This document shows positions 1 through 36,794 of a stretch of 36,794 nucleotides of DNA, one piece after another. Source of the DNA: a virus (taxonomy: Duplodnaviria > Heunggongvirae > Uroviricota > Caudoviricetes). The notes beneath the pieces are model-generated. The model had not been told where the DNA came from. It saw only the letters and a program-made list of their open reading frames with translations, and searched no databases. A program made the translations under genes and the position numbers. The stretch lies in IMG/VR virus record IMGVR_UViG_2713896909_000013. One strand, 5' to 3'. How positions within the stretch are numbered: the stretch's first letter is position 1; the number at the start of each line of letters is the position of its first letter.

Positions 1-1053
1 TTACGGGGTAATGCCAACCGCTGCCGCCACTTTGTCGCCACTTGGCAGCGTTGCCAGAGGATTGAAACGGAGCGCCGTTTCCAGATGATCCGGTGCCAGA
101 TGTGCGTAACGCATAGTCATTTTTATATCGTGGTGTCCGAGAATTTTTTGTAAGGCCAGAATGTTTCCACCCGACATCATGAAGTGCGCCGCAAACGTAT
201 GGCGCAGAACGTGTGTGAGTTGACCGCGAGGGAGCACGATAGACGTTTTTTCCATCACGGATAAAAATTGAAAATAGCAGTCTGTGAAGAAATTGAACCC
301 ATCAAGCGCCATGATCTCTTCGTAAAGCTCTTTACTGATAGGGATGCTTCTGTTTTTCTTCCCCTTCGTTCTTACAAAGGTAATTCGGTATTTGGTCACC
401 TGTGAACGAGTAAGATTTACGGCTTCTCGCCAGCGTGCGCCTGTGCTTAAGCATATCTTAACTACCAGTGCCAGAATTGGGTCCTGACGTTTGCAATCAG
501 CCAGTAATTCAACAATCTGCTCATGGGTAAGCCATGCCATCTCTTTTTCTGCGATGGTGAATTTTCGCATGTTCTCCAGTGGGTTCGGATACGACCATTC
601 GCCCAGGCGGGATAGTTCGCTAAAAACACTACTTAGATAGCTTTGCTCCAGGTTAATGGTGACCGGGCTTGCTCCTTTCTTCCATTTCTCGCTGAAGTAG
701 ATCTCACCTGTCAGGCGTTTATCTCGATAGTGGGCAAACATTTTAGAGGTTAGATCAGTTGCAAGGGGATTGCCCAGAGCGTCAACCATCAGCAGCAATT
801 TGTCATAGACATGCTGCCCAGCAGTCAGTGATTTACCATGTAGTTTGAACCATAGCTCAACCACGTCTTTCAGTGTTCGACGATCCACTGATTCACCTAG
901 CCAGGGCTTTGCTTCGGTTTCTTCCATCGTGTGACGCTCAAAAGCCAGTGCTTCGCCTTTGGTGGCGAATTGTTTACGCACACGACGCCCACTACGTCCG
1001 GCGGGGTAACATTCGCAAAGCCATTTTCCTGTGGTGAGTTTTCGTACAGCCAT
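1..1053 (-). CDS. int: tyrosine integrase, P2 Int-like
   Basis: C-terminal catalytic region (ARWRE...HVLRHTFAAHFMMSGGNILALQKILGHHDIKMTMRYAHL) typical of tyrosine recombinases; start set at the ATG at 1053 (MAVRKLTTGK) preceded by GGAGGG, not the longer ORF reaching 1131. Confidence 0.9.
   Translation of the reverse strand: MAVRKLTTGKWLCECYPAGRSGRRVRKQFATKGEALAFERHTMEETEAKPWLGESVDRRTLKDVVELWFKLHGKSLTAGQHVYDKLLLMVDALGNPLATDLTSKMFAHYRDKRLTGEIYFSEKWKKGASPVTINLEQSYLSSVFSELSRLGEWSYPNPLENMRKFTIAEKEMAWLTHEQIVELLADCKRQDPILALVVKICLSTGARWREAVNLTRSQVTKYRITFVRTKGKKNRSIPISKELYEEIMALDGFNFFTDCYFQFLSVMEKTSIVLPRGQLTHVLRHTFAAHFMMSGGNILALQKILGHHDIKMTMRYAHLAPDHLETALRFNPLATLPSGDKVAAAVGITP
20..40. repeat. attL: candidate attL core (left copy of the 21-bp direct repeat)
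   Basis: GCTGCCGCCACTTTGTCGCCA; matches 33940..33960 with one mismatch; lies inside the 3' end of int. Confidence 0.55.
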
Positions 1054-1241
1054 AAAAAATGCCCTCCAATAGAGAGCATTTTTACTGTATGTATAACCAG
1101 TGTCAATGTATGAAATCCTGCGACCATACATCTCACTGAAGCCATAATGAAGTAGGCTATTCTTTTTGCTATGTGATCATGTAACTTTTGCGGTTAACCT
1201 GTGGCTCATTTTTATTTTAGGCGCAGATATAAAAGCAAAAG

Positions 1242-1433
1242 TTATCGTGAGTTTTTAGTACAGATTTTTTTGGATTTACTAATAGTTCCATCATTGCAAA
1301 CGAATTTGCCATCAGACGTACAGTGAGAAACACCTCCCTTTTTCCCTGAGCAGGGATAATTTCTAGCATAGGTAGCTAGTGGGTTTAATAACAAAGAACA
1401 TGACAAAACCACAAAAAATACCTTACCAAGCAT
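1242..1433 (-). CDS. small secreted cysteine-rich basic peptide of unknown function (cargo gene between int and cI)
   Basis: 63 aa; hydrophobic N-terminal signal-like segment ([23 protein letters not shown]), then a Lys-rich region with 4 Cys; strong RBS GGGAGA 5 nt before the ATG; AT-rich local composition. Confidence 0.5.
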
Positions 1434-1448
1434 AATTTTCTCCCGGTA

Positions 1449-2018
1449 CTATTTAACATACTTGACTGTTAAACTTATAATTTTACCAATTATTTCAATG
1501 TCTTCTATCTTACATTCAAAGGCTCTGTTTCCACCCTCGACGAAGATTCTTCCACCGGGTAAACGAGTAATGTCACGGATCGTTATTTCGCCATCAATAC
1601 TTATTACCCATTTACCATCACGTATATCATCAAATTCCTTATCACAAATAAATTCAGAATTATTATCTGTGATTACAAAAAGATTCTTGAATGCCGACGG
1701 TAGAAATTCTCTATCGAAAATATAAAAACCGTCTTCACACAAGGCCCCATCAGATAATACATATTTAGCAACTTCCATAGTATTTGTATTACCTGAAGTT
1801 TGCTTTGAACCATGCCCGGTTGTGAGCCAATTAAGCGAGGTGCCTGTTTCAAGGGCGCACTGGATTACCCATTCTGCTGGGAATGAGTCACGCATGTAGC
1901 GTGTGGCGAGTGTACTTTTAGAGATTCCTAAATGATCGCACAACGCCTGTCGAGTCTTGAATCCATAAGCTTCTACCATGCGCTCTATGGCGCCTCGTCC
2001 GCCTTTCTCCAAATTCAT
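1449..2018 (-). CDS. cI: CI-type immunity repressor (186 CI-like)
   Basis: About 190 aa with an N-terminal HTH-like region; sits between int and the divergent apl/cII genes as in phage 186; start set at the ATG at 2018 with RBS GGAGTGA. Confidence 0.8.
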   Translation of the reverse strand: MNLEKGGRGAIERMVEAYGFKTRQALCDHLGISKSTLATRYMRDSFPAEWVIQCALETGTSLNWLTTGHGSKQTSGNTNTMEVAKYVLSDGALCEDGFYIFDREFLPSAFKNLFVITDNNSEFICDKEFDDIRDGKWVISIDGEITIRDITRLPGGRIFVEGGNRAFECKIEDIEIIGKIISLTVKYVK

Positions 2019-2042
2019 GGTCACTCCAAGTGAACTTTTATC

Positions 2043-2071
2043 TTGACGATTTCACCGTGCGATCGTATGTT
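2043..2071 (+). promoter_or_regulatory. candidate early lytic promoter pR (TTGACG, 17-bp spacer, TATGTT) flanked by a GTGAAC/GTTCAC inverted repeat
   Basis: Sigma70-like hexamers with 17-bp spacing upstream of apl/cII; GTGAAC at 2030..2035 and GTTCAC at 2078..2083 bracket it as possible operator half-sites. Confidence 0.45.
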
Positions 2072-2143
2072 TATGGTGTTCACAAAATACAAACGATCCG
2101 TATTCGTCCTGATTAATCATCATTAAACGAGGAATGTTGCATC

Positions 2144-2365
2144 ATGAGACCTAACATTTCAATCACTCTTACCACGCCTCATGTGACTATTGAACGCTAT
2201 AGCGAGCTGACAGGGCTATCCATCGATACCATCAATGACATGTTGGCTGATGGACGCCTTATCCGTCACCGTCTGCGCAAAGATAAAAAACGCGAAAAAG
2301 TGATGATCAACATAGCAGCAATGACCGTTGATGCGCTTTCAGAATGCAATCTAAACCTTAATTAG
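2144..2365 (+). CDS. apl: Apl/Cox-like excisionase and transcriptional switch protein
   Basis: 73-aa HTH-like protein, first gene of the rightward early operon, divergent from cI; RBS GAGGA. Confidence 0.6.
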
Positions 2366-2397
2366 TTCGATTCTGAAATACATCAGAGGCATTGACC

Positions 2398-2907
2398 ATG
2401 TTTGATTACCAAGTTTCCAAACATCCACATTTTGATGAAGCCTGTCGTGCATTTGCACTGCGCCACAATCTGGTGCAACTGGCAGAACGTGCAGGCATGA
2501 ATGTGCAGATTCTGCGGAACAAGCTGAACCCAGCTCAGCCTCATTTATTAACCGCACCAGAAATCTGGCTGCTTACCGATCTGACTGAAGATTCAACGCT
2601 GGTAGATGGTTTTCTGGCACAGATTCATTGTCTGCCATGTGTACCGATTAATGAGGTGGCAAAAGAGAAACTGCCACATTACGTCATGAGTGCAACCGCA
2701 GAGATCGGGCGTGTTGCTGCAGGTGCGGTGTCTGGCGATGTAAAAACCTGTGCCGGTCGTCGTGATGCTATCAGCAGCATTAACTCTGTAACACGACTGA
2801 TGGCGCTGGCGGCTGTTTCATTGCAGGCCCGTTTACAGGCTAATCCTGCGATGGCGAGTGCAGTTGATACCGTGACTGGCCTCGGTGCTTCATTTGGTTT
2901 GCTGTGA
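2398..2907 (+). CDS. cII: CII-like lysogeny establishment regulator (186 CII-like)
   Basis: N-terminus [24 protein letters not shown] resembles 186 CII as I recall it; position after apl; start set at the ATG at 2398. Confidence 0.7.
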
Positions 2908-2914
2908 GGTGCTT

Positions 2915-3115
2915 ATGCTGACGAAAGAACCATCATTTGCATCGCTGCTGGTTAAACAAAGCCCGGCAATGCATTACGGTCACGGCTGGATCATGGGGGA
3001 GGATGGTAAACGCTGGCATCCGTGCCGTTCACAAGATGAATTGCTGGCAGAACTATCTACGAAAAAACGGGGGAACAAATGGCTATTGAAGGCACTGCGG
3101 CGACTGTTCCATTAA
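2915..3115 (+). CDS. hypothetical early protein
   Basis: Small ORF in the early operon with RBS GAGGTG before the ATG at 2915. Confidence 0.4.
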   Translation: MLTKEPSFASLLVKQSPAMHYGHGWIMGEDGKRWHPCRSQDELLAELSTKKRGNKWLLKALRRLFH

Positions 3116-3420
3116 GCCCCGGTGAACGCCTGAATGGACTTAATCACATTGCGGAGTTAAGGGCGAAAGTTTTTGGCCTGAATATTGAGTCAGAGCTTGA
3201 GCGGTTTATTAAAGATATGCGTGATTCACGGGATATTAATAGCGAACAAAATAAACGGGCACTGGCTGCCATATTCTTTATGGCAAAAATTCCAGCTGAA
3301 CGTCATAGCATCAGCATTAATGAGCTGACCACTGACGAAAAGCGGGAGTTGATTAAAGCAATGAATCATTTTCGTGCAGTGGTGAGCTTATTTCCCAGAC
3401 GGCTAACCATGCCGAATTAA
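3079..3420 (+). CDS. hypothetical early protein
   Basis: 113-aa ORF in the early operon with an RBS-like GGGGGA upstream. Confidence 0.45.
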   Translation: MAIEGTAATVPLSPGERLNGLNHIAELRAKVFGLNIESELERFIKDMRDSRDINSEQNKRALAAIFFMAKIPAERHSISINELTTDEKRELIKAMNHFRAVVSLFPRRLTMPN

Positions 3421-3487
3421 CCAACTAATGAAATTAATGGCGTAAACCCGCCGGGCATCCCTTTATCTAAATTCAGGAGAATTGATT

Positions 3488-3721
3488 ATGCGTAATATTG
3501 AAACCCTCTCGACCAAAACCGGACCGGATGACGCAGGGCTTAATATTTTACTGACAGAGGCTCGTCTGGAAGAACGCCGGGCAAGGGCTGAAGCAATGGC
3601 AGCTCGCCTTGATAGCCTGGCGTGTCATATCACATCCCGCCAGCTAACCCACGTCGAAGCGGCAGAACTGCTTCGTGTGACTGCTGAAGCAATCCAGAAC
3701 GAAGCGCAGGAGATCCACTAA
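3488..3721 (+). CDS. hypothetical early protein
   Basis: ORF with strong RBS AGGAGA before the ATG at 3488; its stop overlaps the next start. Confidence 0.5.
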   Translation: MRNIETLSTKTGPDDAGLNILLTEARLEERRARAEAMAARLDSLACHITSRQLTHVEAAELLRVTAEAIQNEAQEIH

Positions 3722-3948
3722 TGGCTGATGCAATGGATCTCGTACAGCAGCGCGTTGAAGAAGAACGCCAACGCCATATCCGTGCTGCCCGTGCCAAAAC
3801 GCCGGGCGTGTCCCGCGTGCTTTGCATTGAGTGTGAAGCGCCAATTCCGCCAGCACGCCGCCGTGCCATTCCGGGTGTGCAGCTTTGCATTACCTGTCAG
3901 GAAATCGCAGAGCTGAAAGGCAAACATTACAACGGAGGTGCTGTATGA
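3721..3948 (+). CDS. TraR/DksA-family C4 zinc-finger protein
   Basis: CIEC...CITC four-cysteine motif near the C-terminus, about 75 aa, typical of the small zinc-finger ORF upstream of replication genes in P2-like phages. Confidence 0.65.
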   Translation: MADAMDLVQQRVEEERQRHIRAARAKTPGVSRVLCIECEAPIPPARRRAIPGVQLCITCQEIAELKGKHYNGGAV

Positions 3949-4802
3949 GCACCATCCTGAAATGGGCGGGAAATAAAACTGCCATAATGTCCGAACTAAA
4001 AAAACATCTTCCTGCTGGCCCGCGACTGGTTGAACCTTTCGCGGGTTCCTGTGCTGTGATGATGGAGACGGATTATCCCAGCTATCTGGTTGCGGATATT
4101 AATCCTGATTTAATCAACCTCTATAAAAAGGTTGCCGCTGATTGTGAATCGTTTATATCTCGCGCCAGAGTTTTATTTGAGATCGCAAACAGGGAGGTGG
4201 CTTATTACAACATAAGGCAGGAGTTTAATTACTCAACTGAAATTACTGATTTCATGAAAGCGGTATATTTCCTGTATCTCAATCGTCACGGTTACCGTGG
4301 TTTATGTCGCTATAACAAGAGCGGGCATTTCAACATTCCCTACGGTAATTATAAAAATCCGTATTTCCCTGAAAAAGAAATTCGCGCATTTGCAGAAAAG
4401 GCCCAGCGAGCAACGTTTATCTGCGCCAGCTTTGATGAAACGCTGGCGATGTTGAAGGCGGGGGATGTGGTGTATTGCGATCCGCCGTATGACGGTACGT
4501 TTTCCGGCTATCACACTGACGGCTTCACTGAAGATGACCAGTATCACCTGGCATCTGTTCTTGAACATCGGTCATCAGAAGGACATCCGGTCATTGTTTC
4601 TAACAGTGACACATCCCTGATCCGTTCGCTGTATCGCAATTTTACTCACCACTACATCAAGGCAAAACGCAGCATCGGTGTGGCAGCTGGCGAGGGTAAA
4701 TCAGCAACAGAAATCATTGCTGTTTCCGGGCCGCGCTGCTGGGTGGGATTTGATTATTCGCGTGGCGTGGATAGTTCTGCCGTGTACGGAGTACGTGCAT
4801 GA
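3945..4802 (+). CDS. dam: DNA adenine methyltransferase (Dam-like, N6-adenine)
   Basis: N-terminal AdoMet-binding motif (KWAGNK) and catalytic DPPY motif ([11 protein letters not shown]); RBS GGAGGTG before the ATG at 3945. Confidence 0.85.
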
Positions 4803-7213
4803 GTCATGCCGATATGAACAACTGCTGCGGCTTTAACGAAGCTGCCGCATCGTTCTCATGGAACAGCTCGAAAAAGGCCATTAACCCTTATCTGGACCCG
4901 GTGGAAGTTGCGCCGGTTTCTACGCTTTCAAACCTGATCACTCTGTACGCTGCCGATAACGAGCAGGAACAGCTGCGCCGTGAGGCGCTGAGTGATCAGG
5001 TCTGGGAGCGTTATTTCTTTAATGAATCCCGTGATCCTGTCCAGCGCGAAATGGAACAGGATAAGCTCATTAGTCGGGCAAAGCTGGCGCATGAGCAGCA
5101 GCGTTTTAATCCGGATATGGTCATTCTGGCGGACGTCAACGCCCAGCCTTCCCATATCAGCAAGCCGCTGATGCAACGTATTGAATACTTCAGCAGCCTG
5201 GGCAGGCCAAAGGCTTATTCCCGCTATTTACGTGAGACGATTAAGCCATGTCTGGAACGACTGGAGCATGTACGCGACAGTCAGCTATCTGCATCTTTTC
5301 GCTTTATGGCAAGCCATGAAGGGCTGGACGGCCTGCTGATCCTGCCTGAAATGAGTCAGGATCAGGTGAAACGCCTGTCCACCCTGGTAGCTGCGCATAT
5401 GAGTATGTGCCTTGATGCCGCTTGTGGCGATTTGTATGCCACCGATGACGTTAAGCCAGAAGAAATCCGCAATACATGGGAAAGGGTGGCAGCGGAAACC
5501 CTGCGTCTGGATGTCATCCCGCCTGCGTTTGAGCAACTCCGTCGGAAAAGAAACCGCCGTAAACCCGTGCCCTATGAACTCATTCCGGGTTCGTTGGCGC
5601 GTATGTTGTGCGCCGACTGGTGGTATCGGAAATTATGGAAGATGCGTTGCGAATGGCGGGAAGAGCAGTTGCGTGCTGTCTGCCTTGTCAGCAAAAAAGC
5701 ATCTCCCTATGTCAGCTATGAAGCCGTGTTGCATAAACGTGAGCAGCGCCGTAAGTCGCTGGAGTTTTTCCGTTCTCATGAACTGGTGAACGAAGACGGC
5801 GACACGCTGGACATGGAGGATGTGGTAAACGCCAGCAGCAGCAACCCTGCGCATCGCCGCAATGAGATGATGGCCTGTGTTAAAGGTCTGGAGCTTATCG
5901 CGGAAATGCGCGGTGACTGCGCCGTTTTCTACACCATCACCTGTCCGTCACGTTTCCATTCCACGCTAAATAACGGCAGGCCCAACCCAACCTGGACAAA
6001 TGCGACGGTAAGACAAAGCAGTGATTATCTGGTCGGCATGTTTGCTGCATTTCGTAAGGCGATGCACAAAGCCGGATTGCGGTGGTATGGCGTGCGGGTG
6101 GCTGAGCCGCATCATGACGGTACAGTTCACTGGCACCTGTTGTGTTTTATGCGCAAAAAAGACCGCCGCACCATCACTGCATTACTGCGTAAGTTTGCCA
6201 TCCGTGAAGACCGCGAGGAGCTGGGCAATAACACTGGGCCGCGCTTTAAGTCTGAGTTGATTAACCCGCGCAAAGGTACGCCAACAAGCTACATCGCGAA
6301 ATACATCAGTAAGAACATTGACGGGCGTGGTCTGGCTGGCGAGATCAGCAAGGAAACGGGGAAATCCCTGCGTGATAATGCTGAATACGTTAATGCCTGG
6401 GCGTCTCTGCATCGTGTTCAGCAATTCCGCTTCTTTGGCATTCCGGGGCGTCAGGCTTACCGTGAACTGCGATTGCTGGCTGGTCAGGCGGCAAGGCAAC
6501 AGGGGGACAAAAAAGCAGGTGCGCCGGTACTGGATAACCCGCGCCTTGATGCCATTCTGGCTGCTGCTGATGCTGGTTGTTTTGCCACCTACATCATGAA
6601 GCAGGGTGGCGTACTGGTTCCCCGCAAATATCACCTCATCAGAACTGCTTATGAAATCAACGAAGAGCCGACCGCCTATGGCGATCACGGCATTCGTATT
6701 TATGGCATCTGGTCACCTATTGCAGAGGGCAAGATCTGCACTCATGCCGTGAAGTGGAAAATGGTTCGTAAGGCCGTTGACGTTCAGGAGGCGGCAGCCG
6801 ACCAGGGCGCTTGCGCCCCTTGGACTCGTGGCAATAACTGTCCCCTTGCTGAAAATTTGTACCAACAAGGGAAAGACAAATCAGCTGATGGGGATACCAG
6901 AACGGATATCACCCGCATGGATGACAAGGAATTGCACGATTACCTGCACAGTATGAACAAAAAAGAGCGCCGGGAACTGGCTGCAAGGTTACGCCTGGTG
7001 AAACCGAAACGGCGTAGAGACTACAAACAGCGAATTACAGATCATCAGCGACAGCAGCTCGTCTATGAACTGAAGTCCAGAGGATTTGATGGCAGCGAGA
7101 AAGAGGTCGATTTACTCCTTCGCGGCGGCAGCATTCCGTCAGGAGCAGGCCTGCGTATTTTCTATCGGAACCAGCGTTTGCAGGAAGATGATAAGTGGCG
7201 GAACCTGTATTAA
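4799..7213 (+). CDS. A: replication initiation endonuclease, P2 gpA-like (rolling circle, HUH)
   Basis: 804-aa protein with an HUH-type motif (DGTVHWHLL, about 6124..6138); position and size match P2 A. Confidence 0.85.
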
Positions 7214-7305
7214 TTACGCGGGTTAACAATTCGTGCTCTTAATAATACCAGGTATATCAGGCTGATGAACGTAAAAAAACGTTTTACATCAGTAAGATTA
7301 TTATA

Positions 7306-7325
7306 TACTGTAAATATAAACAGTG
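7306..7325. promoter_or_regulatory. LexA (SOS) box
   Basis: TACTGTAAATATAAACAGTG matches the CTGT-N8-ACAG LexA consensus with an AT-rich spacer; about 40 bp upstream of the ORF at 7367. Confidence 0.7.
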
Positions 7326-7366
7326 GTTATGCGTACAGTATTGCTTGTGGTGTCATAGGAGGAAAG

Positions 7367-7555
7367 ATGCAGGACTATTTTTTGGAGTCTTTGAAGCTCC
7401 AGCGCATTGATTTTTTTCTTAAGCTTGTAGCGGCTAGTGAGTGTAGTGATGAAGAGAAGGGGCTGGCCCTGCAGTGGGTTTCTGAACTGACAGATGAACT
7501 CATGGCAAAAATCAGAACCCACGAATACAACCGCTCAATGGATGTCATCAGCTGA
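7367..7555 (+). CDS. SOS-controlled small protein, candidate Tum-like antirepressor
   Basis: 62-aa ORF with a perfect AGGAGG RBS directly downstream of the LexA box and upstream of a DinI-like gene; the antirepressor role is inference from the 186 Tum arrangement. Confidence 0.45.
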   Translation: MQDYFLESLKLQRIDFFLKLVAASECSDEEKGLALQWVSELTDELMAKIRTHEYNRSMDVIS

Positions 7556-7565
7556 GGTGACTTTT

Positions 7566-7799
7566 ATGCGCATTGAAATAATGATCGATAAAGAGCAGAA
7601 GATTAGCCAGTCTACCCTGGACGCCCTTGAATCCGAGCTTTACCGCAATCTGCGCCCCCTGTATCCCAAAACGGTAATTCGCATTCGCAAAGGTAGCTCT
7701 AACGGTGTGGAACTGACCGGACTGCAACTGGACGAAGAAAGGAAGCAAGTGATGAAAATTATGCAGAAGGTGTGGGAAGACGACAGCTGGCTGCATTAA
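7566..7799 (+). CDS. dinI: DinI-like protein
   Basis: 77 aa, MRIEIMIDKEQ...ELYRNL...LDEERKQVMKIMQKVWEDDSW resembles the DinI family in length and motif pattern; RBS GAGGTGA. Confidence 0.7.
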   Translation: MRIEIMIDKEQKISQSTLDALESELYRNLRPLYPKTVIRIRKGSSNGVELTGLQLDEERKQVMKIMQKVWEDDSWLH

Positions 7800-7829
7800 G
7801 AAACGTTGCCCCCAAGAGGATTCATTCTG

Positions 7830-8000
7830 ATGGGGGACTATTTTGGGCAACGAGTGAAACGAGGCGTTAGGTGGACGGCCATTTTGATAAGTGATCGTCC
7901 GCTTTTTGTTCTGAGTTCAAGCGATGGATTTAACACACTGGTTGAAGCAGAAGTATCTAAGTTCAATTTATATTATTTGAAGGGCACTGGTCTGATGTAG
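7830..8000 (+). CDS. questionable small ORF at the backbone/cargo boundary
   Basis: 56-aa ORF from an internal ATG with upstream AAGAGGA; overlaps an inverted repeat (GTTGCCCCC...GGGGG...GGGCAAC) that could instead be a terminator after the dinI-like gene. Confidence 0.2.
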   Translation: MGDYFGQRVKRGVRWTAILISDRPLFVLSSSDGFNTLVEAEVSKFNLYYLKGTGLM

Positions 8001-8086
8001 TACGATTTTTGCCGGAGATGGCATGTTCTATATTGATCTCATCCATATAATGATTGGTATTATTAGCTTAGTTTAAAGAGGATTGA

Positions 8087-9664
8087 ATGGATATCAACTA
8101 TGTTGTTTCAAAAATGGGGTTCGTAGATGATCTTATTAATGCAGGTTCATTTGATTCTGCCTATAAAAATGTAAAGGATATTCTTAACGGTATCGATGAG
8201 ATAAATACAATCAAAGAAAATAGAATAATTATATTATCTAATTTGGCCGGAAATCTTATTGATATCGGAAGTTTTAGTAATGTAAAAAATATAGCGGAGG
8301 AAGGCTTAAATATCTTTATAAACAATAAAAATGAATTTCTGACTATAATGAAAGAATCCTTATATTACTATAACTTGGCAAATGGAATGAGCGCAGTTCT
8401 TGATTTTAATCCTAATGACAATGCAGATATTGATAGTTTCATTAAGCTGAATGATGTAAAAAATAATTACTGGAAAGCGTTTAAACTTTCACAAGAAGAT
8501 GGATGGGTGCCCCCTGATTTAATAGTTAATCTAGCTAATGTATTAAAAAAACAATATCGTATATCTGAATCAATGGATTATTATGAACAAGCAATATCTA
8601 TTGATAACTCAATTCCTCAGGCGTGGGTAAACAGATCTGAGGCATTAGAATTGCTTAATGAATTATCTACAACATATACATATAAAATGATTAAAGAAGT
8701 TATTCGAGGTTATGAGTGTGCAATAAAGTCAGGGAAATGTTTTCCTTCATGGAAGGTTGCTCTTCAAAGAAAAATAAAGTACAACGAAAGTATATTGAGT
8801 GAATCATGTGTATATGGGATAGAGGATATAAGTACAGATGAAAGGCTCACGCAGGAGGAGTATGATACTTTATCAAACTACCAGAGGTTTTGTATAGATA
8901 ATAATCTAATGTTGTCTGATCATTCGCTATATTGCAATTGTTATGCGTCATCTAAAGATAATATAACTATTGCTACCACCGAGGAAGGTGTGTTTGGTGA
9001 TTTTATAGTGCCAATGGAAATGGTGTTAAATAGACTTAAAGCTGAGTATTCCTTAGCACGAAAAATGTTTTTTGAATATAAGGTTGATAGTGAGTTTTTT
9101 GATGAGGATTCGGAGGTATGTTATTCTGAATTGTATAATGGAGAAATATTGTATGAAAATGTTGAGAAGTTAAGGGTTGCATTTAGAGCTTGCTTTGGTA
9201 TCTTGGATAAAATAGCAGTTGCTCTGTGTCAATTATTTGATTTAAAACCAGATAGAGGACATATATACTTTCATAACTTCTGGCGGATTAGTGATGAAAA
9301 AAGAAAGCTTAAAATAAACAAAATAAATAATAAAGGATTGCTGGGTTTGTTTAGTATTGCTATGGATTTGAATGATAAAAATGGTGAGCTTGCTTTTTTT
9401 AAAGAATGGAGGAATGATTTAGAACATAAACTGTTAGTTATTCACGAGAAAGACATGTTAGTTGATTTATATAATTCTTATGGATTTTTTGATGAGGTGA
9501 GATTTATTGAGAAAGAAAAGTTTGAGAAACAGCTCTTACAACTCATGAAAATTGTGAGATCAGCCGTTATTCTTTTTGTGTTTACCATACGTATAGAGGG
9601 GAAAAAAAGTATTCCTAAAGATATGTTGACCATTAAAAATACCATCGAGAGAAAAGTATTGTAG
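8087..9664 (+). CDS. cargo protein 1: TPR-like N-terminal region with C-terminal HEPN-like domain (Rx4H motif); candidate abortive-infection RNase
   Basis: 525 aa, very AT-rich relative to the phage backbone; RBS AGAGGA and a TATAAT-like -10 upstream; RNDLEH (Rx4H) at about 9410..9427; TPR-like helical repeat signature in the N-terminal half. Domain calls are from motif reading only. Confidence 0.45.
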   Translation: MDINYVVSKMGFVDDLINAGSFDSAYKNVKDILNGIDEINTIKENRIIILSNLAGNLIDIGSFSNVKNIAEEGLNIFINNKNEFLTIMKESLYYYNLANGMSAVLDFNPNDNADIDSFIKLNDVKNNYWKAFKLSQEDGWVPPDLIVNLANVLKKQYRISESMDYYEQAISIDNSIPQAWVNRSEALELLNELSTTYTYKMIKEVIRGYECAIKSGKCFPSWKVALQRKIKYNESILSESCVYGIEDISTDERLTQEEYDTLSNYQRFCIDNNLMLSDHSLYCNCYASSKDNITIATTEEGVFGDFIVPMEMVLNRLKAEYSLARKMFFEYKVDSEFFDEDSEVCYSELYNGEILYENVEKLRVAFRACFGILDKIAVALCQLFDLKPDRGHIYFHNFWRISDEKRKLKINKINNKGLLGLFSIAMDLNDKNGELAFFKEWRNDLEHKLLVIHEKDMLVDLYNSYGFFDEVRFIEKEKFEKQLLQLMKIVRSAVILFVFTIRIEGKKSIPKDMLTIKNTIERKVL

Positions 9665-9986
9665 TATATTTTCATCGAGCGATGAAACGGTCTGTTTTTC
9701 TTTATAGTTTTGTCATAAAAAAGAGATTTCCTGCTTAAAATTTGGCTATTACAGAGCAACTATGTATGTTCCTCGCTCACAGTAGAGCTTCATCTTTGTA
9801 AGTCTGTATGTTTCGTTTTTCAAGTGGTCATTCAGATACGGACTTTCACTTCTCTTAGACAGTGCATGACTATGCTGCATGAAATCGCATGATCGTTTAA
9901 GGATCGTTTTTGCTAAGGCTCGCCAGAACTAGCGGGCTTTTACGTAGAACATGCAGGTGCATGAAAACCACTACATAAAGCGGGCA

Positions 9987-10005
9987 GGCGTGGCGGGGAT
10001 ACGAT
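9987..10005. other. cos: cos cohesive-end site (P2/186-type 19-nt sequence)
   Basis: GGCGTGGCGGGGATACGAT followed by TGCGCGC; closely matches my recollection of the P2 and 186 cohesive ends (GGCGAGGCGGGGAAAGCAC... / GGCGTGGCGGGGAAAGCAT) including the downstream TGCGCGC; sits in a GC-richer patch between the two AT-rich cargo genes. Confidence 0.6.
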
Positions 10006-10065
10006 TGCGCGCAAGCATAGATTCTGTAATATGTATGGCACATAGCAAATGACAAGGTGATTATT

Positions 10066-11805
10066 ATGCATGCGATCTTGAAACAATACGTCGAAGATCT
10101 TTCTAACCAATTTGCGATAGAAGAAGATGAACCGAAACTCTTCGAGTATTTTTGTAATTATGTTATTGCTTCTAAAAAGTATTTAGGACGATTTAGCCCT
10201 ATCGATATCACTACTCAAGAGGATGATGCCTCATTAGACGGAATTATCTTTCTTATTGATGGTGAATTAATAACTACTGTTGATGATGCTGAGGCGATAT
10301 TTAAAACCCATAAAACATCATTGCCAGTGGAGTTAATACTTACTCAGATTAAATCTGGTGAGGCTTTTGTTAAATCAGATATTGCAAATTTCAAGATTGG
10401 CTTGGATGATTTTTTAAGTCTTAAACCAAAATTACCAAATGGTATCTATAACACTCAAGCTATTGAAATATTGAAAGTAATATTTGCAAATGTAAAAAAA
10501 ATTAAAAACAAAAAACCATCGCTTACAGTTCATTATTGCACTAGTGGTACTTATGTTGAAGAGAGAGAAATTAAAGCTACATTTGATATAATTAAAAAAT
10601 CATGCTTCGATACTGACTTTTTTGATTCTGTTGACGTGAGACCTCTCGGGCGTAAAGAACTAATGGATATGTGGATATCCATAACCGAAAAAAATGAGGC
10701 TGAGTTACAGTTGATTGATTACATAGGTATCGAGGCTATGCCAGGTATCCCTCAATCATATATTGCAATTGTAAAAGCAAAGCATTTTATTGAGAAGCTT
10801 GCAAAAGATAGTGATGGAAAAATAAAAGAGTCAATTTTTGAAGAAAATATACGTGCGTTCTTAGGAAGTGATAATAATGTTAATAATAAAATATCCTCAA
10901 CTTTAGAAGATAAAAAAATAAAAGCAAAACAATTTCCAGTGTTGAATAATGGAGTGACTATAATTACTCCAGAGTTATCTATACAACCAAACACAAAAGT
11001 TATAAATCTTACAAATTATCAAATTATTAATGGTTGTCAAACAACTAATACACTCTTCCATCATTACGATAATTTAAATGATGATGTTGAGATTGTTGTC
11101 AAATTTATAGAGTCTCAAGATGCTGATGTTGCAAGTAGCATAATTGAAGCAACAAATAGTCAATCAGCAATTGAAGGAGCAGCGTTTTTTGCATTGCGTG
11201 AAAAAGCTAAAATGGTGCAGAAATATTTCGATCTACAGAGGAAAGACCCAAAACTGGAAAGTATATATTTTGAGCGGCGTGAAAATGAATATCGGCCATA
11301 TGATATACAATCTACACGTATATATGATATTAAAGAACTGGCTCGTTGCTTCATATCTGTATTTAAGCGGAACCCGCACAATGCTGCTAGATATGTTAAA
11401 AAAGTACTTAGCGAAAGCGATAATATAATATTTGGTGAGGCCGATAATGAGTGCGCATATTATACTGCGGCGTATATATGTTATAAGTATAATACTATGA
11501 TTAACGGGCGAAGAGAAAATGCACAAAAGTATAATAAATATAGATGGCATATTGCAATGTTATATCCTTGGGTCGTAAATAAAAAGGTTGAGAAAGTTGA
11601 ATTAAATTCAAAGAAAATGAGTGCCTATTGTGAGCGTATTCTTAAAACATTTTATAATGACAACTATATTAAGCATTTTTCAAAATGCCATGAGATAATT
11701 GATGCTCTTGCTTTAGATAATGAGAATGGTGTTACAGATGATCAACTAAAACGTGCACGATATACTACTAGTTTAATTGAAAAAGCTACTGAGATTTTGA
11801 AATAA
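10066..11805 (+). CDS. cargo protein 2: AIPR-like (abortive infection phage resistance family-like) protein with a possible PD-(D/E)xK-like N-terminus
   Basis: About 579 aa from the ATG at 10066 (RBS AAGGTGA); very AT-rich; NGCQTT motif at about 11029..11046, which I associate with AIPR-type proteins; N-terminal D...QxK pattern (FLIDGE...LTQIK) compatible with a restriction-endonuclease fold. Confidence 0.45.
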   Translation: MHAILKQYVEDLSNQFAIEEDEPKLFEYFCNYVIASKKYLGRFSPIDITTQEDDASLDGIIFLIDGELITTVDDAEAIFKTHKTSLPVELILTQIKSGEAFVKSDIANFKIGLDDFLSLKPKLPNGIYNTQAIEILKVIFANVKKIKNKKPSLTVHYCTSGTYVEEREIKATFDIIKKSCFDTDFFDSVDVRPLGRKELMDMWISITEKNEAELQLIDYIGIEAMPGIPQSYIAIVKAKHFIEKLAKDSDGKIKESIFEENIRAFLGSDNNVNNKISSTLEDKKIKAKQFPVLNNGVTIITPELSIQPNTKVINLTNYQIINGCQTTNTLFHHYDNLNDDVEIVVKFIESQDADVASSIIEATNSQSAIEGAAFFALREKAKMVQKYFDLQRKDPKLESIYFERRENEYRPYDIQSTRIYDIKELARCFISVFKRNPHNAARYVKKVLSESDNIIFGEADNECAYYTAAYICYKYNTMINGRRENAQKYNKYRWHIAMLYPWVVNKKVEKVELNSKKMSAYCERILKTFYNDNYIKHFSKCHEIIDALALDNENGVTDDQLKRARYTTSLIEKATEILK

Positions 11806-11811
11806 ATGGAT

Positions 11812-11842
11812 GCAGCCCAAGGAAGGGCTGCTAATTTTTATT
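11812..11842. terminator. bidirectional rho-independent terminator between cargo gene 2 and portal gene Q
   Basis: GCAGCCC-AAGGAA-GGGCTGC hairpin followed by TAATTTTTATT; lies between the convergent genes ending at 11805 and 11838. Confidence 0.6.
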
Positions 11843-12869
11843 CGAAATGATACGAAAAAAAATTGATAATGTCCTCACCTAACCAATCATTAATCTCTGA
11901 TATTCTTTTTTGTAAAGGTAATAGCTCATTCCTTACAAAAACCTTACTAGCCTTCTCCACATCTCCAAATCCCCCAACATTATTAGGCATTATTCCCATC
12001 ATCTGCGGCGGCACACGATGCGCCGCCATCATGTCATCTCGGCTGACGTTCTTAATATTCAAAAACTCATCCTTCGCCGCGACTTCTGACAACGGGATGA
12101 TCTGAAGCCCGTCCTTTTTGCCGTTAGGCGAGTACATAAACAGGTTGCGGAAATTGCCTGGTCCTTTAGCATTTTTCATCGCATTGCGGAGGTTGTTCAC
12201 GTCCTCCTGATTCTGCGCGGCGTCGGTCATGTACATGATGAAGCCTGCATGGCTGCCGTTGATGTAATACTTACGGCGGAACAGCGTTGCGGACTCGTTG
12301 AGCAGGGCGGACGGAATGGCAGAAAGATAACCGGGCAGGCCGTAGATCTCCTGATTAATATCCGGTTCCATCAGATGAAAAATGCTGCCTTTCGTGAACT
12401 GATACGGCTGGGTTGTCATACCGTATTGCACAAACCAGTAGGTATCCAGGTCTAATCCGCGTCGGGTGTATTTTGCCAGCGCAGGTTCAAGGGCGATCAC
12501 TTCACCGAAGCGGTTCGTGCGTTTCTCCAGATAGGCGTTGCCAAATACCAGATAGTCCTGCACAAAACGCGAAAAAGCCTGCTGGCTGAGCAGAGGATGA
12601 GGGATATAGGTACTGGTCAGAATGTTGCACTTTACTGCAATCGGGGAACTGTGATGCACGGCGGCGCGGAAGGTGCGAGCCAGACCGTCGAAACTCACTG
12701 GCGGCTCATACCAGCGATCTGTCTGTACGCATTGCACATAGTCCAGCAGTTCGCGGCGGTCAAGTACAGGAACGGGATCACCGAAGCTGAATGCTTCGGC
12801 TGAAGTCTGGCTTTTATGCTGGATCTGATTCGTCGCCGTAGTGCGGTTTTTCTTACTCTTTCCCATCAA
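11838..12869 (-). CDS. Q: portal protein, P2 gpQ-like
   Basis: 343 aa, matching P2 Q in size and position next to the large terminase gene. Confidence 0.85.
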   Translation of the reverse strand: MMGKSKKNRTTATNQIQHKSQTSAEAFSFGDPVPVLDRRELLDYVQCVQTDRWYEPPVSFDGLARTFRAAVHHSSPIAVKCNILTSTYIPHPLLSQQAFSRFVQDYLVFGNAYLEKRTNRFGEVIALEPALAKYTRRGLDLDTYWFVQYGMTTQPYQFTKGSIFHLMEPDINQEIYGLPGYLSAIPSALLNESATLFRRKYYINGSHAGFIMYMTDAAQNQEDVNNLRNAMKNAKGPGNFRNLFMYSPNGKKDGLQIIPLSEVAAKDEFLNIKNVSRDDMMAAHRVPPQMMGIMPNNVGGFGDVEKASKVFVRNELLPLQKRISEINDWLGEDIINFFSYHFE

Positions 12870-14632
12870 AAAATCTCCACAATATTGCTGGTATTGGCAG
12901 ACTCGCCCTGCAGCGGTTCGTTAAACAGTGCGTGCATCGTTGCCCAGGCCAGATCGGCGTGGCTGGCTTCTTCGCTGCGGCTGGCTTCATAGGTTGGGCG
13001 GTTGCCACTGGCGGTGGTTGCGCGACGGATTGCCATGAATGACTGCGCAATGTCGGTGTGTCCGGCGTCAAACTCCAGACGGCGGTGGCTGATAATGTCG
13101 TAGGCCTTGAGTACCAGGGCGTTTTTAACGTTGGGGTTGTAGACAAACTCCCGGACGGCAGGAAAAAACGCTTTCACGTTCTCGTAAACCCCGTGACCAA
13201 CGCCGGTTGAGTCGATACCGATATAGGTCACGTTGTACTGTTCGGTCAGTTTTTTGATGGCGTCAGCCTGGGCGCGGAAGTCCATTCCGCGCCACTGGTG
13301 ACGCTCAAGAATGCGGAACTTACCGCCCGGCACGGCTGGCGGCGCCACCACCACGCATCCGGCGCTGTCGCCGTTCTGCGTACCTTTCGCCGGGTCATAT
13401 CCGATCCACACTTCGCGCCAGCCAAACGGGCGCAGGGCCAGTGCATGAAAGTCGGTCCAGACTTCCCAACTGTCCACCATGCACGCCTGCAGCTCGCTGA
13501 GTGGGAACACAGACGCGAGATCGTCCACGAACTCACACATCAGCAGGTTCTGGTATTCGTCCGGGCTGTACTCCATGCGCAACTGGTCGAGGTCGAACAG
13601 GTTACAGCCGCCGCGCACCGCATCTTCCACAGTGACTATCTGGCGGTACTGCCCGTCTGCGCACAGCAGGCCGGGGGCCAGATTGCTGTGGGACAGGTCG
13701 ATGTCCACCTTATCGGCTTTGTTGCGCCCTCGGTTGAACAGCGCACCGGACCAGAACGGATAAGCACTGTGTGTCAGGCTGGATGGCGTGGAAAAATAGG
13801 TTTGTCGCCATTTTTTGTGAATAGCCATACCGGAAGCCACTTTGCGCAGCTCCTGGAATTTCGGTATCCAGAAATATTCATCCAGATACAGGTTGCCGTG
13901 GTAACTCTGGGCCGTGCGGGCATTGGTGCCGAGGAAGTACAGCGTGGCCCCGTTAGGAAGCACCATCGGATCGCCTTTCAGCTCCACCTCCACTTCTTTG
14001 GCGAAGTCGATGATGTACTGCTTAAAGACGTGGGCCTGAGCCTTGCTGGCGGAAAGGAAAATCTGGTTACGCCCGGTTAGCAGGGCGTCAATCAGGGCTT
14101 CACGGGCAAAATAGAAGGTCGCGCCGATCTGGCGTGACTTCAGCAGGTTGCGGATGCGGTTGGTTTTTCCGGCTTCCCACCAGTGGCGCTGGTAGTTGAA
14201 CATGGAGGAATGGAAGATTTCTTCCAGCTTCTCAATCTGTTCATCGGTGAAAACGTTCTTTTCCGGCTGACGGCGCGGGCCTTTGTTGCGGTTGGCGACG
14301 TTAGGGTTTAAGTCGGCTTCGTTGCCGCCATTGTTAAACTTGCCGATCCGCGCATGGCGCTCCGACTGGCGCGCCAGCAGGTCAATCTCTTTGAAATCTT
14401 TCCCTTCTTTGTGCTCCTTCATAATGAGCTGGCAGTAGCGTGCGGCGGTGGTGAGCTGCATCTGATCCAGCGGCCCATAGTCACCCCACTTGTCGCGTTT
14501 TTTCCAGCTGTGAACGGTTGCAACTTTCTCGCCCAGCATTTCAGCAATGCGGGCTACGCGGTATCCCTGAAAGTACAGCAGCATGGCCTGCCGACGGGGA
14601 TCGAGATCTGCGGGTGTCAGTGTGGTGTTCAT
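12866..14632 (-). CDS. P: terminase large (ATPase) subunit, P2 gpP-like
   Basis: 588 aa, size and position as P2 P; divergent from the O-N-M-L operon. Confidence 0.85.
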   Translation of the reverse strand: MNTTLTPADLDPRRQAMLLYFQGYRVARIAEMLGEKVATVHSWKKRDKWGDYGPLDQMQLTTAARYCQLIMKEHKEGKDFKEIDLLARQSERHARIGKFNNGGNEADLNPNVANRNKGPRRQPEKNVFTDEQIEKLEEIFHSSMFNYQRHWWEAGKTNRIRNLLKSRQIGATFYFAREALIDALLTGRNQIFLSASKAQAHVFKQYIIDFAKEVEVELKGDPMVLPNGATLYFLGTNARTAQSYHGNLYLDEYFWIPKFQELRKVASGMAIHKKWRQTYFSTPSSLTHSAYPFWSGALFNRGRNKADKVDIDLSHSNLAPGLLCADGQYRQIVTVEDAVRGGCNLFDLDQLRMEYSPDEYQNLLMCEFVDDLASVFPLSELQACMVDSWEVWTDFHALALRPFGWREVWIGYDPAKGTQNGDSAGCVVVAPPAVPGGKFRILERHQWRGMDFRAQADAIKKLTEQYNVTYIGIDSTGVGHGVYENVKAFFPAVREFVYNPNVKNALVLKAYDIISHRRLEFDAGHTDIAQSFMAIRRATTASGNRPTYEASRSEEASHADLAWATMHALFNEPLQGESANTSNIVEIF

Positions 14633-14677
14633 GGCACAAACCTACAGCCTTGAATGAAGGCTTTCCCCGCCTGCGGT

Positions 14678-14695
14678 TTGTGTGGTTGTCGGTAC
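14678..14695. promoter_or_regulatory. candidate Ogr-dependent late promoter element (TGT-N12-ACA) in the P/O divergent region
   Basis: TGTGTGGTTGTCGGTACA about 80-97 bp upstream of the O start codon; P2 late promoters carry a TGT-N12-ACA dyad. Confidence 0.4.
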
Positions 14696-14774
14696 AAATA
14701 CCGCGCATTGTTTCACTGCCCCCATCACCGCAACCATAAGGCTCCAGTAAGTTTTTTCTAACGGAGCACGGCTC

Positions 14775-15608
14775 ATGACAGTGAAAGCAAAGCGTTTTCG
14801 CATCGGGGTGGAAGGTGCCACCACCGACGGACGCGAAATCCAGCGTGAATGGCTGGAACAGATGGCAGCCAGCTACAACCCGGCGGTGTATACCGCGCTG
14901 ATTAACCTTGAGCACATCAAGTCTTATCTGCCGGACAGCACCTTTAACCGCTACGGCAAGGTGACGGCGCTGTTTGCTGAAGAAATCACGGAAGGTCCGC
15001 TGGCAGGCAAGATGGCGCTGTATGCCGACGTTGAGCCAACGGAGTCCCTGGTGGAACTGGTGAAAAAAGGCCAGAAATTATTCACCTCTATGGAAGTCAG
15101 CCCGAAGTTCGCTGATACGGGCAAAGCCTACCTGGTCGGCCTGGCTGCCACTGATGACCCTGCCAGTCTGGGCACTGAAATGCTGACATTCAGCGCCAGT
15201 GCAGCCCATAACCCGCTGGCAAACCGCAAGCAGAATCCTGCCAATCTCTTTACCGCTGCAGAGGAAACGGTGATCGAACTGGAAGAAATCCAGGATGACA
15301 AACCGTCCCTGTTTGCCCGTGTCACGGCGCTGTTCACCAAAAAAGAGCAGTCCGATGACGCCCGGTTCTCTGATGTGCATAAGGCCGTGGAGCTGGTCGC
15401 CACTGAGCAGCAGAACCTGAGCGCACGCACCGAAAAATCCCTGTCTGAGCAGGAAGAACGTCTGTCTGAGCTGGAGACTGCCCTGCAGGCACAGCAGACC
15501 GCCTTTAACGAACTGGTGAATAAGCTGAGTCATGAAGACAGCCGCCAGGACTACCGCCAGCGTGCAACAGGCGGTAACGCCCCCGCTGACACTCTGACCA
15601 ATTGCTGA
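14775..15608 (+). CDS. O: capsid scaffolding protein, P2 gpO-like
   Basis: 277 aa, first gene of the rightward head operon; position and size match P2 O. Confidence 0.85.
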   Translation: MTVKAKRFRIGVEGATTDGREIQREWLEQMAASYNPAVYTALINLEHIKSYLPDSTFNRYGKVTALFAEEITEGPLAGKMALYADVEPTESLVELVKKGQKLFTSMEVSPKFADTGKAYLVGLAATDDPASLGTEMLTFSASAAHNPLANRKQNPANLFTAAEETVIELEEIQDDKPSLFARVTALFTKKEQSDDARFSDVHKAVELVATEQQNLSARTEKSLSEQEERLSELETALQAQQTAFNELVNKLSHEDSRQDYRQRATGGNAPADTLTNC

Positions 15609-15624
15609 TGGAGCACAAAACCTG

Positions 15625-16683
15625 ATGAAGAAGAATACCCGCTTTGCTTTTAACGCTTACCTGCAGCAGCTGGCGCGTCTGAACGGTGTGGCAGTTGAAG
15701 AACTGTCCAGCAAGTTCACCGTGGAGCCGTCTGTGCAGCAGACGCTGGAAGACCAGATCCAGCAATCCGCCGCTTTCCTGACGCTGATTAACGTCACGCC
15801 AGTGACCGAGCAGTCTGGTCAGCTGCTGGGGCTGGGTGTTGGCAGCACCATTGCCGGAACCACTGATACCACCGCAAAAGAGCGTGAGCCTGTCGATCCG
15901 ACGCTGATGGTCGATGTGGAATACAAATGCGAGCAGACCAACTTTGACACGGTGCTGACCTACGCGAAGCTGGACCTGTGGGCGAAGTTTCAGGATTTCC
16001 AGGTGCGTATTCGTGACGCGATCGTGAAACGTCAGGCACTGGACCGCATCATGATCGGCTTTAACGGCGTGAAGCGTGCGAAAACCTCAAACCGTAGCGA
16101 AAACCCGCTGCTGCAGGATGTGAATAAAGGCTGGCTGCAGAAAATCCGTGAAGATGCACCGGATCACGTCATGGGCAGCACCACCACGGGCGGTGAAACC
16201 ACACCGGGTGCGGTGAAAGTCGGGAAAGGTGGCGAATATGCCAACCTGGACGCCGTGGTGATGGATGCCGTCAATGAGCTTATCGACGTGGTCTACCAGG
16301 ACGATGACGATCTGGTGGTGATTTGCGGTCGTGAACTGTTGTCTGACAAGTATTTCCCGCTGGTCAACAAAGAGCAGGAAAACAGTGAAAAACTGGCTGC
16401 CGATATGATCATCAGTCAGAAACGCATGGGTGGCCTGCAGGCGGTGCGTGCGCCGTTCTTCCCGCCGAATGCGCTGCTGATCACCCGTCTGGATAACCTG
16501 TCCATCTACTGGCAGGAAGACACCCGCCGCCGTTCAGTTATCGACAACCCGAAACGTGACCGGATTGAAAATTTTGAATCCGTTAACGAAGCCTATGTGG
16601 TTGAGGACTACCGCTGCGCCGCACTGGTGGAAAACATCCAGATTGGCGATTTCAGCGCCGCTGCAGCAGAAACCGGAGCGTAA
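15625..16683 (+). CDS. N: major capsid protein, P2 gpN-like
   Basis: 352 aa; strong similarity to my recollection of P2 N (RFAFNAYL...KFTVEPSVQQTL...LQDVNKGWLQK...). Confidence 0.9.
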   Translation: MKKNTRFAFNAYLQQLARLNGVAVEELSSKFTVEPSVQQTLEDQIQQSAAFLTLINVTPVTEQSGQLLGLGVGSTIAGTTDTTAKEREPVDPTLMVDVEYKCEQTNFDTVLTYAKLDLWAKFQDFQVRIRDAIVKRQALDRIMIGFNGVKRAKTSNRSENPLLQDVNKGWLQKIREDAPDHVMGSTTTGGETTPGAVKVGKGGEYANLDAVVMDAVNELIDVVYQDDDDLVVICGRELLSDKYFPLVNKEQENSEKLAADMIISQKRMGGLQAVRAPFFPPNALLITRLDNLSIYWQEDTRRRSVIDNPKRDRIENFESVNEAYVVEDYRCAALVENIQIGDFSAAAAETGA

Positions 16684-16686
16684 TCC

Positions 16687-17337
16687 ATGAGCCTGAGTCC
16701 CGCACGGCAGCATCGCCTGCGCGTTCAGGCTGAACAGGCCGCCCGCGAGGGCGGCAGTGTTCGCCACGCATCGGGCTATGACCTGATGCTGCTGCAACTG
16801 GCGGAAGACCGCCGCCGTCTCAAGGGCGTTCAGTCCACGGTCAAAAAAGCGGAAATCAAGGTGGAGCTGCTGCCGAAGTACGCCGCCTGGGCAGAGGGTG
16901 TCCTGGCTGCCGGAGGCGCTCAACAGGATGACGTGCTGATGTACGTGATGCTGTGGCGCATTGATGCCGGAGATTATGCCGGAGCGCTGGAGATCGGGCG
17001 TCATGCCCTGCGTCATGGCTGGGTGATGCCGCTGGGTAACCGCAACGTGCAGACCGTGCTGGCAGAGGAAATGGCAGACGCCGCGCAGAGCGCAATGCTT
17101 GCCGCCACCGGCTTTGATGCCGATCTGTTGCTGCAGACGCTGGAGCTGACAGACGGTCTGGATATGCCGGACCAGTCACGGGCGCGTCTGCATAAAGCGA
17201 TTGGCGCTGTCCTGAGTGAAAGCAATCCGGCGTCCGCCCTTAATCATCTCAACCATGCGTTACAGCTCGATCCCCGCTGTGGCGTGAAAAAAGACAAACA
17301 GCAGCTGGAGCGCAGACTGCGCAATGACAGCCGCTGA
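16687..17337 (+). CDS. M: terminase small (endonuclease) subunit, P2 gpM-like
   Basis: 216 aa, position immediately after N as in P2. Confidence 0.8.
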   Translation: MSLSPARQHRLRVQAEQAAREGGSVRHASGYDLMLLQLAEDRRRLKGVQSTVKKAEIKVELLPKYAAWAEGVLAAGGAQQDDVLMYVMLWRIDAGDYAGALEIGRHALRHGWVMPLGNRNVQTVLAEEMADAAQSAMLAATGFDADLLLQTLELTDGLDMPDQSRARLHKAIGAVLSESNPASALNHLNHALQLDPRCGVKKDKQQLERRLRNDSR

Positions 17338-17432
17338 CAGAACGTGCCCCCGCGCACGGGCGGCACGGGGTGGCGAAAGGCACAGCCTCATCAAAACCCC
17401 GTCCACCGCCCTCTATTTCAGGAGAAAGCAGC

Positions 17433-17897
17433 ATGAAGTTTGTTGCGCCAGAACAGGCACCGGAACAGGCGGAAATCATCAGAAATACGCCGTTCTGGCC
17501 TGATGTGGACCTGTCGGAGTTTCGCAGTGTCATGCGCACTGACGGCACGGTGACGCAGCCGCGTTTAAAGCAGGTTGCCCTGTCGGCAATTTCGGAGGTC
17601 AACGCAGAGCTGTATGAGTTTCGCAGACGCCAGCAGATGCTGGGGTATGCCTCGCTGGCAGAGGTTCCGGCGGAACAGCTGGACGGGAAAAGTGAGCGCA
17701 TTCAGCACTATTTCAACGCGGTTTACTGCTGGGCACGCGCCATGCTCAACGAACGATACCAGGACTATGACGCCACGGCATCCGGTGTGAAGCGGGGCGA
17801 AGAACTGGCGGAAGCCAGCGGTGATTTGTGGCGTGACGCCCGCTGGGCCATCAGCCGGGTGCAGGATGCGCCGCACTGCACAGTGGAGCTTATCTGA
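17433..17897 (+). CDS. L: head completion/stabilisation protein, P2 gpL-like
   Basis: Start set at the ATG at 17433 preceded by AGGAGA; size and position match P2 L. Confidence 0.8.
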   Translation: MKFVAPEQAPEQAEIIRNTPFWPDVDLSEFRSVMRTDGTVTQPRLKQVALSAISEVNAELYEFRRRQQMLGYASLAEVPAEQLDGKSERIQHYFNAVYCWARAMLNERYQDYDATASGVKRGEELAEASGDLWRDARWAISRVQDAPHCTVELI

Positions 17898-18100
17898 TGA
17901 AAGTGCGTGCGTATCAGTATGACACGGTGGACGCGCTTTGCTGGCGTCATTACGGGCGCACGCAGGGTGTCACGGAGCAGGTACTGAAGGCAAATCCGGG
18001 GCTTGCCGAATACGGCCCCTTTTTACCTCACGGGCTGCAGGTGGAGCTGCCGGACATACCGACCACCACCACCGTGCAGACCGTCCAGCTATGGGACTGA
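17897..18100 (+). CDS. X: tail protein X
   Basis: 67 aa, same length and position as P2 gpX. Confidence 0.8.
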   Translation: MKVRAYQYDTVDALCWRHYGRTQGVTEQVLKANPGLAEYGPFLPHGLQVELPDIPTTTTVQTVQLWD

Positions 18101-18103
18101 ATT

Positions 18104-18319
18104 ATGACGCTTGAGCGAATCAGCGCCTTTATCACGTATTGCATCGCCGTCGTGCTGGCCTGGCTGGGCGATTTGTCCATCAAGGATGCCTCAACGCTGG
18201 GCGGCCTGATGATTGGTGTGCTGATGCTGGCTATCAACTGGTACTACAAACACAAAGCCTACCAGCTTCTGCGCGACGGGCAGATCTCGCGGGAGGACTA
18301 TGAATCCATCAATCGTTAA
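18104..18319 (+). CDS. Y: holin (small two-TMD protein preceding the endolysin)
   Basis: 71 aa with hydrophobic segments and a charged C-terminus; immediately upstream of the endolysin gene. Confidence 0.65.
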   Translation: MTLERISAFITYCIAVVLAWLGDLSIKDASTLGGLMIGVLMLAINWYYKHKAYQLLRDGQISREDYESINR

Positions 18320-18812
18320 ACGCTGCCTTGTCGGGGCCGTGCTGGCTATTGCTGCCACGCTGCCGGGTTTTCAGCAGCTTCACACCTCCGTGGAGGGGCT
18401 GAAACTGATTGCCGATTACGAAGGCTGTCGTCTGCAGCCGTATCAGTGCAGCGCGGGTGTCTGGACCGACGGCATTGGTAATACATCGGGCGTCATTCCC
18501 GGCAAAACAATCACGGAACGACAGGCAGCAGAAGGGCTGATCTCCAACGTGCTGCGTGTGGAGCGGGCACTGGAAAGGTGTGTGAAGCAACAGCCACCAC
18601 AGAAGGTGTATGACGCTACGGTGTCGTTTGCCTTCAACGTGGGGACGGGCAATGCCTGTAGTTCCACGCTGGTGAAATTGCTCAATCAGCGGCGCTGGGC
18701 GGATGCGTGCCGACAGTTGCCGCGCTGGGTTTATGTAAAAGGTGTGTTTAATCAGGGGCTGGATAACCGCCGTGCGCGGGAGATGGCCTGGTGTTTACAG
18801 GGAGCAAACTGA
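18300..18812 (+). CDS. K: SAR endolysin, GH24 lysozyme (P2 gpK / P21 R-like)
   Basis: Catalytic E...D...T pattern (YEGCRLQPYQCSAGVWTDGIGNT) and an N-terminal hydrophobic signal-anchor-release-like segment (CLVGAVLAIAATLPG); RBS GGAGGA. Confidence 0.85.
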   Translation: MNPSIVKRCLVGAVLAIAATLPGFQQLHTSVEGLKLIADYEGCRLQPYQCSAGVWTDGIGNTSGVIPGKTITERQAAEGLISNVLRVERALERCVKQQPPQKVYDATVSFAFNVGTGNACSSTLVKLLNQRRWADACRQLPRWVYVKGVFNQGLDNRRAREMAWCLQGAN

Positions 18813-18813
18813 A

Positions 18814-19191
18814 ATGAAAAAGAAATTAATCAGCGGGCTGTTTCTGATGTTATGGATGGCGCTGTTAATCGCAGCAATGGTGTATCCGCAGGGGATCTTT
18901 CCGGTACTGGCAGCGTCCGGCGTTTGGGTAGCCTGTTTGCTGACATGGACGGTAATTCCGGTAGCACTGGCTGCGTTAATTCAGAATGGCCCGCTCTGGC
19001 AGGAGTTAAGGGCATCTTTGCTGAAGACAATTACCCGAAAAGAAAACGTATTTATCTGTTGGGTGATGCGATTGCTGATTGTTGTAAGTCTCGCATGGAC
19101 GGGGTGGGCTATTACCCTGGTCTTTTATCTGCTGACCGTTATTGCCTTCTGGATCACCCGTAATCAGATGGCGCAACAGGTAGCAGCATGA
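18814..19191 (+). CDS. lysA: LysA-like membrane protein (lysis accessory)
   Basis: Multi-TMD hydrophobic protein following the endolysin; start set at the ATG at 18814 with upstream GGAG. Confidence 0.65.
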   Translation: MKKKLISGLFLMLWMALLIAAMVYPQGIFPVLAASGVWVACLLTWTVIPVALAALIQNGPLWQELRASLLKTITRKENVFICWVMRLLIVVSLAWTGWAITLVFYLLTVIAFWITRNQMAQQVAA

Positions 19192-19616
19192 ACCGGTTGC
19201 TGCTGGTTGTGCTGGCGTTATTACTGGCGGCGCTGGGCTGGCAGACGTGGCGGCTGGCTGATGCCAGCCAGACCATCAGCACGCAGGCAAACGAGCTGCA
19301 GAGCAAAAGCCAGGCACTGGCAAAGAGCAACAGCCAGCTTATCAGCCTGTCCATTCTGACTGAAACCAATAACCGGGAGCAGGCGCGGCTCTATGCCGAA
19401 GCAGAACAGACCAGCGCACAGCTGAGACAACGACAACGCCGGATCGAGGAACTGAAACGTGAGAACGAGGATTTACGCCACTGGGCTGATACTCCTTTGC
19501 CTGCTGACATTATCCGGCTGCGGGAACGTCCGGCACTCACCGGAGGTGCAGCTTACCGTCAGTGGTTGTCCGCGAGTGACGCCGTGTCGGCTGGAGCAGG
19601 CAGCACCGCGCACTAA
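19188..19616 (+). CDS. lysB: LysB, Rz-like inner-membrane spanin
   Basis: 142 aa; N-terminal TMD followed by a charged, coiled-coil-like region (ELKRENEDLRHW). Confidence 0.75.
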   Translation: MNRLLLVVLALLLAALGWQTWRLADASQTISTQANELQSKSQALAKSNSQLISLSILTETNNREQARLYAEAEQTSAQLRQRQRRIEELKRENEDLRHWADTPLPADIIRLRERPALTGGAAYRQWLSASDAVSAGAGSTAH

Positions 19617-19749
19617 CGGTGATCTGAATGCGTTGCTGGATGAAACGGAGGCCGCCTGGGCGGTCTGTGCAGACAAAGTGGACATGATTATTGCGTGTCA
19701 GGAGCGAAACAGTGAACAAACCACAATCCCTGCGCCACGCCCTCAATAA
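19459..19749 (+). CDS. lysC: LysC, Rz1-like outer-membrane lipoprotein spanin, read in a different frame overlapping the 3' end of lysB
   Basis: GTG start; lipobox LSGC in the signal peptide; 96 aa as in P2 LysC; overlaps lysB and the start of R. Confidence 0.65.
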   Translation: MRTRIYATGLILLCLLTLSGCGNVRHSPEVQLTVSGCPRVTPCRLEQAAPRTNGDLNALLDETEAAWAVCADKVDMIIACQERNSEQTTIPAPRPQ

Positions 19750-20143
19750 AGCGGTGCCTTATGTCCGCAATAACCCGGACAAACTGCATCTGTTTGTGGA
19801 TAACGGTTCGCTGGTTGCCACGGGGGCCAGCTCCATGTCATGGGAGTACCATTATACCCTCAACGTGGTGATTGAGGATTTCAGCGGCGACCAGAATCTG
19901 CTGATGGCCCCGGTTTTGCTGTGGCTGAGGGATAACCAGCCCGATGCCATCAATAACCCGGCGTTACGGGAAAAGCTATTCACCTTTGAGGTGGATATTC
20001 TGCGCAACGATGTCTGTGATATCAGCCTGAACCTGCAACTGACGGAACGTGTGCTGGTCAGCACTGACGGCAGTGTGTCGAGCGTTGAAGCTATAGCGGA
20101 ACCTGATGCACCTGAAGAAATGTGGACGGTGAAACGTGGCTGA
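19691..20143 (+). CDS. R: tail completion protein, P2 gpR-like
   Basis: 150 aa; NPDKLHLFVDNGS...YTLNVVIEDFSGD...LTERVLVS resembles P2 R. Confidence 0.8.
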   Translation: MRVRSETVNKPQSLRHALNKAVPYVRNNPDKLHLFVDNGSLVATGASSMSWEYHYTLNVVIEDFSGDQNLLMAPVLLWLRDNQPDAINNPALREKLFTFEVDILRNDVCDISLNLQLTERVLVSTDGSVSSVEAIAEPDAPEEMWTVKRG

Positions 20144-20582
20144 ACTGCAGAAGGTGGACGACTGGCTGAGTGCCTTGCTGGCGAATCTGGAACCAGCCTC
20201 GAGAAGCCGCATGATGCGCCAGCTGGCGCAGGAACTTCGCCGGACACAGCAGCAGAATATCAGGATGCAGCGCAACCCTGACGGCAGCAGCTATGAACCG
20301 CGACGGGTAACAGCACGCAGTAAAAAAGGCCGTATCAAACGTCAGATGTTTGCAAAGCTGCGCACCACAAAATACCTGAAAACTGCCGCCAGCACCGACT
20401 CTGCCAGCGTGCAGTTTGAAGGCAAGGTGCAGCGCATTGCCCGCGTTCACCATTACGGCCTGCGAGATCGCGTCAGTCGTAAGGGACCGGAGGTGCGTTA
20501 CGCAGAGCGTCGCCTTCTGGGTGTAAATGATGATGTTGAGGCAATGACCCGCGACATGATTCTGCAATGGCTGGCGGGGTGA
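20136..20582 (+). CDS. S: tail completion protein, P2 gpS-like
   Basis: 148 aa, GTG start overlapping the R stop; position as P2 S. Confidence 0.8.
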   Translation: MAELQKVDDWLSALLANLEPASRSRMMRQLAQELRRTQQQNIRMQRNPDGSSYEPRRVTARSKKGRIKRQMFAKLRTTKYLKTAASTDSASVQFEGKVQRIARVHHYGLRDRVSRKGPEVRYAERRLLGVNDDVEAMTRDMILQWLAG

Positions 20583-20586
20583 TCTT

Positions 20587-20604
20587 TGTATCAGCACTGA
20601 TACA
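20587..20604. promoter_or_regulatory. candidate Ogr-dependent late promoter element upstream of V (perfect 18-bp palindrome)
   Basis: TGTATCAGCACTGATACA, a perfect TGT-N12-ACA dyad, about 50-65 bp upstream of the V start codon. Confidence 0.55.
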
Positions 20605-20650
20605 AGTTGCAGCACTGCCGCCTTTCTTCCCCTGATGGCAACCTTTCCCT

Positions 20651-21229
20651 ATGAACGCACAATTAACCGAAATCATGCGCCTTATCACTAACCTGATCCG
20701 CACAGGGGTAGTCACCGAAGTGGACAGGGAAAACTGGCTTTGCCGGGTGAAAACGGGCGAGCTTGAAACCAACTGGATCAGCTGGCTGACGCTGCGTGCC
20801 GGGAATGCCCGTACATGGTGGCGACCATCGGAAGGTGAGCAGGTGGTGCTGCTGAGTCTGGGCGGCAATCTGGAAACCGCCTTTGCGCTGCCCGCTGTCT
20901 ATTCGAATCAGTTCGCACCACCGTCGACGTCGGCGGATGCCTGCGTGACAGAACATCCTGACGGTGGCTGGTTTGAATACGAACCCGCCACCGGGCGCTG
21001 GTATGTCAGGGGCATCAAATCAATGGTCATTGAGGCTGCTGACAACATCACCATGAAAACCAGTGAGTTTGTACTGGAGGCTGACCGCACGCGCATTAAC
21101 AGCGAAGTGGTGATCAATGGTGGCGTTACCCAGGGCGGCGGAGCGATGAGTTCTAACGGGATCGTGGTTGATGCGCATCAGCATACTGGCGTCCTGAAAG
21201 GCGGCGACACAACCGGAGGCCCGGTATGA
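20651..21229 (+). CDS. V: baseplate spike/assembly protein, P2 gpV-like
   Basis: 192 aa, first gene of the baseplate operon. Confidence 0.85.
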   Translation: MNAQLTEIMRLITNLIRTGVVTEVDRENWLCRVKTGELETNWISWLTLRAGNARTWWRPSEGEQVVLLSLGGNLETAFALPAVYSNQFAPPSTSADACVTEHPDGGWFEYEPATGRWYVRGIKSMVIEAADNITMKTSEFVLEADRTRINSEVVINGGVTQGGGAMSSNGIVVDAHQHTGVLKGGDTTGGPV

Positions 21230-21585
21230 CGCTTTATAGCGGGATGAACAATACCAGCGGCAAAGTCATTACTGATATTGATCATCTGCGCCAGTCGGTG
21301 CGGGACATTCTGCTGACACCGCAGGGTAGCCGTATTGCCCGCCGGGAATATGGTTCCCTGCTGTCTGCACTGATAGATCAGCCACAAAATCCGGCATTAC
21401 GCCTGCAGGTCATGTCGGCTGTGTATGTTGCACTGAGTCGCTGGGAGCCACGGCTGACGCTGGATTCCATCACTATTAACAGCAATTTTGACGGTTCAAT
21501 GGTGGTGGAGCTGACCGGACGGCGGAATAACGGTGTGCCTGTGTCCCTTTCAGTATCAACAGGAGCAGAGAATGGCAGTGATTGA
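21226..21585 (+). CDS. W: baseplate wedge protein, P2 gpW-like
   Basis: 119 aa, position after V. Confidence 0.85.
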   Translation: MTLYSGMNNTSGKVITDIDHLRQSVRDILLTPQGSRIARREYGSLLSALIDQPQNPALRLQVMSAVYVALSRWEPRLTLDSITINSNFDGSMVVELTGRRNNGVPVSLSVSTGAENGSD

Positions 21586-22480
21586 CCTTTCGCAGTTGCC
21601 TGCACCGCAGATTGTGGATGTGCCGGACTTTGAGACGCTGCTTGCCGAACGCAAGGCAGAATTTGTGGCGCTTCATCCGAAAGATGAGCAGGAAGCAGTG
21701 ATCCGCACGCTGGAACTGGAATCTGAACCCGTCACCAAATTGTTGCAGGAGAACGCTTACCGTGAGTTGCTTCTGCGCCAGCGCATTAATGAAGCCGCGC
21801 AGGCGGTAATGGTGGCTTACGCGATGGGCGGCGATCTTGACCAGATCGCTGCCAACTACAACGTGAAACGCCTGACGGTGACGCCTGCTGATAATGACGC
21901 TGTGCCGCCCGTGGCAGCAGTGATGGAAAGCGATGAAGCGTTACGCCTGCGTGTGCCTGCAGCCTTTGAGGGGCTTTCAGTTGCGGGGCCAACTGCAGCT
22001 TATGAATTTCATGCCCGAAGCGCCGACGGTCGGGTGGCGGATGCCAGTGCAACCAGCCCGGCACCTGCAGAGGTGGTGCTGACTGTCCTTAGCCGCGAAG
22101 GCGATGGAACTGCAGAAAAAGACCTGCTGGACGTGGTGGAAAAAGCTCTGAACAGTGAGAACGTCCGCCCGGTGGCTGACCGTCTGACGGTTCGCAGCGC
22201 AGAAATCATCCCGTATCGCGTGGAAGCCACCATTTTTCTCTATCCGGGACCGGAAGCAGAGCCGGTAATGGCAGCGGCAAAAGCCAGCCTGCAGAAGTAC
22301 ATCGCCAGTCAGACGCGTCTTGGTCGGGATATTCGCCGTAGCGCCATCTTTGCCGCCCTGCATGTTGAGGGTGTGCAGCGTGTGGAGCTGGCTTCTCCTC
22401 TGGCGGATGTGGTCCTGAACAAAACACAGGCGGCATCATGTACGCAGTGGAGCGTAACCAACGGAGGAACGGATGAATAG
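21572..22480 (+). CDS. J: baseplate protein, P2 gpJ-like
   Basis: 302 aa from the ATG at 21572 (RBS AGGAG), the same length as P2 J. Confidence 0.85.
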   Translation: MAVIDLSQLPAPQIVDVPDFETLLAERKAEFVALHPKDEQEAVIRTLELESEPVTKLLQENAYRELLLRQRINEAAQAVMVAYAMGGDLDQIAANYNVKRLTVTPADNDAVPPVAAVMESDEALRLRVPAAFEGLSVAGPTAAYEFHARSADGRVADASATSPAPAEVVLTVLSREGDGTAEKDLLDVVEKALNSENVRPVADRLTVRSAEIIPYRVEATIFLYPGPEAEPVMAAAKASLQKYIASQTRLGRDIRRSAIFAALHVEGVQRVELASPLADVVLNKTQAASCTQWSVTNGGTDE

Positions 22481-23078
22481 TCTGCTGCCACCGGGTTCAA
22501 CTTCACTGGAGCGCCGACTGGCGCAAACCTGTAGCGGGATTTCTGATCTGCAGGTGCCGCTGCGTGACTTGTGGAGTCCGGCTACCTGTCCGGTCAGCTT
22601 CCTGCCTTATCTCGCCTGGGCGTTCTCTGTGGATCGCTGGGACGAGGGCTGGACAGAAAGCGTCAAACGCCAGGTAGTGAAGGATGCTTTTTATATTCAT
22701 CAGCATAAAGGAACCACCAGTGCCGTGCGGCGGGTGGTGGAACCGTTCGGATTCCTGATCCGCATTATTGAGTGGTGGCAGACCGGAGAAACACCGGGCA
22801 CGTTTCGCCTGGATATCGGCGTGCAGGACCAGGGCATCACTGAAGATACCTATCTGGAACTTGAGCGGCTGATAAGCGATGCCAAACCATGTAGCCGTCA
22901 CATGATCGGCATGTCCATCAATCTGCAGACCAGCGGTCCGCATTGGGTGGGGGCCGCCAGCTATCTTGGCGAAGAAATCACGATCTATCCGTATATCAAC
23001 GAAACAATTATTTCTGGCGGCACCGCGCATGAAGGCGGGGCGGTCCATGTTATTGACACAATGAGAGTGAATCCATGA
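22473..23078 (+). CDS. I: baseplate protein, P2 gpI-like
   Basis: 201 aa, position between J and the tail fibre gene. Confidence 0.8.
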   Translation: MNSLLPPGSTSLERRLAQTCSGISDLQVPLRDLWSPATCPVSFLPYLAWAFSVDRWDEGWTESVKRQVVKDAFYIHQHKGTTSAVRRVVEPFGFLIRIIEWWQTGETPGTFRLDIGVQDQGITEDTYLELERLISDAKPCSRHMIGMSINLQTSGPHWVGAASYLGEEITIYPYINETIISGGTAHEGGAVHVIDTMRVNP

Positions 23079-24604
23079 GCACAAAATTTTATACCCTGCT
23101 GACGGATATTGGCGCGGCGAAACTTGCCAGCGCCGCCGCGCTCGGTGTGCCGCTAAAAATTACCCATATGGCGGTCGGCGATGGCGGCGGAGTATTGCCA
23201 ACGCCAGACTCAAAGCAGACTGCACTGGTAAATGAGAAACGCCGGGCTGCGCTGAATATGCTCTATATCGACCCGCAGAACAGCAGCCAGATTATTGCCG
23301 AACAGGTGATCCCTGAAAACGAGGGCGGTTGGTGGATACGTGAAGTGGGCTTGTTTGATGAGTCCGGGGCATTGATTGCCGTGGGCAACTGCCCGGAAAG
23401 CTATAAGCCGCAACTGGCTGAAGGTAGCGGGCGCACTCAGACCGTGCGCATGGTGCTGATTACCAGCAGCACGGACAATATCACCCTGAAAATCGACCCT
23501 GCCGTAGTGCTGGCAACCCGCAAGTATGTGGATGACAAGGCACTGGAGCTGAAGGTGTACGCGGATGATCAGATGGCAAAACATCTTGCCGCACCGGACC
23601 CGCATTCACAGTATGCACCCAAAGAAAGTCCGACGTTTACCGGGACACCCAAAGCGCCAACGCCAGCCGCAGGGAATAATACCACGCAGATTGCGACCAC
23701 CGCGTTTGTTCAGGCGGCTCTGACGGCTCTTATTAATGGTGCGCCAGCCACGCTGGACACGCTGAAAGAAATAGCCGCAGCCATTAACAATGATCCGAAA
23801 TTCAGTACCACCATTAACAATGCGCTGGCACTGAAAGCGCCGCTGTCGAGTCCGGCACTCACCGGAACGCCAACCGCACCTACTGCGGCACAGTCGGTCA
23901 ACAATACACAGATTGCCACCACGGCATTTGTGAAATCGGCGATTGCGGCAATGGTGGGTTCTGCACCTGCGGCACTGGATACACTGAACGAACTGGCGGC
24001 AGCGCTGGGGAATGACCCGAACTTTGCCACGACAATGCTTAATGCGCTGGCAGGTAAACAACCGCTGGACAATACGCTGACTAATTTGAGTGGAAAGGAT
24101 GTAGCTGGTCTTCTCACATACCTTGGTTTGGGAGAAGGTTCAGCATTACCTGTTGGTGCGCCTGTTCCGTGGCCTTCAGAGACACCTCCAACAGGCTGGC
24201 TGAAATGCAACGGGGCGGCTTTTTCTGCTGAAGAATACCCGGAACTGGCAAAGGCTTACCCGACAAATAAATTGCCTGATTTACGAGGTGAATTTATTCG
24301 TGGCTGGGATGATGGGCGCGGTATTGATACAGGACGTGCTTTATTGAGCCTTCAGGCTGGGATGCTGGAAAAGCACCGTCATATTGTTGTTGCCAATGAT
24401 GGTTACGACACAAAAGATGAATGGGAACTGGCTACGATTTTCAAAAAGACATACACACAAGGACGGGGACTTGATGCCACAAATACAGGAGGGAGTCTGA
24501 TCCCATCACCGACACTTCATTCACGAGGGAGTATCGGTAATACTGGCGGGAGTGAAACCCGTCCACGAAATATTGCATTTAACTTTATCGTGAGGGCTGC
24601 ATAA
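23075..24604 (+). CDS. H: tail fibre protein H (constant N-terminal part plus current-orientation variable C-terminus)
   Basis: 509 aa; conserved P2 H-like N-terminus; Ala/Thr-rich repeats (NNTQIATTAFV occurs twice); the C-terminal third lies inside the invertible segment. Confidence 0.85.
   Translation: MSTKFYTLLTDIGAAKLASAAALGVPLKITHMAVGDGGGVLPTPDSKQTALVNEKRRAALNMLYIDPQNSSQIIAEQVIPENEGGWWIREVGLFDESGALIAVGNCPESYKPQLAEGSGRTQTVRMVLITSSTDNITLKIDPAVVLATRKYVDDKALELKVYADDQMAKHLAAPDPHSQYAPKESPTFTGTPKAPTPAAGNNTTQIATTAFVQAALTALINGAPATLDTLKEIAAAINNDPKFSTTINNALALKAPLSSPALTGTPTAPTAAQSVNNTQIATTAFVKSAIAAMVGSAPAALDTLNELAAALGNDPNFATTMLNALAGKQPLDNTLTNLSGKDVAGLLTYLGLGEGSALPVGAPVPWPSETPPTGWLKCNGAAFSAEEYPELAKAYPTNKLPDLRGEFIRGWDDGRGIDTGRALLSLQAGMLEKHRHIVVANDGYDTKDEWELATIFKKTYTQGRGLDATNTGGSLIPSPTLHSRGSIGNTGGSETRPRNIAFNFIVRAA
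24111..24136. repeat. hix/gix-like recombination site (left crossover site) inside the tail fibre gene
   Basis: 26-bp imperfect dyad TTCTCACATACCTTGGTTTGGGAGAA; its 15-bp core TTGGTTTGGGAGAAG (24123..24137) recurs inverted at 26001..26015. Confidence 0.6.
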
Positions 24605-25206
24605 TGGATAACGCCGTATTAAATAGCGAGCTTATTGCCACGAAGGCGGGGAATATTACCGTCTATAACTATGATGGTGAAACTCGGGAATATATTTCCA
24701 CTTCAAATGAATATCTTGCCATTGGTGTCGGTATCCCTGCATATTCCTGTTTAGATGCCCCTGGCACACATAAGGCGGGTTATGCTATCTGCCGTTCGAT
24801 GGATTTAAATTCATGGGAATATGTGCCAGATCATCGCGGTGAAATCGTCTATAGCACCGAAACAGGAGAATCGAAAGAAATCACAGCTCCGGGTGATTAT
24901 CCTGAAAATACAACCACTATCGCCCCGTTAACGCCATACGATAAATGGAATGGTGAGAAATGGGTGACAGATACCGAGGCACTGCACGGCGCAGCAGTAG
25001 ATGCAGCAGAAGCACTGCGCCAGTCGCTGATTGATACTGCAATGGCCTCCATCAGTCTGATTCAACTGAAATTACAGGCCGGACGGAAGCTGACGCAGGC
25101 AGAAACAACCCGCCTTAACGCTGTGCTGGATTACATTGACGCGGTGACGGCAACAGATACCAGCACAGCGCCGGATGTCATCTGGCCTGAACTGCCGGAG
25201 GCGTAG
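24604..25206 (+). CDS. G: tail fibre assembly chaperone, P2 gpG-like
   Basis: 200 aa immediately after H; its C-terminus (DVIWPELPEA) is shared in type with the inverted copy. Confidence 0.8.
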   Translation: MDNAVLNSELIATKAGNITVYNYDGETREYISTSNEYLAIGVGIPAYSCLDAPGTHKAGYAICRSMDLNSWEYVPDHRGEIVYSTETGESKEITAPGDYPENTTTIAPLTPYDKWNGEKWVTDTEALHGAAVDAAEALRQSLIDTAMASISLIQLKLQAGRKLTQAETTRLNAVLDYIDAVTATDTSTAPDVIWPELPEA

Positions 25207-25621
25207 GCCATTCAATATCTGGCGCACCGGAAGTATCGATCAGCTCCAGTGCGTCCAGATAATCCAGCCACAAATTATATTGCGCCAGTTCATCACCTTT
25301 CAGACGACCAATAGCGGCTTTACCGGGCCATTGCTTACTGTTCATGTATTCGTTGGCCTGGTTAATTAGTAGCTGTCTTTCTGATTCAGTAATTTCAATA
25401 AGCTCTTCATGAGTAGGTGGAGGAATATCTGCCCACGTAGGTAGTCCATCCTCTCCGGCAATACGGACTTTTCCTTGTGGCGGTTCAGCCATAAACTCAC
25501 TGACAATATTTTGATTCACCTCCTTAGCATCTGATAAATCCCATCCTACTGATTTATATTTATCAATCATATCCACAGGGAAAAAAGCATTATGCCTGGC
25601 ACTATAAACATATTCGTTCAT
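25178..25621 (-). CDS. alternative tail fibre assembly chaperone (G', inverted orientation)
   Basis: Minus-strand ORF convergent with and overlapping G; C-terminus DIEWPTPPAVQAR resembles the G C-terminus; RBS AGGGTGA before the ATG at 25621. Confidence 0.7.
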   Translation of the reverse strand: MNEYVYSARHNAFFPVDMIDKYKSVGWDLSDAKEVNQNIVSEFMAEPPQGKVRIAGEDGLPTWADIPPPTHEELIEITESERQLLINQANEYMNSKQWPGKAAIGRLKGDELAQYNLWLDYLDALELIDTSGAPDIEWPTPPAVQAR

Positions 25622-25641
25622 ATAAATCACCCTGAATAAAA

Positions 25642-26016
25642 TTACTCACCAACAGCCCACCAACTGTAATGCATAGATACCGTGTCGCTGGTTGATGACG
25701 TTCTGTAAGCAGAATTAAAGCCGGTTAACGTAGGGCCTTCTGCAGTCATCACGAACCCTCGCCCAGCGCCTAAAGGCGCACCGCCATCACCAGAATGGGT
25801 AAGAATGGCGCAGTCCGCTTTTTTAGGGAAAGGGATAGGAAATGTAATCCTCATTGTTTGCGTCGATAATTTCGGCATAGCCTCACCTCGACCATATTGC
25901 AGAATTTTACCGTTGGGTAATTTCATCCATCCATCACCACTGGCAAAAGAAGCCATGTCCGGTATCTGATTTTCCCCTGTTCCCACACCCCGTTTCGCTG
26001 CTTCTCCCAAACCAAC
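25642..26016 (-). CDS. alternative tail fibre C-terminal segment (H', expressed only after inversion)
   Basis: Minus-strand reading frame running from the right inverted repeat to a stop just upstream of G'; has no promoter or RBS of its own in this orientation. Confidence 0.6.
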   Translation of the reverse strand, partial: VGLGEAAKRGVGTGENQIPDMASFASGDGWMKLPNGKILQYGRGEAMPKLSTQTMRITFPIPFPKKADCAILTHSGDGGAPLGAGRGFVMTAEGPTLTGFNSAYRTSSTSDTVSMHYSWWAVGE

Positions 26017-26027
26017 GTTTATGAAAA
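25991..26027. repeat. hix/gix-like recombination site (right crossover site)
   Basis: Contains CTTCTCCCAAACCAA (26001..26015), the inverted copy of the core in the H gene; lies just upstream of the invertase gene. Confidence 0.55.
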
Positions 26028-26082
26028 TGCAGAGATAATGGCTAACTGGCATCATCCCCGGTTTTTATTCAGGGGATTGATC

Positions 26083-26649
26083 ATGCTTATTGGCTATGTA
26101 CGCGTGTCAACAAATGACCAGAACACCGATTTGCAACGTAATGCACTGAACTGCGCGGGATGTGAGCGGATTTTTGAGGACAAAATCAGTGGTACTAAGT
26201 CCGACAGACCGGGGCTTAAAAAACTGCTCAGGACACTATCGGCAGGTGACACACTGGTTGTCTGGAAGCTGGACAGGTTGGGGCGCAGTATGCGGCATCT
26301 TGTTACTCTGATAGAAGAGTTGCGCCAGCGCGGCGTGAATTTCAGAAGTCTGACTGACAGTATTGATACCAGTACCCCAATGGGCCGTTTCTTTTTTCAT
26401 GTCATGGGTGCCCTGGCTGAAATGGAACGCGAACTGATAGTTGAACGTACCAGGGCAGGGCTGGCTGCAGCTCGTGCTAAAGGCAGAGTAGGTGGACGCC
26501 GTCCTAAGTTGACTACCGAACAGTGGGCACAGATTGGACGTTTACTCGAGGCCGGAGAATCAAGACAGCGTATTGCACTGATTTTTGATGTGGGCGTTTC
26601 TACCATTTATAGAAAATTTCCGGCGAATGAGAACAATGAATCGCCCTGA
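26083..26649 (+). CDS. serine DNA invertase (Hin/Gin/Pin/Cin family)
   Basis: N-terminus MLIGYVRVSTNDQNTDLQ carries the catalytic serine motif of resolvase/invertase enzymes; about 188 aa with a C-terminal HTH; RBS AGGGGA. Confidence 0.9.
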   Translation: MLIGYVRVSTNDQNTDLQRNALNCAGCERIFEDKISGTKSDRPGLKKLLRTLSAGDTLVVWKLDRLGRSMRHLVTLIEELRQRGVNFRSLTDSIDTSTPMGRFFFHVMGALAEMERELIVERTRAGLAAARAKGRVGGRRPKLTTEQWAQIGRLLEAGESRQRIALIFDVGVSTIYRKFPANENNESP

Positions 26650-26697
26650 GTCAGCATTATTTTGATTTTTCCTGTAAGCGGACAAATACCGTTATTT

Positions 26698-26715
26698 TGT
26701 GTGAATAACGACACA
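26698..26715. promoter_or_regulatory. candidate Ogr-dependent late promoter element upstream of FI
   Basis: TGTGTGAATAACGACACA (TGT-N12-ACA within the near-palindrome TTGTGT...ACACAA), about 80-95 bp upstream of the FI start codon. Confidence 0.5.
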
Positions 26716-26791
26716 ACTGCGCTTAGCTGTTTGTCAGGCACAATCACTTCAACATAGGGCGAAGCCTAATCCAATCAGGAGGTTCGCCACT

Positions 26792-27964
26792 ATGGCTCAG
26801 GATTACCACCACGGAGTGCGCGTTGTTGAAGTCAACGAAGGCACCCGATCCATTACCACGGTGAGCACCGCCATCGTGGGTATGGTCTGCACGGGCGATG
26901 ATGCCGATGCAAAAATGTTTCCTCTTAATAAACCCGTGCTGATCACTGATGTGCTGACTGCCAGCGGTAAAGCGGGTGAGTCCGGTACGCTGGCCCGTTC
27001 GCTGGACGCCATCGCTGACCAGGCAAAACCCGTGACCGTTGTTGTGCGTGTGCCGCAGGGTGAAACGGAAGAAGAAACCACGACCAATATCATCGGAGCA
27101 GTGACCGCTGAAGGTAAAAAAACAGGCATGAAAGCCCTGTTATCTGCCCAGTCACAGCTCGGCGTTAAACCGCGCATTCTCGGCGTGCCAGGCCACGACA
27201 CCAAGGCGGTAGCTACTGAGTTGCTGAGCGTGGCGCAAAGCCTGCGTGGATTTGCTTACCTGTCAGCGTATGGCTGCAAGACGGTACAGGAGGCGATCAC
27301 TTACCGTGAAAACTTCAGCCAGCGCGAAGGGATGCTGATCTGGCCTGACTTTACTGGCTGGGACACGGTGCTGAATGCCGAAGCAACGGCATATGCCACC
27401 GCCCGTGCGCTTGGTCTGCGCGCCAAAATTGACGAGCAGACCGGATGGCACAAAAGCCTGTCCAACGTGGGCGTGAACGGTGTCACCGGAATTTCTGCTG
27501 ATGTGTTCTGGGATCTGCAGGACCCGGCAACCGATGCAGGTCTGCTGAACCAGAACGACGTCACCACGCTTGTGCGTAAAGACGGTTTCCGCTTCTGGGG
27601 TTCCCGCTGCCTGAGTGATGACCCGCTCTTTGCCTTCGAAAACTACACCCGCACGGCGCAGGTGCTGATGGACACGATGGCAGAAGCACACATGTGGGCG
27701 GTGGATAAACCGCTTAACCCGTCGCTGGCCCGCGACATTATCGAGGGTATCCGCGCCAAAATGCGCAGCCTGGTCAGTCAGGGCTATCTCATTGGTGGTG
27801 ATTGCTGGCTGGATGAGTCGGTGAACGACAAAGACACGCTGAAAGCCGGAAAACTCACCATCGACTACGACTACACGCCAGTGCCGCCACTTGAAAACCT
27901 GATGCTGCGTCAGCGCATCACCGATCAGTACCTGGTGAATTTCTCTAGCCAGGTCAGCGCGTAA
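26792..27964 (+). CDS. FI: contractile tail sheath protein, P2 gpFI-like
   Basis: 390 aa; RBS AGGAGG; position and size match P2 FI. Confidence 0.9.
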
Positions 27965-27973
27965 GGGGACAAC

Positions 27974-28489
27974 ATGGCTTTACCACGCAAATTAAAACAC
28001 CTGAACCTGTTTAATGACGGGAACAACTGGCAGGGGATCGTTGAGTCGCTGACGCTGCCGAAATTCACCCGCAAATATGAGAAGTATCGCGGCGGCGGAA
28101 TGCCGGGTGCAGTGGATGTGGATCTGGGGCTTGATGACAGTGCGCTGGACACAGAATTTTCCATTGGTGGTACTGAACTGCTGCTGTTTAAACAGATGGG
28201 CAAAGCCACGGTGGATGGCATCCAGTTGCGCTTCACCGGCTCTATCCAGCGTGACGATACCGGAGAAGTGCAGGCCGTGGAGCTTGTGGTGCGTGGACGT
28301 CACAAAGAAGTGGATTCCGGCGAGTGGAAGACGGGCGAAAGCAACACCACCAAAGTGACCAGTACCAACAGCTACGCGAAGCTGACTATCAATGGTGAGG
28401 TGCTCTATGAAGTGGACCTTATCAACATGGTGGAAATTGTGGACGGTGTGGACCTGATGGAAGCGCACCGCAACGCCCTCGGCCTCTGA
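27974..28489 (+). CDS. FII: tail tube protein, P2 gpFII-like
   Basis: 171 aa, the same size as P2 FII, immediately after the sheath gene. Confidence 0.9.
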   Translation: MALPRKLKHLNLFNDGNNWQGIVESLTLPKFTRKYEKYRGGGMPGAVDVDLGLDDSALDTEFSIGGTELLLFKQMGKATVDGIQLRFTGSIQRDDTGEVQAVELVVRGRHKEVDSGEWKTGESNTTKVTSTNSYAKLTINGEVLYEVDLINMVEIVDGVDLMEAHRNALGL

Positions 28490-28500
28490 TGTATCTGAAC

Positions 28501-28518
28501 GGCGCGGAATGCCGCGCC
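28501..28518 (+). other. GC-rich stem-loop between FII and E (possible partial terminator or attenuator)
   Basis: GGCGCGG-AATG-CCGCGCC hairpin with no following T-run. Confidence 0.3.
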
Positions 28519-28543
28519 AGAACCCAATTTACAGGACAGCAAA

Positions 28544-28846
28544 ATGAGCGATAAGCAGACTGAAAAGACTATTAAACTGGATACTCCCATCATGCGCGGT
28601 AAAACAGAAATTACCGAAATTGTGCTGCGTAAACCGCAGTCCGGTGCGCTGCGCGGCACACGCCTGCAGGCCATTATGGATATGGATGTGAACGCGATGA
28701 TGACCGTGATCCCCCGCATCTCCAGTCCGGCACTGACTGCACAGGAAATCGCAGAGATGGACCCGGCAGATCTCACTGCCATGTCGGTTGAGGTTGTCAC
28801 TTTTTTGTTGAAGAAGTCGGTGCTTGCCGGTTTACCGACAGCCTGA
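28544..28846 (+). CDS. E: tail assembly chaperone, P2 gpE-like
   Basis: 100 aa; contains the slippery heptamer T_TTT_TTG near its 3' end. Confidence 0.8.
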   Translation: MSDKQTEKTIKLDTPIMRGKTEITEIVLRKPQSGALRGTRLQAIMDMDVNAMMTVIPRISSPALTAQEIAEMDPADLTAMSVEVVTFLLKKSVLAGLPTA

Positions 28847-28980
28847 CGGTTGACGATCTGGTGGCAGATATCGCCACCATCTTTCACTGGCCGCCATCCG
28901 TTACTGACGTTATGCCGCTGACCGAAGTGCTGGAATGGCGGTATAAAGCGATTCAGAGAAGCGGGGCCAACGATGAGTGA
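28544..28980 (+). CDS. E+E' programmed -1 frameshift fusion product
   Basis: Slippery site TTTTTTG at 28801..28807; the -1 frame stays open to the TGA at 28978..28980, which overlaps the tape measure start, as for the tail chaperone pair in P2 and lambda G/GT. Confidence 0.65.
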
Positions 28981-31900
28981 TAACAACCTGCGTCTGCAGG
29001 TCATTCTTAATGCGGTTGACAAGCTCACCCGCCCATTTCGATCTGCGCAGGCCAGTTCAAGAGAACTGGCTGCTGCTGTCAAAAAATCCCGCGATGCAAT
29101 AAAGCAGCTTGATCAGGCCGGGAGCAGTCTGGACAGCTTCCGAAAGCTGCAGGCAGAAAATCAGAAATTAGGCGACAGGCTGAACTATGCCCGCCAGCGT
29201 GCAAATTTGCTCAGTCAGGAACTGGGAGCGATGGGGCCGCCTTCGCAACGTCAGGTTGTTGCTCTGGGCCGTCAACGGCTGGCTGTTCAGCGCCTGGAAG
29301 AACGCCAGAAAAAGCTGCAGCAGCAGACGGCGCTTGTGCGTGCTGAACTGTACCGGGCGGGAATTTCTGCGAAAGACGATGCGGGAGCAACTGCCCGTTT
29401 AGCCCGTGAAACATCACGTTATAACCAGGAACTTTCGAAACAGGAGGCGCGGCTGAAGCGACTGGGGGAAGCTCAGCGCAGGATGAATGCAGCGCGTGCC
29501 AGTTATACCCGTTCGCTGGAGGTGCGTGATCGTATTGCAGGTGCCGGAGCCACCACCACGGCTGCAGGGCTGGCAATGGGTGCGCCAGTGATGGCGGCAG
29601 TAAAAAGCTATACCAGCATGGAAGATGCCATGAAAGGTGTGGCAAAGCAGGTCAATGGTCTGCGTGACGATAATGGCAACCGCACTGCACGTTTTTATGA
29701 AATGCAGGATGCCATCAAGGCTGCCAGCGAACAGTTGCCGATGGAAAACGGTGCGGTGGACTTCGCTGCACTGGTTGAAGGTGGTGCGCGCATGAACGTC
29801 GCAAACCCTGACGACAGCTGGGAAGATCAGAAACGTGACCTGCTGGCCTTCGCCAGTACGGCAGCAAAGGCGGCAACAGCCTTTGAGCTGCCAGCGGATG
29901 AACTGTCAGAAAGTCTGGGGAAAATCGCCCAGCTCTACAAAATCCCCACCCGCAATATTGAACAGCTCGGTGATGCGCTGAACTATCTGGATGATAACGC
30001 CATGTCGAAAGGGGCAGACATCATTGATGTGATGCAACGTCTGGGCGGTGTGGCTGACCGTCTGGATTATCGTAAAGCGGCGGCGCTGGGTTCCACCTTC
30101 CTGACACTGGGCGCTGCGCCAGAGGTTGCAGCCAGTGCAGCAAACGCGATGGTGCGTGAATTGTCCATTGCCACCATGCAAAGCAAGAGTTTCTTTGAAG
30201 GGATGAATCTGCTGAAACTCAATCCTGAAGTGATTGAAAAGCAGATGACGAAGGATGCGATGGGAACCATCCAGCGCGTGCTGGAGAAGGTAAACGCGCT
30301 GCCGCAGGACAAGCGCCTGTCTGCCATGACTATGTTGTTTGGTAAAGAGTTTGGCGATGACGCGGCGAAACTGGCAAACAACCTGCCGGAACTGCAGCGT
30401 CAGTTAAAACTGACAGCGGGCAATGATGCGCTCGGCTCCATGCAGAAAGAATCCGACATTAACAAGGATTCACTTTCTGCGCAGTGGTTGCTGGTCAAAA
30501 CCGGAGCGCAGAACACCTTCAGCAGCCTGGGCGAAACGCTGCGCCAGCCGCTGATGGATATTCTGTACACGGTGAAAAGCGTCACGGGGGCGTTGCGTCG
30601 CTGGGTGGAAGCTAACCCGGAACTGACAGGCACACTGATGAAAGCATCGGCTGTTGTGGCTGCGGTTACCGTCGGCCTCGGCACCTTAGCGGTGGCGCTG
30701 GCTGCAGTGCTGGGGCCGCTGGCAGTGATCCGTCTGGGATTCTCTGTGTTGGGTATCAAAACGTTATCTTCCGTTACGGCAGCAGTAACTCGAACCAGCA
30801 GCGCGTTGTCCTGGCTGGCTGGCGCACCACTGGCACTGCTGCGACGCGGGCTTGCTTCATCGGGCAACGCCGCAGGTTTACTTACTGCGCCGTTGTCGTC
30901 TTTGCGCCGCACGGCATCACTGACGGGAAATGTCCTGAAAACTGTAGCAGGTGCGCCGGTTGCACTTTTGCGGTCTGGATTATCCGGTTTACGTGCTGTT
31001 GCTGTGATGTTTATGAATCCTCTGGCGGTACTGCGCGGTGGACTGGCCGCCGCAGGCACGGTGCTGCGAGTACTGGCATCTGGTCCACTGGCGATGCTGC
31101 GCGTTGCCCTGTATGCCATATCTGGTCTGTTAGGTGCTCTGCTCAGTCCGATAGGTCTTGTGGTTACTGCACTGGCGGGCGTGGCGCTGGTTGTCTGGAA
31201 ATACTGGCAACCCATCACCGCATTTCTCGGTGGCGTGGTGGAAGGATTCAAAGCGGCGGCAGGTCCCATCAGTGCAGCGTTCGAACCGCTTAAGCCCGTG
31301 TTCCAGTGGATTGGCGACAAAGTGCAGGCGCTGTGGGGCTGGTTTACTGATCTGCTGACGCCCGTTAAGTCGACCTCTGCCGAACTGCAGAGCGCAGCGG
31401 CAATGGGGCGGCGATTCGGGGAGGCACTGGCGGAAGGGCTGAATATGGTCATGCATCCGCTGGACTCCCTGAAATCCGGCGTTTCCTGGTTGCTGGAGAA
31501 GCTCGGCATTGTCAGTAAAGAGGCCGCAAAGGCAAAACTGCCGGAAAGCGTGACGCGTCAGCAACCTGCGACGGTGAATGCAGACGGTAAAGTGATGATG
31601 CCATCGGGTGGTTTTCCATCATGGGGATATGGCTTTGCGGGGATGTATGACAGCGGCGGGTATATCCCGCGCGGGCAGTTTGGCATCGTCGGTGAAAACG
31701 GGCCGGAAATTGTTAACGGCCCGGCAAATGTGACCAGCCGGAGAAATACAGCTGCACTGGCTGCCGTTGTTGCCGGAATGATGGGCGTTGCTGCCGCGCC
31801 AGCAGAGCTTCCACCGTTGCACCCTTTGGCACTTCCCGCGAAAGGTGGAGAAGCAATTGTGAGTCGCGCAGCCACTGTGCCGCTCGTTCAACGGATTGAG

Positions 31901-32050
31901 GCACCGACGCAGATCATCATTCAGACGCAGCCAGGACAAAGTGCGCAGGATATTGCGCGGGAGGTGGCACGCCAGCTTGATGAACGTGAACGCAGGCTGA
32001 AGGCAAAAGCCAGGAGTAACTACAGCGATCAGGGGGGATACGACGCATGA
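28973..32050 (+). CDS. T: tail tape measure protein, P2 gpT-like
   Basis: 1025 aa, largely helical/Ala-rich with a glycine-rich C-terminal region; position after E/E'. Confidence 0.9.
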   Translation: MSDNNLRLQVILNAVDKLTRPFRSAQASSRELAAAVKKSRDAIKQLDQAGSSLDSFRKLQAENQKLGDRLNYARQRANLLSQELGAMGPPSQRQVVALGRQRLAVQRLEERQKKLQQQTALVRAELYRAGISAKDDAGATARLARETSRYNQELSKQEARLKRLGEAQRRMNAARASYTRSLEVRDRIAGAGATTTAAGLAMGAPVMAAVKSYTSMEDAMKGVAKQVNGLRDDNGNRTARFYEMQDAIKAASEQLPMENGAVDFAALVEGGARMNVANPDDSWEDQKRDLLAFASTAAKAATAFELPADELSESLGKIAQLYKIPTRNIEQLGDALNYLDDNAMSKGADIIDVMQRLGGVADRLDYRKAAALGSTFLTLGAAPEVAASAANAMVRELSIATMQSKSFFEGMNLLKLNPEVIEKQMTKDAMGTIQRVLEKVNALPQDKRLSAMTMLFGKEFGDDAAKLANNLPELQRQLKLTAGNDALGSMQKESDINKDSLSAQWLLVKTGAQNTFSSLGETLRQPLMDILYTVKSVTGALRRWVEANPELTGTLMKASAVVAAVTVGLGTLAVALAAVLGPLAVIRLGFSVLGIKTLSSVTAAVTRTSSALSWLAGAPLALLRRGLASSGNAAGLLTAPLSSLRRTASLTGNVLKTVAGAPVALLRSGLSGLRAVAVMFMNPLAVLRGGLAAAGTVLRVLASGPLAMLRVALYAISGLLGALLSPIGLVVTALAGVALVVWKYWQPITAFLGGVVEGFKAAAGPISAAFEPLKPVFQWIGDKVQALWGWFTDLLTPVKSTSAELQSAAAMGRRFGEALAEGLNMVMHPLDSLKSGVSWLLEKLGIVSKEAAKAKLPESVTRQQPATVNADGKVMMPSGGFPSWGYGFAGMYDSGGYIPRGQFGIVGENGPEIVNGPANVTSRRNTAALAAVVAGMMGVAAAPAELPPLHPLALPAKGGEAIVSRAATVPLVQRIEAPTQIIIQTQPGQSAQDIAREVARQLDERERRLKAKARSNYSDQGGYDA

Positions 32051-32532
32051 TGATGGTGCTGGGATTGTACGTGTTTATGCTGCGCACCGTTCCGTATCAG
32101 GAACTGCAGTATCAACGCAGCTGGCGACATGCGGCAAACAGTCGGGTAAACCGACGTCCGTCCACGCAGTTTCTGGGACCGGAAAACGACATGTTGACGC
32201 TTTCCGGTGTTCTTATGCCGGAAATAACAGGCGGCAGGCTGTCGTTGCTGGCACTGGAGCAGATGGCAGAACAGGGGAAAGCATGGCCCCTGATTGAAGG
32301 CAGCGGCACGATTTACGGCATGTATGTGATTGAGGGACTGAATCAGACTAAAACGGAGTTTTTCCGCGACGGTATGCCGCGCCGGATTGAGTTCACCCTG
32401 TCGCTCAAACGAGTGGATGAATCCCTGTCCGATATGTTCGGTGATCTCAGTGCGCAACTGAATAATCTGCAGGACACGGCAACGTCTGCCTTAAGCGATA
32501 TCAGTAAAACGGTGGGAGGGCTGCTGTCGTGA
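32047..32532 (+). CDS. U: tail protein, P2 gpU-like
   Basis: 161 aa, size and position match P2 U. Confidence 0.85.
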   Translation: MMMVLGLYVFMLRTVPYQELQYQRSWRHAANSRVNRRPSTQFLGPENDMLTLSGVLMPEITGGRLSLLALEQMAEQGKAWPLIEGSGTIYGMYVIEGLNQTKTEFFRDGMPRRIEFTLSLKRVDESLSDMFGDLSAQLNNLQDTATSALSDISKTVGGLLS

Positions 32533-33629
32533 ATTTCAGCTCTGAACTGCTTAACAAAGGCAACAAAACTCCCGCATTCAGCATCAGTATTGAGGGCAGG
32601 GATATCACCACTGTGCTGGATAACCGCCTGATGAGTTTGACGCTGACGGATAACCGGGGCTTTGAAGCGGACCAGCTTGATCTGGAGCTGGATGACGCTG
32701 ACGGAAAAATCGTGCTGCCGCGCCGTGGTGCGGTTATTACGCTGGCGCTGGGCTGGAAGGGGCAGCCGCTTTTCCCGAAAGGGGCATTCACAGTGGACGA
32801 GATTGAACACACTGGCGCACCGGACCGCCTGACTATCCGGGCGCGAAGTGCTGATTTTCGGGAAACGCTGAATACCCGCCGTGAAAAATCGTGGCATAAG
32901 ACCACCGTCGGGGAAGTGGTGAAGGAAATAGCCGCGCGGCACAAGCTGAAGATGGCACTGGGTAAAGACCTGTCGGATAAGCCCGTGGAGCATATAGACC
33001 AGACTAATGAGAGTGACGGCAGTTTTCTGATGCGGCTGGCGCGACAGTACGGTGCCATCGCGTCGGTGAAAAATGGCAATCTGTTATTCATCCGGCAGGG
33101 GCAGGGCAAAAGCGCCACTGGTAAACCTCTGCCAGTGATCACTATCACACGCAAGGACGGCGACAGTCACCGATTTACCCTGGCAGATCGCGGAGCCTAC
33201 ACGGGCGTAATTGCCAGCTGGTTGCATACCCGCGAACCTGCGAAGAAAGAAAGCACCACGGTGAAGCGTAAGCGCAGAACTAAGAAGCAGAAGAAAGAGC
33301 CAGAAGCGAAGCAGGGTGATTACCTGGTGGGTACGGATAAAAACGTGCTGGTACTTAATCGCACTTATGCCAACCGGAGCAACGCCGAACGAGCGGCGAA
33401 AATGCAGTGGGAACGCCTGCAACGCGGCGTTGCGTCATTTTCGCTACAACTGGCAGAAGGGCGGGCAGATCTCTACACGGAAATGCCTGTGAAGGTCAGT
33501 GGTTTTAAACAGCCGATAGATGATGCGGAATGGACCATTACGACTCTGACACATACCGTCAGCCCGGATAACGGTTTTACAACCAGTATTGAACTCGAAG
33601 TAAGGATTGATGATTTCGAAATGGAATGA
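32529..33629 (+). CDS. D: late control/tail protein, P2 gpD-like
   Basis: 366 aa, GTG start overlapping the U stop; position matches P2 D. Confidence 0.85.
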   Translation: MNFSSELLNKGNKTPAFSISIEGRDITTVLDNRLMSLTLTDNRGFEADQLDLELDDADGKIVLPRRGAVITLALGWKGQPLFPKGAFTVDEIEHTGAPDRLTIRARSADFRETLNTRREKSWHKTTVGEVVKEIAARHKLKMALGKDLSDKPVEHIDQTNESDGSFLMRLARQYGAIASVKNGNLLFIRQGQGKSATGKPLPVITITRKDGDSHRFTLADRGAYTGVIASWLHTREPAKKESTTVKRKRRTKKQKKEPEAKQGDYLVGTDKNVLVLNRTYANRSNAERAAKMQWERLQRGVASFSLQLAEGRADLYTEMPVKVSGFKQPIDDAEWTITTLTHTVSPDNGFTTSIELEVRIDDFEME

Positions 33630-33719
33630 TTCTTCGCAATGGAGAACTTTTAAGTTTGCAAAATGGAATAATGCGGTATCATTATTGTGAATTTAGCAAA
33701 AATGGGGAGAACTCGAAAA

Positions 33720-33938
33720 ATGATGATTTGCCCACTGTGTGGAAGTGCCGCCCATACTCGCAGCAGTTTTCAGGTATCTTCATTGACCAAAGAGCGTTAC
33801 AACCAGTGCCAGAACATTAACTGCAGCCATACTTTTGTTACCCATGAAACTTTTGTTCGTTCGATTGCAACGCCAAAAGAGTCAAATCCGGTTCAGCCAC
33901 ATCCAATGAAATCAGGACAGGTGGCGCTCTCTCTTTGA
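33720..33938 (+). CDS. ogr: Ogr late-gene transcriptional activator (zinc finger)
   Basis: 72 aa from the ATG at 33720 (RBS GGAGA); C-x2-C-x22-C-x4-C motif (CPLCG...CQNINC); same length as P2 Ogr and last gene before att. Confidence 0.9.
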   Translation: MMICPLCGSAAHTRSSFQVSSLTKERYNQCQNINCSHTFVTHETFVRSIATPKESNPVQPHPMKSGQVALSL

Positions 33939-33939
33939 C

Positions 33940-33960
33940 GCTGCCGCCATTTTGTCGCCA
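33940..33960. repeat. attR: candidate attR core (right copy of the 21-bp direct repeat)
   Basis: GCTGCCGCCATTTTGTCGCCA, 20/21 identical to 20..40; begins 2 bp after the ogr stop codon. Confidence 0.55.
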
Positions 33961-34018
33961 TCGTTAAAAAACAGTGTTTCTAACATCATGATTTTAAACA
34001 GCTTAAATTTCAGGCAAC

Positions 34019-34061
34019 AAAAAACCCATCAACCTTGAACCTAAATGGCGGGGTTGATGGG
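34019..34061 (-). terminator. rho-independent terminator (minus strand) downstream of ybjL
   Basis: On the minus strand CCCATCAACC-loop-GGTTGATGGG followed by TTTTTTG; lies in host DNA between the att core and the ybjL 3' end. Confidence 0.5.
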
Positions 34062-34173
34062 CTCCACAAAATGGGGACATCAAAGAAAAGCAGTGGCACT
34101 AATTAAGACTGATGCCCCGAAGAAAAGTTCTGCGCTTGTGCAAAAAAATTTCATTCTCAGGGCAACTTCAGGT

Positions 34174-35859
34174 TTATCCGAGTCCTGGCCACACCATTAC
34201 AATGATTGTCCCCGCCAGCGTCAGTAGCACGTTAGCTATTGCATAGGTACCTGCATAGCCCAGCGCCGGGATATTACTGCGCGCAGTATCGCTGATAATC
34301 TCCATTGCCGGAGCGCAAGTACGTGCTCCCATCATTGCGCCGAATAACAGCGCGCGGTTCATACGCAGTACGTAAGCACCGAACAGGAAGCAGATAACCA
34401 CTGGCACCAGACTGACAATCAATCCGGCAATTAGCATTTGACCGCCAATTGCACCAAGGCCGTTATTGATGCCGCTACCGGCGCTTAAACCAACGCCTGC
34501 CATAAACACCATCAAACCGAACTCTTTCACCATGCTTAAGGCACCCTGCGGAATATAGCCGAAGGTAGGATGGTTGGCGCGCATAAAGCCCAGCATAATA
34601 CCGGCAAATAACAATCCGGCAGCATTACCCATGCCAAAGCTAAATGTACTGAACTGGAAAGTGATCATCCCAATCATCAGACCAATGACAAAGAATGCGC
34701 AGAATGCCAGCAAATCGGTAACCTGGCTGTGAATTGAGATAAAGCCAATGCGATCGGCGATGGTTTTCACGCGACGGGCATCACCACTGACTTGCAACAC
34801 GTCACCTTTATTAAGTACCACGTTGTCATCGATTGGCATCTCTATCTGGCTGCGGATGACGCGGTTAAGGAAGCAACCGTGATCGGTCAATTTCAATTGC
34901 GCCAGACGTTTACCAACGGCGTTATGGTTTTTAACTACTACCTCTTCAGTGACGATACGCATATCGAGAAGGTCACGATCAAAAACTTCTTTACCGTTAC
35001 GGAAGCTGGGATCGAGTCGGGCGTGGGCGTCAGGGTAACCGACCAACGCAATTTCATCACCCATTTGCAGCACGGCATCGCCATCCGGGTTCGCCAGAAT
35101 CCCATTACGGCGGATACGCTCGATATAGCAACCCGTTTGCCGATAGATGCCCAGTTCTCGCAGATTTTTGCCGTCGGTCCATGCAACCAGTTCCGGGCCG
35201 ACGCGGTAGGCGCGGATGACAGGTAAATAGACTTTACGGCTGGCGTCGGTGTCCAGACCTCGTTCACGGGCGATCTGTTGAGCACTGGTCTGCAAGTCCT
35301 GATGCTGCAACTTCGGTAAATAACGCGCGCCGACAATCAGACTGACCAGACCAATTAAATAGGTTAACGCATACCCGAGGCTAAGATTATCCAGTGCCAG
35401 AGAGAGCTGCCTGCTTTCCATACCAGAATGGCGTAACGTATCGCCGGCACCAACCAGAACTGGTGTTGAAGTCATGGAGCCAGCTAACATCCCGGCTGTC
35501 AGGCCGATGTCCCAGCCAAACAGCTTACCCAGCCCTAAGGCGATCAGCAGCGCACTGCCGACCATTACCAGGGCTAACATTAGATAATTTTTCCCATCGC
35601 GAAAAAAAATGGAAAAAAAGTTGGGTCCGGCTTCGACCCCGACGCAGAAAATAAACAGCATAAAACCAAGATTCAGTGCGTCGGTGTTAATGCTGAAATG
35701 TTGTTGGCCTAATAACAGCGATACGACCAAAACGCCAATGGAATTACCCAGTTGGATTGAGCCAAGTCGTAATTTCCCGAGACACAGCCCAAGCGCGAGG
35801 ACCACAAATAATAACAGAATGTAATTCCCATTTAACAATTCGGCGACGTTTATATTCAC
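34174..35859 (-). CDS. ybjL: putative transporter YbjL (AspT/YidE/YbjL family, two TrkA-C domains)
   Basis: 561 aa; the sequence matches E. coli YbjL as I recall it ([34 protein letters not shown]...); GTG start. Confidence 0.9.
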
Positions 35860-36127
35860 GGAGACTAACTTCTTGTTTACGAGTAAGCTGTTGAAAGAAA
35901 TGGTAATTTACGATAATGTTTTTACCAGAACTCAGGGCGCAGATTCATTCAGCGCACCTAAACGATAGTAAAGCAACAATATATTTTACTAGTGTAATCA
36001 CATTAGGTACCAGCGGCTATAAGAATTGCGTTGGCCTATATTAGCATGGAATGCGAAGCGGCTTTATCTTACTGAACGCCACACTGGCGAAAAATGTGTT
36101 CGATAGACGCAGTGTCAGGAGGAACGA

Positions 36128-36505
36128 GTGAAACATAAACAACGTTGGGCGGGGGCAATCTGCTGTTTTGTCCTTTTCATTGTGGTGTGCCTCTTTCTGG
36201 CGACGCATATGAAAGGCGCTTTTCGGGCTGCCGGGCACCCTGAAATCGGTCTGCTGTTTTTCATTCTTCCTGGAGCGGTTGCCAGCTTTTTTTCACAGCG
36301 TAGAGAAGTTCTTAAACCGCTGTTTGGCGCAATGCTGGCAGCACCGTGCTCGATGTTAATTATGCGACTGTTTTTTTCTCCCACCCGCTCATTTTGGCAG
36401 GAGCTGGCGTGGTTATTAAGTGCAGTCTTCTGGTGTGCGCTGGGAGCGTTGTGCTTCTTATTTATCAGCAATCTGTTCAAGCCACATCACAGAAAAAATC
36501 AATAA
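36128..36505 (+). CDS. ybjM: inner membrane protein YbjM
   Basis: 125-aa hydrophobic protein between ybjL and grxA as in E. coli K-12; GTG start. Confidence 0.8.
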   Translation: MKHKQRWAGAICCFVLFIVVCLFLATHMKGAFRAAGHPEIGLLFFILPGAVASFFSQRREVLKPLFGAMLAAPCSMLIMRLFFSPTRSFWQELAWLLSAVFWCALGALCFLFISNLFKPHHRKNQ

Positions 36506-36527
36506 AGCCCTCAAACAGAGAGGGCTT
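36504..36527. terminator. bidirectional terminator hairpin between ybjM and grxA
   Basis: AAAGCCCTC-AAACAG-AGAGGGCTT hairpin between convergent genes. Confidence 0.5.
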
Positions 36528-36536
36528 ATCCGGCGA

Positions 36537-36794
36537 TCAGGCGTCAAGATTCTCTTTCACCCATGCGGCAAAATCGGTATAGCCGCCAATGTGTTGCTGA
36601 TCGACAAAAATCTGCGGCACGGTTTCTACAGGCTTCCCGGCTTTCTGCTGCAAATCTTCTTTAGTGATCCCTTCAGCACGAATATCAACATACTGATACT
36701 GAAAATCATCACGTTCGTTGCTCAACTGCTCTGCCAGATCTTTCGCTCGCACGCAGTAAGGACATCCCGGGCGCCCAAAAATAACGGTTTGCAT
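36537..36794 (-). CDS. grxA: glutaredoxin 1
   Basis: 85 aa with the CPYC active site (FGRPGCPYCVRAK); matches E. coli GrxA; the ORF starts at the last base of the window. Confidence 0.9.
   Translation of the reverse strand: MQTVIFGRPGCPYCVRAKDLAEQLSNERDDFQYQYVDIRAEGITKEDLQQKAGKPVETVPQIFVDQQHIGGYTDFAAWVKENLDA

What the first reader, a model, noticed from the sequence alone, without database searches (positions are those of the whole stretch)
1..60. Attachment core repeat and integration next to ybjL; int 3' end spans the core
A 21-bp direct repeat (one mismatch) occurs at 20..40 and 33940..33960, delimiting a prophage of about 33.9 kb. The right copy abuts host DNA carrying the ybjL 3' region; the left copy lies inside the last codons of int, so the prophage int C-terminus is completed by sequence at and beyond the core and would differ slightly in the excised phage. 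An imperfect repeat is typical of P2-type site choice.
Basis: partly seen in the sequence, partly recalled or inferred. Interest (0 to 1): 0.4.

Follow-up and report, generated by a model that had tools for sequence, protein, structure and literature searches.

The report
Integrase arm sites, not attachment core
The repeat at the two ends of this prophage is real, but it is the pair of integrase "arm" binding sites that flank the phage attachment site, not the crossover core itself, which lies 56 bp further right (and, on the left, just outside the window); this is an ordinary, already described feature of 186/P2-like phages.

Summary
The repeat exists: 19..40 and 33939..33960 match at 21 of 22 positions. 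It is the only such pair in the window, with 0.003 expected by chance.

It is not the att core. Comparing phage attP forms (KP12, IMG/VR L075), empty E. coli sites (K-12, EDL933), three attL junctions and this window's attR puts the common core at AACAAAAAACCCAT, window 34016..34029. In some hosts the identity extends to 26 bp (34004..34029). The attL core would sit 74-87 bp left of window base 1.

Both copies of the repeat are phage DNA. Both are present in attP and absent from empty sites.

Each copy is two tandem 11-mers (TGCCGCCACTT, TGTCGCCACTT). They match the published 186-type Int arm-site consensus (tgccGCCActt / YAYCGCCAYTY) and the same two-arm, 11-bp-spaced layout as phage 186.

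The int stop codon and tail are identical in phage and prophage forms, so integration does not alter Int.

The locus call was right: the prophage sits between rcdA and ybjL, at the published PhiECO1 site, which about 20% of complete E. coli genomes have occupied. The core is the shared 3' half of the ybjL and int terminators.

This is already known and of low interest.

The parts
22..32 (+). P' arm, Int arm-type site 1 (TGCCGCCACTT); lies inside the int coding tail
   Evidence: Matches the published 186-type consensus tgccGCCActt (PMC3448106). Matches 10 of 11 positions of YAYCGCCAYTY in the phage 186 record. Motif hit.
33..43 (+). P' arm, Int arm-type site 2 (TGTCGCCACTT); tandem to site 1 with an 11-bp period
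   Evidence: Phage 186 has the same tandem 11-bp spacing. The pair stays 100% identical and non-coding in E. coli HS, where a 352-bp insertion follows it directly.
33942..33952 (+). P arm, Int arm-type site (TGCCGCCATTT), starting 3 nt after the ogr stop
   Evidence: Conserved in KP12, L075, ECONIH5, HS and ESSI2_ev040 although the adjacent spacer has diverged.
33953..33963 (+). P arm, Int arm-type site (TGTCGCCATCG), tandem with an 11-bp period
33919..33929 (-). Possible third, inverted arm-type site (GAGCGCCACCT) inside the ogr 3' end; weak
   Evidence: Read from the sequence. Phage 186 has an inverted third site just left of its P-arm pair. The site is not conserved in L075, which has GGTGGTG, so this is tentative.
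33964..34003 (+). P-arm spacer (phage DNA) with an IHF-consensus-like site at 33981..33993 (minus strand, AATCATGATGTTA)
   Evidence: This segment is present in attP and absent from empty sites. The IHF-like match has 1 mismatch and is inference only.
34016..34029 (+). True att core copy in attR: AACAAAAAACCCAT. Identity with attB extends to 34004..34029 (TAAATTTCAGGCAACAAAAAACCCAT) in hosts such as EDL933. The crossover must lie within the 14-mer.
   Evidence: Four-way attP/attB/attL/attR alignment. In ECONIH5, attL and attR share exactly this 14-mer. The published PhiECO1 coordinates in E. coli HS start and end at this 14-mer.
34016..34063 (-). ybjL intrinsic terminator: hairpin 34023..34063, then a U tract. 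The core is its 3' stem half plus the U tract.
   Evidence: RNA fold of -24.1 kcal/mol, z = -3.0. The sequence is homologous to the empty sites.
1..1053 (-). int, a 186-type tyrosine integrase of 350 aa. The stop codon is at window 1..3 and the C-terminal tail GDKVAAAV is encoded by the P' arm sites.
   Evidence: Pfam Int_N and Phage_integrase. N-terminal W11/E14/Y16 are the 186-type arm-site discriminators. The tail is compared with relatives.
33720..33938 (+). ogr/B late-gene activator, the last phage gene before the P arm
   Evidence: Pfam Ogr_Delta. Annotated as such in relatives.

Best explanation
The 22-bp repeat is the pair of integrase arm-type binding sites on the P and P' arms of a 186-type attP. 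The integrated prophage separates them to its two ends.

Each copy is two tandem 11-mers, one helical turn apart:
- TGCCGCCACTT and TGTCGCCACTT at 22..43.
- TGCCGCCATTT and TGTCGCCATCG at 33942..33963.

In the circular phage, the two pairs lie about 55 nt left and about 92 nt right of a 14-26 bp core, (TAAATTTCAGGC)AACAAAAAACCCAT. The inferred mechanism is the standard one for heterobivalent integrases. The N-terminal domain of Int binds the arm sites while the core-binding and catalytic domains act at the core. With IHF bending, this assembles the intasome for integration into the rcdA-ybjL terminator and, with the Apl/Cox-like factor, for excision.

The core is the 3' stem half plus U tract that the ybjL terminator and the phage int-operon terminator have in common, so all four att forms keep both terminators intact.

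Shown here: the positions of the core and of both repeat copies, the presence of both copies in attP, their absence from attB, the motif match and its conservation. Inferred only: physical binding by Int, the role of IHF, and the exact strand-exchange points.
For: Location of the core and the repeats:
- Core mapping by the four-way alignment, with two phage attP forms, two empty sites, and attL junctions in ECONIH5, 813R9, MOD1-EC7003 and L070.
- Both repeat copies are in attP, one on each side of the core.
- The 22-mer is absent from attB.

Match to known arm sites:
- They also match the phage 186 record's YAYCGCCAYTY, with 3 sites left and 2 right of attP.
- Phage 186 shows the same tandem 11-bp-spaced pairs in the same orientation on both arms. 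Its crossover-to-P' distance is about 97 nt, against about 95 nt here.

Conservation:
- ESSI2_ev040 (Int 86% identical) keeps the core and both pairs although its spacers have diverged.
- RCIP0057 (Int 55% identical) has pairs in the int 3' end and beyond.
- In E. coli HS, a 352-bp insertion uncouples the pair from the int ORF, yet the 43-bp block stays 100% identical at the same distance from the core.

Other support:
- Int carries the W/E/Y residues proposed to specify 186-type arm sites.
- The published PhiECO1 boundaries coincide with the 14-mer core.
Against: No binding data exist for this phage. Even the phage 186 arm sites are labelled 'predicted' in its record.

The motif TGYCGCCAYY also occurs 5 times as single copies elsewhere in the window (9 found against about 1 expected). 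The 10-mer alone is therefore not unique to att; only the tandem pairs are.

The fourth 11-mer (TGTCGCCATCG) matches the 186 consensus at only 8 of 11 positions.

The attL of this particular genome is outside the window. Its position is inferred from closely related lysogens: window 1-700 is 100% identical in ECONIH5, and 813R9 is 99% identical. MOD1-EC7003 matches the first 50 bases exactly but diverges further in.
Confidence: 0.88

Rival explanations
1. One reading: the 21/22-bp repeat is the att core, that is, the crossover-site duplication flanking the prophage, and the int C-terminus is completed by host DNA.
For: The repeat is highly significant and sits near both prophage ends. The left flank is almost absent from the window, so this could not be excluded by eye.
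Against: Empty sites lack the repeat. attP carries two copies flanking a different shared core. Between 43 and 55 bp to the right of the right copy is phage-only DNA. The 92 bp to the left of the left copy (18 bp of the window plus 74 bp beyond its edge) is phage DNA in attP and in every attL examined. The int 3' end is identical in the phage and prophage forms.
Confidence: 0.01
2. The repeats are binding sites for another att-bound protein, such as the Apl/Cox-type directionality factor or the CI repressor, rather than for Int.
For: No footprint exists for this phage. In 186-like phages, RDFs also bind tandem direct repeats at helical spacing within attP (five Apl sites).
Against: In phage 186 the Apl sites are annotated at 21075-21121 (five binding sites) and the IHF DNase I footprint at 21057-21086; both lie apart from the CGCCA repeats. 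The CGCCA motif is shared among phages with different immunity and RDF genes. According to PMC3448106 it tracks the Int N-terminal domain type, and this Int has the 186-type W/E/Y residues. No copy of the tandem pair lies in the cI-apl switch region 2025..2143, where an Apl or CI operator would be expected.
Confidence: 0.05
3. The left copy functions at the RNA level, as a 3' stem-loop in int mRNA formed by CGCTGCC...GGCAGCG around the 11-mers. On this view the similarity to the right copy is secondary.
For: Window 10-60 on the minus strand folds at -22.6 kcal/mol.
Against: The z-score is only -1.8 (7 of 200 shuffles fold as well), and the P-arm copy does not fold (z = -1.2). In E. coli HS the insertion removes the GGCAGCG partner, yet the 11-mers are retained perfectly. 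An RNA role would not explain a second copy on the far side of the core in every relative.
Confidence: 0.03
4. The repeat is a functionless relic, for example of an old duplication or a recombination between phages.
For: None specific.
Against: Both the motif and the 11-bp tandem architecture are conserved on both arms in phages whose Int is only 55-86% identical and whose spacers are unrelated, and in phage 186 itself.
Confidence: 0.03

Closest known systems
Phage 186 attP: Int arm-type sites (consensus YAYCGCCAYTY, 3 left and 2 right of the core), with IHF and Apl sites
   Same: The CGCCA-centred 11-mer is the same. Both have tandem pairs with an 11-bp period in direct orientation on both arms, and the core-to-P' distance is similar (about 95-97 nt). 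A possible inverted third site lies left of the P pair in both. The Int N-terminal domain has the same W/E/Y signature, and the gene order B/ogr - attP - int - cI - apl is the same.
   Different: The core and target differ: phage 186 integrates into the 3' end of tRNA-Ile ileY, whereas this phage integrates into the rcdA-ybjL intergenic terminator. Position 2 of the 11-mer is G here and A in 186. In 186 an extra gene (orf69) separates the P' sites from int, whereas here the P' sites lie inside the last 14 codons of int. The P-arm distance is shorter here (about 55 nt against about 105 nt). The two Int proteins are 58% identical over the first 70 residues.
PhiECO1/PhiECO2/PhiECO3/PhiSEN1 prophage group (Nilsson et al. 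2011, PMC3448106), Fels-2/186-type P2-like prophages sharing one integration site
   Same: The integration site is the same. PhiECO1 in E. coli HS lies between rcdA and ybjL, and its published ends fall on AACAAAAAACCCAT. attR in HS is nearly identical to the window, and the P' arm and arm pair are identical.
   Different: The HS prophage carries an extra 352-bp segment with a small ORF between the arm pair and int, and its int tail is remodelled. The window's host is not typical E. coli: its ybjL is about 91% identical to E. coli ybjL. The cargo genes differ.
Phage P2 and WPhi attP (P2-type arm sites, consensus tgTGGaCa)
   Same: The overall heterobivalent Int logic is shared: two direct arm repeats on each side of a short core, IHF plus a Cox/Apl directionality factor, and int adjacent to attP and transcribed towards it (PMC3448106).
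   Different: The arm motif differs, as do the N-terminal residues (Y/D/R in WPhi against W/E/Y here). WPhi Int is only 38% identical, and the cores and host sites differ.
Lambda attP (P1, P2, P'1-3 arm sites plus a 15-bp core)
   Same: It is the same class of element: arm-type sites within attP, absent from attB, and split between attL and attR on integration.
   Different: The sequences, the number and arrangement of sites, and the Int family branch are all unrelated.

Membership tests
att core (crossover-site direct repeat flanking a prophage) | The sequence is present in the unoccupied bacterial site (attB) | tested here: not met
   The 22-mer is absent, with up to 3 mismatches allowed, from the K-12 and EDL933 rcdA-ybjL regions. 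A gapped resemblance inside the rcdA coding sequence is not at the junction.
att core (crossover-site direct repeat flanking a prophage) | It occurs once in the phage attP | tested here: not met
   The attP of KP12 and of IMG/VR L075 each contain both copies, 161 bp apart (end to start), flanking AACAAAAAACCCAT.
att core (crossover-site direct repeat flanking a prophage) | Each copy lies exactly at a phage-host junction | tested here: not met
   Host homology starts at 34004 or 34016, not at 33961. On the left, phage DNA continues 74 nt beyond window base 1 to the core.
186-type Int arm-type binding sites | Match to the arm consensus (tgccGCCActt / YAYCGCCAYTY) | tested here: met
   TGCCGCCACTT matches tgccGCCActt at 11 of 11 positions. 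Three of the four 11-mers match YAYCGCCAYTY at 10 of 11 positions and the fourth at 8 of 11.
186-type Int arm-type binding sites | [quoted passage not shown] | tested here: met
   Tandem pairs with an 11-bp period lie on both arms of attP. They are absent from attB. Phage 186 has the same layout.
186-type Int arm-type binding sites | Cognate integrase with an N-terminal arm-binding domain of the 186 type (W/E/Y discriminators) | tested here: met
   The alignment shows GKWLCECYP here, GGWICELYP in 186 and GRYEVDIRP in WPhi. The discriminator positions are taken from PMC3448106.
186-type Int arm-type binding sites | Conserved in relatives although the flanking sequence has diverged | tested here: met
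   Seen in ESSI2_ev040 and RCIP0057. In E. coli HS the pair is retained outside the int ORF.
186-type Int arm-type binding sites | Physical binding by Int, and a requirement for recombination | not testable with these tools
   This needs EMSA or footprinting and attP mutagenesis. Even for phage 186 the record calls the sites 'predicted'.
PhiECO1-type integration module (rcdA-ybjL site) | Prophage lies between rcdA and ybjL with the core AACAAAAAACCCAT at the junctions | tested here: met
   attR is in the window at 34016..34029, next to ybjL. attL could be seen only in related lysogens because it lies outside the window.

The most novel reading that the evidence does not exclude
The P' arm sites are embedded in the last 14 codons of int, so the Int tail GDKVAAAV is dictated by Int's own DNA target. 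This could be more than economy of space. Int bound at its own gene's 3' end, or the hairpin the sites form with flanking bases in int mRNA, might feed back on int expression.

Separately, the rcdA 3' coding end carries a gapped look-alike of the P-arm pair about 75-95 nt left of attB (score 14, maximum 13 in 500 shuffles). This could be a relic of how the phage acquired this site, or a host-borne pseudo-arm site that influences attL intasome assembly.

Neither idea is excluded by the evidence, and neither is supported beyond these observations.
Probability: 0.06. Interest if true: 0.4.

Novelty: already known. Interest (0 to 1): 0.12.

Why it matters
The main value is as a correction. Taking the terminal repeat as the core would misplace both prophage boundaries: the right one by 56-69 bp and the left one by about 100 bp. 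It would also wrongly predict that Int changes on excision, and it would send attB/attP PCR design to the wrong sequence.

The correct picture is a 14-26 bp core in the shared 3' half of the ybjL and int terminators, flanked by tandem 186-type arm sites. It matches published work on P2/186-like phages and a site occupied in about 1,100 of 5,426 complete E. coli genomes, so it adds no new biology.

It is also a useful cautionary case for prophage-boundary calling. The most significant direct repeat near prophage ends can be arm sites rather than the core, especially when a window or a prophage prediction is cut at the int stop codon.

Tried and rejected
(1) I searched the genome collection for the source genome to read its attL. 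This found only a related prophage in Escherichia sp. MOD1-EC7003 (the first 372 bases are identical, with scattered differences beyond) and a 3-kb 'Bacillota MAG' contig. The window's own left flank was therefore not recovered.

(2) I tested whether the AAAACAATAAGTT direct repeats of the P' arm, which lie outside the window, recur in the cI-apl switch region, as Apl sites do in phage 186. They do not: 4 loose matches against 3.1 expected, none in 2025..2143. These repeats resemble the IHF consensus with 1 mismatch, but overall enrichment was not significant (10 against 6.5).

(3) The simple terminator scan missed the ybjL terminator because its loop exceeds 8 nt. RNA folding shows it.

(4) WPhi was considered as the model, since it is a P2-like phage with a non-P2 site. 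It was rejected: its Int is only 38% identical and has P2-type N-terminal residues.

(5) SopEPhi gave no motif hits within 500 bp of int, because another gene lies between int and its att site. It was uninformative.

(6) The IMG/VR scan returned 80 near-identical loci, most of them truncated exactly at the int stop. Only L070, L075 and L085 were informative.

(7) Literature searches for ybjL with prophage found nothing specific. The figures and supplement of PMC3448106 that show the cores and arm repeats are not held as text.

Full report
OBSERVATION

The repeat is real. Window 19..40 (CGCTGCCGCCACTTTGTCGCCA) and 33939..33960 (CGCTGCCGCCATTTTGTCGCCA) differ at one position. No dinucleotide shuffle produced a second copy. 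An all-against-all search shows it is the only 22-mer pair with at most 1 mismatch in the 36.8-kb window. None occurred in 60 random sequences, and the analytic expectation is 0.0026.

The window begins exactly at the stop codon of a minus-strand integrase gene (1..1053, 350 aa). The left copy encodes part of its tail...SGDKVAAAVGITP*. The right copy starts one base after the stop of an ogr/B-type late activator (33720..33938). To the right lie ybjL (34174..35859, minus strand), ybjM and grxA.

WHERE THE JUNCTIONS REALLY ARE

I compared the four att forms.

- attB, the empty site. In K-12, rcdA is followed by ...TAGTAGATAAGTTTTAGATAACAAAAAACCCATCAACCTTGAACCGAAATGGCGGGGTTGATGGGC... and then ybjL. 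EDL933 has ...GATAAATTTCAGGCAACAAAAAACCCATCAACC.... Neither contains the 22-mer, even with 3 mismatches allowed.
- attP, the phage form. Klebsiella phage KP12 is 100% identical to window 1-700. In it, ogr and int are 165 bp apart, and the sequence reads ogr-stop / CTCTGCCGCCAATTTGTCGCCATCG...TAAATTTCAGACAACAAAAAACCCAT / TTATGTAAACGGGTT... (74 nt) ...TTA (int stop) ...CGCTGCCGCCACTTTGTCGCCA. An independent IMG/VR contig, L075, shows the same arrangement.
- attL. E. coli ECONIH5, the host-flanked record 813R9, Escherichia sp. MOD1-EC7003 and IMG/VR L070 all read rcdA-stop ...AACAAAAAACCCAT / TTATGTAAA(C/T)GGGTT... 74 nt ... int stop.
- attR, in the window. It reads ...TTAAATTTCAGGCAACAAAAAACCCAT / CAACCTTGAACCTAAATGGCGGGGTTGATGGGC....

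The alignment shows the classic swap of flanks around AACAAAAAACCCAT, at window 34016..34029. In ECONIH5, attL and attR share exactly this 14-mer, so the crossover lies within it. Where the host carries the EDL933-type left flank, identity extends to 26 bp (34004..34029).

The attL core would be at window coordinates about -87..-74, which is outside the window. Megablast against 5,426 complete E. coli genomes agrees. In genomes without the prophage, homology to the window starts at 34004 or 34016. In 1,105 genomes ogr sits next to ybjL, and 1,135 genomes carry this int.

The published coordinates of prophage PhiECO1 in E. coli HS (916812-948276; PMC3448106) begin and end on this 14-mer, between rcdA and ybjL. 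The site is therefore already described.

WHAT THE REPEAT IS

Both copies are phage DNA, and in attP they flank the core. The P-arm copy ends 55 nt left of the core and the P'-arm copy starts 92 nt right of it.

Each copy resolves into two tandem 11-mers: TGCCGCCACTT and TGTCGCCACTT at 22..43, and TGCCGCCATTT and TGTCGCCATCG at 33942..33963.

Nilsson et al. [quoted passage not shown] They also state that 186-type phages share the consensus tgccGCCActt, which is exactly the first 11-mer here. The phage 186 GenBank record annotates 'predicted Int arm-type recognition sequences; consensus YAYCGCCAYTY; 3 sites to left of attP and 2 sites to right'.

In phage 186 the sites form tandem pairs with an 11-bp period, in the same orientation on both arms (CACCGCCATTC-TATCGCCACTC and TACCGCCACTT-TATCGCCATTC). 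There is also an inverted third site on the left, and the crossover-to-P' distance is about 97 nt. Here that distance is about 95 nt, and a weak inverted candidate lies at 33919..33929.

The integrase has the N-terminal residues W11/E14/Y16 that the same paper proposes as discriminators for 186-type arm sites. The P2-type WPhi Int has Y/D/R at those positions.

CONSERVATION

- ESSI2_ev040 (Int 86% identical) has the same core, the same replacement hairpin and tandem pairs on both arms, but unrelated spacer sequence.
- RCIP0057 (Int 55% identical, different core region) again has a tandem pair in the last codons of int and further copies beyond.
- E. coli HS is the most telling case. A 352-bp insertion carrying a small ORF sits immediately after the second 11-mer. 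It displaces and remodels the int 3' end. The 43-bp block corresponding to window 1..43 nevertheless stays 100% identical, is now non-coding, and keeps the same distance from the core. The constraint is therefore on the DNA sites and not on the Int tail.

- Int is not completed by host DNA. Its stop codon and the 74 nt beyond it are phage sequence in both the attP and attL forms.
- Relative to 186 Int, this Int has a C-terminal extension of about 10-14 residues. The GDKVAAAV part of it is simply the translation of the arm sites.
- The prophage runs from about -87 to 34029, or about 34.1 kb, rather than from 20 to 33960.

THE CORE AND ITS TERMINATORS

On the minus strand, ybjL ends in a 12-bp-stem hairpin (34023..34063) followed by UUUUUUGUU, at -24.1 kcal/mol and z = -3.0. 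The core is the 3' stem half plus the U tract.

The phage P' arm supplies its own 5' half, giving AACCCATTTACATAAATGGGTT-TTTTGTT. This was called as a terminator-like site on the int strand in attL and folds the same way in attP.

Integration therefore swaps only sequence downstream of two co-oriented terminators, and both remain intact in every att form. This reading comes from sequence and folding only.

MECHANISM (INFERRED)

This appears to be a standard heterobivalent tyrosine integrase system. The Int N-terminal domain binds the four (possibly five) arm 11-mers. The core-binding and catalytic domains act at AACAAAAAACCCAT. IHF-like sites with 1 mismatch lie in the P arm at 33981..33993 and, outside the window, in the P' arm (weak). 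A 73-aa Apl/Cox-like protein is encoded at 2144..2365, although it has no Pfam hit. None of the binding steps was testable here.

RIVALS

- Core repeat: refuted by the comparisons above.
- RDF or CI sites: unlikely. The phage 186 record maps the Apl sites apart from the CGCCA repeats. The motif follows the Int N-terminal domain type. No tandem pair lies in the switch region.
- An RNA hairpin in the int 3' end: weak (z = -1.8), and its partner arm is lost in HS.
- A functionless relic: contradicted by conservation of both the motif and its architecture.

VERDICT

The locus call is correct, but the central interpretation is wrong. The feature is an ordinary, previously described component of 186-type attP, namely the arm-type Int sites, in a very common E. 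coli-group prophage family. It is not novel, and its interest is low except as a boundary-calling caveat.

Noticed in passing
L001 about 1416-1442 (K-12 rcdA 3' coding end), compared with window 33935-33964: The host rcdA 3' end, about 75-95 nt left of attB, contains TGACGCTG----CATTTTGTCACCGACCGT. This is a gapped look-alike of the phage P-arm pair including the ogr stop (TGACGCTGCCGCCATTTTGTCGCC-ATCGT). The local alignment score is 14, against 7.7 +/- 1.2 in shuffles with a maximum of 13 in 500. This was a post-hoc observation; it may be chance or a relic.
   Followed up: partly
L095 944-1295 (E. coli HS PhiECO1): A 352-bp insertion carrying a small minus-strand ORF (WP_001032044) sits exactly after the second P' arm 11-mer. 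It separates the arm pair from a remodelled int 3' end.
   Followed up: partly
window 8087-9664 and 10057-11805 (+): Between the replication gene and the portal gene, which is the P2 cargo/defence hotspot, lie two proteins. One is a 525-aa HEPN_LA2681-domain protein. The other is a 582-aa AIPR/AbiU abortive-infection protein (PADLOC AbiU, E = 3e-107).
   Followed up: partly
window 25642-26649: A Hin/Cin-type serine invertase (26038..26649, Resolvase + HTH_7) lies next to an oppositely oriented tail-fibre C-terminal ORF (25642..26055). This suggests an invertible tail-fibre host-range segment.
   Followed up: no
L085 2050-2330 (IMG/VR UViG 2675903504_000002): A near-identical int and P' arm are joined to different DNA...CAACAACATAATTTC / CATTTATGTAAACTGATT... 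replaces the usual core and rcdA flank. This may be integration at a secondary site resembling the core. In addition, the int stop is mutated from TAA to TCA, adding one codon.
   Followed up: no
L005 (JAEWTL010000113.1, 'Bacillota bacterium' MAG, 3-kb contig): This contig matches window 1-50 exactly. An Escherichia-type P2-like int in a Bacillota MAG bin is probably a binning or contamination artefact.
   Followed up: no
window 34030-36794: The host genes ybjL, ybjM and grxA are only about 90-92% identical to typical E. coli. The host is therefore probably a non-coli or cryptic-clade Escherichia. The prophage int, in contrast, is 100% identical to copies in many E. coli genomes. Most IMG/VR prophage predictions of this family are truncated exactly at the int stop, as this window is, and so lose the attL core.
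   Followed up: partly

Follow-up and report, generated by a model that had tools for sequence, protein, structure and literature searches.

The junction between the repressor gene cI and the integrase gene int has already been described as a defence hotspot (PMC9122126; bioRxiv 10.64898/2026.02.27.708500), and in the 2026 preprint 8% of the P2 defence systems map between integrase and primase (10.64898/2026.02.27.708500); YdcA is mentioned in neither source. An earlier note on the DNA studied here held that int lies directly downstream of the repressor gene in P2 and 186. This description is accurate: in 186, as in SopEPhi, cI abuts int with nothing between them, and in P2 only 115 nt without a gene separate C from int. 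HP1 carries four small ORFs in this slot, phage 813R9 carries a 558-aa ATPase matching PD-Lambda-1 (3e-120), and Haemophilus phage HP2 carries a YdcA-like ORF beside a secreted OB-fold protein (tRNA_anti-like) that matches a PHROG annotated as superinfection exclusion Sie-like. In Vibrio phage K139, the order is PL promoter, cI, orf2, glo, and int; Glo is periplasmic, is involved in phage exclusion, and is expressed in lysogens (PMC4870250). The locus described below resembles that of K139 in belonging to a P2-related phage, in lying between cI and int where K139 has a lysogenic PL operon, and in encoding a Sec-exported product, export being predicted in our case. Glo differs in having 137 aa, in not being rich in cysteine and lysine, and in being separated from cI by orf2. 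Homology to Glo was rejected, as hhalign gave a probability of 5.5% and only the signal peptides aligned.

In the periplasm, incoming phage DNA or entry functions are also stopped by P1 Sim and T4 Sp, two phage proteins with signal peptides. Both are larger than the protein described here and have protein targets, whereas DNA binding is proposed below for the latter; to our knowledge, it has no homology to either of them. A further known strategy is the blocking of DNA uptake by periplasmic DNases encoded on prophages; one of these, Dns of Campylobacter CJIE1, is mobile-element cargo that acts on extracytoplasmic DNA and limits its uptake (PMC12378983).

The protein studied here belongs to the YdcA family, whose namesake, E. 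coli K-12 YdcA, is similar in size (~60 aa), is likewise basic, and still counts among the E. coli "y-genes" without a molecular function. We know of no family member for which a molecular function has been established, and membership names the protein without explaining what it does. In E. coli K-12, ydcA has been linked only to acid and 3-hydroxypropionate tolerance; the gene was described as YdcI-controlled and acid-induced, and deletion of the chromosomal K-12-type ydcA rendered E. coli W sensitive to 3-hydroxypropionate (PMC7642389). Both the family and the cI-int hotspot are therefore already known, and the present finding is not categorically new. The searchable literature yielded no account of a coupling of cI and YdcA from Escherichia to Haemophilus, of the unannotated YdcA-like gene of HP2 and S2, or of the exclusive nuclease fusions and the probable relation to Dis2 that are reported below.

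The cI-int junction of the window

The window, that is, the whole stretch of 36,794 nt that was analysed (IMG/VR record IMGVR_UViG_2713896909_000013), is an E. coli P2/186-like prophage with a 186-type repressor gene. To the right of cI, the plus strand carries apl/cox-like, cII, fil, and replication genes. The features of the junction are as follows.

1..1053, minus strand: integrase gene (350 aa; Pfam Int_N and Phage_integrase; RefSeq annotation of 1053 nt)
1055..1083, minus strand: 13-bp hairpin and U-run directly preceding the int ATG
1078..1106, minus strand: promoter-like site for int, TTGACA-17-AAAAAT (promoter scan)
1107..1241, minus strand: AT-rich non-coding spacer after the ORF (local blastn)
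1242..1433, minus strand: YdcA-family coding sequence, 63 aa plus stop codon (from the ORF list)
1245..1364, minus strand: predicted mature domain of 40 aa, with four Cys and a net charge of about +7
1365..1433, minus strand: predicted signal peptide, residues 1-23, with putative SPase I cleavage after T-Y-A23
1439..1444, minus strand: Shine-Dalgarno sequence GGGAGA, 5 nt upstream of the ATG (read from the sequence)
1449..2024, minus strand: cI repressor gene (Pfam Phage_CI_repr, 2.8e-33; Phage_CI_C, 2.7e-27)

An extra 63-aa ORF on the same strand as cI and int had been reported at this junction, and it was found at 1242-1433; no counterpart is present at the same junction in the close relatives 186, SopEPhi, and P2. 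The strong RBS that had been pointed out, GGGAGA, was likewise present at 1444-1439. The range of 1132-1448 given for the element also includes about 110 nt of non-coding spacer together with the RBS. Downstream of the cI stop codon TAG (1451-1449), the minus strand reads TACCGGGAGAAAATT up to the ATG of the 63-aa ORF, which leaves a gap of 15 nt between the cI stop and the ORF start. The start of int was placed at 1053, in place of the mechanical ORF start at 1131.

A promoter scan of the 15-nt gap after cI revealed no promoter, and no terminator-like site was found on the minus strand between cI and the ORF. The shared strand, the 15-nt gap, and the lack of a terminator-like site make co-transcription with cI very likely, in agreement with the earlier note, and we consider it probable that ydcA is expressed together with cI. 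The annotations of HP2 and K139 include PL operons; in the window, no PL promoter was identified by consensus scanning.

The same arrangement was observed in diverged alleles from E. coli, Klebsiella, Yersinia, and Haemophilus phage HP2, in which the gene always lies directly after cI. The gaps between the cI stop and the ORF start in five lineages are 15, 23, 17, 49, and -1 nt. The homologue of HP2 (and S2), an ORF of 60 codons that was left unannotated, has an ATG that overlaps the cI stop codon. Local blastn aligned cI and the ORF of the window as one collinear block, at ~71% nucleotide identity, with both the second E. coli allele and the Klebsiella allele. The insert had been described as AT-rich, and its GC content is indeed 34-36%, compared with 45-51% in int; this composition is not peculiar to the ORF, as the 3' half of cI is equally AT-rich and belongs to the same collinear block. 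A strong hairpin and U-run (1055-1083) lie downstream of the ORF, as they might in a moron, while no promoter of its own was found and its GC content is that of the 3' half of cI. To judge from these alignments, cI and ydcA appear to be an old collinear unit rather than a free-standing insertion of distinct composition.

The stretch at 1143-1249 had no counterpart in the sister prophages when compared by local blastn. At the position of the spacer, the sister prophages carry a PDC-S20 gene (KAP NTPase, 1e-171) between ydcA and int. We considered whether the stretch at 1143-1249 is a remnant of such a gene and discarded this idea, as no recognisable scar was seen. A DNA-level search of the phage collection returned matches to the int part only, indicating that the immunity region of the window is absent from the deposited phages.

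The hairpin before int stands out by its stability: the 56-nt segment 1045-1100 that contains it has a dG of -20.8 kcal/mol (z = -5.6). Its 3' arm contains the int Shine-Dalgarno sequence GGAGGG, and equivalent hairpins with different sequences occupy the same place in the second E. coli allele, in Klebsiella, and in phage 813R9. We regard the hairpin at 1055-1083 as a candidate terminator of the cI-ydcA transcript, a candidate translational gate for int, or both. int would have a promoter of its own, unlike in 186, where int overlaps cI. Inside the spacer of the promoter-like site lies the palindrome CTGG-N8-ACAG (1085-1100), and CTGK-N8-ACAG recurs in the window only at 7308. A block consisting of a TTGAC-type -35, a CTG(T/G)-N8-ACAG palindrome, a weak -10, and a hairpin with U-run is conserved before int in five loci; this block is the fixed right-hand border of the cargo slot. 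The slot is known as a hotspot, and the gene of the window is an ordinary kind of prophage cargo.

A conserved, putatively exported YdcA-family protein

Homology and structure searches, which the earlier note had suggested, assigned the protein to a catalogued family that the note had missed (YdcA; PF27300/PRK10040), and returned a weak match to the structurally characterised protein Dis2, which is discussed in the next section. Residues 5-63 matched the NCBIfam equivalog NF007463 (PRK10040.1-2) with 114.6 bits against a cutoff of 93 (E 1.3e-33), and the 63-aa protein matched PHROG 6000 at 3e-34. An identical protein in the public collection (P0001) carries the precomputed Pfam assignment PF27300 "YdcA", the RefSeq name is "YdcA family protein", and the PF27300:YdcA annotation is also present, unmarked, at the sister loci. 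Our local copy of Pfam-A, which predates PF27300, gave only an insignificant match to GULLO2 (E 0.076). The score against NF007462, the equivalog of K-12 YdcA, was 68.5 bits and below the cutoff of 118, indicating that the protein belongs to a paralogous subfamily and is not the K-12 orthologue. The window protein represents the mobile, prophage-borne subfamily NF007463, whereas the K-12 chromosomal protein represents NF007462. Two labels were set aside. The UniRef name "Conjugal transfer protein" of an identical protein found no support and was not used as evidence, and the name "ydcA" in the gonococcal genetic island seems to be shared by coincidence.

Common to the family are a signal peptide and, after it, a core of the form PCSGxKGG[IV]xxC-x(3-5)-F[IV]CxDGxxSxSKxxC with four cysteines. 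Fifteen positions were invariant in an alignment of 30 sequences (P27, C28, S29, K32, G33, G34, C38, F44, C46, D48, G49, S52, S54, K55, and C58). A profile search of 1.84 billion representatives recovered 459 YdcA-family clusters at E<=1e-3. Among 5426 complete E. coli genomes, the segment with the 63-aa ORF is present in 669 (~12%), and nine complete genomes carry the second E. coli allele (67% identical). Members of the family also occur in core chromosomes, in the non-mobile contexts next to hom, dsbC, and cysS.

As the ORF is short and the region AT-rich, we considered whether it is a chance ORF in AT-rich spacer DNA that does not encode a functional gene. Against this stand the curated HMM cutoff that the protein passes, the 459 clusters of the family, and the position kept in five lineages; the earlier note had named absence of conservation in close relatives as an outcome that would speak against the gene, and alleles directly after cI were found in all five lineages. 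The substitution pattern points the same way. Over the 32-codon core, the window and the second E. coli allele differ by 20 synonymous and 2 nonsynonymous substitutions (pS 0.96, pN 0.027), so that the synonymous sites are saturated in a protein that has hardly changed. Between the alleles of E. coli, Klebsiella, Yersinia, and Haemophilus, the mature domain retains 76-94% identity and the signal peptide only 19-36%; for cI, identity falls to 28-37% in comparisons of the more distant lineages. A signal peptide that drifts in front of a mature part that is frozen is the pattern of an exported functional protein. By its HMM score, its cross-lineage identities, and its substitution pattern, the chance-ORF explanation is already effectively refuted, and we give it a negligible probability. 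That the ORF is a gene under strong purifying selection can be taken as established, or nearly so, at the level of sequence comparison, and the prophage ydcA allele ranks among the most strongly constrained genes of the lysogeny module. Taken as a whole, it is very probable that the gene is real and that its product is an exported member of the YdcA family.

The signal-like N-terminus that had been noticed was borne out by its composition, with one Lys, a 12-residue hydrophobic core (mean Kyte-Doolittle value 2.9), and the c-region N-P-L-A-T-Y-A. In the family alignments, the Ala at -1 before the mature part is invariant or nearly so, and position -3 is mostly occupied by small residues. The mature part of 40 aa had been described as containing four Cys and many Lys, and the computed composition agrees with this (4 Cys, 7 Lys, 2 Arg, and 2 Asp; pI 9.7; 4.3 kDa). 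AlphaFold predicted a short beta-hairpin, with pLDDT values of 84-91 over residues 31-60. A lipobox check, also proposed in the earlier note, gave a negative answer, as motif inspection and homologue comparison found no valid [LVI][ASTVI][GAS]C at the end of the signal peptide. Cys12, which follows V-L-S, comes too early and is followed by more of the hydrophobic core, and homologues have I or V at -1 of this cysteine or are without Cys12, while the A-x-A-type site is conserved; a lipoprotein was therefore rejected. The architecture is, as far as sequence features can establish it, that of a Sec-type exported protein. We infer that the product is cleaved after Ala23, forms two disulfides, and acts in the periplasm of the lysogen.

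Fusion partners and distant relatives

Domain fusions were inspected in 149 family representatives, drawn from the best 150 of the 459 clusters. Most of these representatives are stand-alone proteins of 60-140 aa, and a few contain tandem repeats. Within the same set, all the recognisable enzymes fused to the domain are secreted nucleases (6 of the 149 representatives), and these partners belong to three unrelated folds, namely Endonuclease_NS (three), SNase (two), and PLD-like (one). Both SNase fusions from this set are located in P2-like phage contigs, beside gpU and gpD. Over the family as a whole, the 30-residue core has a mean net charge of +3, and the charge is at least +2 in 81% of the cores. 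That a single small basic domain has independently been joined to nucleases of three folds argues for a nucleic-acid-related role rather than the envelope modification that was among the roles offered in the earlier note; substrate binding would be the most economical version of such a role. The YdcA-SNase, YdcA-Endonuclease_NS, and YdcA-PLD fusions resemble the secreted DNases of prophages and ICEs, such as Dns, whereas the window protein consists of the accessory domain alone, without a catalytic domain.

Further homologues occur on other mobile elements. In tiny MOBQ plasmids and in Moraxella phages, the YdcA homologue is paired with a conserved membrane-anchored partner, and in Moraxella phages and metagenomic P2-like contigs, a YdcA gene or a YdcA-SNase fusion is found among the tail genes.

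Sequence search and Foldseek alike ranked Dis2 (Lpg0823), a protein of the Legionella Dot/Icm cap (PDB 7MUC/7MUD), first among PDB entries. It is located near the outer membrane, contacts DotK, DotC, and DotD, and is dispensable; the papers that describe it report no obvious homologues outside Legionellales (PMC8486379, PMC12716638). Dis2 binds outer-membrane lipoproteins and makes no contact with the DNA/effector channel (PMC12716638). The first match had an E value of 3e-5, in an alignment that consisted partly of the signal peptide. With a mature-only profile, the E value was 0.034, level with LDL-receptor class A repeats, whose matches are regarded as chance similarities of the cysteine pattern. 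hhalign of YdcA against Dis2 gave a probability of 83% over 21 columns, and a Dis2 orthologue showed only a faint match to PF27300. Because the retest free of the signal peptide was weak, we lowered Dis2 from homologue to probable relative; homology, as far as these profiles go, remains probable. Both are secreted proteins, by prediction in our case, with a small domain that is pinned by disulfides (putative ones in the window protein) and carries the motif GG[IV]xxC...G..VCN[DN]G..S. They differ in that Dis2 has two lobes and five disulfides, whereas the window protein is a single domain with four Cys, and in that Dis2 is tied to Dot/Icm, whereas the window prophage has no T4SS genes.

Possible functions of the prophage-borne protein

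The explanation that we tentatively prefer is an exclusion-type lysogenic-conversion factor that would act by binding nucleic acid or another polyanion in the periplasm. In this proposal, ydcA would be the second cistron of the lysogenic cI transcript, and its product would be exported by the Sec pathway and cleaved after Ala23. The mature protein, probably oxidised to two disulfides, would be a strongly basic periplasmic mini-protein of 4.3 kDa. In the lysogen, its basic domain may bind nucleic acid or some other polyanion in the periplasm and thereby hinder the entry of foreign DNA, be it that of a superinfecting phage or, possibly, conjugative or transforming DNA. We favour this proposal because the slot holds exclusion or defence genes in related phages, and because the enzymatic fusions are all to nucleases and the core is basic throughout the family; it nevertheless has a less than even chance of being correct. 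A lysogenic-conversion or exclusion factor was also the general idea of the earlier note, and this idea fits the hotspot neighbourhood, in which Glo offers a precedent by position; the functions listed there covered too wide a field to be confirmed or refuted. Several observations weigh against our proposal. The family also has core chromosomal copies, both in non-mobile contexts and in E. coli K-12, and the nuclease fusions amount to just 6 of the 149 representatives from the best 150 of the 459 clusters. No defence-protein model of PADLOC-DB v2 matched the 63-aa protein, while neighbours at the sister loci matched PDC-S20 and PD-Lambda-1. Dis2, the only probable relative with a structure, binds lipoproteins away from the DNA/effector channel (PMC12716638). 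Phospholipid, LPS, or peptidoglycan would be equally plausible ligands of a basic surface, and the PL promoter from which a lysogenic operon might be read was not identified in the window by consensus scanning.

A broader proposal joins these elements: YdcA would be a hitherto unrecognised nucleic-acid-binding module, periplasmic or extracellular, that secreted nucleases have recruited repeatedly, the stand-alone, cI-coupled copies would form a new class of exclusion or entry-blocking proteins, and Dis2 would be a duplicated and degenerate relative that has lost this function. In this joint form, it is rather unlikely to hold. If true, the new class would be widespread in P2/186/HP-type prophages, with conservation that extends from Escherichia to Haemophilus. 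The linkage to the repressor, the exclusion/defence slot, and the nuclease fusions turn an anonymous protein into a concrete and cheaply testable hypothesis. If this is right, prophage-mediated exclusion gains a periplasmic component of very small size, and there is a starting point for understanding what the chromosomal YdcA proteins, and possibly Dis2, do; if it is wrong, the gene remains a well-defined and abundant lysogenic-conversion marker.

The known phenotypes of the chromosomal gene lead to a different explanation, in which the prophage protein acts like chromosomal YdcA as a host-fitness or envelope-stress factor, for example under acid or organic-acid stress, and benefits the lysogen directly. 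The acid induction of ydcA and the 3-hydroxypropionate sensitivity of the E. coli W deletion (PMC7642389) are consistent with this, as are the core-genome copies next to hom, dsbC, and cysS and the frequency of the prophage allele (669/5426 E. coli genomes). The window protein, however, scores below the K-12 equivalog NF007462 cutoff (68.5 versus 118 bits), and a role of this kind would leave unexplained both the exclusive nuclease fusions among the representatives of the best 150 of the 459 clusters and the repeated presence of the family in phage exclusion/defence slots and small mobilisable plasmids. We consider it unlikely. The resemblance to Dis2, together with the contacts of the latter with DotK, DotC, and DotD (PMC12716638), would fit a periplasmic plug that docks on outer-membrane-proximal lipoprotein assemblies without binding DNA, and the membrane-anchored partner that accompanies the YdcA-like gene in small MOBQ plasmids and Moraxella phages could be accommodated in the same way. 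T4SSs, secretins, pilus bases, or receptor complexes would be examples of such targets, and a plug of this kind would block conjugation or a phage receptor or entry machine. We judge this explanation distinctly unlikely.

The tail-gene neighbourhood of the YdcA gene or the YdcA-SNase fusion in Moraxella phages and metagenomic P2-like contigs raises the question of whether the protein serves the phage's own life cycle, by guarding or chaperoning its own DNA in the periplasm, by neutralising the periplasmic nuclease EndA, or in lysis and release; the association with nucleases could then reflect regulation instead of a substrate in common. In five lineages, that of the window included, ydcA however lies in the lysogenic operon directly after cI and not among the late genes, its absence from 186, P2, and SopEPhi indicates that it is dispensable for the phage cycle, and a Sec-exported protein is not packaged into virions. 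A role of this kind is improbable. Less probable again, and in our opinion very doubtful, is a cationic, defensin-like antimicrobial or competition peptide that would be released by leakage, in vesicles, or upon lysis. No dedicated exporter or immunity gene adjoins ydcA, the Sec signal delivers the product to the periplasm only, and bacteriocins do not typically show such extreme conservation across genera or have core chromosomal copies. The small size, the positive charge, and the four cysteines would nonetheless suit such a peptide, and a YdcA-family gene has been listed among the loci specific to antimicrobial-positive Pseudomonas strains, as a correlation only (PMC13541209).

Relatives of YdcA in other loci

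A YdcA-like gene formed a conserved two-gene module with a gene for a membrane-anchored partner of 210-320 aa (phrog_23546/21802, function unknown). Its carriers were Acinetobacter and Psychrobacter plasmids of 4-5 kb, of which one was typed as MOBQ-mobilisable, and Moraxella phage Mcat15, in which it lay amid tail genes. A signal peptide and a YdcA domain were fused to a staphylococcal nuclease in proteins encoded by metagenomic contigs of P2-like phages, and these fusion genes neighboured gpU, gpD, and the tape-measure gene. The compared loci (L-numbers) were as follows.

L007 728-1697; L008 2932-4091; L009 3438-4264: YdcA-like/partner two-gene module
L028 5001-5669; L033 2600-3229: YdcA-staphylococcal-nuclease fusions

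Dis2, a subunit of the Legionella Dot/Icm outer-membrane cap, probably consists of two degenerate YdcA-like lobes (PDB 7MUC chain AN). This make-up would contrast with the description of Dis2 as Legionellales-specific with no obvious homologues. Its metagenomic orthologue P0228 (L029 3001-3243) appears to be N-terminally truncated by a mis-called start.

Cargo genes in two phage positions

In sister prophages of E. coli and Klebsiella, the slot between cI and int, which holds the ydcA-like ORF in the window, contained PDC-S20 (a KAP NTPase). In Escherichia phage vB_EcoM-813R9 this slot contained PD-Lambda-1, annotated there as a "chromosome segregation ATPase". The classical P2 cargo hotspot, from gene A to the portal gene, was occupied by two genes in the window.

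L011 4198-5529; L004 3091-4767: cI-int slot cargo genes (PDC-S20/PD-Lambda-1)
Window 8087-9661, plus strand: 525-aa protein; sole match a weak TPR
Window 10057-11802, plus strand: 582-aa protein; AbiU match (PADLOC, 2.7e-107)

Promoter-like sites and SOS-box-like palindromes

Three sites with promoter-like or palindromic sequences were located in the window.

1055-1106, minus strand: conserved int-upstream block; promoter-like site and palindrome, then hairpin and U-run
1453-1481, plus strand: near-consensus sigma-70 promoter-like site TTAACA-17-TATAAT (11/12), 3' end of cI
7308-7323: perfect palindromic SOS-box core CTGTAAATATAAACAG, just downstream of replication gene A

The promoter-like site of the int-upstream block (TTGACA-17-AAAAAT) contained the palindrome CTGG-N8-ACAG in its spacer and was followed by a 13-bp hairpin and U-run that sequestered the int Shine-Dalgarno sequence. 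The 5' arm of the hairpin would be missing from int messages initiated at this site, so their translation could differ from that of read-through int mRNAs. The palindrome was SOS-box-like, and sister loci had a perfect CTGT-N8-ACAG there; judged from these motifs, int may be under LexA control. The sole further CTGK-N8-ACAG match in the window was that at 7308-7323, a position corresponding to that of the LexA-controlled tum promoter in 186. The site at 1453-1481 was oriented antisense into cI and may simply reflect chance similarity within an AT-rich sequence.

Prophage ends and host neighbours

A 21-bp direct repeat and a host gene were found as follows.

20-40 and 33940-33960: direct repeat GCTGCCGCCA(C/T)TTTGTCGCCA
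34016-34094, minus strand: rybB, a small-RNA gene of the host (Rfam score 106.5 bits)

The two repeat copies are likely the att cores, which would give a prophage of ~33.9 kb. The left copy lay within the 3' end of int, and rybB was 55 nt away from the right end of the prophage. In an annotated E. coli genome carrying the same segment, rcdA adjoined int.

What the first reader, a model, noticed from the sequence alone, without database searches (positions are those of the whole stretch)
7260..7799. SOS-controlled module: LexA box, small ORF and DinI-like gene (a possible split Tum antirepressor)
A near-consensus LexA box (TACTGTAAATATAAACAGTG) precedes a 62-aa ORF with a perfect RBS and then a DinI-like gene. 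The repressor here is the 186 CI type, which is not RecA-cleavable; in 186, prophage induction uses a LexA-repressed antirepressor (Tum) whose C-terminal part is, as I recall, DinI-related. This locus looks like that function split into two genes.
Basis: partly seen in the sequence, partly recalled or inferred. Interest (0 to 1): 0.5.

Follow-up and report, generated by a model that had tools for sequence, protein, structure and literature searches.

The report
SOS-controlled split Tum antirepressor module
This is the DNA-damage switch of a Fels-2/186-type prophage: a LexA-repressed promoter driving a small antirepressor gene and a DinI-like gene. The same split arrangement is already described for phages Fels-2 and PSP3, so it is real but ordinary.

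Summary
A 17/20 match to the LexA consensus (7306-7325) is the only such site in the window. It precedes a 62-aa ORF (7367-7555) with an AGGAGG ribosome-binding site and a 77-aa DinI-family gene (7566-7799).

The interpretation also holds. A profile of the ORF62 family matches residues 3-46 of phage 186 Tum (hhalign 95%, E=3e-8), and the second gene matches Tum's C-terminal DinI half (41% identity). The repressor is 186-type CI.

It is not new. The 584-bp region is 97.8% identical to Salmonella phage Fels-2. PSP3 annotates the same pair as tumA/tumB. Lemire et al. 2011 state that Fels-2 and PSP3 have tum split in two, with the upstream gene as the antirepressor.

My additions:
- The operator is probably a double, overlapping LexA site (second box 7321-7340), nearly the same sequence as colicin E1, cloacin and pesticin operators.
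- The small antirepressor forms a stand-alone family that always sits after replicase gene A behind a LexA box, with or without a DinI gene.
- The ORF62 type tracks the N-terminal DNA-binding domain of CI, not the C-terminal domain.

Databases still call ORF62 "hypothetical". Function is inferred; nothing was tested experimentally. Interest is low.

The parts
7283..7311 (+). Candidate sigma-70 promoter (P_tum, counterpart of 186 p95): -35 TTTACA at 7283-7288, a 17-nt spacer, then -10 TACTGT at 7306-7311. An alternative -10 is TATACT at 7304-7309, with a 15-nt spacer.
   Evidence: Read from the sequence. The layout parallels the annotated 186 p95 promoter, TTCACA-N18-TACTGT, whose -10 is also the left arm of the LexA box. 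The consensus scanner did not call it. No transcription start data are available, so this is inferred.
7306..7325 (+). Distal LexA (SOS) box, TACTGTAAATATAAACAGTG, overlapping the -10 element.
   Evidence: It is the only site in the window within 3 mismatches of the consensus; 0 were found in 100 shuffles. It is nearly invariant across 57 upstream sequence variants. It is identical in 66 of the 80 related viral contigs, and 79 of 80 keep a CTG-N10-CAG box there.
7321..7340 (+). Probable proximal LexA box, CAGTGGTTATGCGTACAGTA. Its left arm reads GTG instead of CTG, and it overlaps the distal box by 5 nt.
   Evidence: The 35-nt double site aligns with the colicin E1, cloacin and pesticin operators. 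The Fels-2 version differs from the cloacin operator at 3 of 35 positions. [quoted passage not shown] In relatives the TACAG arm is conserved while the centre varies. LexA binding was not tested.
7357..7362 (+). Shine-Dalgarno sequence AGGAGG for ORF62.
   Evidence: Invariant in the related loci.
7367..7555 (+). ORF62 (tumA-like), the predicted antirepressor: 62 aa, RefSeq WP_001154434.1 'hypothetical protein'.
   Evidence: 98.4% identical to Fels-2 STM2728. The family profile matches 186 Tum residues 3-46, with PHROG cross-hits. AlphaFold2 predicts a two-helix hairpin with mean pLDDT 89.
7554..7559 (+). Shine-Dalgarno sequence GAGGTG for the DinI-like gene. It overlaps the ORF62 stop codon, so translational coupling is likely.
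   Evidence: The intergenic sequence TGAGGTGACTTTTATG is identical in 76 of 80 related loci.
7566..7799 (+). DinI-like gene (tumB-like), 77 aa.
   Evidence: PF06183 E=6.6e-23. 41% identical to 186 Tum residues 71-145. 78% identical to PSP3 TumB. Matches PDB 1GHH at E=2.7e-6.
7804..7852 (+). Stem-loop followed by a T-run, directly after the DinI stop codon. It is a possible partial terminator, like 186 t95a, and it marks the border of the variable cargo region.
   Evidence: Folding shows the stem, but its energy is no better than shuffled sequence (z = -0.67). Related loci have a hairpin of different sequence at the same position. Homology to Fels-2 ends here. The evidence is weak.
1449..2024 (-). 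186-type CI immunity repressor, the presumed target of ORF62.
   Evidence: PF07022 E=2.8e-33 and PF16452 E=2.7e-27. 33% identical to 186 CI. Annotated as 'phage repressor protein CI' in RefSeq.

Best explanation
This is the SOS operon of a Fels-2/186-type (Peduoviridae) prophage of E. coli. It is the inducer module that links host DNA damage to prophage induction.

Proposed mechanism:
1. In an undamaged cell, LexA sits on an operator that overlaps the -10 element and the start region of the promoter. The operator is probably two overlapping boxes binding two LexA dimers, as in colicin genes. Both genes are kept off.
2. DNA damage activates RecA, LexA cleaves itself, and the promoter fires.
3. 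The 62-aa helical-hairpin protein, homologous to the N-terminal part of 186 Tum, binds the 186-type CI repressor and prevents it from holding its operators. CI is not cut by RecA. The early lytic promoter is thereby derepressed. The contact is most likely on the N-terminal DNA-binding domain of CI.
4. The co-translated 77-aa DinI-like protein corresponds to Tum's C-terminal half and to the short in-frame Tum products of 186. It most likely modulates RecA filament activity and so tunes the response. It is not itself the inducer.

What is shown here: sequence anatomy, homologies, conservation of the LexA box, and near-identity to Fels-2.

What is taken from the literature: Tum is an antirepressor; the PSP3 upstream gene carries that activity; lexA-null lethality in Salmonella is due to Fels-2.

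What is inferred: LexA binding at this site, the second box, CI binding by ORF62, and the domain contacted.
For: - The LexA box is unique in the window and not expected by chance.
- A canonical LexA box lies 15-28 nt upstream of every family member examined: 11 contigs with six distinct upstream sequences, plus 186 and PSP3.
- ORF62 family versus 186 Tum N-terminus: hhalign probability 95.1%, E=3.2e-8 over residues 3-46.
- PHROG cross-hits: the first 70 residues of Tum hit the ORF62 family phrog_698 at 6.7e-6. ORF62 hits phrog_8554 at 2.4e-8 and the TumA family phrog_1993 at 0.0022.
- DinI-like gene versus Tum C-terminus: E=3e-24. Pfam DinI: 6.6e-23.
- The position directly after replicase gene A is the same as in 186, PSP3 and Fels-2.
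- CI is 186-type.
- The region is 97.8% identical to Fels-2.
- PSP3 annotates tumA and tumB.
- Lemire 2011 describes split tum in Fels-2 and PSP3, with the upstream gene as the antirepressor (PMC3121763).
- The operator aligns with colicin E1, cloacin and pesticin operators. Colicin operators bind two LexA dimers (PMC2994835).
- Homologues of ORF62 occur without any DinI gene in ESSI-2, ev015, Yersinia YenM06.16-2 ('tum protein') and metagenomic P2-like contigs. The small protein is therefore a self-sufficient unit.
- Phages whose ORF62 is 98-100% identical have a CI N-terminal domain 69-78% identical to the window's, but a C-terminal domain only 25-41% identical.
Against: - Nothing was tested experimentally for this locus. 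LexA binding, SOS induction and ORF62-CI binding are all inferred.
- Pairwise BLASTP finds no similarity between ORF62 and 186 Tum or PSP3 TumA. The profile match to TumA itself is weak (E=0.005).
- No Pfam or NCBIfam model covers ORF62, and no solved structure matches it.
- The primary experimental paper (Bunny et al. 2002) is not in the held library. The antirepressor assignment for PSP3 tumA is a personal communication cited second-hand.
- The promoter hexamers are weak and were not called by the scanner.
- The proximal box has GTG instead of CTG and, in this window, a G+C-richer centre than in Fels-2.
- The link between ORF62 type and CI N-terminal domain rests on 8 related phages and is confounded by shared ancestry.
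Confidence: 0.85

Rival explanations
1. The pair is only an SOS-modulating accessory ('moron') locus. The DinI-like protein is the functional product, damping or stabilising RecA filaments for the host's or the phage's benefit. ORF62 is a small protein of unrelated function, and prophage induction does not depend on it.
For: DinI homologues under LexA control are common in prophages. In the Gifsy phages, non-polar dinI deletions had no effect on induction (PMC3121763), which shows the DinI part is separable from induction. ORF62 has no curated family.
Against: ORF62 is homologous to the part of Tum that is not DinI. It occurs alone behind a LexA box in several phages that have no DinI gene. 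The prophage has a 186-type CI without a recognisable autocleavage domain, so it needs some inducer.
Confidence: 0.07
2. ORF62 is an antirepressor, but its main target is not the resident CI. It could act on repressors of co-resident P2-like prophages or satellites (trans-induction), or on another host or phage protein.
For: An identical ORF62 is paired with CI proteins only about 40-50% identical overall. Trans-acting antirepressors are documented in Salmonella polylysogens (PMC3121763).
Against: The N-terminal domains of those CI proteins are well conserved (69-78%), so the resident CI is a plausible common target. 186 Tum is described as binding its cognate repressor (PMC3121763).
Confidence: 0.05
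3. The LexA-like sequence is a chance palindrome in an A+T-rich intergenic region, and the two genes are expressed with the early or late phage genes.
For: Intergenic DNA here is A+T-rich. The bare CTG-N10-CAG motif occurs 22 times in the window.
Against: No shuffle gave a site within 3 mismatches of the consensus. The box is conserved in position in every relative examined, while the flanking 5' UTR varies. The 35-nt site matches experimentally studied colicin operators.
Confidence: 0.02

Closest known systems
Salmonella phage Fels-2 STM2728 + STM2726.1 (split tum homologue)
   Same: Same promoter and operator, the same 62-aa ORF (98.4% identical) and the same DinI-family gene. DNA identity is 97.8% over 584 bp. 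Same position after gene A. Described as a split tum in PMC3121763.
   Different: The host is E. coli ST130 rather than Salmonella LT2. The centre of the proximal box reads GCG instead of ATG. The CI C-terminal domain is only 26% identical. The cargo downstream of the DinI gene is entirely different.
Phage PSP3 tumA / tumB
   Same: Tum is split into a roughly 60-aa upstream gene, annotated as responsible for UV induction, and a 77-aa DinI-like gene that is 78% identical to the window's. A LexA box lies 20 nt upstream.
   Different: TumA and ORF62 are barely alignable (no BLASTP hit; hhalign E=0.005). In PSP3 the two genes are in frame and separated by a stop codon; here they are in different frames, 10 nt apart. 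PSP3 has a single LexA box.
Coliphage 186 Tum (146 aa) and the p95 SOS operon
   Same: A LexA-repressed promoter whose -10 element is the left arm of the LexA box. The N-terminal region is homologous to ORF62 and the C-terminal DinI domain to the second gene. It lies directly after gene A and acts on a 186-type CI. 186 also makes a 77-aa DinI-only product from an internal start.
   Different: In 186 the two parts are fused in one polypeptide, there is a single LexA box, and orf97 follows in the operon. Here the defence cargo AbiU and a HEPN_LA2681 protein occupy that position.
Gifsy-1/-2/-3 dinI-gfoA/gftA operons (LexA-controlled antirepressors)
   Same: A LexA box, a DinI homologue and a small antirepressor in one SOS operon. 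The repressor is inactivated by binding, not cleavage (PMC3121763).
   Different: The gene order is reversed (dinI first). The antirepressor and repressor families are different. The phages are lambdoid rather than P2-like.
Colicin E1 / cloacin / pesticin double SOS-box operators
   Same: Two LexA boxes overlapping by 5 nt, with almost the same 35-nt sequence. They are known to bind two LexA dimers and give very tight repression (PMC2994835).
   Different: They control plasmid-borne toxin genes, not a prophage inducer. Their -35 and -10 elements lie upstream of the boxes rather than overlapping them.

Membership tests
186 Tum-type LexA-controlled antirepressor | Sequence homology to the N-terminal (non-DinI) region of 186 Tum | tested here: met
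   hhalign of the 36-sequence family alignment against 186 Tum gives probability 95.1% and E=3.2e-8 over residues 3-46. PHROG profiles cross-match. Pairwise BLASTP is negative.
186 Tum-type LexA-controlled antirepressor | Promoter overlapped by a LexA box | tested here: met
   At the sequence level only. There is a unique 17/20 consensus match at 7306-7325. A box is conserved in all relatives examined. Binding itself was not tested.
186 Tum-type LexA-controlled antirepressor | Location immediately downstream of replicase gene A in a P2/186-like genome | tested here: met
   Gene A lies at 4799-7213 and ORF62 at 7367. The order is the same in 186, PSP3, Fels-2 and metagenomic relatives.
186 Tum-type LexA-controlled antirepressor | Partnered with a 186-type CI repressor that lacks RecA-dependent autocleavage | tested here: met
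   PF07022 plus PF16452. Peptidase_S24 scores only 16.3 bits against a 23.3-bit cut-off. 33% identical to 186 CI. Non-cleavability itself is taken from the literature on 186.
186 Tum-type LexA-controlled antirepressor | One 146-aa polypeptide with the antirepressor region fused to a DinI domain | tested here: not met
   There are two ORFs in different frames, separated by a stop codon and 10 nt. None of the 87 family representatives matches the profile at its N-terminus and is long enough to carry a DinI domain; the few proteins longer than 120 aa match only at their C-terminal end or through repeats. This corresponds to the PSP3/Fels-2 split form.
186 Tum-type LexA-controlled antirepressor | Binds CI and prevents operator binding; required for SOS induction | not testable with these tools
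   Known for 186 Tum and reported for PSP3 tumA (PMC3121763). Not tested for this protein.
DinI family (PF06183) | Match to the DinI profile above the curated threshold | tested here: met
   81.3 bits against a 24.2-bit cut-off, E=6.6e-23. PDB 1GHH at E=2.7e-6. The NCBIfam DinI equivalog scores below its cut-off (42.7 against 111 bits), so this is DinI-like and not host DinI itself.
DinI family (PF06183) | Binds RecA filaments and modulates co-protease activity | not testable with these tools
   Inferred from family membership only.
Colicin-type double SOS operator | Two 20-nt LexA boxes overlapping by about 5 nt | tested here: met
   7306-7325 and 7321-7340. They align with the cea, cloacin and pst operators.
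Colicin-type double SOS operator | Occupancy by two LexA dimers | not testable with these tools
   Described for colicin operators (PMC2994835). Here the proximal box is degenerate (GTG for CTG).

The most novel reading that the evidence does not exclude
The most novel reading not excluded has two parts.

First, the Fels-2-type tum promoter may carry a colicin-type double LexA operator of shared origin with Col and pesticin plasmids. That would make induction of these prophages unusually tight and all-or-none.

Second, the 62-aa antirepressor may recognise the conserved N-terminal DNA-binding domain of CI. One invariant Tum would then inactivate many CI variants with divergent C-terminal domains. 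SOS-triggered cross-induction among co-resident P2-like prophages in E. coli, Klebsiella and Salmonella would follow.
Probability: 0.25. Interest if true: 0.4.

Novelty: already known. Interest (0 to 1): 0.15.

Why it matters
The module explains how this prophage senses DNA damage even though its repressor cannot be cut by RecA. A match to window 7214-12000, which includes this module, is found in 1281 of 5426 complete E. coli genomes (most matches cover only part of the query, and which part was not checked). The module also occurs in many Klebsiella and Salmonella prophages.

The practical value is for annotation. The 62-aa gene is still labelled 'hypothetical protein' in RefSeq, 'unknown function' in PHROGs, and sometimes 'levan regulatory protein'. 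It has no Pfam or NCBIfam model. The literature and the profile evidence here both support naming it a Tum-type (TumA) antirepressor.

The module also marks the left border of a known variable cargo site in P2-like phages. In this window that site holds AbiU and a HEPN protein.

Tried and rejected
- Pairwise BLASTP of ORF62 against 186 Tum and PSP3 TumA, and of TumA against Tum, gave no alignment. Only profiles reveal the relationship.
- A shallow profile of close relatives (A1) gave just 23.6% hhalign probability. The diverse alignment A3 was needed.
- Pfam, NCBIfam and PADLOC have no model for ORF62.
- The PDB sequence search for the family was empty. Foldseek of the AlphaFold2 model gave no hit below E=0.001, only generic helical hairpins.
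- The representative-library search found no Tum-like protein that joins the ORF62 region at its N-terminus to a DinI domain. It therefore did not bridge to 186 Tum directly.
- The promoter scanner did not call P_tum. The promoter assignment rests on analogy with 186 p95.
- The hairpin after the DinI gene folds no better than shuffled sequence, so I list it only as a possible terminator.
- The count of 17 synonymous against 2 non-synonymous changes in ORF62 across 80 viral contigs is biased. Those contigs were selected for the highest protein identity, so I do not use it as evidence of selection.
- Bunny et al. 2002 (PMC151935) is not held. My recollection of its abstract is that the Fels-2 tum homologue was responsible for lexA-null lethality. 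That is memory, not a tool result.
The tool-based DinI evidence is.

Full report
**What is in the sequence**

The window is a complete-looking P2/186-like prophage. It is 100% identical to E. coli strain ST130 (NZ_CP043478.1), where it is integrated next to rcdA.

The left part runs in this order:
- integrase
- a 186-type CI repressor (1449-2024, minus strand; PF07022 plus PF16452)
- an Apl/Cox-like gene, cII and fil
- a methylase
- replicase gene A (4799-7213)

The finding lies in the 150-nt gap after gene A. The sequence TACTGTAAATATAAACAGTG occupies 7306-7325. It matches the LexA consensus at 17 of 20 positions. It is the only site in the window within three mismatches, against none in 100 shuffles. 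The bare CTG-N10-CAG motif is too common to be informative (22 sites against 9.7 expected).

A strong ribosome-binding site (AGGAGG, 7357-7362) precedes a 62-codon ORF (7367-7555). Its stop codon overlaps a second ribosome-binding site (GAGGTG). A 77-codon gene (7566-7799) follows in another frame. That gene is a clear DinI-family member: PF06183 E=6.6e-23 and PDB 1GHH E=2.7e-6.

**Is the small ORF related to Tum?**

Phage 186 has its SOS operon in exactly this position. The annotated p95 promoter (TTCACA-N18-TACTGT) uses the left arm of a LexA box as its -10 element, and tum follows.

The window's DinI-like protein aligns with Tum residues 71-145 (41% identity, E=3e-24).

ORF62 gives no BLASTP alignment with Tum or with PSP3 TumA. 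Profiles do show the relationship:
- The first 70 residues of Tum hit phrog_698, the ORF62 family, at 6.7e-6.
- ORF62 hits phrog_8554 at 2.4e-8. Tum hits the same family at 3e-12.
- ORF62 hits phrog_1993, the TumA family, at 0.0022 (all).

A search of 1.8 billion representative proteins returned 87 relatives, nearly all 50-100 aa. A 36-member alignment of the diverse ones (A3) aligns with 186 Tum residues 3-46 at 95.1% probability, E=3.2e-8. The shared pattern is E-x4-(Q/E)R(I/V)-x7-V/T-x4-C-x3-D(K/R)-x-(L/I)A, followed by an (A/S)E(L/I) motif a few residues later.

AlphaFold2 predicts a two-helix hairpin (helices 2-23 and 28-61, mean pLDDT 89) with the conserved Cys in the turn. No solved structure resembles it specifically.

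**Comparative evidence**

Every family member I looked at sits immediately after a P2 gpA-type replicase. Each has a canonical TACTG-N10-CAGT box 15-28 nt before its start codon. This covers 11 contigs with six distinct upstream sequences, plus 186 and PSP3.

A DinI gene follows in some, namely the window's clade and the P0144 clade. It is absent in others: Cronobacter phage ESSI-2, Escherichia phage ev015, Yersinia phage YenM06.16-2 (where the gene is annotated 'tum protein'), and the P0146 and P0181 contigs.

The small protein is therefore the constant, LexA-controlled unit, and the DinI gene is an optional passenger. That fits the assignment of antirepressor activity to the upstream gene. 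In 80 close viral contigs the LexA box, both ribosome-binding sites and the 10-nt junction are almost invariant, while the 5' UTR varies.

**It is already known**

The 584 bp from the end of gene A to the DinI stop codon are 97.8% identical to Salmonella phage Fels-2. There the genes are STM2728 ('hypothetical', 62 aa, 98.4% identical) and STM2726.1 ('DinI family; similar to TumB of PSP3').

The PSP3 GenBank record names the pair tumA ('similar to 5' end 186 tum; UV induction of prophage') and tumB ('similar to dinI and 3' end of 186 tum').

Lemire et al. 2011 write that Tum looks like a fusion of an antirepressor and DinI. [quoted passage not shown] Christie cited in Bunny et al. 2002 (PMC3121763).

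Bunny et al. [quoted passage not shown] The paper itself is not held.

**What I can add**

(a) The operator is probably double. Directly after the first box comes CAGTGGTTATGCGTACAGTA (7321-7340), sharing 5 nt with it.

A 47-nt query from the Fels-2 operator matches 1212 plasmid records. The three I inspected lie just upstream of the colicin E1, cloacin and pesticin genes. In the alignment, the 35-nt double site of Fels-2 differs from the cloacin operator at only 3 positions.

[quoted passage not shown] 186, PSP3 and the other relatives have a single box, so this is specific to the Fels-2 lineage. It would give very tight repression of a lethal inducer. In relatives the TACAG arm of the second box is conserved while its centre varies. 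Binding is untested.

(b) ORF62 and CI evolve at very different rates. Phages with a 98-100% identical ORF62 (Fels-2, Cartapus, 4LV2017, Kp4846-2, ST15-OXA48phi14.1) have CI proteins only 39-50% identical to the window's overall.

Split by domain, the N-terminal helix-turn-helix domain is 69-78% identical and the C-terminal domain only 25-41%. 186 and PSP3, which have other Tum N-types, score 40-49% and 29-31%.

The antirepressor type thus follows the DNA-binding domain, which suggests that is what it contacts. The sample is small and confounded by shared ancestry, so this is a hypothesis.

(c) The DinI half is far better conserved than the antirepressor half. It is 78% identical between the window and PSP3, whereas ORF62 and TumA are barely alignable. 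This is consistent with the two parts having different partners: RecA, which is conserved, and CI, which is variable.

**Mechanism, with status of each step**

- LexA represses P_tum. This is inferred from sequence and from 186.
- SOS removes LexA. This is established biology.
- ORF62 binds CI and blocks operator binding. This is by homology to Tum and from the PSP3 report; it is not tested here.
- The DinI-like protein modulates RecA and thus the amplitude or duration of induction. This is by family membership and from the 186 annotation of short Tum products.

I put 0.85 on this overall picture. The rivals are a pure DinI accessory locus, a non-cognate target for ORF62, and a chance LexA box. 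Each is contradicted by the comparative data, and together they get about 0.14.

**Verdict**

It is already described for Fels-2 and PSP3, so novelty is 'already known' and interest is low. The residual value is in annotation and in two testable side observations: the colicin-type double operator, and the N-terminal domain of CI as the likely target.

Noticed in passing
window 8087-11805: Two A+T-rich cargo genes (about 30% GC against about 53% in the phage backbone) fill the variable site between the DinI-like gene and the portal gene. One is a 525-aa TPR plus HEPN_LA2681 protein. The other is a 582-aa AIPR protein that matches PADLOC AbiU at 2.7e-107. Only 1 of 5426 complete E. coli genomes has this exact pair. 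Other genomes combine each gene with different partners.
   Followed up: partly
window 7306-7340; L096-L098 around position 1200-1245: The P_tum operator of the Fels-2 lineage is nearly the same 35-nt sequence as the double SOS-box operators of the colicin E1, cloacin and pesticin genes. A 47-nt operator query matched 1212 plasmid records. This suggests either a shared origin or a very strong shared constraint.
   Followed up: partly
window 7804-7852 and the equivalent position in L004-L083: A stem-loop sits directly after the DinI stop codon, exactly where homology between relatives ends. Different loci have different stem sequences at this position (for example GCTGGCGTC.../...GGCGTCAGC against GCCCCCA.../...TGGGGGC). 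It could be a partial terminator like 186 t95a. If so, SOS-driven read-through into the cargo genes is possible.
   Followed up: partly
window 7265-7366: The open frame of ORF62 extends upstream to an ATG at 7265, across the promoter and the LexA box. Many database entries for this gene are therefore 87-101 aa long, with spurious N-terminal extensions.
   Followed up: yes
L003 1219-2079 (PSP3 cI); L100 (Klebsiella phage 4LV2017 cI): The PSP3 CI is 286 aa and carries two tandem copies of the N-terminal helix-turn-helix domain. The 4LV2017 CI reading frame also shows a second partial N-terminal-domain copy upstream.
   Followed up: no
window 1449-2024 compared with L099, L101-L104: CI repressors of phages that share the same ORF62 fall into at least two length classes, about 190-198 aa and about 210 aa. 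The longer class has an extra linker of about 18 residues between the domains, and the C-terminal domains are strongly divergent.
   Followed up: partly

Follow-up and report, generated by a model that had tools for sequence, protein, structure and literature searches.

What fills the low-GC interval that separates the DinI-like and portal genes of this prophage: two partner genes of one system that straddles cos, or two separate insertions? The window (the whole 36,794-nt stretch of DNA that was analysed) is a 100% match to an E. coli ST130 prophage, for which the RefSeq annotation across the locus reads DinI-like / LA2681 HEPN / AIPR / portal. We regard it as highly probable that this is the cos-proximal hotspot for accessory genes already known from P2/186-like phages, and that it comprises two independently exchanged single-gene cargo slots split by cos. 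The relevant features are, from left to right:

7306..7325, plus strand: LexA box TACTGTAAATATAAACAGTG, unique in the window as a perfect CTGT-N8-ACAG match, at the head of the SOS operon
7367-7555, plus strand: 62-aa ORF, member of the SOS operon in the left flank of the hotspot
7566-7799, plus strand: DinI-like gene (Pfam DinI, 1.3e-22), member of the SOS operon
7800..7908, plus strand: conserved backbone spacer, left edge of the left cargo slot, GC 0.50
8006..9792, plus strand: left-slot cargo, a self-contained single-gene TPR + HEPN_LA2681 cassette, GC 0.31
8047-8052, plus strand: conserved TATAAT of the HEPN cassette, from the upstream alignment
8078-8084, plus strand: RBS AAGAGGA of the TPR-HEPN gene
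8087-9664, plus strand: TPR-HEPN CDS (gene 1), 525 aa
9810..10014, no strand: conserved cos block of ~200 bp, phage backbone between the cargo slots, GC 0.47
9915..9940, plus strand: the hairpin reported earlier, within the conserved cos block and outside the cargo, 9-bp stem
9987..10005, no strand: cos, 19-nt cohesive-end sequence GGCGTGGCGGGGATACGAT, aligning to the annotated P2 cosL/cosR GGCGAGGCGGGGAAAGCAC
10015..11837, plus strand: right-slot cargo, a predicted AbiU/AIPR single-gene defence module
10052-10057, plus strand: RBS AAGGTG of the AIPR gene, read in the sequence
10066-11805, plus strand: AIPR CDS (gene 2), 579 aa, with the RefSeq ATG start at 10066 (alternatively 10057 in the ORF listing)
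11812..11831, both strands: bidirectional intrinsic terminator where the AIPR and portal genes converge, with a 7-bp GC stem and then a T run
11838..11908, minus strand: 3' end of the portal gene, AT-rich and variable; it bounds the right slot on its right side and co-varies with the cargo

Two AT-rich blocks lie between the DinI-like and portal genes, as the first-pass annotation had claimed. Their GC contents are 0.313 (7909-9809) and 0.318 (10015-11908), i.e., 0.31 and 0.32 vs. a mean of 0.53 outside them (0.532, sd 0.043 and minimum 0.417 for 1.8-kb windows outside 7800-12000); the A and terminase genes have GC contents of 0.53 and 0.57. The same annotation considered the entire interval foreign, which holds for both blocks but not for 7800-7908 (GC 0.50) and 9810-10014 (GC 0.47), as these are conserved backbone. 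Nor does the island end at 11842, as had been proposed; the AT-rich DNA actually takes in 70-160 nt at the 3' end of the portal gene as well. In the final 90 nt of this gene, the GC content is 0.28 vs. 0.51 in P2, where this slot is empty, and the C-terminal ~25 residues of the portal protein differ by cargo type. Two same-strand ORFs ~400 bp apart, with GC-richer cos DNA between them, are present as described (gap of 392-401 bp; GC 0.53 in the 100 bp around cos).

The locus has the same replication-gene-to-portal, cos-adjacent position as the P2-like gpA-gpQ hotspot, the classical ‘TO region’ (tin/old in P2; PMC9122126, which cites Odegrip 2006; PMC13586616), with the A gene at 4799-7213, cos at 9987-10005 and the portal gene at 11838-12866. 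It is likewise AT-rich and highly variable, with often defensive content in otherwise similar prophages. Across 19 related E. coli prophages, at least 8 alternatives occupy the right slot and at least 4 the left, and the flanks are conserved; some variants carry retron Ec67, PIN or KAP NTPase genes, and the right-slot gene in the window matches the PADLOC AbiU model (2.7e-107). In P2, tin/old lie to the left of cos and the right side is empty; in phage 186, orf97 fills the left slot. The hotspot itself is established knowledge (Rousset 2022; 2026 NAR study), with 1,650 gene arrangements reported (Rousset 2022, PMC9122126), and AbiU occurs in P2 and in P4 (PMC13586616). Even the exact pair of proteins found here (WP_000354145 and WP_059241720) is in Table S5A of Rousset et al. 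2022 (PMC9122126). Published work takes the locus as a single hotspot, whereas here it is resolved into two independently assorting sub-slots, with the cos block as the fixed anchor and the right breakpoint within the 3' end of the portal gene.

The layout on the left resembles that of the phage 186 SOS operon (p95-tum-t95a-orf97-t95b-cos), in that a LexA box, a Tum/DinI-like gene, a hairpin, a same-strand accessory gene, a second hairpin and cos follow in the same order. The position of the LexA box is analogous to that in the LexA-controlled p95/tum operon. Tum corresponds in the window to the split 62-aa and DinI-like ORFs, and the DinI-like protein aligns to the C-terminal half of the PHROG 189 profile only. 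A hairpin in the spacer (7809-7836; dG -14.8 kcal/mol, z only -0.85) appears to resemble terminator t95a of phage 186 in its position. Sequence divergence is too great for the two phages to be aligned past the DinI-like gene, apart from ~40 nt beside cos, and their cargo differs: orf97 in phage 186, TPR-HEPN in the window. Orf97 ‘blocks 186 infection’ when expressed from a plasmid.

A 58-nt alignment around cos is 79% identical to P2. The cos block that contains it is 98-99% identical among prophages with only one of the two cargos, and we infer that it acts as a recombination anchor between the two slots. The hairpin in this block had been called terminator-like. Its position was given exactly (GCTCGCC at 9918-9924, GCGGGC at 9932-9937, TTTT at 9938-9941), but the terminator scan made no call. 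Because of this, and because the U tract is mostly consumed in the stem, it is a modest hairpin rather than a textbook terminator (dG -13.3 kcal/mol, z = -2.2; 8 of 200 shuffled sequences fold equally well). Terminator t95b of phage 186 has an analogous pre-cos position, yet the sequences do not align.

The left cargo encodes a predicted TPR-HEPN RNase and is a candidate defence gene. Residues 309-504 match Pfam HEPN_LA2681 (1.8e-38; 132.4 bits vs. a gathering cut-off of 27), TPR hits are also present, and the second-best hit, Cthe_2314 (E 0.019), is also an HEPN family. The R-x4-6-H motif occurs as R442-N-D-L-E-H447, and 50 diverse homologues, down to 37% identity, all retain R442, N443, E446 and H447, which implies selection for an active enzyme. 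In the AF2 model (pLDDT 86), residues 1-240 form a TPR superhelix; both structure searches were swamped by TPR hits, the only ones returned, and did not recover the HEPN fold. Fusion of a LA2681-family HEPN domain to TPR has already been described (Anantharaman et al. 2013, PMC3710099), and the window protein has exactly that architecture. In the literature searched, such proteins are defined only computationally, whereas here the gene is a mobile single-gene cassette that shuttles between the P2 hotspot and chromosomal sites. The cassette (8006-9782/9792) is ~86% identical to solo chromosomal insertions in Enterobacter and Yersinia, in which the shared unit is the HEPN gene with ~80 nt (81) upstream and ~120 nt downstream. 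More distant homologues occur solo, or beside Mrr (Mrr_cat), Cap4 nuclease or AbiEii genes or integrases.

Is this cargo anti-phage at all? One or both genes could have another role, with the TPR-HEPN gene being a selfish toxin or addiction module, an SOS-expressed regulator of prophage induction or another host-related moron. We consider this improbable, yet it is the alternative that we take most seriously. No PADLOC 2.0, PHROG or NCBIfam family and no phage record matches the protein, so a defence role is read from context and domains only. The gene lies directly downstream of, and in the same orientation as, the LexA-box operon, the Enterobacter copy is flanked by ordinary metabolic genes, and cargo without a defence role, e.g., plasmid-partition genes and cytolethal distending toxin, is reported from the hotspot (Rousset et al., PMC9122126). 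Against an addiction module, the cassette shared with Enterobacter and Yersinia conserves no antitoxin-like ORF, and the small upstream ORFs are mutually unrelated. The invariant catalytic motif and the nuclease, AbiEii and integrase neighbors of other homologues also argue against a role outside defence, as does the recurrence of an HEPN RNase with a helical-repeat sensor as a single-protein defence design, e.g., DARNA/PD-T7-3 and ApeA. Like these, the window protein is predicted to combine an HEPN R-x4-H RNase and an alpha-helical repeat domain in one polypeptide. DARNA is triggered by a phage product and cuts tRNA, leading to abortive infection; its HEPN domain is N-terminal, so the domain order is reversed relative to the window protein, and the PADLOC models for DARNA/PD-T7-3 and ApeA give no sequence match to it.

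The product of the right cargo belongs to the AbiU/AIPR family by sequence. It matches Pfam AIPR (1.8e-41; 143.3 bits vs. a gathering cut-off of 25), and the PADLOC AbiU alignment is full-length (residues 4-578 vs. profile positions 2-535 of 537). The predicted domains are an N-terminal FokI-like PD-(D/E)xK nuclease with conserved catalytic residues, a ParB/Srx-like domain and a helical C-terminus. The MZA system protein MzaE was rejected as an identity (NCBIfam MzaE, 34 bits vs. a cut-off of 1050). The lactococcal prototype of AbiU confers modest phage resistance, delays phage transcription and has a nuclease fold (PMC13064643), and single-gene phage resistance by AbiU is known only for lactococcal AbiUi (PMC13064643). 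Like AbiUi of Lactococcus lactis pND001 and other members of the family (PADLOC AbiU; Pfam PF10592), the window protein is encoded by a single gene and has a predicted FokI-like N-terminal restriction-endonuclease fold. Its central ParB/Srx-like domain is absent from the discussion in the AbiU/AIPR review (PMC13064643). It falls in an enterobacterial orthologue group on P2 and P4 elements, for which defence activity is predicted, and orthologues occur elsewhere in the V/S hotspot of a Serratia P2-like phage, in the hotspot of a P4-like satellite and beside a Vibrio filamentous phage. The gene has its own RBS (AAGGTG, 10052-10057), as had been noted, and is followed by the bidirectional terminator at 11812-11831 (dG -14.9 kcal/mol and z -3.0 on the plus strand; -15.8 kcal/mol and z -4.3 on the minus strand), the positional equivalent of P2 tQ. 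The view of the prophage as a vehicle for candidate immunity genes is borne out by a full-length AbiU in the published P2 gpA-gpQ defence hotspot.

Do the two genes travel together? Of 5,426 complete E. coli genomes, 11 carry the HEPN gene and 9 the AIPR gene; only ST130 has both. Thus, 10 of the 11 HEPN carriers and 8 of the 9 AIPR carriers lack the other gene, and co-occurrence is limited to 1 of 19 carriers. The right-slot partners of the HEPN gene are diverse: retron Ec67, a 121-aa hypothetical protein, IS2 with DUF262, an unrelated AIPR, a PIN protein (twice), a KAP NTPase and a 554-aa hypothetical protein of the same size, an AAA ATPase and three hypothetical proteins. The left-slot partners of the AIPR gene are a KAP-like NTPase, two hypothetical proteins and a 203-aa hypothetical protein. 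Homology to prophages with other cargo places the breakpoints at about 7807-7909 and 9810/9862 for the left slot, and at about 10011-10030 and 11859-11908 for the right. The island in the window has no flanking direct repeats and no transposase. The comparison that the first-pass annotation had proposed thus shows that the genes vary independently in E. coli prophages. Of the two origins it had offered, separate insertions on either side of cos fit the data: the genes co-occur only in the source strain, have diverse partners and are each found alone elsewhere.

The other origin, partners in one cos-straddling system, echoes the lactococcal AbiU locus, in which AbiUi, an AIPR-type protein, is coupled with the HEPN protein AbiUii (PMC13064643; PMC3710099). 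The two genes share orientation and a similar GC content, and 2 of the 11 HEPN-bearing E. coli prophages have an AIPR-family gene in the right slot, vs. ~0.7 expected from a rough 6.5% background, so there may be a weak functional affinity between them. We nonetheless judge a two-gene system very unlikely. The exact pair occurs in 1 of 5,426 genomes, and the second AIPR shares no more than 28% identity with the first over the core and occurs in 9 genomes, with the HEPN gene in just 1. Rough counts from Rousset Table S5A (21 LA2681, 32 AIPR, ~495 DinI) predict ~1.4 co-occurrences by chance. Each gene is found solo in other contexts, 400 bp of conserved backbone separates them, and the HEPN cassette has its own conserved upstream and downstream sequence. 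The HEPN domain is of the LA2681 family, with Pfam hits (LA2681, weakly Cthe_2314) that include no AbiU2 family, and AbiUii in Lactococcus lowers activity rather than enabling it (PMC13064643). A lactococcal-type AbiUi + AbiUii operon was therefore rejected, given the cos backbone between the genes and the single carrier of both among 19. That the AT-rich DNA is instead conserved core phage sequence with a regulatory or packaging role is scarcely credible: the cos block and the 7800-7908 spacer are indeed backbone, but the ~1,265 E. coli genomes that match the cos block match only ~9% of the interval (cos block plus spacer), the cargo genes are limited to 11 and 9 of the 5,426 genomes, P2 and phage 186 differ in slot content, and this distribution and the breakpoints refute it.

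Two independently exchanged slots thus remain the preferred reading, and the breakpoints and independent assortment of the cargo modules are direct observations. The modules are horizontally acquired, AT-rich and self-contained, one gene per slot, and are probably exchanged by homologous recombination. Crossovers would fall in conserved flanking DNA: in the A-DinI region, in the cos block and towards the 3' side of the portal gene. Judging from its domains, the TPR-HEPN protein may be a single-protein sensor-effector, with abortive infection as its most likely action. Binding of a phage-made trigger by the TPR domain would free the HEPN RNase or bring about its assembly, and the RNase would then stop translation through cleavage of tRNA, rRNA or mRNA. 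Because the gene lies downstream of the LexA-controlled operon in the same orientation, SOS read-through into it is possible.

Rousset et al. assayed an AIPR from P4 (pFR77) that is not the one in the window, a P4 HEPN-TPR protein (pFR83) unrelated to that of the window and a putative P2 HEPN protein (pFR103). These are in their Table S2B, ‘additional tested systems’, apart from the validated systems of Table S2A, and so presumably had no activity against the eight-phage panel.

The stretch is a P2/186-like prophage, complete and integrated between rcdA/ybjJ and ybjL, and the interval of interest is 100% identical to the E. coli ST130 chromosome (NZ_CP043478.1). There, the RefSeq gene order is replication endonuclease, 62-aa hypothetical protein, DinI-like protein, LA2681-family HEPN protein and AIPR-family protein, followed on the opposite strand by the portal and terminase genes. 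Two AT-rich blocks have GC contents of 0.313 (7909-9809) and 0.318 (10015-11908), against a mean of 0.532 for the rest of the prophage (sd 0.043, minimum 0.417, in 1.8-kb windows). Each block is occupied by one ORF, and both ORFs lie on the same strand.

Features between the replication and portal genes (window coordinates)
7306-7325: LexA box TACTGTAAATATAAACAGTG, upstream of the 62-aa ORF and the DinI-like gene; the sole perfect pattern in the window
7808/7909 to 9809/9861: left slot, delimited by breakpoints
8087-9664: gene 1 (HEPN gene), 525 aa; Pfam HEPN_LA2681 at 1.8e-38 over residues 309-504, with weak TPR matches
9810/9862 to 10011-10029: conserved cos block, delimited by breakpoints
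9987-10005: cos 19-mer GGCGTGGCGGGGATACGAT, within the GC-richer segment that separates the AT-rich blocks; aligns to the annotated P2 cohesive ends
10012-10030 to 11858-11907: right slot, delimited by breakpoints
10066-11805: gene 2 (AIPR gene), 579 aa; full-length PADLOC AbiU at 2.7e-107, Pfam AIPR at 1.8e-41, PHROG 1841 'Abi'
11812-11831: bidirectional terminator where the convergent AIPR and portal genes meet

The first-pass annotation regarded everything between the DinI-like and portal genes as foreign. This holds for the two AT-rich blocks, but 7800-7908 and 9810-10014 are conserved backbone, and the AT-rich tract runs beyond the right limit it had been given, covering the final 70-160 nt of the portal gene. 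The hairpin proposed between the two genes lies exactly where it was placed (9-bp stem, dG -13.3 kcal/mol, z -2.2). A terminator scan did not call it, its U tract falling mostly within the stem, and the bidirectional terminator is far better. Elsewhere in the prophage, 24604-26649 looks like an invertible host-range segment of the tail-fibre region: its two tail-fibre assembly genes face opposite ways, a C-terminal tail-fibre fragment is inverted, and a serine recombinase of the Hin/Cin type is present (Resolvase, 2.9e-53).

Breakpoints were obtained by pairwise comparison of the window with 14 related prophages. The 'single' gpA-gpQ hotspot, between replication gene A and portal gene Q, behaves as two slots, with fixed recombination points at either edge of the cos block and within the portal gene at its 3' end. 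The right slot starts 6-24 nt past the cos 19-mer and ends within the portal gene, whose last ~25 codons (11838-11908) are AT-rich and differ with each type of right-slot cargo. The GC content of this portal tail is 0.23-0.34 in seven single-gene cargos examined, 0.40-0.47 in two others, and 0.51 in P2, where the right slot is empty. Right-slot cargo seems to bring along a C-terminal portal tail of its own. An imperfect palindrome (TACGATTGCGCGCAAGCATA, 10000-10019) lies across the right-hand boundary of the cos 19-mer, the very point where the right-slot breakpoints begin.

Neither module had flanking direct repeats in a repeat search, and the island in the window carries no transposase. Site-specific or transposon-mediated insertion was rejected for want of such flanking repeats, which also leads us to prefer homologous recombination. 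The simplest explanation, in agreement with the discussion in a 2026 study of these elements (PMC13586616), would be that cargo is exchanged through homologous recombination within the three conserved flanks. As a weaker extension, the cos block could be a dedicated recombination anchor, with the ends of the virion chromosome sampling defence genes independently.

The first-pass annotation had offered two readings of the gene pair, independent insertions on either side of cos or one two-gene system that straddles it, and the co-occurrence check decides for the former: the HEPN and AIPR genes are independent passengers. Among 5,426 complete E. coli genomes, the HEPN gene occurs in 11 (identity at least 99.6%), the AIPR gene in 9 (at least 99.5%), and the two together only in ST130. 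In the right slot, the HEPN gene is partnered by retron Ec67, a 121-aa hypothetical protein, IS2 plus DUF262, an unrelated AIPR protein, a PIN protein (twice), a KAP NTPase, a same-sized 554-aa hypothetical protein, an AAA ATPase or three hypothetical proteins. The left-slot partners of the AIPR gene are a KAP-like NTPase, two hypothetical proteins or a 203-aa hypothetical protein. In strain DSM 103246, IS2 is inserted within the right slot.

A two-gene AbiU-like system would draw some support from a second AIPR protein that is once paired with the HEPN gene. That protein is 28% identical over the core and occurs in nine genomes, eight of which lack the HEPN gene. Rough counts from the accessible part of Table S5A of Rousset et al. 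(PMC9122126), with 21 LA2681, 32 AIPR and ~495 DinI occurrences, give ~1.4 co-occurrences by chance, so AIPR-type partners in 2 of the 11 HEPN carriers are unremarkable. Given the single co-occurrence, the varied partners and homologues of both genes that stand alone elsewhere, we reject the two-gene reading.

As an independent passenger, the HEPN gene is a compact and precisely delimited unit of ~1.8 kb, from promoter to terminator. The module (8006-9782/9792) is ~86% identical to copies in Enterobacter and Yersinia, and the shared part extends 81 nt upstream, where TATAAT (8047-8052) is invariant, and ~120 nt downstream. In Enterobacter, homologues with 83-84% identity are solo insertions flanked by ordinary genes of the chromosome; in Yersinia, those at this level of identity lie in small islands. 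More distant ones (~41-57% identity; Pantoea, Pseudomonas, Vibrio) are also solo, beside Mrr_cat, Cap4-nuclease or PAAR-toxin genes or integrases. In tblastn searches, gene 1 had no matches in phage records and only distant matches in plasmids.

Gene 1 matched no PADLOC, PHROG or NCBIfam family. A profile built from 50 homologues matches solved TPR proteins (E 3e-17), the only proteins that it matched when solved structures were searched by sequence, and homologues down to 37% identity all keep the R442-N-D-L-E-H447 motif unchanged. This is the architecture described for the LA2681 family by Anantharaman et al., who noted a conserved R-x4-6-H motif and a family 'fused to TPR' (PMC3710099). We found no functional test of any LA2681-family protein in the literature searched. 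In E. coli ECONIH5 (comparison locus L006, 4501-6042 in its own coordinates), the HEPN gene is annotated as 513 aa, 12 codons shorter, and the DNA match is shorter by one base; this copy may carry a frameshift near its 3' end.

Downstream of the HEPN stop codon lies a ~55-nt block (9731-9785; TTTCCTGCTTAAA..GGCTATTACAGAGCAACTAT......TCCTCGCTCA). Its conservation among the E. coli, Enterobacter and Yersinia cassettes exceeds that of the coding sequence. It has no significant predicted fold on either strand and no T-run terminator, and it has no exact matches in species-representative genomes.

Gene 2 has invariant residues E27, D58 and Q94-x-K96, and N-N-G and N-G-C-Q-T motifs, consistent with a predicted FokI-like nuclease. 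The same prediction was made for lactococcal AbiU in a 2026 review, in which AbiUi alone gave 10- to 100-fold protection and phage transcription was delayed (PMC13064643). A sequence search of solved structures returned no match for gene 2. Its orthologues occupy diverse mobile settings: between gpV and gpS of a Serratia P2-like prophage (75% identical; L030, 5001-6809), adjoining a P4-like satellite integrase in a Logan assembly and an NCBI genome (65%; L032/L033, 5001-6722), and adjoining a Zot-encoding filamentous prophage of Vibrio cholerae (52%; L034, 5001-6734). The protein cluster at L032/L033 is named from Salmonella and Citrobacter. The comparisons establish the two genes as independent, mobile modules with identifiable domains and conserved catalytic motifs.

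The left slot lies directly downstream of the LexA-box operon, in the same orientation. The match of the DinI-like ORF to the Tum/DinI PHROG profile is confined to the profile's C-terminal half, and 7306-7799 looks like a split version of the p95-tum SOS operon of phage 186. The annotated 186 layout, p95(LexA)-tum-t95a-orf97-t95b-cos, is mirrored in the window as a positional parallel only. When the nucleotide sequence was aligned to the right-hand end of 186, only the last part of tum and the bases adjoining cos matched, so the hairpins correspond to t95a and t95b by position only. In 186, orf97 sits in the left slot, and its expression from a plasmid blocks 186 infection. Since all left-slot cargos examined share the orientation of the operon, SOS-dependent read-through into left cargo is plausible. 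A permissive-threshold Rfam scan of 7200-12200 gave one chance-level match, and hence no known ncRNA, such as a retron msr/msd, in that interval.

The feature is real, was correctly read in the first-pass annotation, is ordinary for a P2-like prophage, being one more case of the well-known P2 defence hotspot, and is already catalogued. Rousset et al. described the gpA-gpQ hotspot next to cos, with 1,650 gene arrangements in 18,150 loci and old/tin as prototypes (PMC9122126). The 2026 NAR study confirms it and places AbiU among the systems in both P2 and P4 (PMC13586616). Their Table S5A lists 'hypothetical + HEPN_LA2681 + AIPR + DinI', with WP_000354145 and WP_059241720 (Rousset et al., PMC9122126). 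The latter is the window's own AIPR accession and the former the HEPN accession of other carrier genomes, at least 99.6% identical in DNA, so this combination was already known in kind and detail. An explicit two-slot resolution of the hotspot and a variable portal tail were absent from the literature searched; these and a clonable TPR-HEPN_LA2681 cassette are modest additions.

Table S2B of Rousset et al., 'additional tested systems' as distinct from the validated systems of Table S2A, includes a different P4 AIPR protein and two unrelated HEPN proteins (PMC9122126), and a defence phenotype is therefore not to be presumed. We rejected the corresponding constructs (pFR83, pFR77 and pFR103) as tests of the window genes. 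They encode different proteins, so the non-validated listing is not directly relevant here.

The AIPR protein may act as a nuclease-based AbiU in which a ParB-like domain gates the PD-(D/E)xK domain. The TPR-HEPN protein could be a single-chain sensor-effector: the TPR domain would bind a phage product, switching on the HEPN RNase and aborting infection. The logic resembles that of DARNA/PD-T7-3, whose HEPN RNase, fused to a helical domain, cleaves tRNA once a phage SSB-ssDNA complex has activated it. We give slightly less than even weight to the cassette being a single-gene abortive-infection system, possibly SOS-boosted via tum/DinI read-through. The position of the left slot downstream of an SOS-controlled operon suggests a regulatory link, and, if this proposal is true, immunity in 186-like prophages would rise while the SOS response is on.

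Follow-up and report, generated by a model that had tools for sequence, protein, structure and literature searches.

A probable cos site of the P2 family lies between two candidate defence cargo genes in a prophage of Escherichia coli

The window, by which we mean the whole 36,794-nucleotide stretch of viral DNA analysed (IMG/VR record IMGVR_UViG_2713896909_000013), is 100% identical to the genome of Escherichia coli ST130 (NZ_CP043478.1) over a P2-like prophage. RefSeq annotation and Pfam matches give the first block of genes as integrase, CI, CII, Fil, Dam methylase, gpA, a small open reading frame and DinI, the order of gpA and DinI being that of 186 and Fels-2. A gene for an LA2681-HEPN/TPR protein, a gap of 400 bp that contains the site discussed here and a gene for an AIPR/AbiU protein come next. 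Downstream of these lie Q and P, then O, N, M and L, the lysis genes, the tail genes, D and ogr. The Dam-type DNA adenine methylase gene (3945–4802) sits directly upstream of gpA and overlaps it, an arrangement common to Fels-2, SEN8 and the retron-Ec67 prophage. The genes and bounding features on which the argument draws are these:

4799–7213: gpA (Pfam Phage_GPA, 2.6e-127; RefSeq).
7566–7799, plus strand: DinI/Tum-like gene, the backbone edge of the left cargo slot (Pfam DinI, 1.3e-22; RefSeq).
8087–9664, plus strand: cargo gene 1, in the left slot, encoding a TPR and LA2681-type HEPN protein of 525 amino acids.
10066–11805, plus strand: cargo gene 2, in the right slot, encoding an AbiU/AIPR abortive-infection protein of 579 amino acids from the ATG at 10066.
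11812–11841, plus strand: hairpin (11812–11831, a 7-bp stem with six GC pairs) and T-run where cargo 2 and the portal gene converge.
11838–12866, minus strand: portal protein, the gpQ homologue (Pfam Phage_portal; RefSeq).
12866–14632, minus strand: large (ATPase) subunit of terminase, the gpP homologue (Pfam Terminase_6N, 3e-65; Terminase_6C, 1.7e-49; Terminase_5, 3.3e-27).
16687–17337, plus strand: small (endonuclease) subunit of terminase, the gpM homologue (Pfam Phage_term_smal, 2.2e-40; RefSeq 'terminase endonuclease subunit').
34004–34029, and 74–99 bp before the start of the window: 26-bp direct repeat TAAATTT(T/C)AG(AT/GC)AACAAAAAACCCAT, the two copies being 88% identical.

The P2-type gene set is complete and no broken gene is flagged. 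The gpQ, gpP and gpM homologues are full length, with Pfam matches that span the whole proteins, and carry no pseudogene flags in RefSeq. The 26-bp repeats bound the prophage, which is inserted at the 3′ end of rybB, a host gene for an sRNA (RF00110, 34016–34094, minus strand, 106 bits); the excised genome would be ~34.1 kb. The hairpin between cargo 2 and the portal gene stands where P2 and 186 have their tQ/tW terminator, to which its sequence is unrelated. We note that RefSeq also places a 'recombinase family protein' (26083–26649, plus strand) beside two minus-strand tail-fibre-related genes (25178–25621 and 25642–26052), which come after the plus-strand tail fibre and assembly genes; the stretch 25178–26649 resembles invertible host-range segments of the Cin/Gin kind. 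Matches to window positions 7800–11900 were found in 1265 of 5426 complete E. coli genomes, mostly at 80–95% identity, and related P2-like prophages are thus present in about a quarter of these genomes.

The preliminary description had called the two genes beside the gap cargo, and both are indeed real AT-rich cargo genes, with ~30% GC against 50–58% in the backbone. Cargo 1 matches Pfam HEPN_LA2681 (1.8e-38), gives weak TPR matches and is named 'LA2681 family HEPN domain-containing protein' in RefSeq. Cargo 2 is assigned to AbiU by PADLOC (2.7e-107) and to AIPR by Pfam (1.8e-41); RefSeq also starts the gene at 10066. Their family membership makes both proteins candidates for an anti-phage function.

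The gap between the cargo genes holds the following elements, with offsets counted from base 1 of the predicted cohesive end:

9862–10012, plus strand: the whole conserved non-coding island assigned to cos, 151 bp (−125 to +25).
9863–9891, plus strand: three TGCATG/GCATGA repeats, at −124, −111 and −101.
9917–9941, plus strand: GC-rich dyad GGCTCGCCAG-AA-CTAGCGGGC followed by TTTT (−70 to −46), terminator-like and placed before the cos core.
9951–9963, plus strand: two further repeats, at −36 and −29.
9958–10012, plus strand: predicted cos core of 55 bp, in which the 19-mer is preceded by 29 bp and followed by 7 bp.
9980–9986 and 10006–10012: near-symmetric predicted nick half-sites GCGGGCA and TGCGCGC; the reverse complement of the latter, GCGCGCA, matches the former at six of seven positions.
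9987–10005, plus strand: predicted 19-nt cohesive-end sequence GGCGTGGCGGGGATACGAT, assigned by homology to the 186, P2 and P4 ends.
10006–10012, plus strand: TGCGCGC, directly 3′ of the 19-mer.

When both strands of the 36.8 kb were searched with the 186 cohesive end, allowing up to three mismatches, the only match was at 9987–10005; none of 100 dinucleotide-preserving shuffles contained such a match. The observation is therefore real and beyond chance. The 19-mer is identical to that of 186 at 16 of 19 positions, to those of P2 and P4 at 14 and to those of Fels-2 and SEN8 at 18. The ends of the P2, 186 and P4 records were then joined and the resulting junctions aligned with the window; the P2 and 186 records annotate their own ends as cohesive ends. 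The homology includes the flanks: the alignment with the known cos junctions extends 29 bp leftward from the 19-mer (TGCATGAAAACC...AAAGCGGGCA) and 7 bp rightward. Over the 55-bp core the identity is 46/55 to 186, 43/55 to P2, 42/55 to P4, 53/55 to Fels-2 and 52/55 to SEN8. The concept of a 55-bp cos core is attributed to Ziermann & Calendar 1990, as quoted in PMC5694545. The preliminary description had recognised 19-nt ends of the P2/186 kind with TGCGCGC downstream, and these are present at 9987–10012, inside the range of 9961–10030 that it gave. The range itself holds both elements but stops short on the left, where the conserved unit reaches further, to 9862.

The near-symmetry of the half-sites is what would be expected of two nick sites under a symmetric enzyme, and the 55-bp core contains the best-conserved columns in three cos lineages. 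The position in the genome, between the gpA/DinI region and the portal–terminase genes, is the usual location of cos in this family. The database records of SEN8, SEN1, EtG and Smp131 begin or finish exactly at the predicted nick position. The SEN8 cos was 'identified by annotation' according to its paper and is 'putative' in its record; that of SEN1 was likewise identified from sequence, per its paper. Among the IMG/VR contigs listed, none ended at the predicted nick, and a literature search found no mapped virion ends for phages of the GATACGA(G/T) cos type.

Conservation around the core has well-defined limits. A blastn comparison with phage records returned a single conserved block, 9861–10014, at ~90–93% identity to Fels-2 and to P2-like phages of Klebsiella, Salmonella, Yersinia and E. 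coli, and the DNA on either side had no matches. We also collected 120 IMG/VR contigs carrying GGCGTGGCGGGGATACGA and anchored them on the 19-mer. The identity of the window to these 120 loci is 0.6–1.0 from about −127 to +28 and 0.23–0.32, the random level, outside. The left edge of the island is GTGCATGnCTATGC, at −125. The right edge is razor sharp, with nearly all contigs diverging straight after YGCGCGC. Right flanks (+40 to +100) are distinct in 104 of 119 contigs, and left flanks in 86 of 117. The similarity between P4 and P2 likewise stops once these 7 bp beyond the overhang have been passed. According to Rousset et al. 2022, the P2 terminase packages P4, and the two have a core cos signal in common; sequence further to the right is therefore unlikely to be needed.

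On the left side the TGCAW motifs lie at identical offsets in P2, 186, P4, SEN8 and the window, with different intervening DNA, and each of the three cos lineages keeps them in its consensus (for the P2/P4-type and 186-type consensus sequences 120 contigs each were used). We regard the repeats as a candidate terminase-recognition arm. The dyad is a perfect hairpin in the lineage consensus, GCCCGCCAGAACTGGCGGGCTTTT, and imperfect in the window (9917–9941); a different GC-rich dyad is found at the same offset in P4- and 186-type sites. A search for covariation in the dyad (−70 to −46) within the lineage gave no convincing case, there being few double changes. Such an element would shield cos from read-through transcription or bind a factor. 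The last base of the overhang, base 19, and the base that follows it (10005–10006) co-vary, with G-C in most contigs, T-T in a minority (8 of ~119) and G-T in one. At both positions, 19 and 20, the window carries T, like 186. The T-T allele is paired with eight different right-hand cargos and so has been propagating.

Our reading, to which we assign a probability of about 0.88, is that this is a cos site, serving packaging and the formation of cohesive ends, and that it belongs to a P2-like prophage of ~34.1 kb that appears intact and is of the Fels-2/retron-Ec67-prophage type. Terminase (gpM plus gpP) would recognise the ~150-bp site at 9862–10012 and nick the top strand at 9986/9987 and the bottom strand at 10005/10006, within the GCGGGCA and GCGCGCA half-sites; cutting would leave 19-nt 5′ cohesive ends. 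Cleavage at these predicted nicks is proposed by homology with P2, 186 and P4. The long left arm, with its TGCATG repeats and dyad, probably carries the recognition function, and it appears that only 7 bp would be needed to the right of the overhang. With recognition in the left arm and so short a requirement on the right, foreign DNA would be tolerated flush to both edges of the site. There would thus be two separate cargo slots, one from DinI to cos (here filled by the TPR-HEPN gene) and one from cos to the portal (here filled by AbiU). The limits of this putative minimal functional cos are deduced from sequence. Taken together, the homology to cos, the position usual for the family and the intact-looking prophage support the gene order put forward in the preliminary description, in which the linear virion DNA would begin with cargo gene 2 and end with cargo gene 1.

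A cos-derived sequence could also survive as a relic in a prophage that is no longer packaged, whether through the T-T allele or through a defect elsewhere. We consider this improbable. The T-T allele is rare in the lineage and some sibling prophages are visibly degraded, for example by the terminase-to-lysozyme deletion in CP076305. Here, however, the packaging and morphogenesis genes are all full length, the att repeats are present and the island is identical over its whole length to those of other prophages. The allele, moreover, is that of 186 itself at 19–20, and its association with eight different right-hand cargos, described above, speaks against a dead site. A role unrelated to packaging, with the island kept as a terminator or regulator of an SOS/cargo operon or as a promoter for the cargo and the 19-mer merely incidental, strikes us as very improbable. 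The terminator-like hairpin within the island and the start codon of cargo 2, just 53 bp beyond it, would suit such a role, but the best-conserved columns are those of the 55-bp core and not those of the hairpin, and P4 has the same core despite different neighbouring genes. An Rfam scan of the whole window found no family in the island, the sole match being the host sRNA RybB, and the island folded as RNA was no better than its shuffles (z = −1.36). No promoter-like match was found on the plus strand at 10013–10065, between cos and the ATG of cargo 2, and the total did not exceed that of shuffles.

The distance from the end of the 19-mer to the stop codon of the portal gene (11838) is 1832 bp, with one gene within. 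The preliminary description had this spacing right, at about 1.8 kb; its figure of roughly 0.1 kb for P2 was slightly low, the gap being 167 bp in P2 (cos at 1–19, Q from 187) and 176 bp in 186. The portal gene was located by tblastn in three sets of contigs, defined by cos type:

Fels-2-type cos (that of the window), 86 contigs with Q found: the gap is 500 bp or more in 78 (median 1673 bp); the other 8 are 'empty', at 157–191 bp.
P2/P4-type cos, 92 contigs with Q found: the slot is empty in 84 (median 169 bp) and occupied in 8.
186-type cos, 105 contigs with Q found: the slot is empty in 65, and the gap reaches 1 kb or more in 26.

The 1832-bp spacing is typical of the Fels-2-type lineage and is unusual only in comparison with P2. 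The layout is also that of Fels-2 and of SEN8, an isolated phage with two genes between cos and Q. In an earlier tally, cargo was present on both sides of cos in 29 of 53 Fels-2-type loci measurable on both sides. Expressed by lineage, the cos-to-portal slot is in use in 91% of the Fels-2 type, 9% of the P2 type and, counted at 1 kb or above, ~25% of the 186 type; in the P2 type, cargo (old, tin) lies on the opposite side of cos. No conserved right-hand boundary was found at the portal stop codon, where anchoring was imprecise.

The two cargo genes assort independently. They occur as a pair in one of 5426 complete E. coli genomes, namely ST130. Cargo 1 is accompanied by other right-hand cargo in ~10 E. 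coli genomes, with all matches stopping at window positions 10011–10029, and cargo 2 is found with a different left-hand cargo (a P-loop NTPase) in other E. coli genomes. ECCTRSRTH03 (CP041110) has the identical left cargo and island and carries the retron Ec67 RT gene where the window has AbiU. The window agrees base for base with ECCTRSRTH03 from the far left through +18 of the 19-mer, and with Survcare253 (NZ_CP076305.1) from −16 through the far right; in the remaining left arm Survcare253 differs at ~12 positions. The near-100% tracts run from ~6800 to 10004 (ECCTRSRTH03) and from ~9970 to at least 13736 (Survcare253), and past each tract the backbone is 93–98% identical. The cos core is therefore where two tracts, each of roughly 3 kb or more, meet, and the recombination joint of the window, as placed by these alignments, maps to −16 to +18 around the predicted nick. 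The Survcare253 locus (7556–8779) has the same AbiU gene and portal as the window. The prophage is defective, a deletion having joined a truncated terminase gene to a truncated lysozyme gene, yet it retains the cos island and both cargo slots.

Pairs of loci in the contig set were compared in the same way. There are 127 pairs with the same left flank and different right cargo, in which the island is identical up to +17 or +23–25. A further 18 pairs have the same right cargo and different left flanks; here the left arm differs up to −4 to −55, mostly −11, and the sequences are identical rightward of that point. The pairs used in this linkage test are not phylogenetically independent and positions 0–17 were preset by the search pattern, so the resolution of the joint in the contig set is about −10 to +17.

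We put forward tentatively, and at rather less than even odds, the idea that shuffling of the two defence slots may take place at the cos overhang, by way of cos-to-cos packaging. One single crossover between two co-replicating phages, anywhere in the 30-kb backbone, would then join the left-end cargo of one parent to the right-end cargo of the other; alternatively, the ends of two co-induced phages would be joined. After cos cutting and recircularisation the seam would, on the principles of classical phage genetics, fall in the overhang. It is nearly an even chance, in our estimate, that the joint instead reflects ordinary homologous recombination funnelled into the cos core, with the chemistry of packaging uninvolved. 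The left arms differ by ~10–20% between alleles and the 55-bp core is nearly invariant, as such funnelling would require, and the linkage of +18 to +19 in 8 of 9 T-bearing contigs leans slightly in the same direction. The identical interval available for exchange is, however, just ~28–35 bp, close to the minimum length for RecA-dependent exchange. Cos-to-cos cutting would let any single crossover reassort the end markers without an exchange at cos, and kilobase-long tracts abutting at cos fit the cos-to-cos picture. If cos-to-cos reassortment does take place, the two cargo genes, although separated by just 400 bp in the prophage, would segregate as if unlinked, and packaging would provide anti-phage genes with a built-in means of reassortment.

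For the site itself the gain is one of annotation, as RefSeq leaves the cos of the ST130 prophage unmarked. Natural variation at the locus acts as a deletion series, which suggests that the phage cannot do without 125 bp on one side and 7 bp on the other.

The cos sites of 186, P2 and P4 have the same map position as that of the window, symmetric half-sites and TGCAT repeats at −124, −111, −101 and −29. They differ from it at overhang positions 14, 16 and 17, the window having ATACGA where 186, P2 and P4 have AAAGCA, and in the portal gene, which in P2 and 186 follows cos at the short distances given above and in the window is set apart by the intervening gene. In the cos region of the Fels-2/SEN8/Felsduovirus type, the island is ~93% identical to that of the window and the layout of cargo, island, cargo and portal is alike; base 19 and the next base are T-T in the window against G-C in Fels-2 and SEN8, and the cargo genes differ too. 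The cos of lambda (cosN, cosB, cosQ) also has staggered nicks in partly symmetric half-sites and an arm of repeated motifs on one side. It is a functional analogue only, without sequence similarity to the window and with an overhang of 12 nt against 19 nt; the motif arm of the window, unlike that of lambda, lies on the side that would become the right end of the genome.

In a 186-related prophage, retrons Ec67 and Ec86 replace the DNA from cos to a terminator, as later papers cite Dodd & Egan 1996 (Virology 219:115), and other papers term the cosL-to-Q position a known hotspot. This retron slot corresponds to the right slot of the window, where the cargo is AbiU/AIPR and not a retron. As in the retron-Ec67-type slot, homology ends after TGCGCGC (10012) and the P2/186 terminator sequence is absent. 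The retron-Ec67 prophage, like the window, encodes a Dam methylase. It has also been reported to be flanked by a direct repeat of 26 bp (PMC7826664), as is the prophage here, the likeness being one of length.

Within the sections considered here, Rousset et al. 2022 define a gpA–gpQ defence hotspot of P2-like phages adjacent to cos and place the P4 hotspot between psu and int; they also speculate that cohesive ends may drive exchange. A later study (NAR 2026, gkag898), in the part considered, uses the same gpA–gpQ definition and counts AbiU as a system present in P2 as well as P4. The window has the traits of this hotspot, in that its gpA–gpQ content varies among relatives and its cargo belongs to known or candidate anti-phage families. 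Those sections of the two papers treat gpA–gpQ as a single locus, whereas in the window cos splits two independently assorting slots. The gpA–gpQ 'hotspot' would be better seen as two slots split by a sharp-edged packaging site of ~150 bp. Recombination of the slots at the cos core is the sole part of our account that goes slightly past the published descriptions, as represented by the portions considered here. A cos between defence cargos is an already described layout and is usual in this lineage; the window is an unannotated instance of it.

Follow-up and report, generated by a model that had tools for sequence, protein, structure and literature searches.

An AbiU-family protein with a predicted restriction-endonuclease-like domain in the cos-proximal hotspot of a P2-like prophage

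The closest described system to the locus analysed here is AbiU (AbiU1 or AbiUi) of Lactococcus lactis (pND001), a single-protein abortive-infection system that is catalogued as PDLC02357 in PADLOC and as AbiU in DefenseFinder. In Lactococcus, AbiUi alone gives modest resistance, plaquing falling 10- to 100-fold, and AbiUii reduces this resistance (PMC13064643). The same 2026 review states that the AlphaFold model of AbiUi resembles FokI and, in what it relays of Dai et al. 2001, that AbiUi delays phage transcription. The nature of the protein has been described in different ways: a 2026 study in Nature Communications assigned AbiU-1 to the PD-(D/E)xK superfamily of defence proteins (PMC13099982), AbiU1/AIPR has been described as containing a ParB-like nuclease domain (PMC3632139), and Makarova et al. 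2012 reported that AIPR proteins carry an N-terminal HEPN domain.

In P2-like phages, the region between gpA and gpQ is an established defence hotspot (Rousset et al. 2022, PMC9122126), and AbiU is present in the hotspots of P2 and P4 alike (2026 NAR, PMC13586616). Rousset et al. 2022, in their supplementary hotspot table, already give an arrangement ‘hypothetical + HEPN_LA2681 + AIPR + DinI’ with WP_059241720, which is the protein studied here. The same authors also cloned pFR77, a single-gene AIPR system of a P4 satellite whose relationship to the present protein is distant; it is absent from the seven systems that they reported as protective, eight phages having been tried (PMC9122126). This is negative evidence of a weak kind, as pFR77 belongs to another AIPR subfamily. 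Our literature search found no experiments on the present allele or on any enterobacterial AbiU. The gene, its hotspot, its family and its nuclease-like fold are all already known, PGAP and PADLOC already call the AbiU allele between cos and Q, and published hotspot tables include it; the existing annotation is correct, and we claim no discovery.

The abiU gene and its family

The window (the whole stretch of 36,794 nucleotides that was analysed) contains an open reading frame of 579 codons, whose ATG is also the RefSeq start (Table 1). This confirms the original prediction of a gene of about 579 amino acids with its own ribosome-binding site. A mechanical ORF list starts instead at an in-frame GTG at position 10057, which falls within the Shine-Dalgarno sequence. 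The gene had also been described as very AT-rich, which agrees with its composition: the GC content is 31.6% (GC3 22.6%) in a prophage of ~55% GC, compared with 53%, 49% and 57% in the flanking phage genes A, Q and P, respectively. The motifs quoted at that stage are all found in the translation (FLIDGE at residues 62–67, LTQIK at 92–96 and NGCQTT at 322–327). Because 579 codons remain open in such AT-rich DNA and database searching returns hundreds of full-length homologues, the frame is far above chance expectation. Scanning the plus strand from cos to the ATG gave no convincing sigma-70 promoter, the top candidate reaching 7/12. A G+C-rich hairpin with a stem of 7 bp, 6 of them G-C, followed by TAATTTTTAT, lies where abiU and Q converge and is probably a terminator.

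Table 1 Features of the abiU region, with positions in the window.
Feature	Position	Strand	Remark
Replication gene A	4799–7213		
HEPN_LA2681/TPR gene, upstream of cos	8087–9664		Pfam HEPN_LA2681, E = 1.8e-38
Conserved cos (packaging) block, left border of cargo slot	9861–10014		91–93% identical to P2-like phages
cos core-like 19-mer GGCGTGGCGGGGATACGAT	9987–10005	+	Read directly; 5 mismatches to P2/P4 core GGCGAGGCGGGGAAAGCAC
Shine-Dalgarno AAGGTG	10054–10059	+	6 nt 5' of ATG; read directly
AbiU-type AIPR family CDS, 579 aa	10066–11805	+	RefSeq WP_059241720.1
Predicted PD-(D/E)xK (FokI/Mrr-like) nuclease-fold domain, residues 1–205	10066–10680	+	
Candidate catalytic residue E27	10144–10146		
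Candidate catalytic residue D58	10237–10239		
Candidate catalytic residue Q94	10345–10347		
Candidate catalytic residue K96	10351–10353		
AIPR core, residues 255–420	10828–11325	+	Contains NGCQTT (11029–11046)
All-helical C-terminal region, residues 421–579	11326–11802	+	Predicted secondary structure
G+C-rich hairpin followed by T-run, probable terminator	11812–11831		Consensus scan only
Portal gene Q, convergent with abiU	11838–12869	-	3' end faces abiU

The assignment to the AIPR family, for which an HMM search had been named as the check, was borne out: the Pfam AIPR profile (PF10592) matches residues 258–520 (143.3 bits, cut-off 25; E = 1.7e-41). The PADLOC AbiU model PDLC02357 covers nearly the whole protein, aligning residues 2–575 with model positions 3–535 of 537 (E = 3.1e-107, 358 bits). 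A search of plasmids with tblastn recovered a 589-aa protein of Lactococcus cremoris pC42, with which the window protein shares 26% identity over residues 4–471 (BLASTP, E = 3e-25). The AbiU model gives this pC42 protein 590 bits, and the next gene encodes a 341-aa protein of Pfam family HEPN_AbiU2, which is the classical AbiU1–AbiU2 arrangement. Since the match to the AbiU model is full-length and the protein is homologous to a lactococcal AbiU1-type protein, we assign it, on sequence grounds, as a divergent, full-length member of the AbiU family.

The likeness to lactococcal AbiU extends to the length class (579 versus 589 aa), a three-part architecture and carriage on a mobile element. The E...D...QxK and NG.QT motifs are kept in common with the lactococcal plasmid protein, though the second reads NGCQT here and NGLQT there. 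Besides the low identity, the two differ in setting: the window protein resides in a P2-like prophage of a Gram-negative host instead of a lactococcal plasmid, and no AbiU2-type HEPN gene follows it; the HEPN_LA2681 gene found upstream, beyond cos, is unrelated. The AIPR core is also held in common with MzaE of the MZA (MzaABCDE) system, the NCBIfam model NF041935 matching residues 254–376. Membership of MzaE was nevertheless rejected, as the match reaches 34 bits where 1050 are required and there are no MzaA–D genes nearby, the neighbours being phage genes and the HEPN/TPR gene.

Domain architecture and conserved residues

The original prediction had proposed a nuclease-like N-terminus with the aspartate of FLIDGE in its active site, and of these the fold stands whereas the aspartate does not. 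Structure prediction, which had been suggested as a check on the first 150 residues, was run on residues 1–211 and gave a pLDDT of 91.7 and a pTM of 0.89; the whole protein, modelled by AlphaFold2 from a 117-sequence alignment, gave 86.3 and 0.73. The predicted N-terminal domain has a restriction-endonuclease-like alpha/beta core fold, and its topology does not correspond to the all-helical HEPN domain, which was rejected as an N-terminal assignment on this basis. In the model, E27 lies on a helix (residues 22–38), D58 opens a strand (57–64) and Q94xK96 ends another (88–96), a placement that fits the site expected of the D...QxK type of PD-(D/E)xK nuclease and marks the four residues as candidates for catalysis.

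Conservation follows the same residues. Exhaustive HMMER searching of 1.84 billion cluster representatives with residues 1–255 retrieved 533 relatives, and across 93 full-length relatives with 21–55% identity E27 is kept in 98%, D58 in 99%, Q94 in 99% and K96 in 90%. These are essentially the only four polar residues kept in the N-terminal domain, and the sequence around them has drifted to 26% identity. D65, the aspartate within FLIDGE, was rejected as the catalytic residue: it is replaced by Asn in 60 of the 93 relatives, and the conserved aspartate is D58, in SLDGI. The signature is thus D...QxK, in which Gln occupies the middle acidic position of the canonical PD-(D/E)xK motif. Active enzymes of the Mrr/MspJI type use this Gln variant.

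The corresponding profile check came back empty. Among 32 N-terminal domain sequences there was no match to a Pfam nuclease family at E ≤ 1, and a profile built from the 32 found nothing at E ≤ 10 among PDB chains. Foldseek gave no PDB match at E ≤ 0.001, and a full-length profile searched against the PDB returned noise only. Compared with the domains of Mrr/FokI type (FokI, N.BspD6I, AF1548, MspJI, AspBHI, LlaBIII and the N-terminal nuclease of Avs4), the window domain shows 8–17% identity and no profile-level match, with QxK in place of their (D/E)xK, and the partner domains of those enzymes are unrelated to its AIPR core.

The AIPR core is the most conserved part of the protein, with a mean identity to distant relatives of 35%, and the predicted helical C-terminus is the least conserved, at 21%. 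Within the core, N261, R263, N273, N295, G296, N322, G323, Q325 and T326 are invariant, and conservation is almost complete at T363-N364-x-Q366 and E403-R404-R405. Modelling suggests that the core possibly has structural affinities to the ParB/sulfiredoxin-like fold. Among the 25 most frequent of the 35 Pfam families matched in 80 relatives, the window protein included, only AIPR was found consistently, the others occurring in 1–3 members each, and neither DUF262 nor ParBc was found at E ≤ 0.1. Relative to GmrSD, BrxU and SspE, which are ParB/sulfiredoxin-fold NTPase-nucleases with DUF262, and to DndB, the domain order of the window protein is reversed. The nuclease of GmrSD/BrxU/SspE-type proteins is moreover of the HNH type (DUF1524), as opposed to PD-(D/E)xK here. 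The N-terminal and AIPR domains were both present in all 80 of the full-length relatives scanned. What had been called a prophage-carried nuclease–AIPR fusion is the constant two-domain architecture of AbiU-type AIPR proteins and is not peculiar to this prophage.

The slot between cos and the portal gene

The gene order in this part of the window is A, a small ORF, DinI, the HEPN_LA2681/TPR gene, cos, AbiU, Q and P. The cos block is 91–93% identical to those of Fels-2 and of Escherichia, Klebsiella and Yersinia P2-like phages, and with gene Q on its other side the position of abiU between cos and the portal gene is as had been predicted. The P2 cos 19-mer itself, allowing up to 3 mismatches, has no match in the window. 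The 19-mer at 9987–10005, located through the conserved block and by eye, is cos-like and is read here as a diverged variant; the P2/P4 core used for comparison was read from the P4 inserts that Rousset et al. 2022 had cloned. The earlier statement that this slot has essentially no coding sequence in P2 is right for P2 itself, and needs amending for other E. coli P2-like prophages, in which defence-type cargo is routine. There the slot is empty in some cases (total span about 785 bp) and in others holds TIR, PIN, RES, DprA, SieB, TIGR02391 or hypothetical genes. Judged by this position, abiU is cargo of the cos-proximal gpA–gpQ hotspot of a P2-like prophage.

Over the regions compared (7200–12000 and 9861–12300), the window and a P2-like prophage of E. 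coli ST130 (NZ_CP043478) share 100% identity; in that prophage the gene is annotated as ‘AIPR family protein’ (WP_059241720.1). The gene is rare: of 5426 complete E. coli genomes, 9 carry abiU, always on the chromosome and always with at least 99.5% identity, and ~1280 have the flanking cos/portal sequences. In Salmonella phage Fels-2 this slot is occupied by STM2723.1 (YP_001718749.1), likewise flanked by the conserved cos block and gene Q; the AbiU model recognises this protein over its full length (375 bits), and its phage record says hypothetical only. Because it is only 32% identical to the window protein, the Fels-2 slot was filled independently by a different AbiU lineage. A 65%-identical homologue lies beside the integrase in the hotspot of P4-like satellites (Salmonella, Citrobacter), and one of 75% identity lies between tail genes S and V in a Serratia P2-like prophage. 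More distant relatives occur on plasmids of many phyla.

Proposed function and alternatives

We consider it likely that the gene encodes a stand-alone AbiU-type anti-phage protein, carried as cargo by a P2-like prophage, which protects the lysogen from other phages by means of a triggered nuclease. The machinery would consist of the Mrr/FokI-like PD-(D/E)xK domain with its E27-D58-Q94xK96 site, the AIPR core with its NNG.T, NGCQT, TN.Q and ERR motifs, and the variable helical C-terminus. In the uninfected lysogen the protein would be kept inactive. On infection, the AIPR core and C-terminus would sense a phage cue, which may be a nucleic acid or a nucleotide, and sensing would release the nuclease, which at an early stage of infection would cut the nucleic acid of the phage and possibly that of the host. 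Such early cutting would match the delayed phage transcription described for lactococcal AbiU.

One might instead regard abiU as one half of a two-gene system whose other half is the upstream HEPN_LA2681/TPR gene. Sensing would then fall to the AIPR protein, and the HEPN protein would be an RNase that acts as effector or modulator. The upstream gene does have a HEPN_LA2681 domain, the lactococcal AbiU1 homologue has a HEPN_AbiU2 gene after it, and ‘HEPN_LA2681 + AIPR’ is one arrangement in the table of Rousset et al. 2022. However, about 400 bp, including the cos site, separate the two genes, and the neighbour to the left of cos varies: in five genomes a KAP-family P-loop NTPase gene replaces the HEPN gene beside an abiU allele whose DNA is 99.5–100% identical, and in chicken isolates two unrelated hypothetical genes stand in its place. 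Conversely, among the matches listed, the HEPN_LA2681 gene occurs in other E. coli genomes without abiU. Obligate pairing was rejected on these grounds, and the genomic distribution indicates that abiU assorts independently of its left-of-cos neighbour. The homologues in P4-like satellites, Serratia and Fels-2 likewise lack a HEPN partner, and in Lactococcus AbiUi suffices alone and AbiUii lowers resistance (PMC13064643). The two-gene system is accordingly improbable, and the parallel to lactococcal AbiU1 with its HEPN protein AbiU2 is probably coincidence.

The remaining alternatives accept a stand-alone gene and differ over what its product does. Defence might proceed without cutting, the AIPR/ParB-like core binding phage DNA or the transcription apparatus and the nuclease-fold domain serving only for DNA binding or oligomerisation. 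Delayed phage transcription, the sole published phenotype in the review's account of Dai et al. 2001 (PMC13064643), would suit this reading, as would the Gln where the motif should have its second acidic residue and the example of DndB, which is reported to share the AbiU1/AIPR-type region and is not a nuclease but a potential negative regulator of restriction (PMC3632139). Against it, E27, D58, Q94 and K96 are near-invariant among relatives that are only 21–55% identical, and the surrounding scaffold residues are not conserved, which is the pattern that selection for catalysis predicts; we regard a non-cutting role as rather unlikely, if the least unlikely of the three. Still less probable, and in our estimate very remote, is a role in the service of the prophage with no host defence, for instance against P4-type satellites that share cos, or in packaging or cos processing. 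The gene does lie ~60 bp from the cos core, and the hotspots of P2 and P4 both flank cos (PMC9122126). Yet P4-like satellites themselves carry close homologues, and other homologues occupy a tail-gene slot far from cos, plasmids of many phyla and non-phage chromosomal settings. Since 9 genomes carry the gene and ~1280 have the cos/portal sequences, abiU cannot be required for packaging. The pattern of conservation and the genomic contexts together make all three alternatives less likely than the triggered nuclease proposed above.

As to how that nuclease is held in check, a more tentative suggestion, which we would not favour at present, is that AbiU is nucleotide-gated, the AIPR core, with its possible ParB/sulfiredoxin-like fold, binding or hydrolysing an NTP or clamping phage DNA and so licensing the N-terminal domain. 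If this were true, AbiU would be a reversed-order, restriction-endonuclease-armed analogue of GmrSD, BrxU and SspE. Lying ~60 bp from cos, abiU would moreover be at one extreme end of the packaged linear genome, and this position could favour a privileged window of expression on entry.

AbiU/AIPR proteins are widespread, and the allele described here offers a convenient, compact, single-gene E. coli model in which phage sensing and the target of cleavage may be studied. Its nuclease domain is modelled with confidence, and E27, D58, Q94 and K96, as clear candidates for catalysis, provide points of entry.

HEPN gene left of cos and its pairing with AbiU

The first of the AT-rich cargo genes has a GC content of 30.7% and encodes a protein with an LA2681-type HEPN domain at its C-terminus (Pfam E=1.8e-38); the TPR matches around residues 145-175 are weak and sub-threshold. 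No PADLOC system match was returned for this protein. Among the matches listed, copies 99-100% identical to the gene occur in other P2-like prophages of E. coli that lack AbiU. The gene is a candidate for a defence gene whose HEPN RNase acts alone. Between its stop codon and the AbiU ATG, a stretch that includes cos (9665-10065), no convincing plus-strand sigma-70 promoter was identified, the best candidate having 7/12 matches.

An AIPR gene also adjoins a HEPN gene on the L. cremoris plasmid pC42. The Lactococcus pair comprises AbiU1 and HEPN_AbiU2, and that of the window HEPN_LA2681 and AbiU. The HEPN families, gene order and linkage all differ, and the two E. coli genes also occur apart. 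Convergence or coincidence therefore seems a better account of the likeness than a conserved operon.

Coordinates of the features discussed (L-numbered loci are from other genomes, each in its own coordinates)
Locus	Position	Strand	Feature	Context
Window	8087-9664	+	HEPN_LA2681 gene, 525 aa	Left of cos
Window	8087-11805		HEPN-AIPR gene pair
Window	1001-1500		GC dip (0.36)	Near prophage end
Window	33501-34000		GC dip (0.42)	Near prophage end
Window	34174-35859	-	ybjL-like ORF	Host
L002	3910-5802		KAP-family P-loop NTPase, 630 aa (Pfam E=4e-22)	E. coli isolateD; left-of-cos slot
L004	6297-7727		476-aa protein	P4-like satellite, Salmonella/Citrobacter; directly upstream of 65%-identical AbiU homologue
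L007	8001-9809		AbiU homologue, 75% identical	Serratia marcescens P2-like prophage; between tail genes S and V
L010	2959-6011		AIPR-HEPN gene pair	L. cremoris pC42
L011	6801-8998		Prophage remnant with AbiU	E. coli ECCWS199

Exchange of cargo around cos

In five genomes, E. coli isolateD among them, an AbiU allele identical to that of the window is accompanied by a KAP-family P-loop NTPase. This NTPase fills the left-of-cos slot beside an unchanged AbiU, which shows that the hotspot's two halves are exchanged independently of each other by recombination at cos or close to it. Separately, GC content dips near both prophage ends, the right-hand dip lying by the ogr-like end and adjoining the host ybjL-like ORF; these regions may represent other cargo or attachment-site regions.

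AbiU in a decaying prophage and in other hotspots

The AbiU-carrying prophage of the chicken isolate E. coli ECCWS199 is a remnant: it has lost the majority of its structural genes, and its annotation marks the terminase, tail tube, gpE and gpD-like genes as truncated pseudogenes. The portal gene and AbiU itself are still intact, consistent with the cargo being kept while the prophage decays.

In three P4-like contexts, the 476-aa protein is encoded directly upstream of the 65%-identical AbiU homologue. It gave no Pfam or PADLOC matches, and may be either an uncharacterised partner or a separate cargo gene. The Serratia marcescens homologue occupies the P2 orf30 position rather than cos, and the same defence gene is therefore one that moves among different hotspots of P2-like phages.

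Follow-up and report, generated by a model that had tools for sequence, protein, structure and literature searches.

The invertases Cin of phage P1, Min of p15B, and Hin of Salmonella belong to the Din family, act on the same 26-bp type of site, and share a mechanism built on a Fis-dependent enhancer. Inversion in Din systems depends on Fis, HU, and negative supercoiling. Their invertases are small serine recombinases in which an N-terminal catalytic domain, its active serine near residue 9-10, is followed by a C-terminal helix-turn-helix, and the cis-acting enhancer has two Fis sites some 48 bp apart near one crossover site, within the invertase gene in the case of Hin and Gin. What Hin inverts is a promoter and not the ends of coding regions; Min acts on six sites and produces many variants. 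The mechanism of Hin, including its Fis-dependent enhancer, has been described (PMC3798978). In e14, a cryptic lambdoid prophage of E. coli K-12, the genes of the invertible P segment and its surroundings are ordered stfP-tfaP / tfaE-stfE-pinE, i.e. a constant fibre part, a site, a tip with its chaperone, a convergent chaperone and tip, a second site, and the invertase gene. Co-existing orientations have been detected by sequencing and PCR for e14 and for two P2-like EPEC prophages (PMC4272514). In Fels-2 of Salmonella, fibre inversion has been reported beside the pin homologue fin (PMC7953296), and according to a preprint a DNA invertase often resides in the Z/fun hotspot with the adjacent genes inverted (bioRxiv 10.1101/2024.10.15.618418). 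As these three sources already report the arrangement in P2-like prophages, both inversion in such E. coli prophages and Z/fun invertases are known, and the locus described here is an ordinary member of this group.

The DNA analyzed (hereafter the window; 36,794 nt) is a P2/186-like E. coli prophage that is complete, carrying genes for integrase, repressor, replication, head, lysis, and tail as well as ogr. Its gene order around the fibre gene is H, G, a cassette (alternative chaperone, alternative tip, and invertase), and the tail sheath gene FI at 26792. Reference P2 has the order G, terminator, fun(Z), pF promoter, FI. Comparison of the two orders places the cassette between G and FI, at the Z/fun position to which the first-pass annotation had assigned it. 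P2 itself carries neither an invertase nor an alternative fibre there; its only Z/fun cargo is a T5 exclusion gene on the minus strand. P2 has an annotated activator site upstream of FI, and the TGT-N12-ACA dyad of the window lies at the corresponding position; it probably serves the F operon as its Ogr-type late-activator site. Being located downstream of the cassette, such a site would leave the sheath operon with its own promoter. The FI upstream region was too diverged from P2 pF for an alignment to be useful. Coordinates of all features are listed in Table 1.

Table 1. Elements of the fibre inversion locus, in window coordinates.
Feature	Position	Strand	Evidence or details
Tail fibre H, whole gene	23075-24604	+	509 aa in the window's orientation
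H constant part, codons 1 to ~349	23075-24122	+	Pfam Phage_tail_fib N-terminal domain, 8.5e-65
Left 26-bp crossover site L	24111-24136		Within H; TTCTCACATACC-TT-GGTTTGGGAGAA, core TT 24123-24124
Expressed variable C-terminus (collar domain and gp37-like tip)	24125-24604	+	Pfam Collar, 2.7e-15
Chaperone G (P2 G / TfaE type) for the expressed tip	24604-25206	+	Pfam Caudo_TAP, 1.4e-31
Alternative chaperone, silent in the window's orientation	25178-25621	-	Pfam Caudo_TAP, 4.1e-29
Alternative fibre C-terminus, gp53-like, silent here	25642-26013	-	Pfam Gp53-like_C, 1.8e-13
Right 26-bp crossover site R	26002-26027		TTCTCCCAAACC-AA-CGTTTATGAAAA, core AA 26014-26015
Pin-type serine DNA invertase, 188 aa	26083-26649	+	Pfam Resolvase, 2.9e-53; HTH_7, 1.7e-15
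Putative recombinational enhancer	26105-26167		In the invertase 5' end; two Fis-consensus 15-mers
TGT-N12-ACA dyad upstream of FI	26698-26715	+	Read directly from the sequence

The longest inverted repeat between positions 22000 and 28500 was the pair 24111-24137 / 26001-26027 (27 nt, 85% complementary, 1863 nt apart). Each site was parsed as 12+2+12, i.e. a half-site, a core dinucleotide, and a second half-site. The half-sites of L agree with each other at nine of 12 positions, and within H this site codes for ...TYLGLGE.... A stretch of 15 nt, TTGGTTTGGGAGAAG (24123-24137), is found again, exact and inverted, at 26001-26015. On the same strand, the centres read ...ACC-TT-GGT... in L and ...ACC-AA-CGT... 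in R; since TT and AA are complementary, the two cores are identical when each site is read in its own orientation. Allowing up to three mismatches, a 26-bp perfect-dyad query matched L alone in the window (0.00 matches expected from shuffles), and the 12-nt half-site TTCTCCCAAACC has two exact copies in 36.8 kb, one per site, against 0.17 expected. The repeat pair is real and beyond chance, with an expectation of approximately zero. Repeat search and shuffles thereby agree with the earlier description of a 26-bp hix-like dyad in the fibre gene whose 15-bp core recurs inverted about 1.9 kb away. Neither the dyad query nor the half-site count revealed a third crossover site in the 36.8-kb window, and two sites imply two variants. 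With its three repeats, one EPEC P2-like locus yields four variants; a shufflon-like multiple inversion of this kind was considered for the window and rejected, as the half-site occurs only twice. In a scan of one genome per species, exact matches to R were obtained at only three loci (two in E. coli and one in Shigella flexneri), which is hardly informative about how widely the site occurs.

Pfam and PHROG matches, together with the gene calls, support the predicted content of the segment: G on the plus strand between the sites, where gene calls and the Caudo_TAP match coincide, and an alternative fibre C-terminus with its chaperone on the minus strand. The expressed tip falls into PHROG 523 (tail collar fibre, 2.4e-74). 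In the PDB, this tip matched that of T4 gp37 (2xgf, 9.5e-19), and the match takes in the conserved NIAFNxIVR motif at the C-terminus. For the gp53-like tip (PHROG 1396 tail fibre, 1.2e-37), sequence search found no relative of solved structure. G is 91% identical to TfaE of e14. The alternative chaperone, whose start at 25621 was taken from the RefSeq annotation of ST130, is convergent with G and overlaps it by 29 bp at its 3' end; over its C-terminal 112 aa, it shares 54% identity with TfaP of e14. Thus, both tips have a Caudo_TAP chaperone of their own within the segment. The tips themselves belong to unrelated families, collar/gp37-like and gp53-like, which makes it likely that they recognize different receptors.

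The silent fibre part had been described as having no start signal. This is correct inside the segment, where no ATG lies upstream of the conserved tip region. However, the minus-strand fibre ORF has in-frame ATGs at 26052 and 26055, outside the invertible segment and beyond R, and the first of these is where RefSeq starts a stand-alone 'gp53-like' gene. Read from the sequence, ATG 26052 is not preceded by a well-spaced ribosome-binding site, and a consensus scan for a sigma-70 promoter of the silent tip gave nothing above shuffle background.

The invertase gene is located just outside R. Its ORF is intact, with the catalytic serine (Ser9) in the motif VRVS(9)TNDQ and a C-terminal HTH. The best PDB match was Gin (3uj3, 1.8e-92), and the protein falls into PHROG 125 (DNA invertase, 9.8e-101). 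The initial label of a Hin/Gin-type invertase holds at the level of the Din family, with 77% identity to Mu Gin, but PinE of prophage e14 is closer (85%). Translation most likely starts at ATG 26083, because the resulting protein start, MLIGYVRVSTNDQ, is identical to the N-termini of Pin and Gin. An upstream ATG at 26038 was disfavoured, as the N-termini of Pin and Gin match from 26083. For the invertase, the consensus scan gave no match above shuffle background and thus no convincing sigma-70 promoter; by eye, the sole candidate was a GATAAT (26034-26039) whose -35 element is poor. Within the 5' end of the gene, two 15-mers match the degenerate Fis consensus, TGTCAACAAATGACC (26105-26119) and GCGCGGGATGTGAGC (26153-26167). 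Centre to centre, they are separated by 48 bp, and their distances to the centre of R are approximately 97 and 145 bp. When the window, e14 pin, and Mu gin are aligned, the Fis-like matches of all three stand in the same columns. As the spacing equals that of the hin enhancer (PMC3798978), the region is a putative Fis-bound enhancer.

Judged by sequence, the nearest relative of the locus is the e14 P segment with PinE, rather than Hin or Gin, because of the identities of the invertase and of G to their e14 counterparts and because the right-hand site of e14 is identical to R at 26 of 26 positions. At the left-hand site, the inner half-site and the core are the same. The layout of e14 given above is also that of the window; in both, the 3' ends of the tfa genes share an overlap of 29 bp, the segments measure about 1.8-1.9 kb, and e14 has the same ATGATG as found at 26052/26055. 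The expressed tip of the window resembles stfE; a tip of this type is silent in MG1655 but expressed in the window. Several differences were evident: (i) e14 is a defective lambdoid element and the window a complete P2/186-like prophage; (ii) the constant part of the e14 fibre, the StfP N-terminus, is unrelated to P2 H; (iii) the second tip is gp53-like in the window, as opposed to the StfP C-terminus in e14; and (iv) the second chaperones are alike in their C-terminal half only (54%). By published description, the P2-like loci of EPEC E2348/69 and Fels-2 share phage family and switch logic with the window. The Mu G segment has 26-bp sites with an AAACC-NN-GGTTT centre as in the window, a site that divides the fibre gene into constant and variable parts, a chaperone after each tip, and gin just outside the right site. 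It differs in length (about 3 kb versus 1893 bp) and in core dinucleotide (GA/TC versus TT/AA). A likeness of the fibre to Mu S was also considered, but no similarity was detectable, so that the resemblance to Mu concerns the switch and not the fibre. The P1 C segment, p15B Min, and Hin/hix resemble the window by general description.

Flipping positions 24123-26015 in silico joined the H N-terminus in frame to the minus-strand C-terminus, yielding a fibre of 473 aa. This predicted product occurs naturally: in E. coli ECONIH5 the flipped query was matched in one piece (99.9% identity over 100%), and the fused 473-aa ORF is intact. The ECONIH5 flanks are collinear with the window (20075-24137 at 99.98% and 26001-29800 at 100%), including the constant part of H, which is retained in both orientations (99.98% identical), whereas segment 24123-26027 is inverted (99.74% identical). 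The inversion breakpoints fall within the shared 15-nt core (24123-24137). Of the complete E. coli genomes, 104 had the segment oriented as in the window and 77 had it flipped, in different isolates, with a median of two homologous places per genome and up to 9-11. Five related P2-like (Peduoviridae) phages showed the same gene order and the same inverted-repeat pair, which was the longest there as well. Hence, the locus is not fixed in a single orientation and its repeats are conserved in relatives; all named elements of the proposed switch architecture are present. The evidence that the segment inverts by exchange at the core is indirect but strong. We assign a probability of roughly 0.9 to the reading that the locus works as a site-specific inversion switch of the Pin/Gin type (Din family) within a complete P2/186-like prophage of E. 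coli.

It is hardly credible that the orientation differences are assembly errors or arose when the repeats recombined through RecA. Assemblers can be misled by inverted repeats, and assemblies rather than reads were compared here; however, the exact shared stretch of only 15 nt is easily spanned by long or short reads. Nor would RecA-dependent recombination be efficient over so short a length. Moreover, the records are complete genomes, 77 of them flipped, the inversion breaks at a consensus invertase site beside an invertase gene, and at homologous loci the co-existence of both orientations was verified by PCR (PMC4272514). Very improbable, too, is a fossil cassette whose orientations stem from rare ancient events or from trans-acting Pin-family invertases of co-resident prophages. 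Trans action among Din-family invertases is documented for PinQ on e14 (PMC12529663), and many E. coli genomes have several homologous places (median two, up to 9-11). Yet the invertase ORF is intact, with its catalytic serine and 85% identity to PinE, and both sites retain the family consensus and matching cores. Since orientation differs between prophages with 99.98-100% identical flanks, the flip is recent, and the 104:77 split looks close to equilibrium.

Somewhat less remote, although still unlikely, is that inversion is real but has its main selected role in the lysogen, where a tip protein produced from one of the orientations, or from the ORF that begins at ATG 26052, would mask receptors and block superinfecting phages. 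PinQ-driven flipping of the homologous 1797-bp P segment of e14 is reported to create the chimera StfE2, which blocks T2 adsorption (PMC12529663), and the expressed tip and chaperone of the window are close relatives of e14 stfE/tfaE. The in-frame ATGs upstream of the silent tip and the RefSeq gene starting at 26052 point in the same direction. A specific form of this idea, slightly less probable again, is that the silent tip may be translated in lysogens from 26052/26055 as a free gp53-like fragment masking a surface receptor. If true, the switch would also toggle superinfection exclusion by the host, as reported for e14 StfE2. Unlike e14, however, the prophage is complete with virion, lysis, and late-control genes, so that a role in the virion is the simplest explanation; the fibre gene belongs to the late operon, and lysogens normally keep that operon silent; and ATG 26052 has neither a well-spaced ribosome-binding site nor a promoter detected nearby on that strand.

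For the preferred reading, a working switch that diversifies the virion, we propose the following course. The lysogen would produce small amounts of the invertase, which would bind as dimers to both 26-bp sites; with Fis on the enhancer in the invertase 5' end, an invertasome would form. Both sites would then be cut at the 2-bp core (TT in L, AA in R), and a 180-degree turn of one subunit pair followed by religation would invert the 1893-bp segment 24123-26015. For either tip, the sole promoter and start codon are those that the constant part of H supplies within the late V-W-J-I-H-G operon. As found in the window, the operon encodes the 509-aa fibre with the collar/gp37-like tip and the TfaE-like chaperone; in the other orientation, it encodes the 473-aa fibre with the gp53-like tip and a different chaperone. 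A lysogen population would therefore be mixed, and its induction would release two kinds of virions, most likely with different receptors, amounting to host-range bet-hedging. Dependence on Fis and the enhancer, constitutive expression of the invertase, and differing host ranges of the two fibres are what we infer.

The locus provides a clean and complete example of a well-understood phase-variation device, whose orientation can be scored straight from public assemblies (104 versus 77 complete E. coli genomes, and one near-identical prophage pair that differs by the flip). It also exposes a pitfall in annotation: where the segment is flipped, automatic annotation breaks up the intact fibre gene, leaving a 'pseudogene' and a fragment on its own. 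For the prediction and engineering of host range, prophages of this type should be counted as encoding two receptor-binding proteins, not one.

In a search of positions 22000-28500, the strongest inverted repeat consisted of two 27-nt arms (24111-24137 and 26001-26027), which were 85% complementary and lay 1863 nt apart. These arms contain the left (L) and right (R) crossover sites bounding the segment. The exact inverted repeat between L and R comprises 15 nt (TTGGTTTGGGAGAAG), i.e. the inner half-sites, the core and one flanking base; the outer half-sites are not the same. On one strand the cores read TT and AA, and they are identical when each site is taken in its own orientation. Identical cores are needed for strand exchange by a serine invertase. 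A perfect-dyad 26-mer query allowing up to three mismatches matched the L site alone (0.00 matches expected), and the 12-nt half-site was present in exactly two copies, one at each site (0.17 expected in the 36.8-kb window). Neither query detected a third crossover site in the window. Judged by these counts against expectation, the inverted repeat pair proposed in the first-pass annotation is real, not a product of chance, and confined to two sites.

Features of the invertible tail-fibre cassette and of its prophage surroundings
Feature	Position	Strand	Sequence or assignment
LA2681-like HEPN protein, 525 aa	8087-9664	+	Pfam, 1.8e-38
AIPR/AbiU abortive-infection protein, 579 aa	10066-11805	+	PADLOC AbiU, 3.1e-107
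Tail fibre H	23075-24604	+	P2-type N-terminal domain, collar domain
L site	24111-24136		TTCTCACATACC-TT-GGTTTGGGAGAA (arm read as 12+2+12)
Chaperone G	24604-25206	+	Caudo_TAP
Second chaperone	25178-25621	-	Caudo_TAP; convergent with G
Alternative fibre C-terminus	end at 25642	-	Gp53-like_C
R site	26002-26027		TTCTCCCAAACC-AA-CGTTTATGAAAA (arm read as 12+2+12)
Invertase	26083-26649	+	Resolvase, HTH_7
Putative Fis sites	26105-26119 and 26153-26167		consensus match
Tail sheath FI	from 26792	+	

According to the annotation of the 99.9% identical E. coli ST130 record, a complete P2/186-like prophage makes up the window; in E. coli it is inserted between rcdA and ybjL. It encodes integrase, CI, CII, Fil, replication gene A, portal through capsid, and lysis functions, with the tail genes in the order R-S-V-W-J-I-H-G, followed by FI-FII-E-T-U-D and ogr. 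In reference P2, G is followed by a terminator, fun(Z), the pF activator site and start, and FI. The extra genes of the window likewise sit between G and FI, in agreement with the earlier placement at the Z/fun position. A perfect TGT-N12-ACA dyad, read by eye at 26698-26715 (+) upstream of FI, is probably an Ogr/Delta-type late-activator site of the F operon, and suggests that the F genes are still served by a separate late promoter downstream of the cassette; divergence from P2 pF was too great for an alignment to confirm the dyad. The second classical P2 hotspot (the old/tin position, from a DinI-like gene to portal gene Q) carries two cargo genes, encoding the HEPN and AIPR/AbiU proteins, which are probably prophage-borne anti-phage defence.

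PHROGs assignments of the cassette genes agreed with the domain-based ones. The invertase, whose start is most likely the ATG at 26083 (MLIGYVRVSTNDQ...), has 188 aa with the catalytic serine at position 9. It is 85% identical to PinE of the cryptic prophage e14 and 77% to Gin of phage Mu, and Gin was also its best match among solved structures (3uj3, 1.8e-92). The expressed fibre tip is similar to that of T4 gp37, which binds the receptor (2xgf, 9.5e-19); the similarity extends to the terminal NIAFNxIVR motif. For the silent tip, i.e. the minus-strand C-terminus, no solved-structure relative was found by sequence. Since its family is unrelated to that of the gp37-like tip, the two tips likely recognize different receptors. 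The convergent chaperone genes share 29 bp at their 3′ ends (25178-25206), an overlap also present between tfaP and tfaE of e14. Towards their C-termini the two chaperones are alike (...LDYIDA... and ...LDYLDA...); in relatives this gives rise to a short inverted repeat with a spacing of about 108 bp.

When 24123-26015 was reverse-complemented in silico, the constant 349 codons of H were placed in frame with the minus-strand C-terminus, with the second chaperone downstream of the resulting 473-aa fibre. The unflipped 3.7-kb region matched E. coli ST130 in a single piece (99.9%), and the flipped one matched E. coli ECONIH5 in the same manner (99.9% over 100%). Among complete E. coli genomes with at least 80% query coverage, 104 were found with the unflipped and 77 with the flipped query. 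Compared with the ECONIH5 locus, the window is collinear up to 24137 on the left (99.98%) and from 26001 on the right (100%), and inverted over 24123-26027 (99.74%). The flank alignments and the inverted one have only the shared 15-nt core in common, so the exchange must have taken place there. The ECONIH5 fibre reading frame is uninterrupted and encodes exactly the predicted fusion. RefSeq splits it (positions 3001-4422 of that locus) into a 'pseudogene, missing C-terminus' (3001-3390) and a 'gp53-like domain-containing protein' (4012-4422), an artefact typical of invertible fibre genes, as the stretch translates to a single 473-aa protein. Prophages that differ in hardly anything but the flip point to recent and frequent inversion. 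The two orientations come from separate isolates, not from one culture, so that switching within one population is inferred. About 400 of the roughly 6300 matching places in complete E. coli genomes were on plasmids, and many chromosomes had several (up to 9-11); parts of the cassette are thus common to many elements, and a single cell often harbours several related invertases.

The stretch from the R site into the invertase gene was aligned with its e14 and Mu counterparts and scanned for the degenerate Fis consensus. Matches occupied identical alignment columns in the three sequences. In the window, the centres of the putative sites are 48 bp apart and approximately 97 and 145 bp from the centre of R. 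At the level of sequence, this fits the Hin enhancer, in which two Fis sites are centred 47 bp apart and the DNA between them and the closest crossover site forms a loop of some 100 bp (PMC3798978). Between R and the invertase start, the stretch 26040-26062 (TGGCATCAT) is conserved between the window and e14 and carries a single change in Mu; read on the minus strand, it provides an ATGATG that lies upstream of the silent tip and in frame with it. That such conserved in-frame ATGs just outside the segment allow the silent tip to be expressed on its own in lysogens appears very unlikely.

The gene order is shared by five deposited Peduoviridae phages (500465-1, KP12, 'P2' from O157:H43 T22, Salmonella MET_P1_103_31, and Cartapus), all annotated with a DNA invertase. 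In 5/5 this site pair, in the same places, forms the longest inverted repeat, so the repeats are conserved in relatives; the first-pass annotation had counted a lack of such conservation as refuting. The same layout is seen in the P segment of e14 in E. coli K-12, whose right site is identical to R (26/26) and whose TfaE is 91% identical to G; its second tip is different, as is its second chaperone in the N-terminal half. With the Mu G segment, the window has the invertase and the design of the switch in common, but not the fibre. In E. coli P2-like prophages, sequencing and PCR have demonstrated programmed inversion of tail-fibre segments (PMC4272514). Such inversion is also reported for Fels-2 (PMC7953296), and according to a survey of phage hotspots a DNA invertase often occurs at P2 Z/fun, with inversion of adjacent genes (10.1101/2024.10.15.618418). 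Given these reports and the 99.9% identity of the window's element to annotated RefSeq prophages, the element is already known.

We consider the cassette to be a functional Pin-type inversion switch alternating two fibre tips with their cognate chaperones (probability about 0.9). A mainly host-protective role, like that of StfE2 of e14 (PMC12529663), seems unlikely; still less probable is a fossil cassette that inverts rarely or in trans only, and an assembly error or RecA-dependent recombination hardly needs to be entertained. What speaks against all three is that the prophage is complete, that enzyme and sites are intact, and that near-identical prophages divide almost evenly between the two orientations. 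Under the Pin-type switch, inversion would supply either fibre tip together with its cognate chaperone, and an induced lysogen population would release two types of virion.
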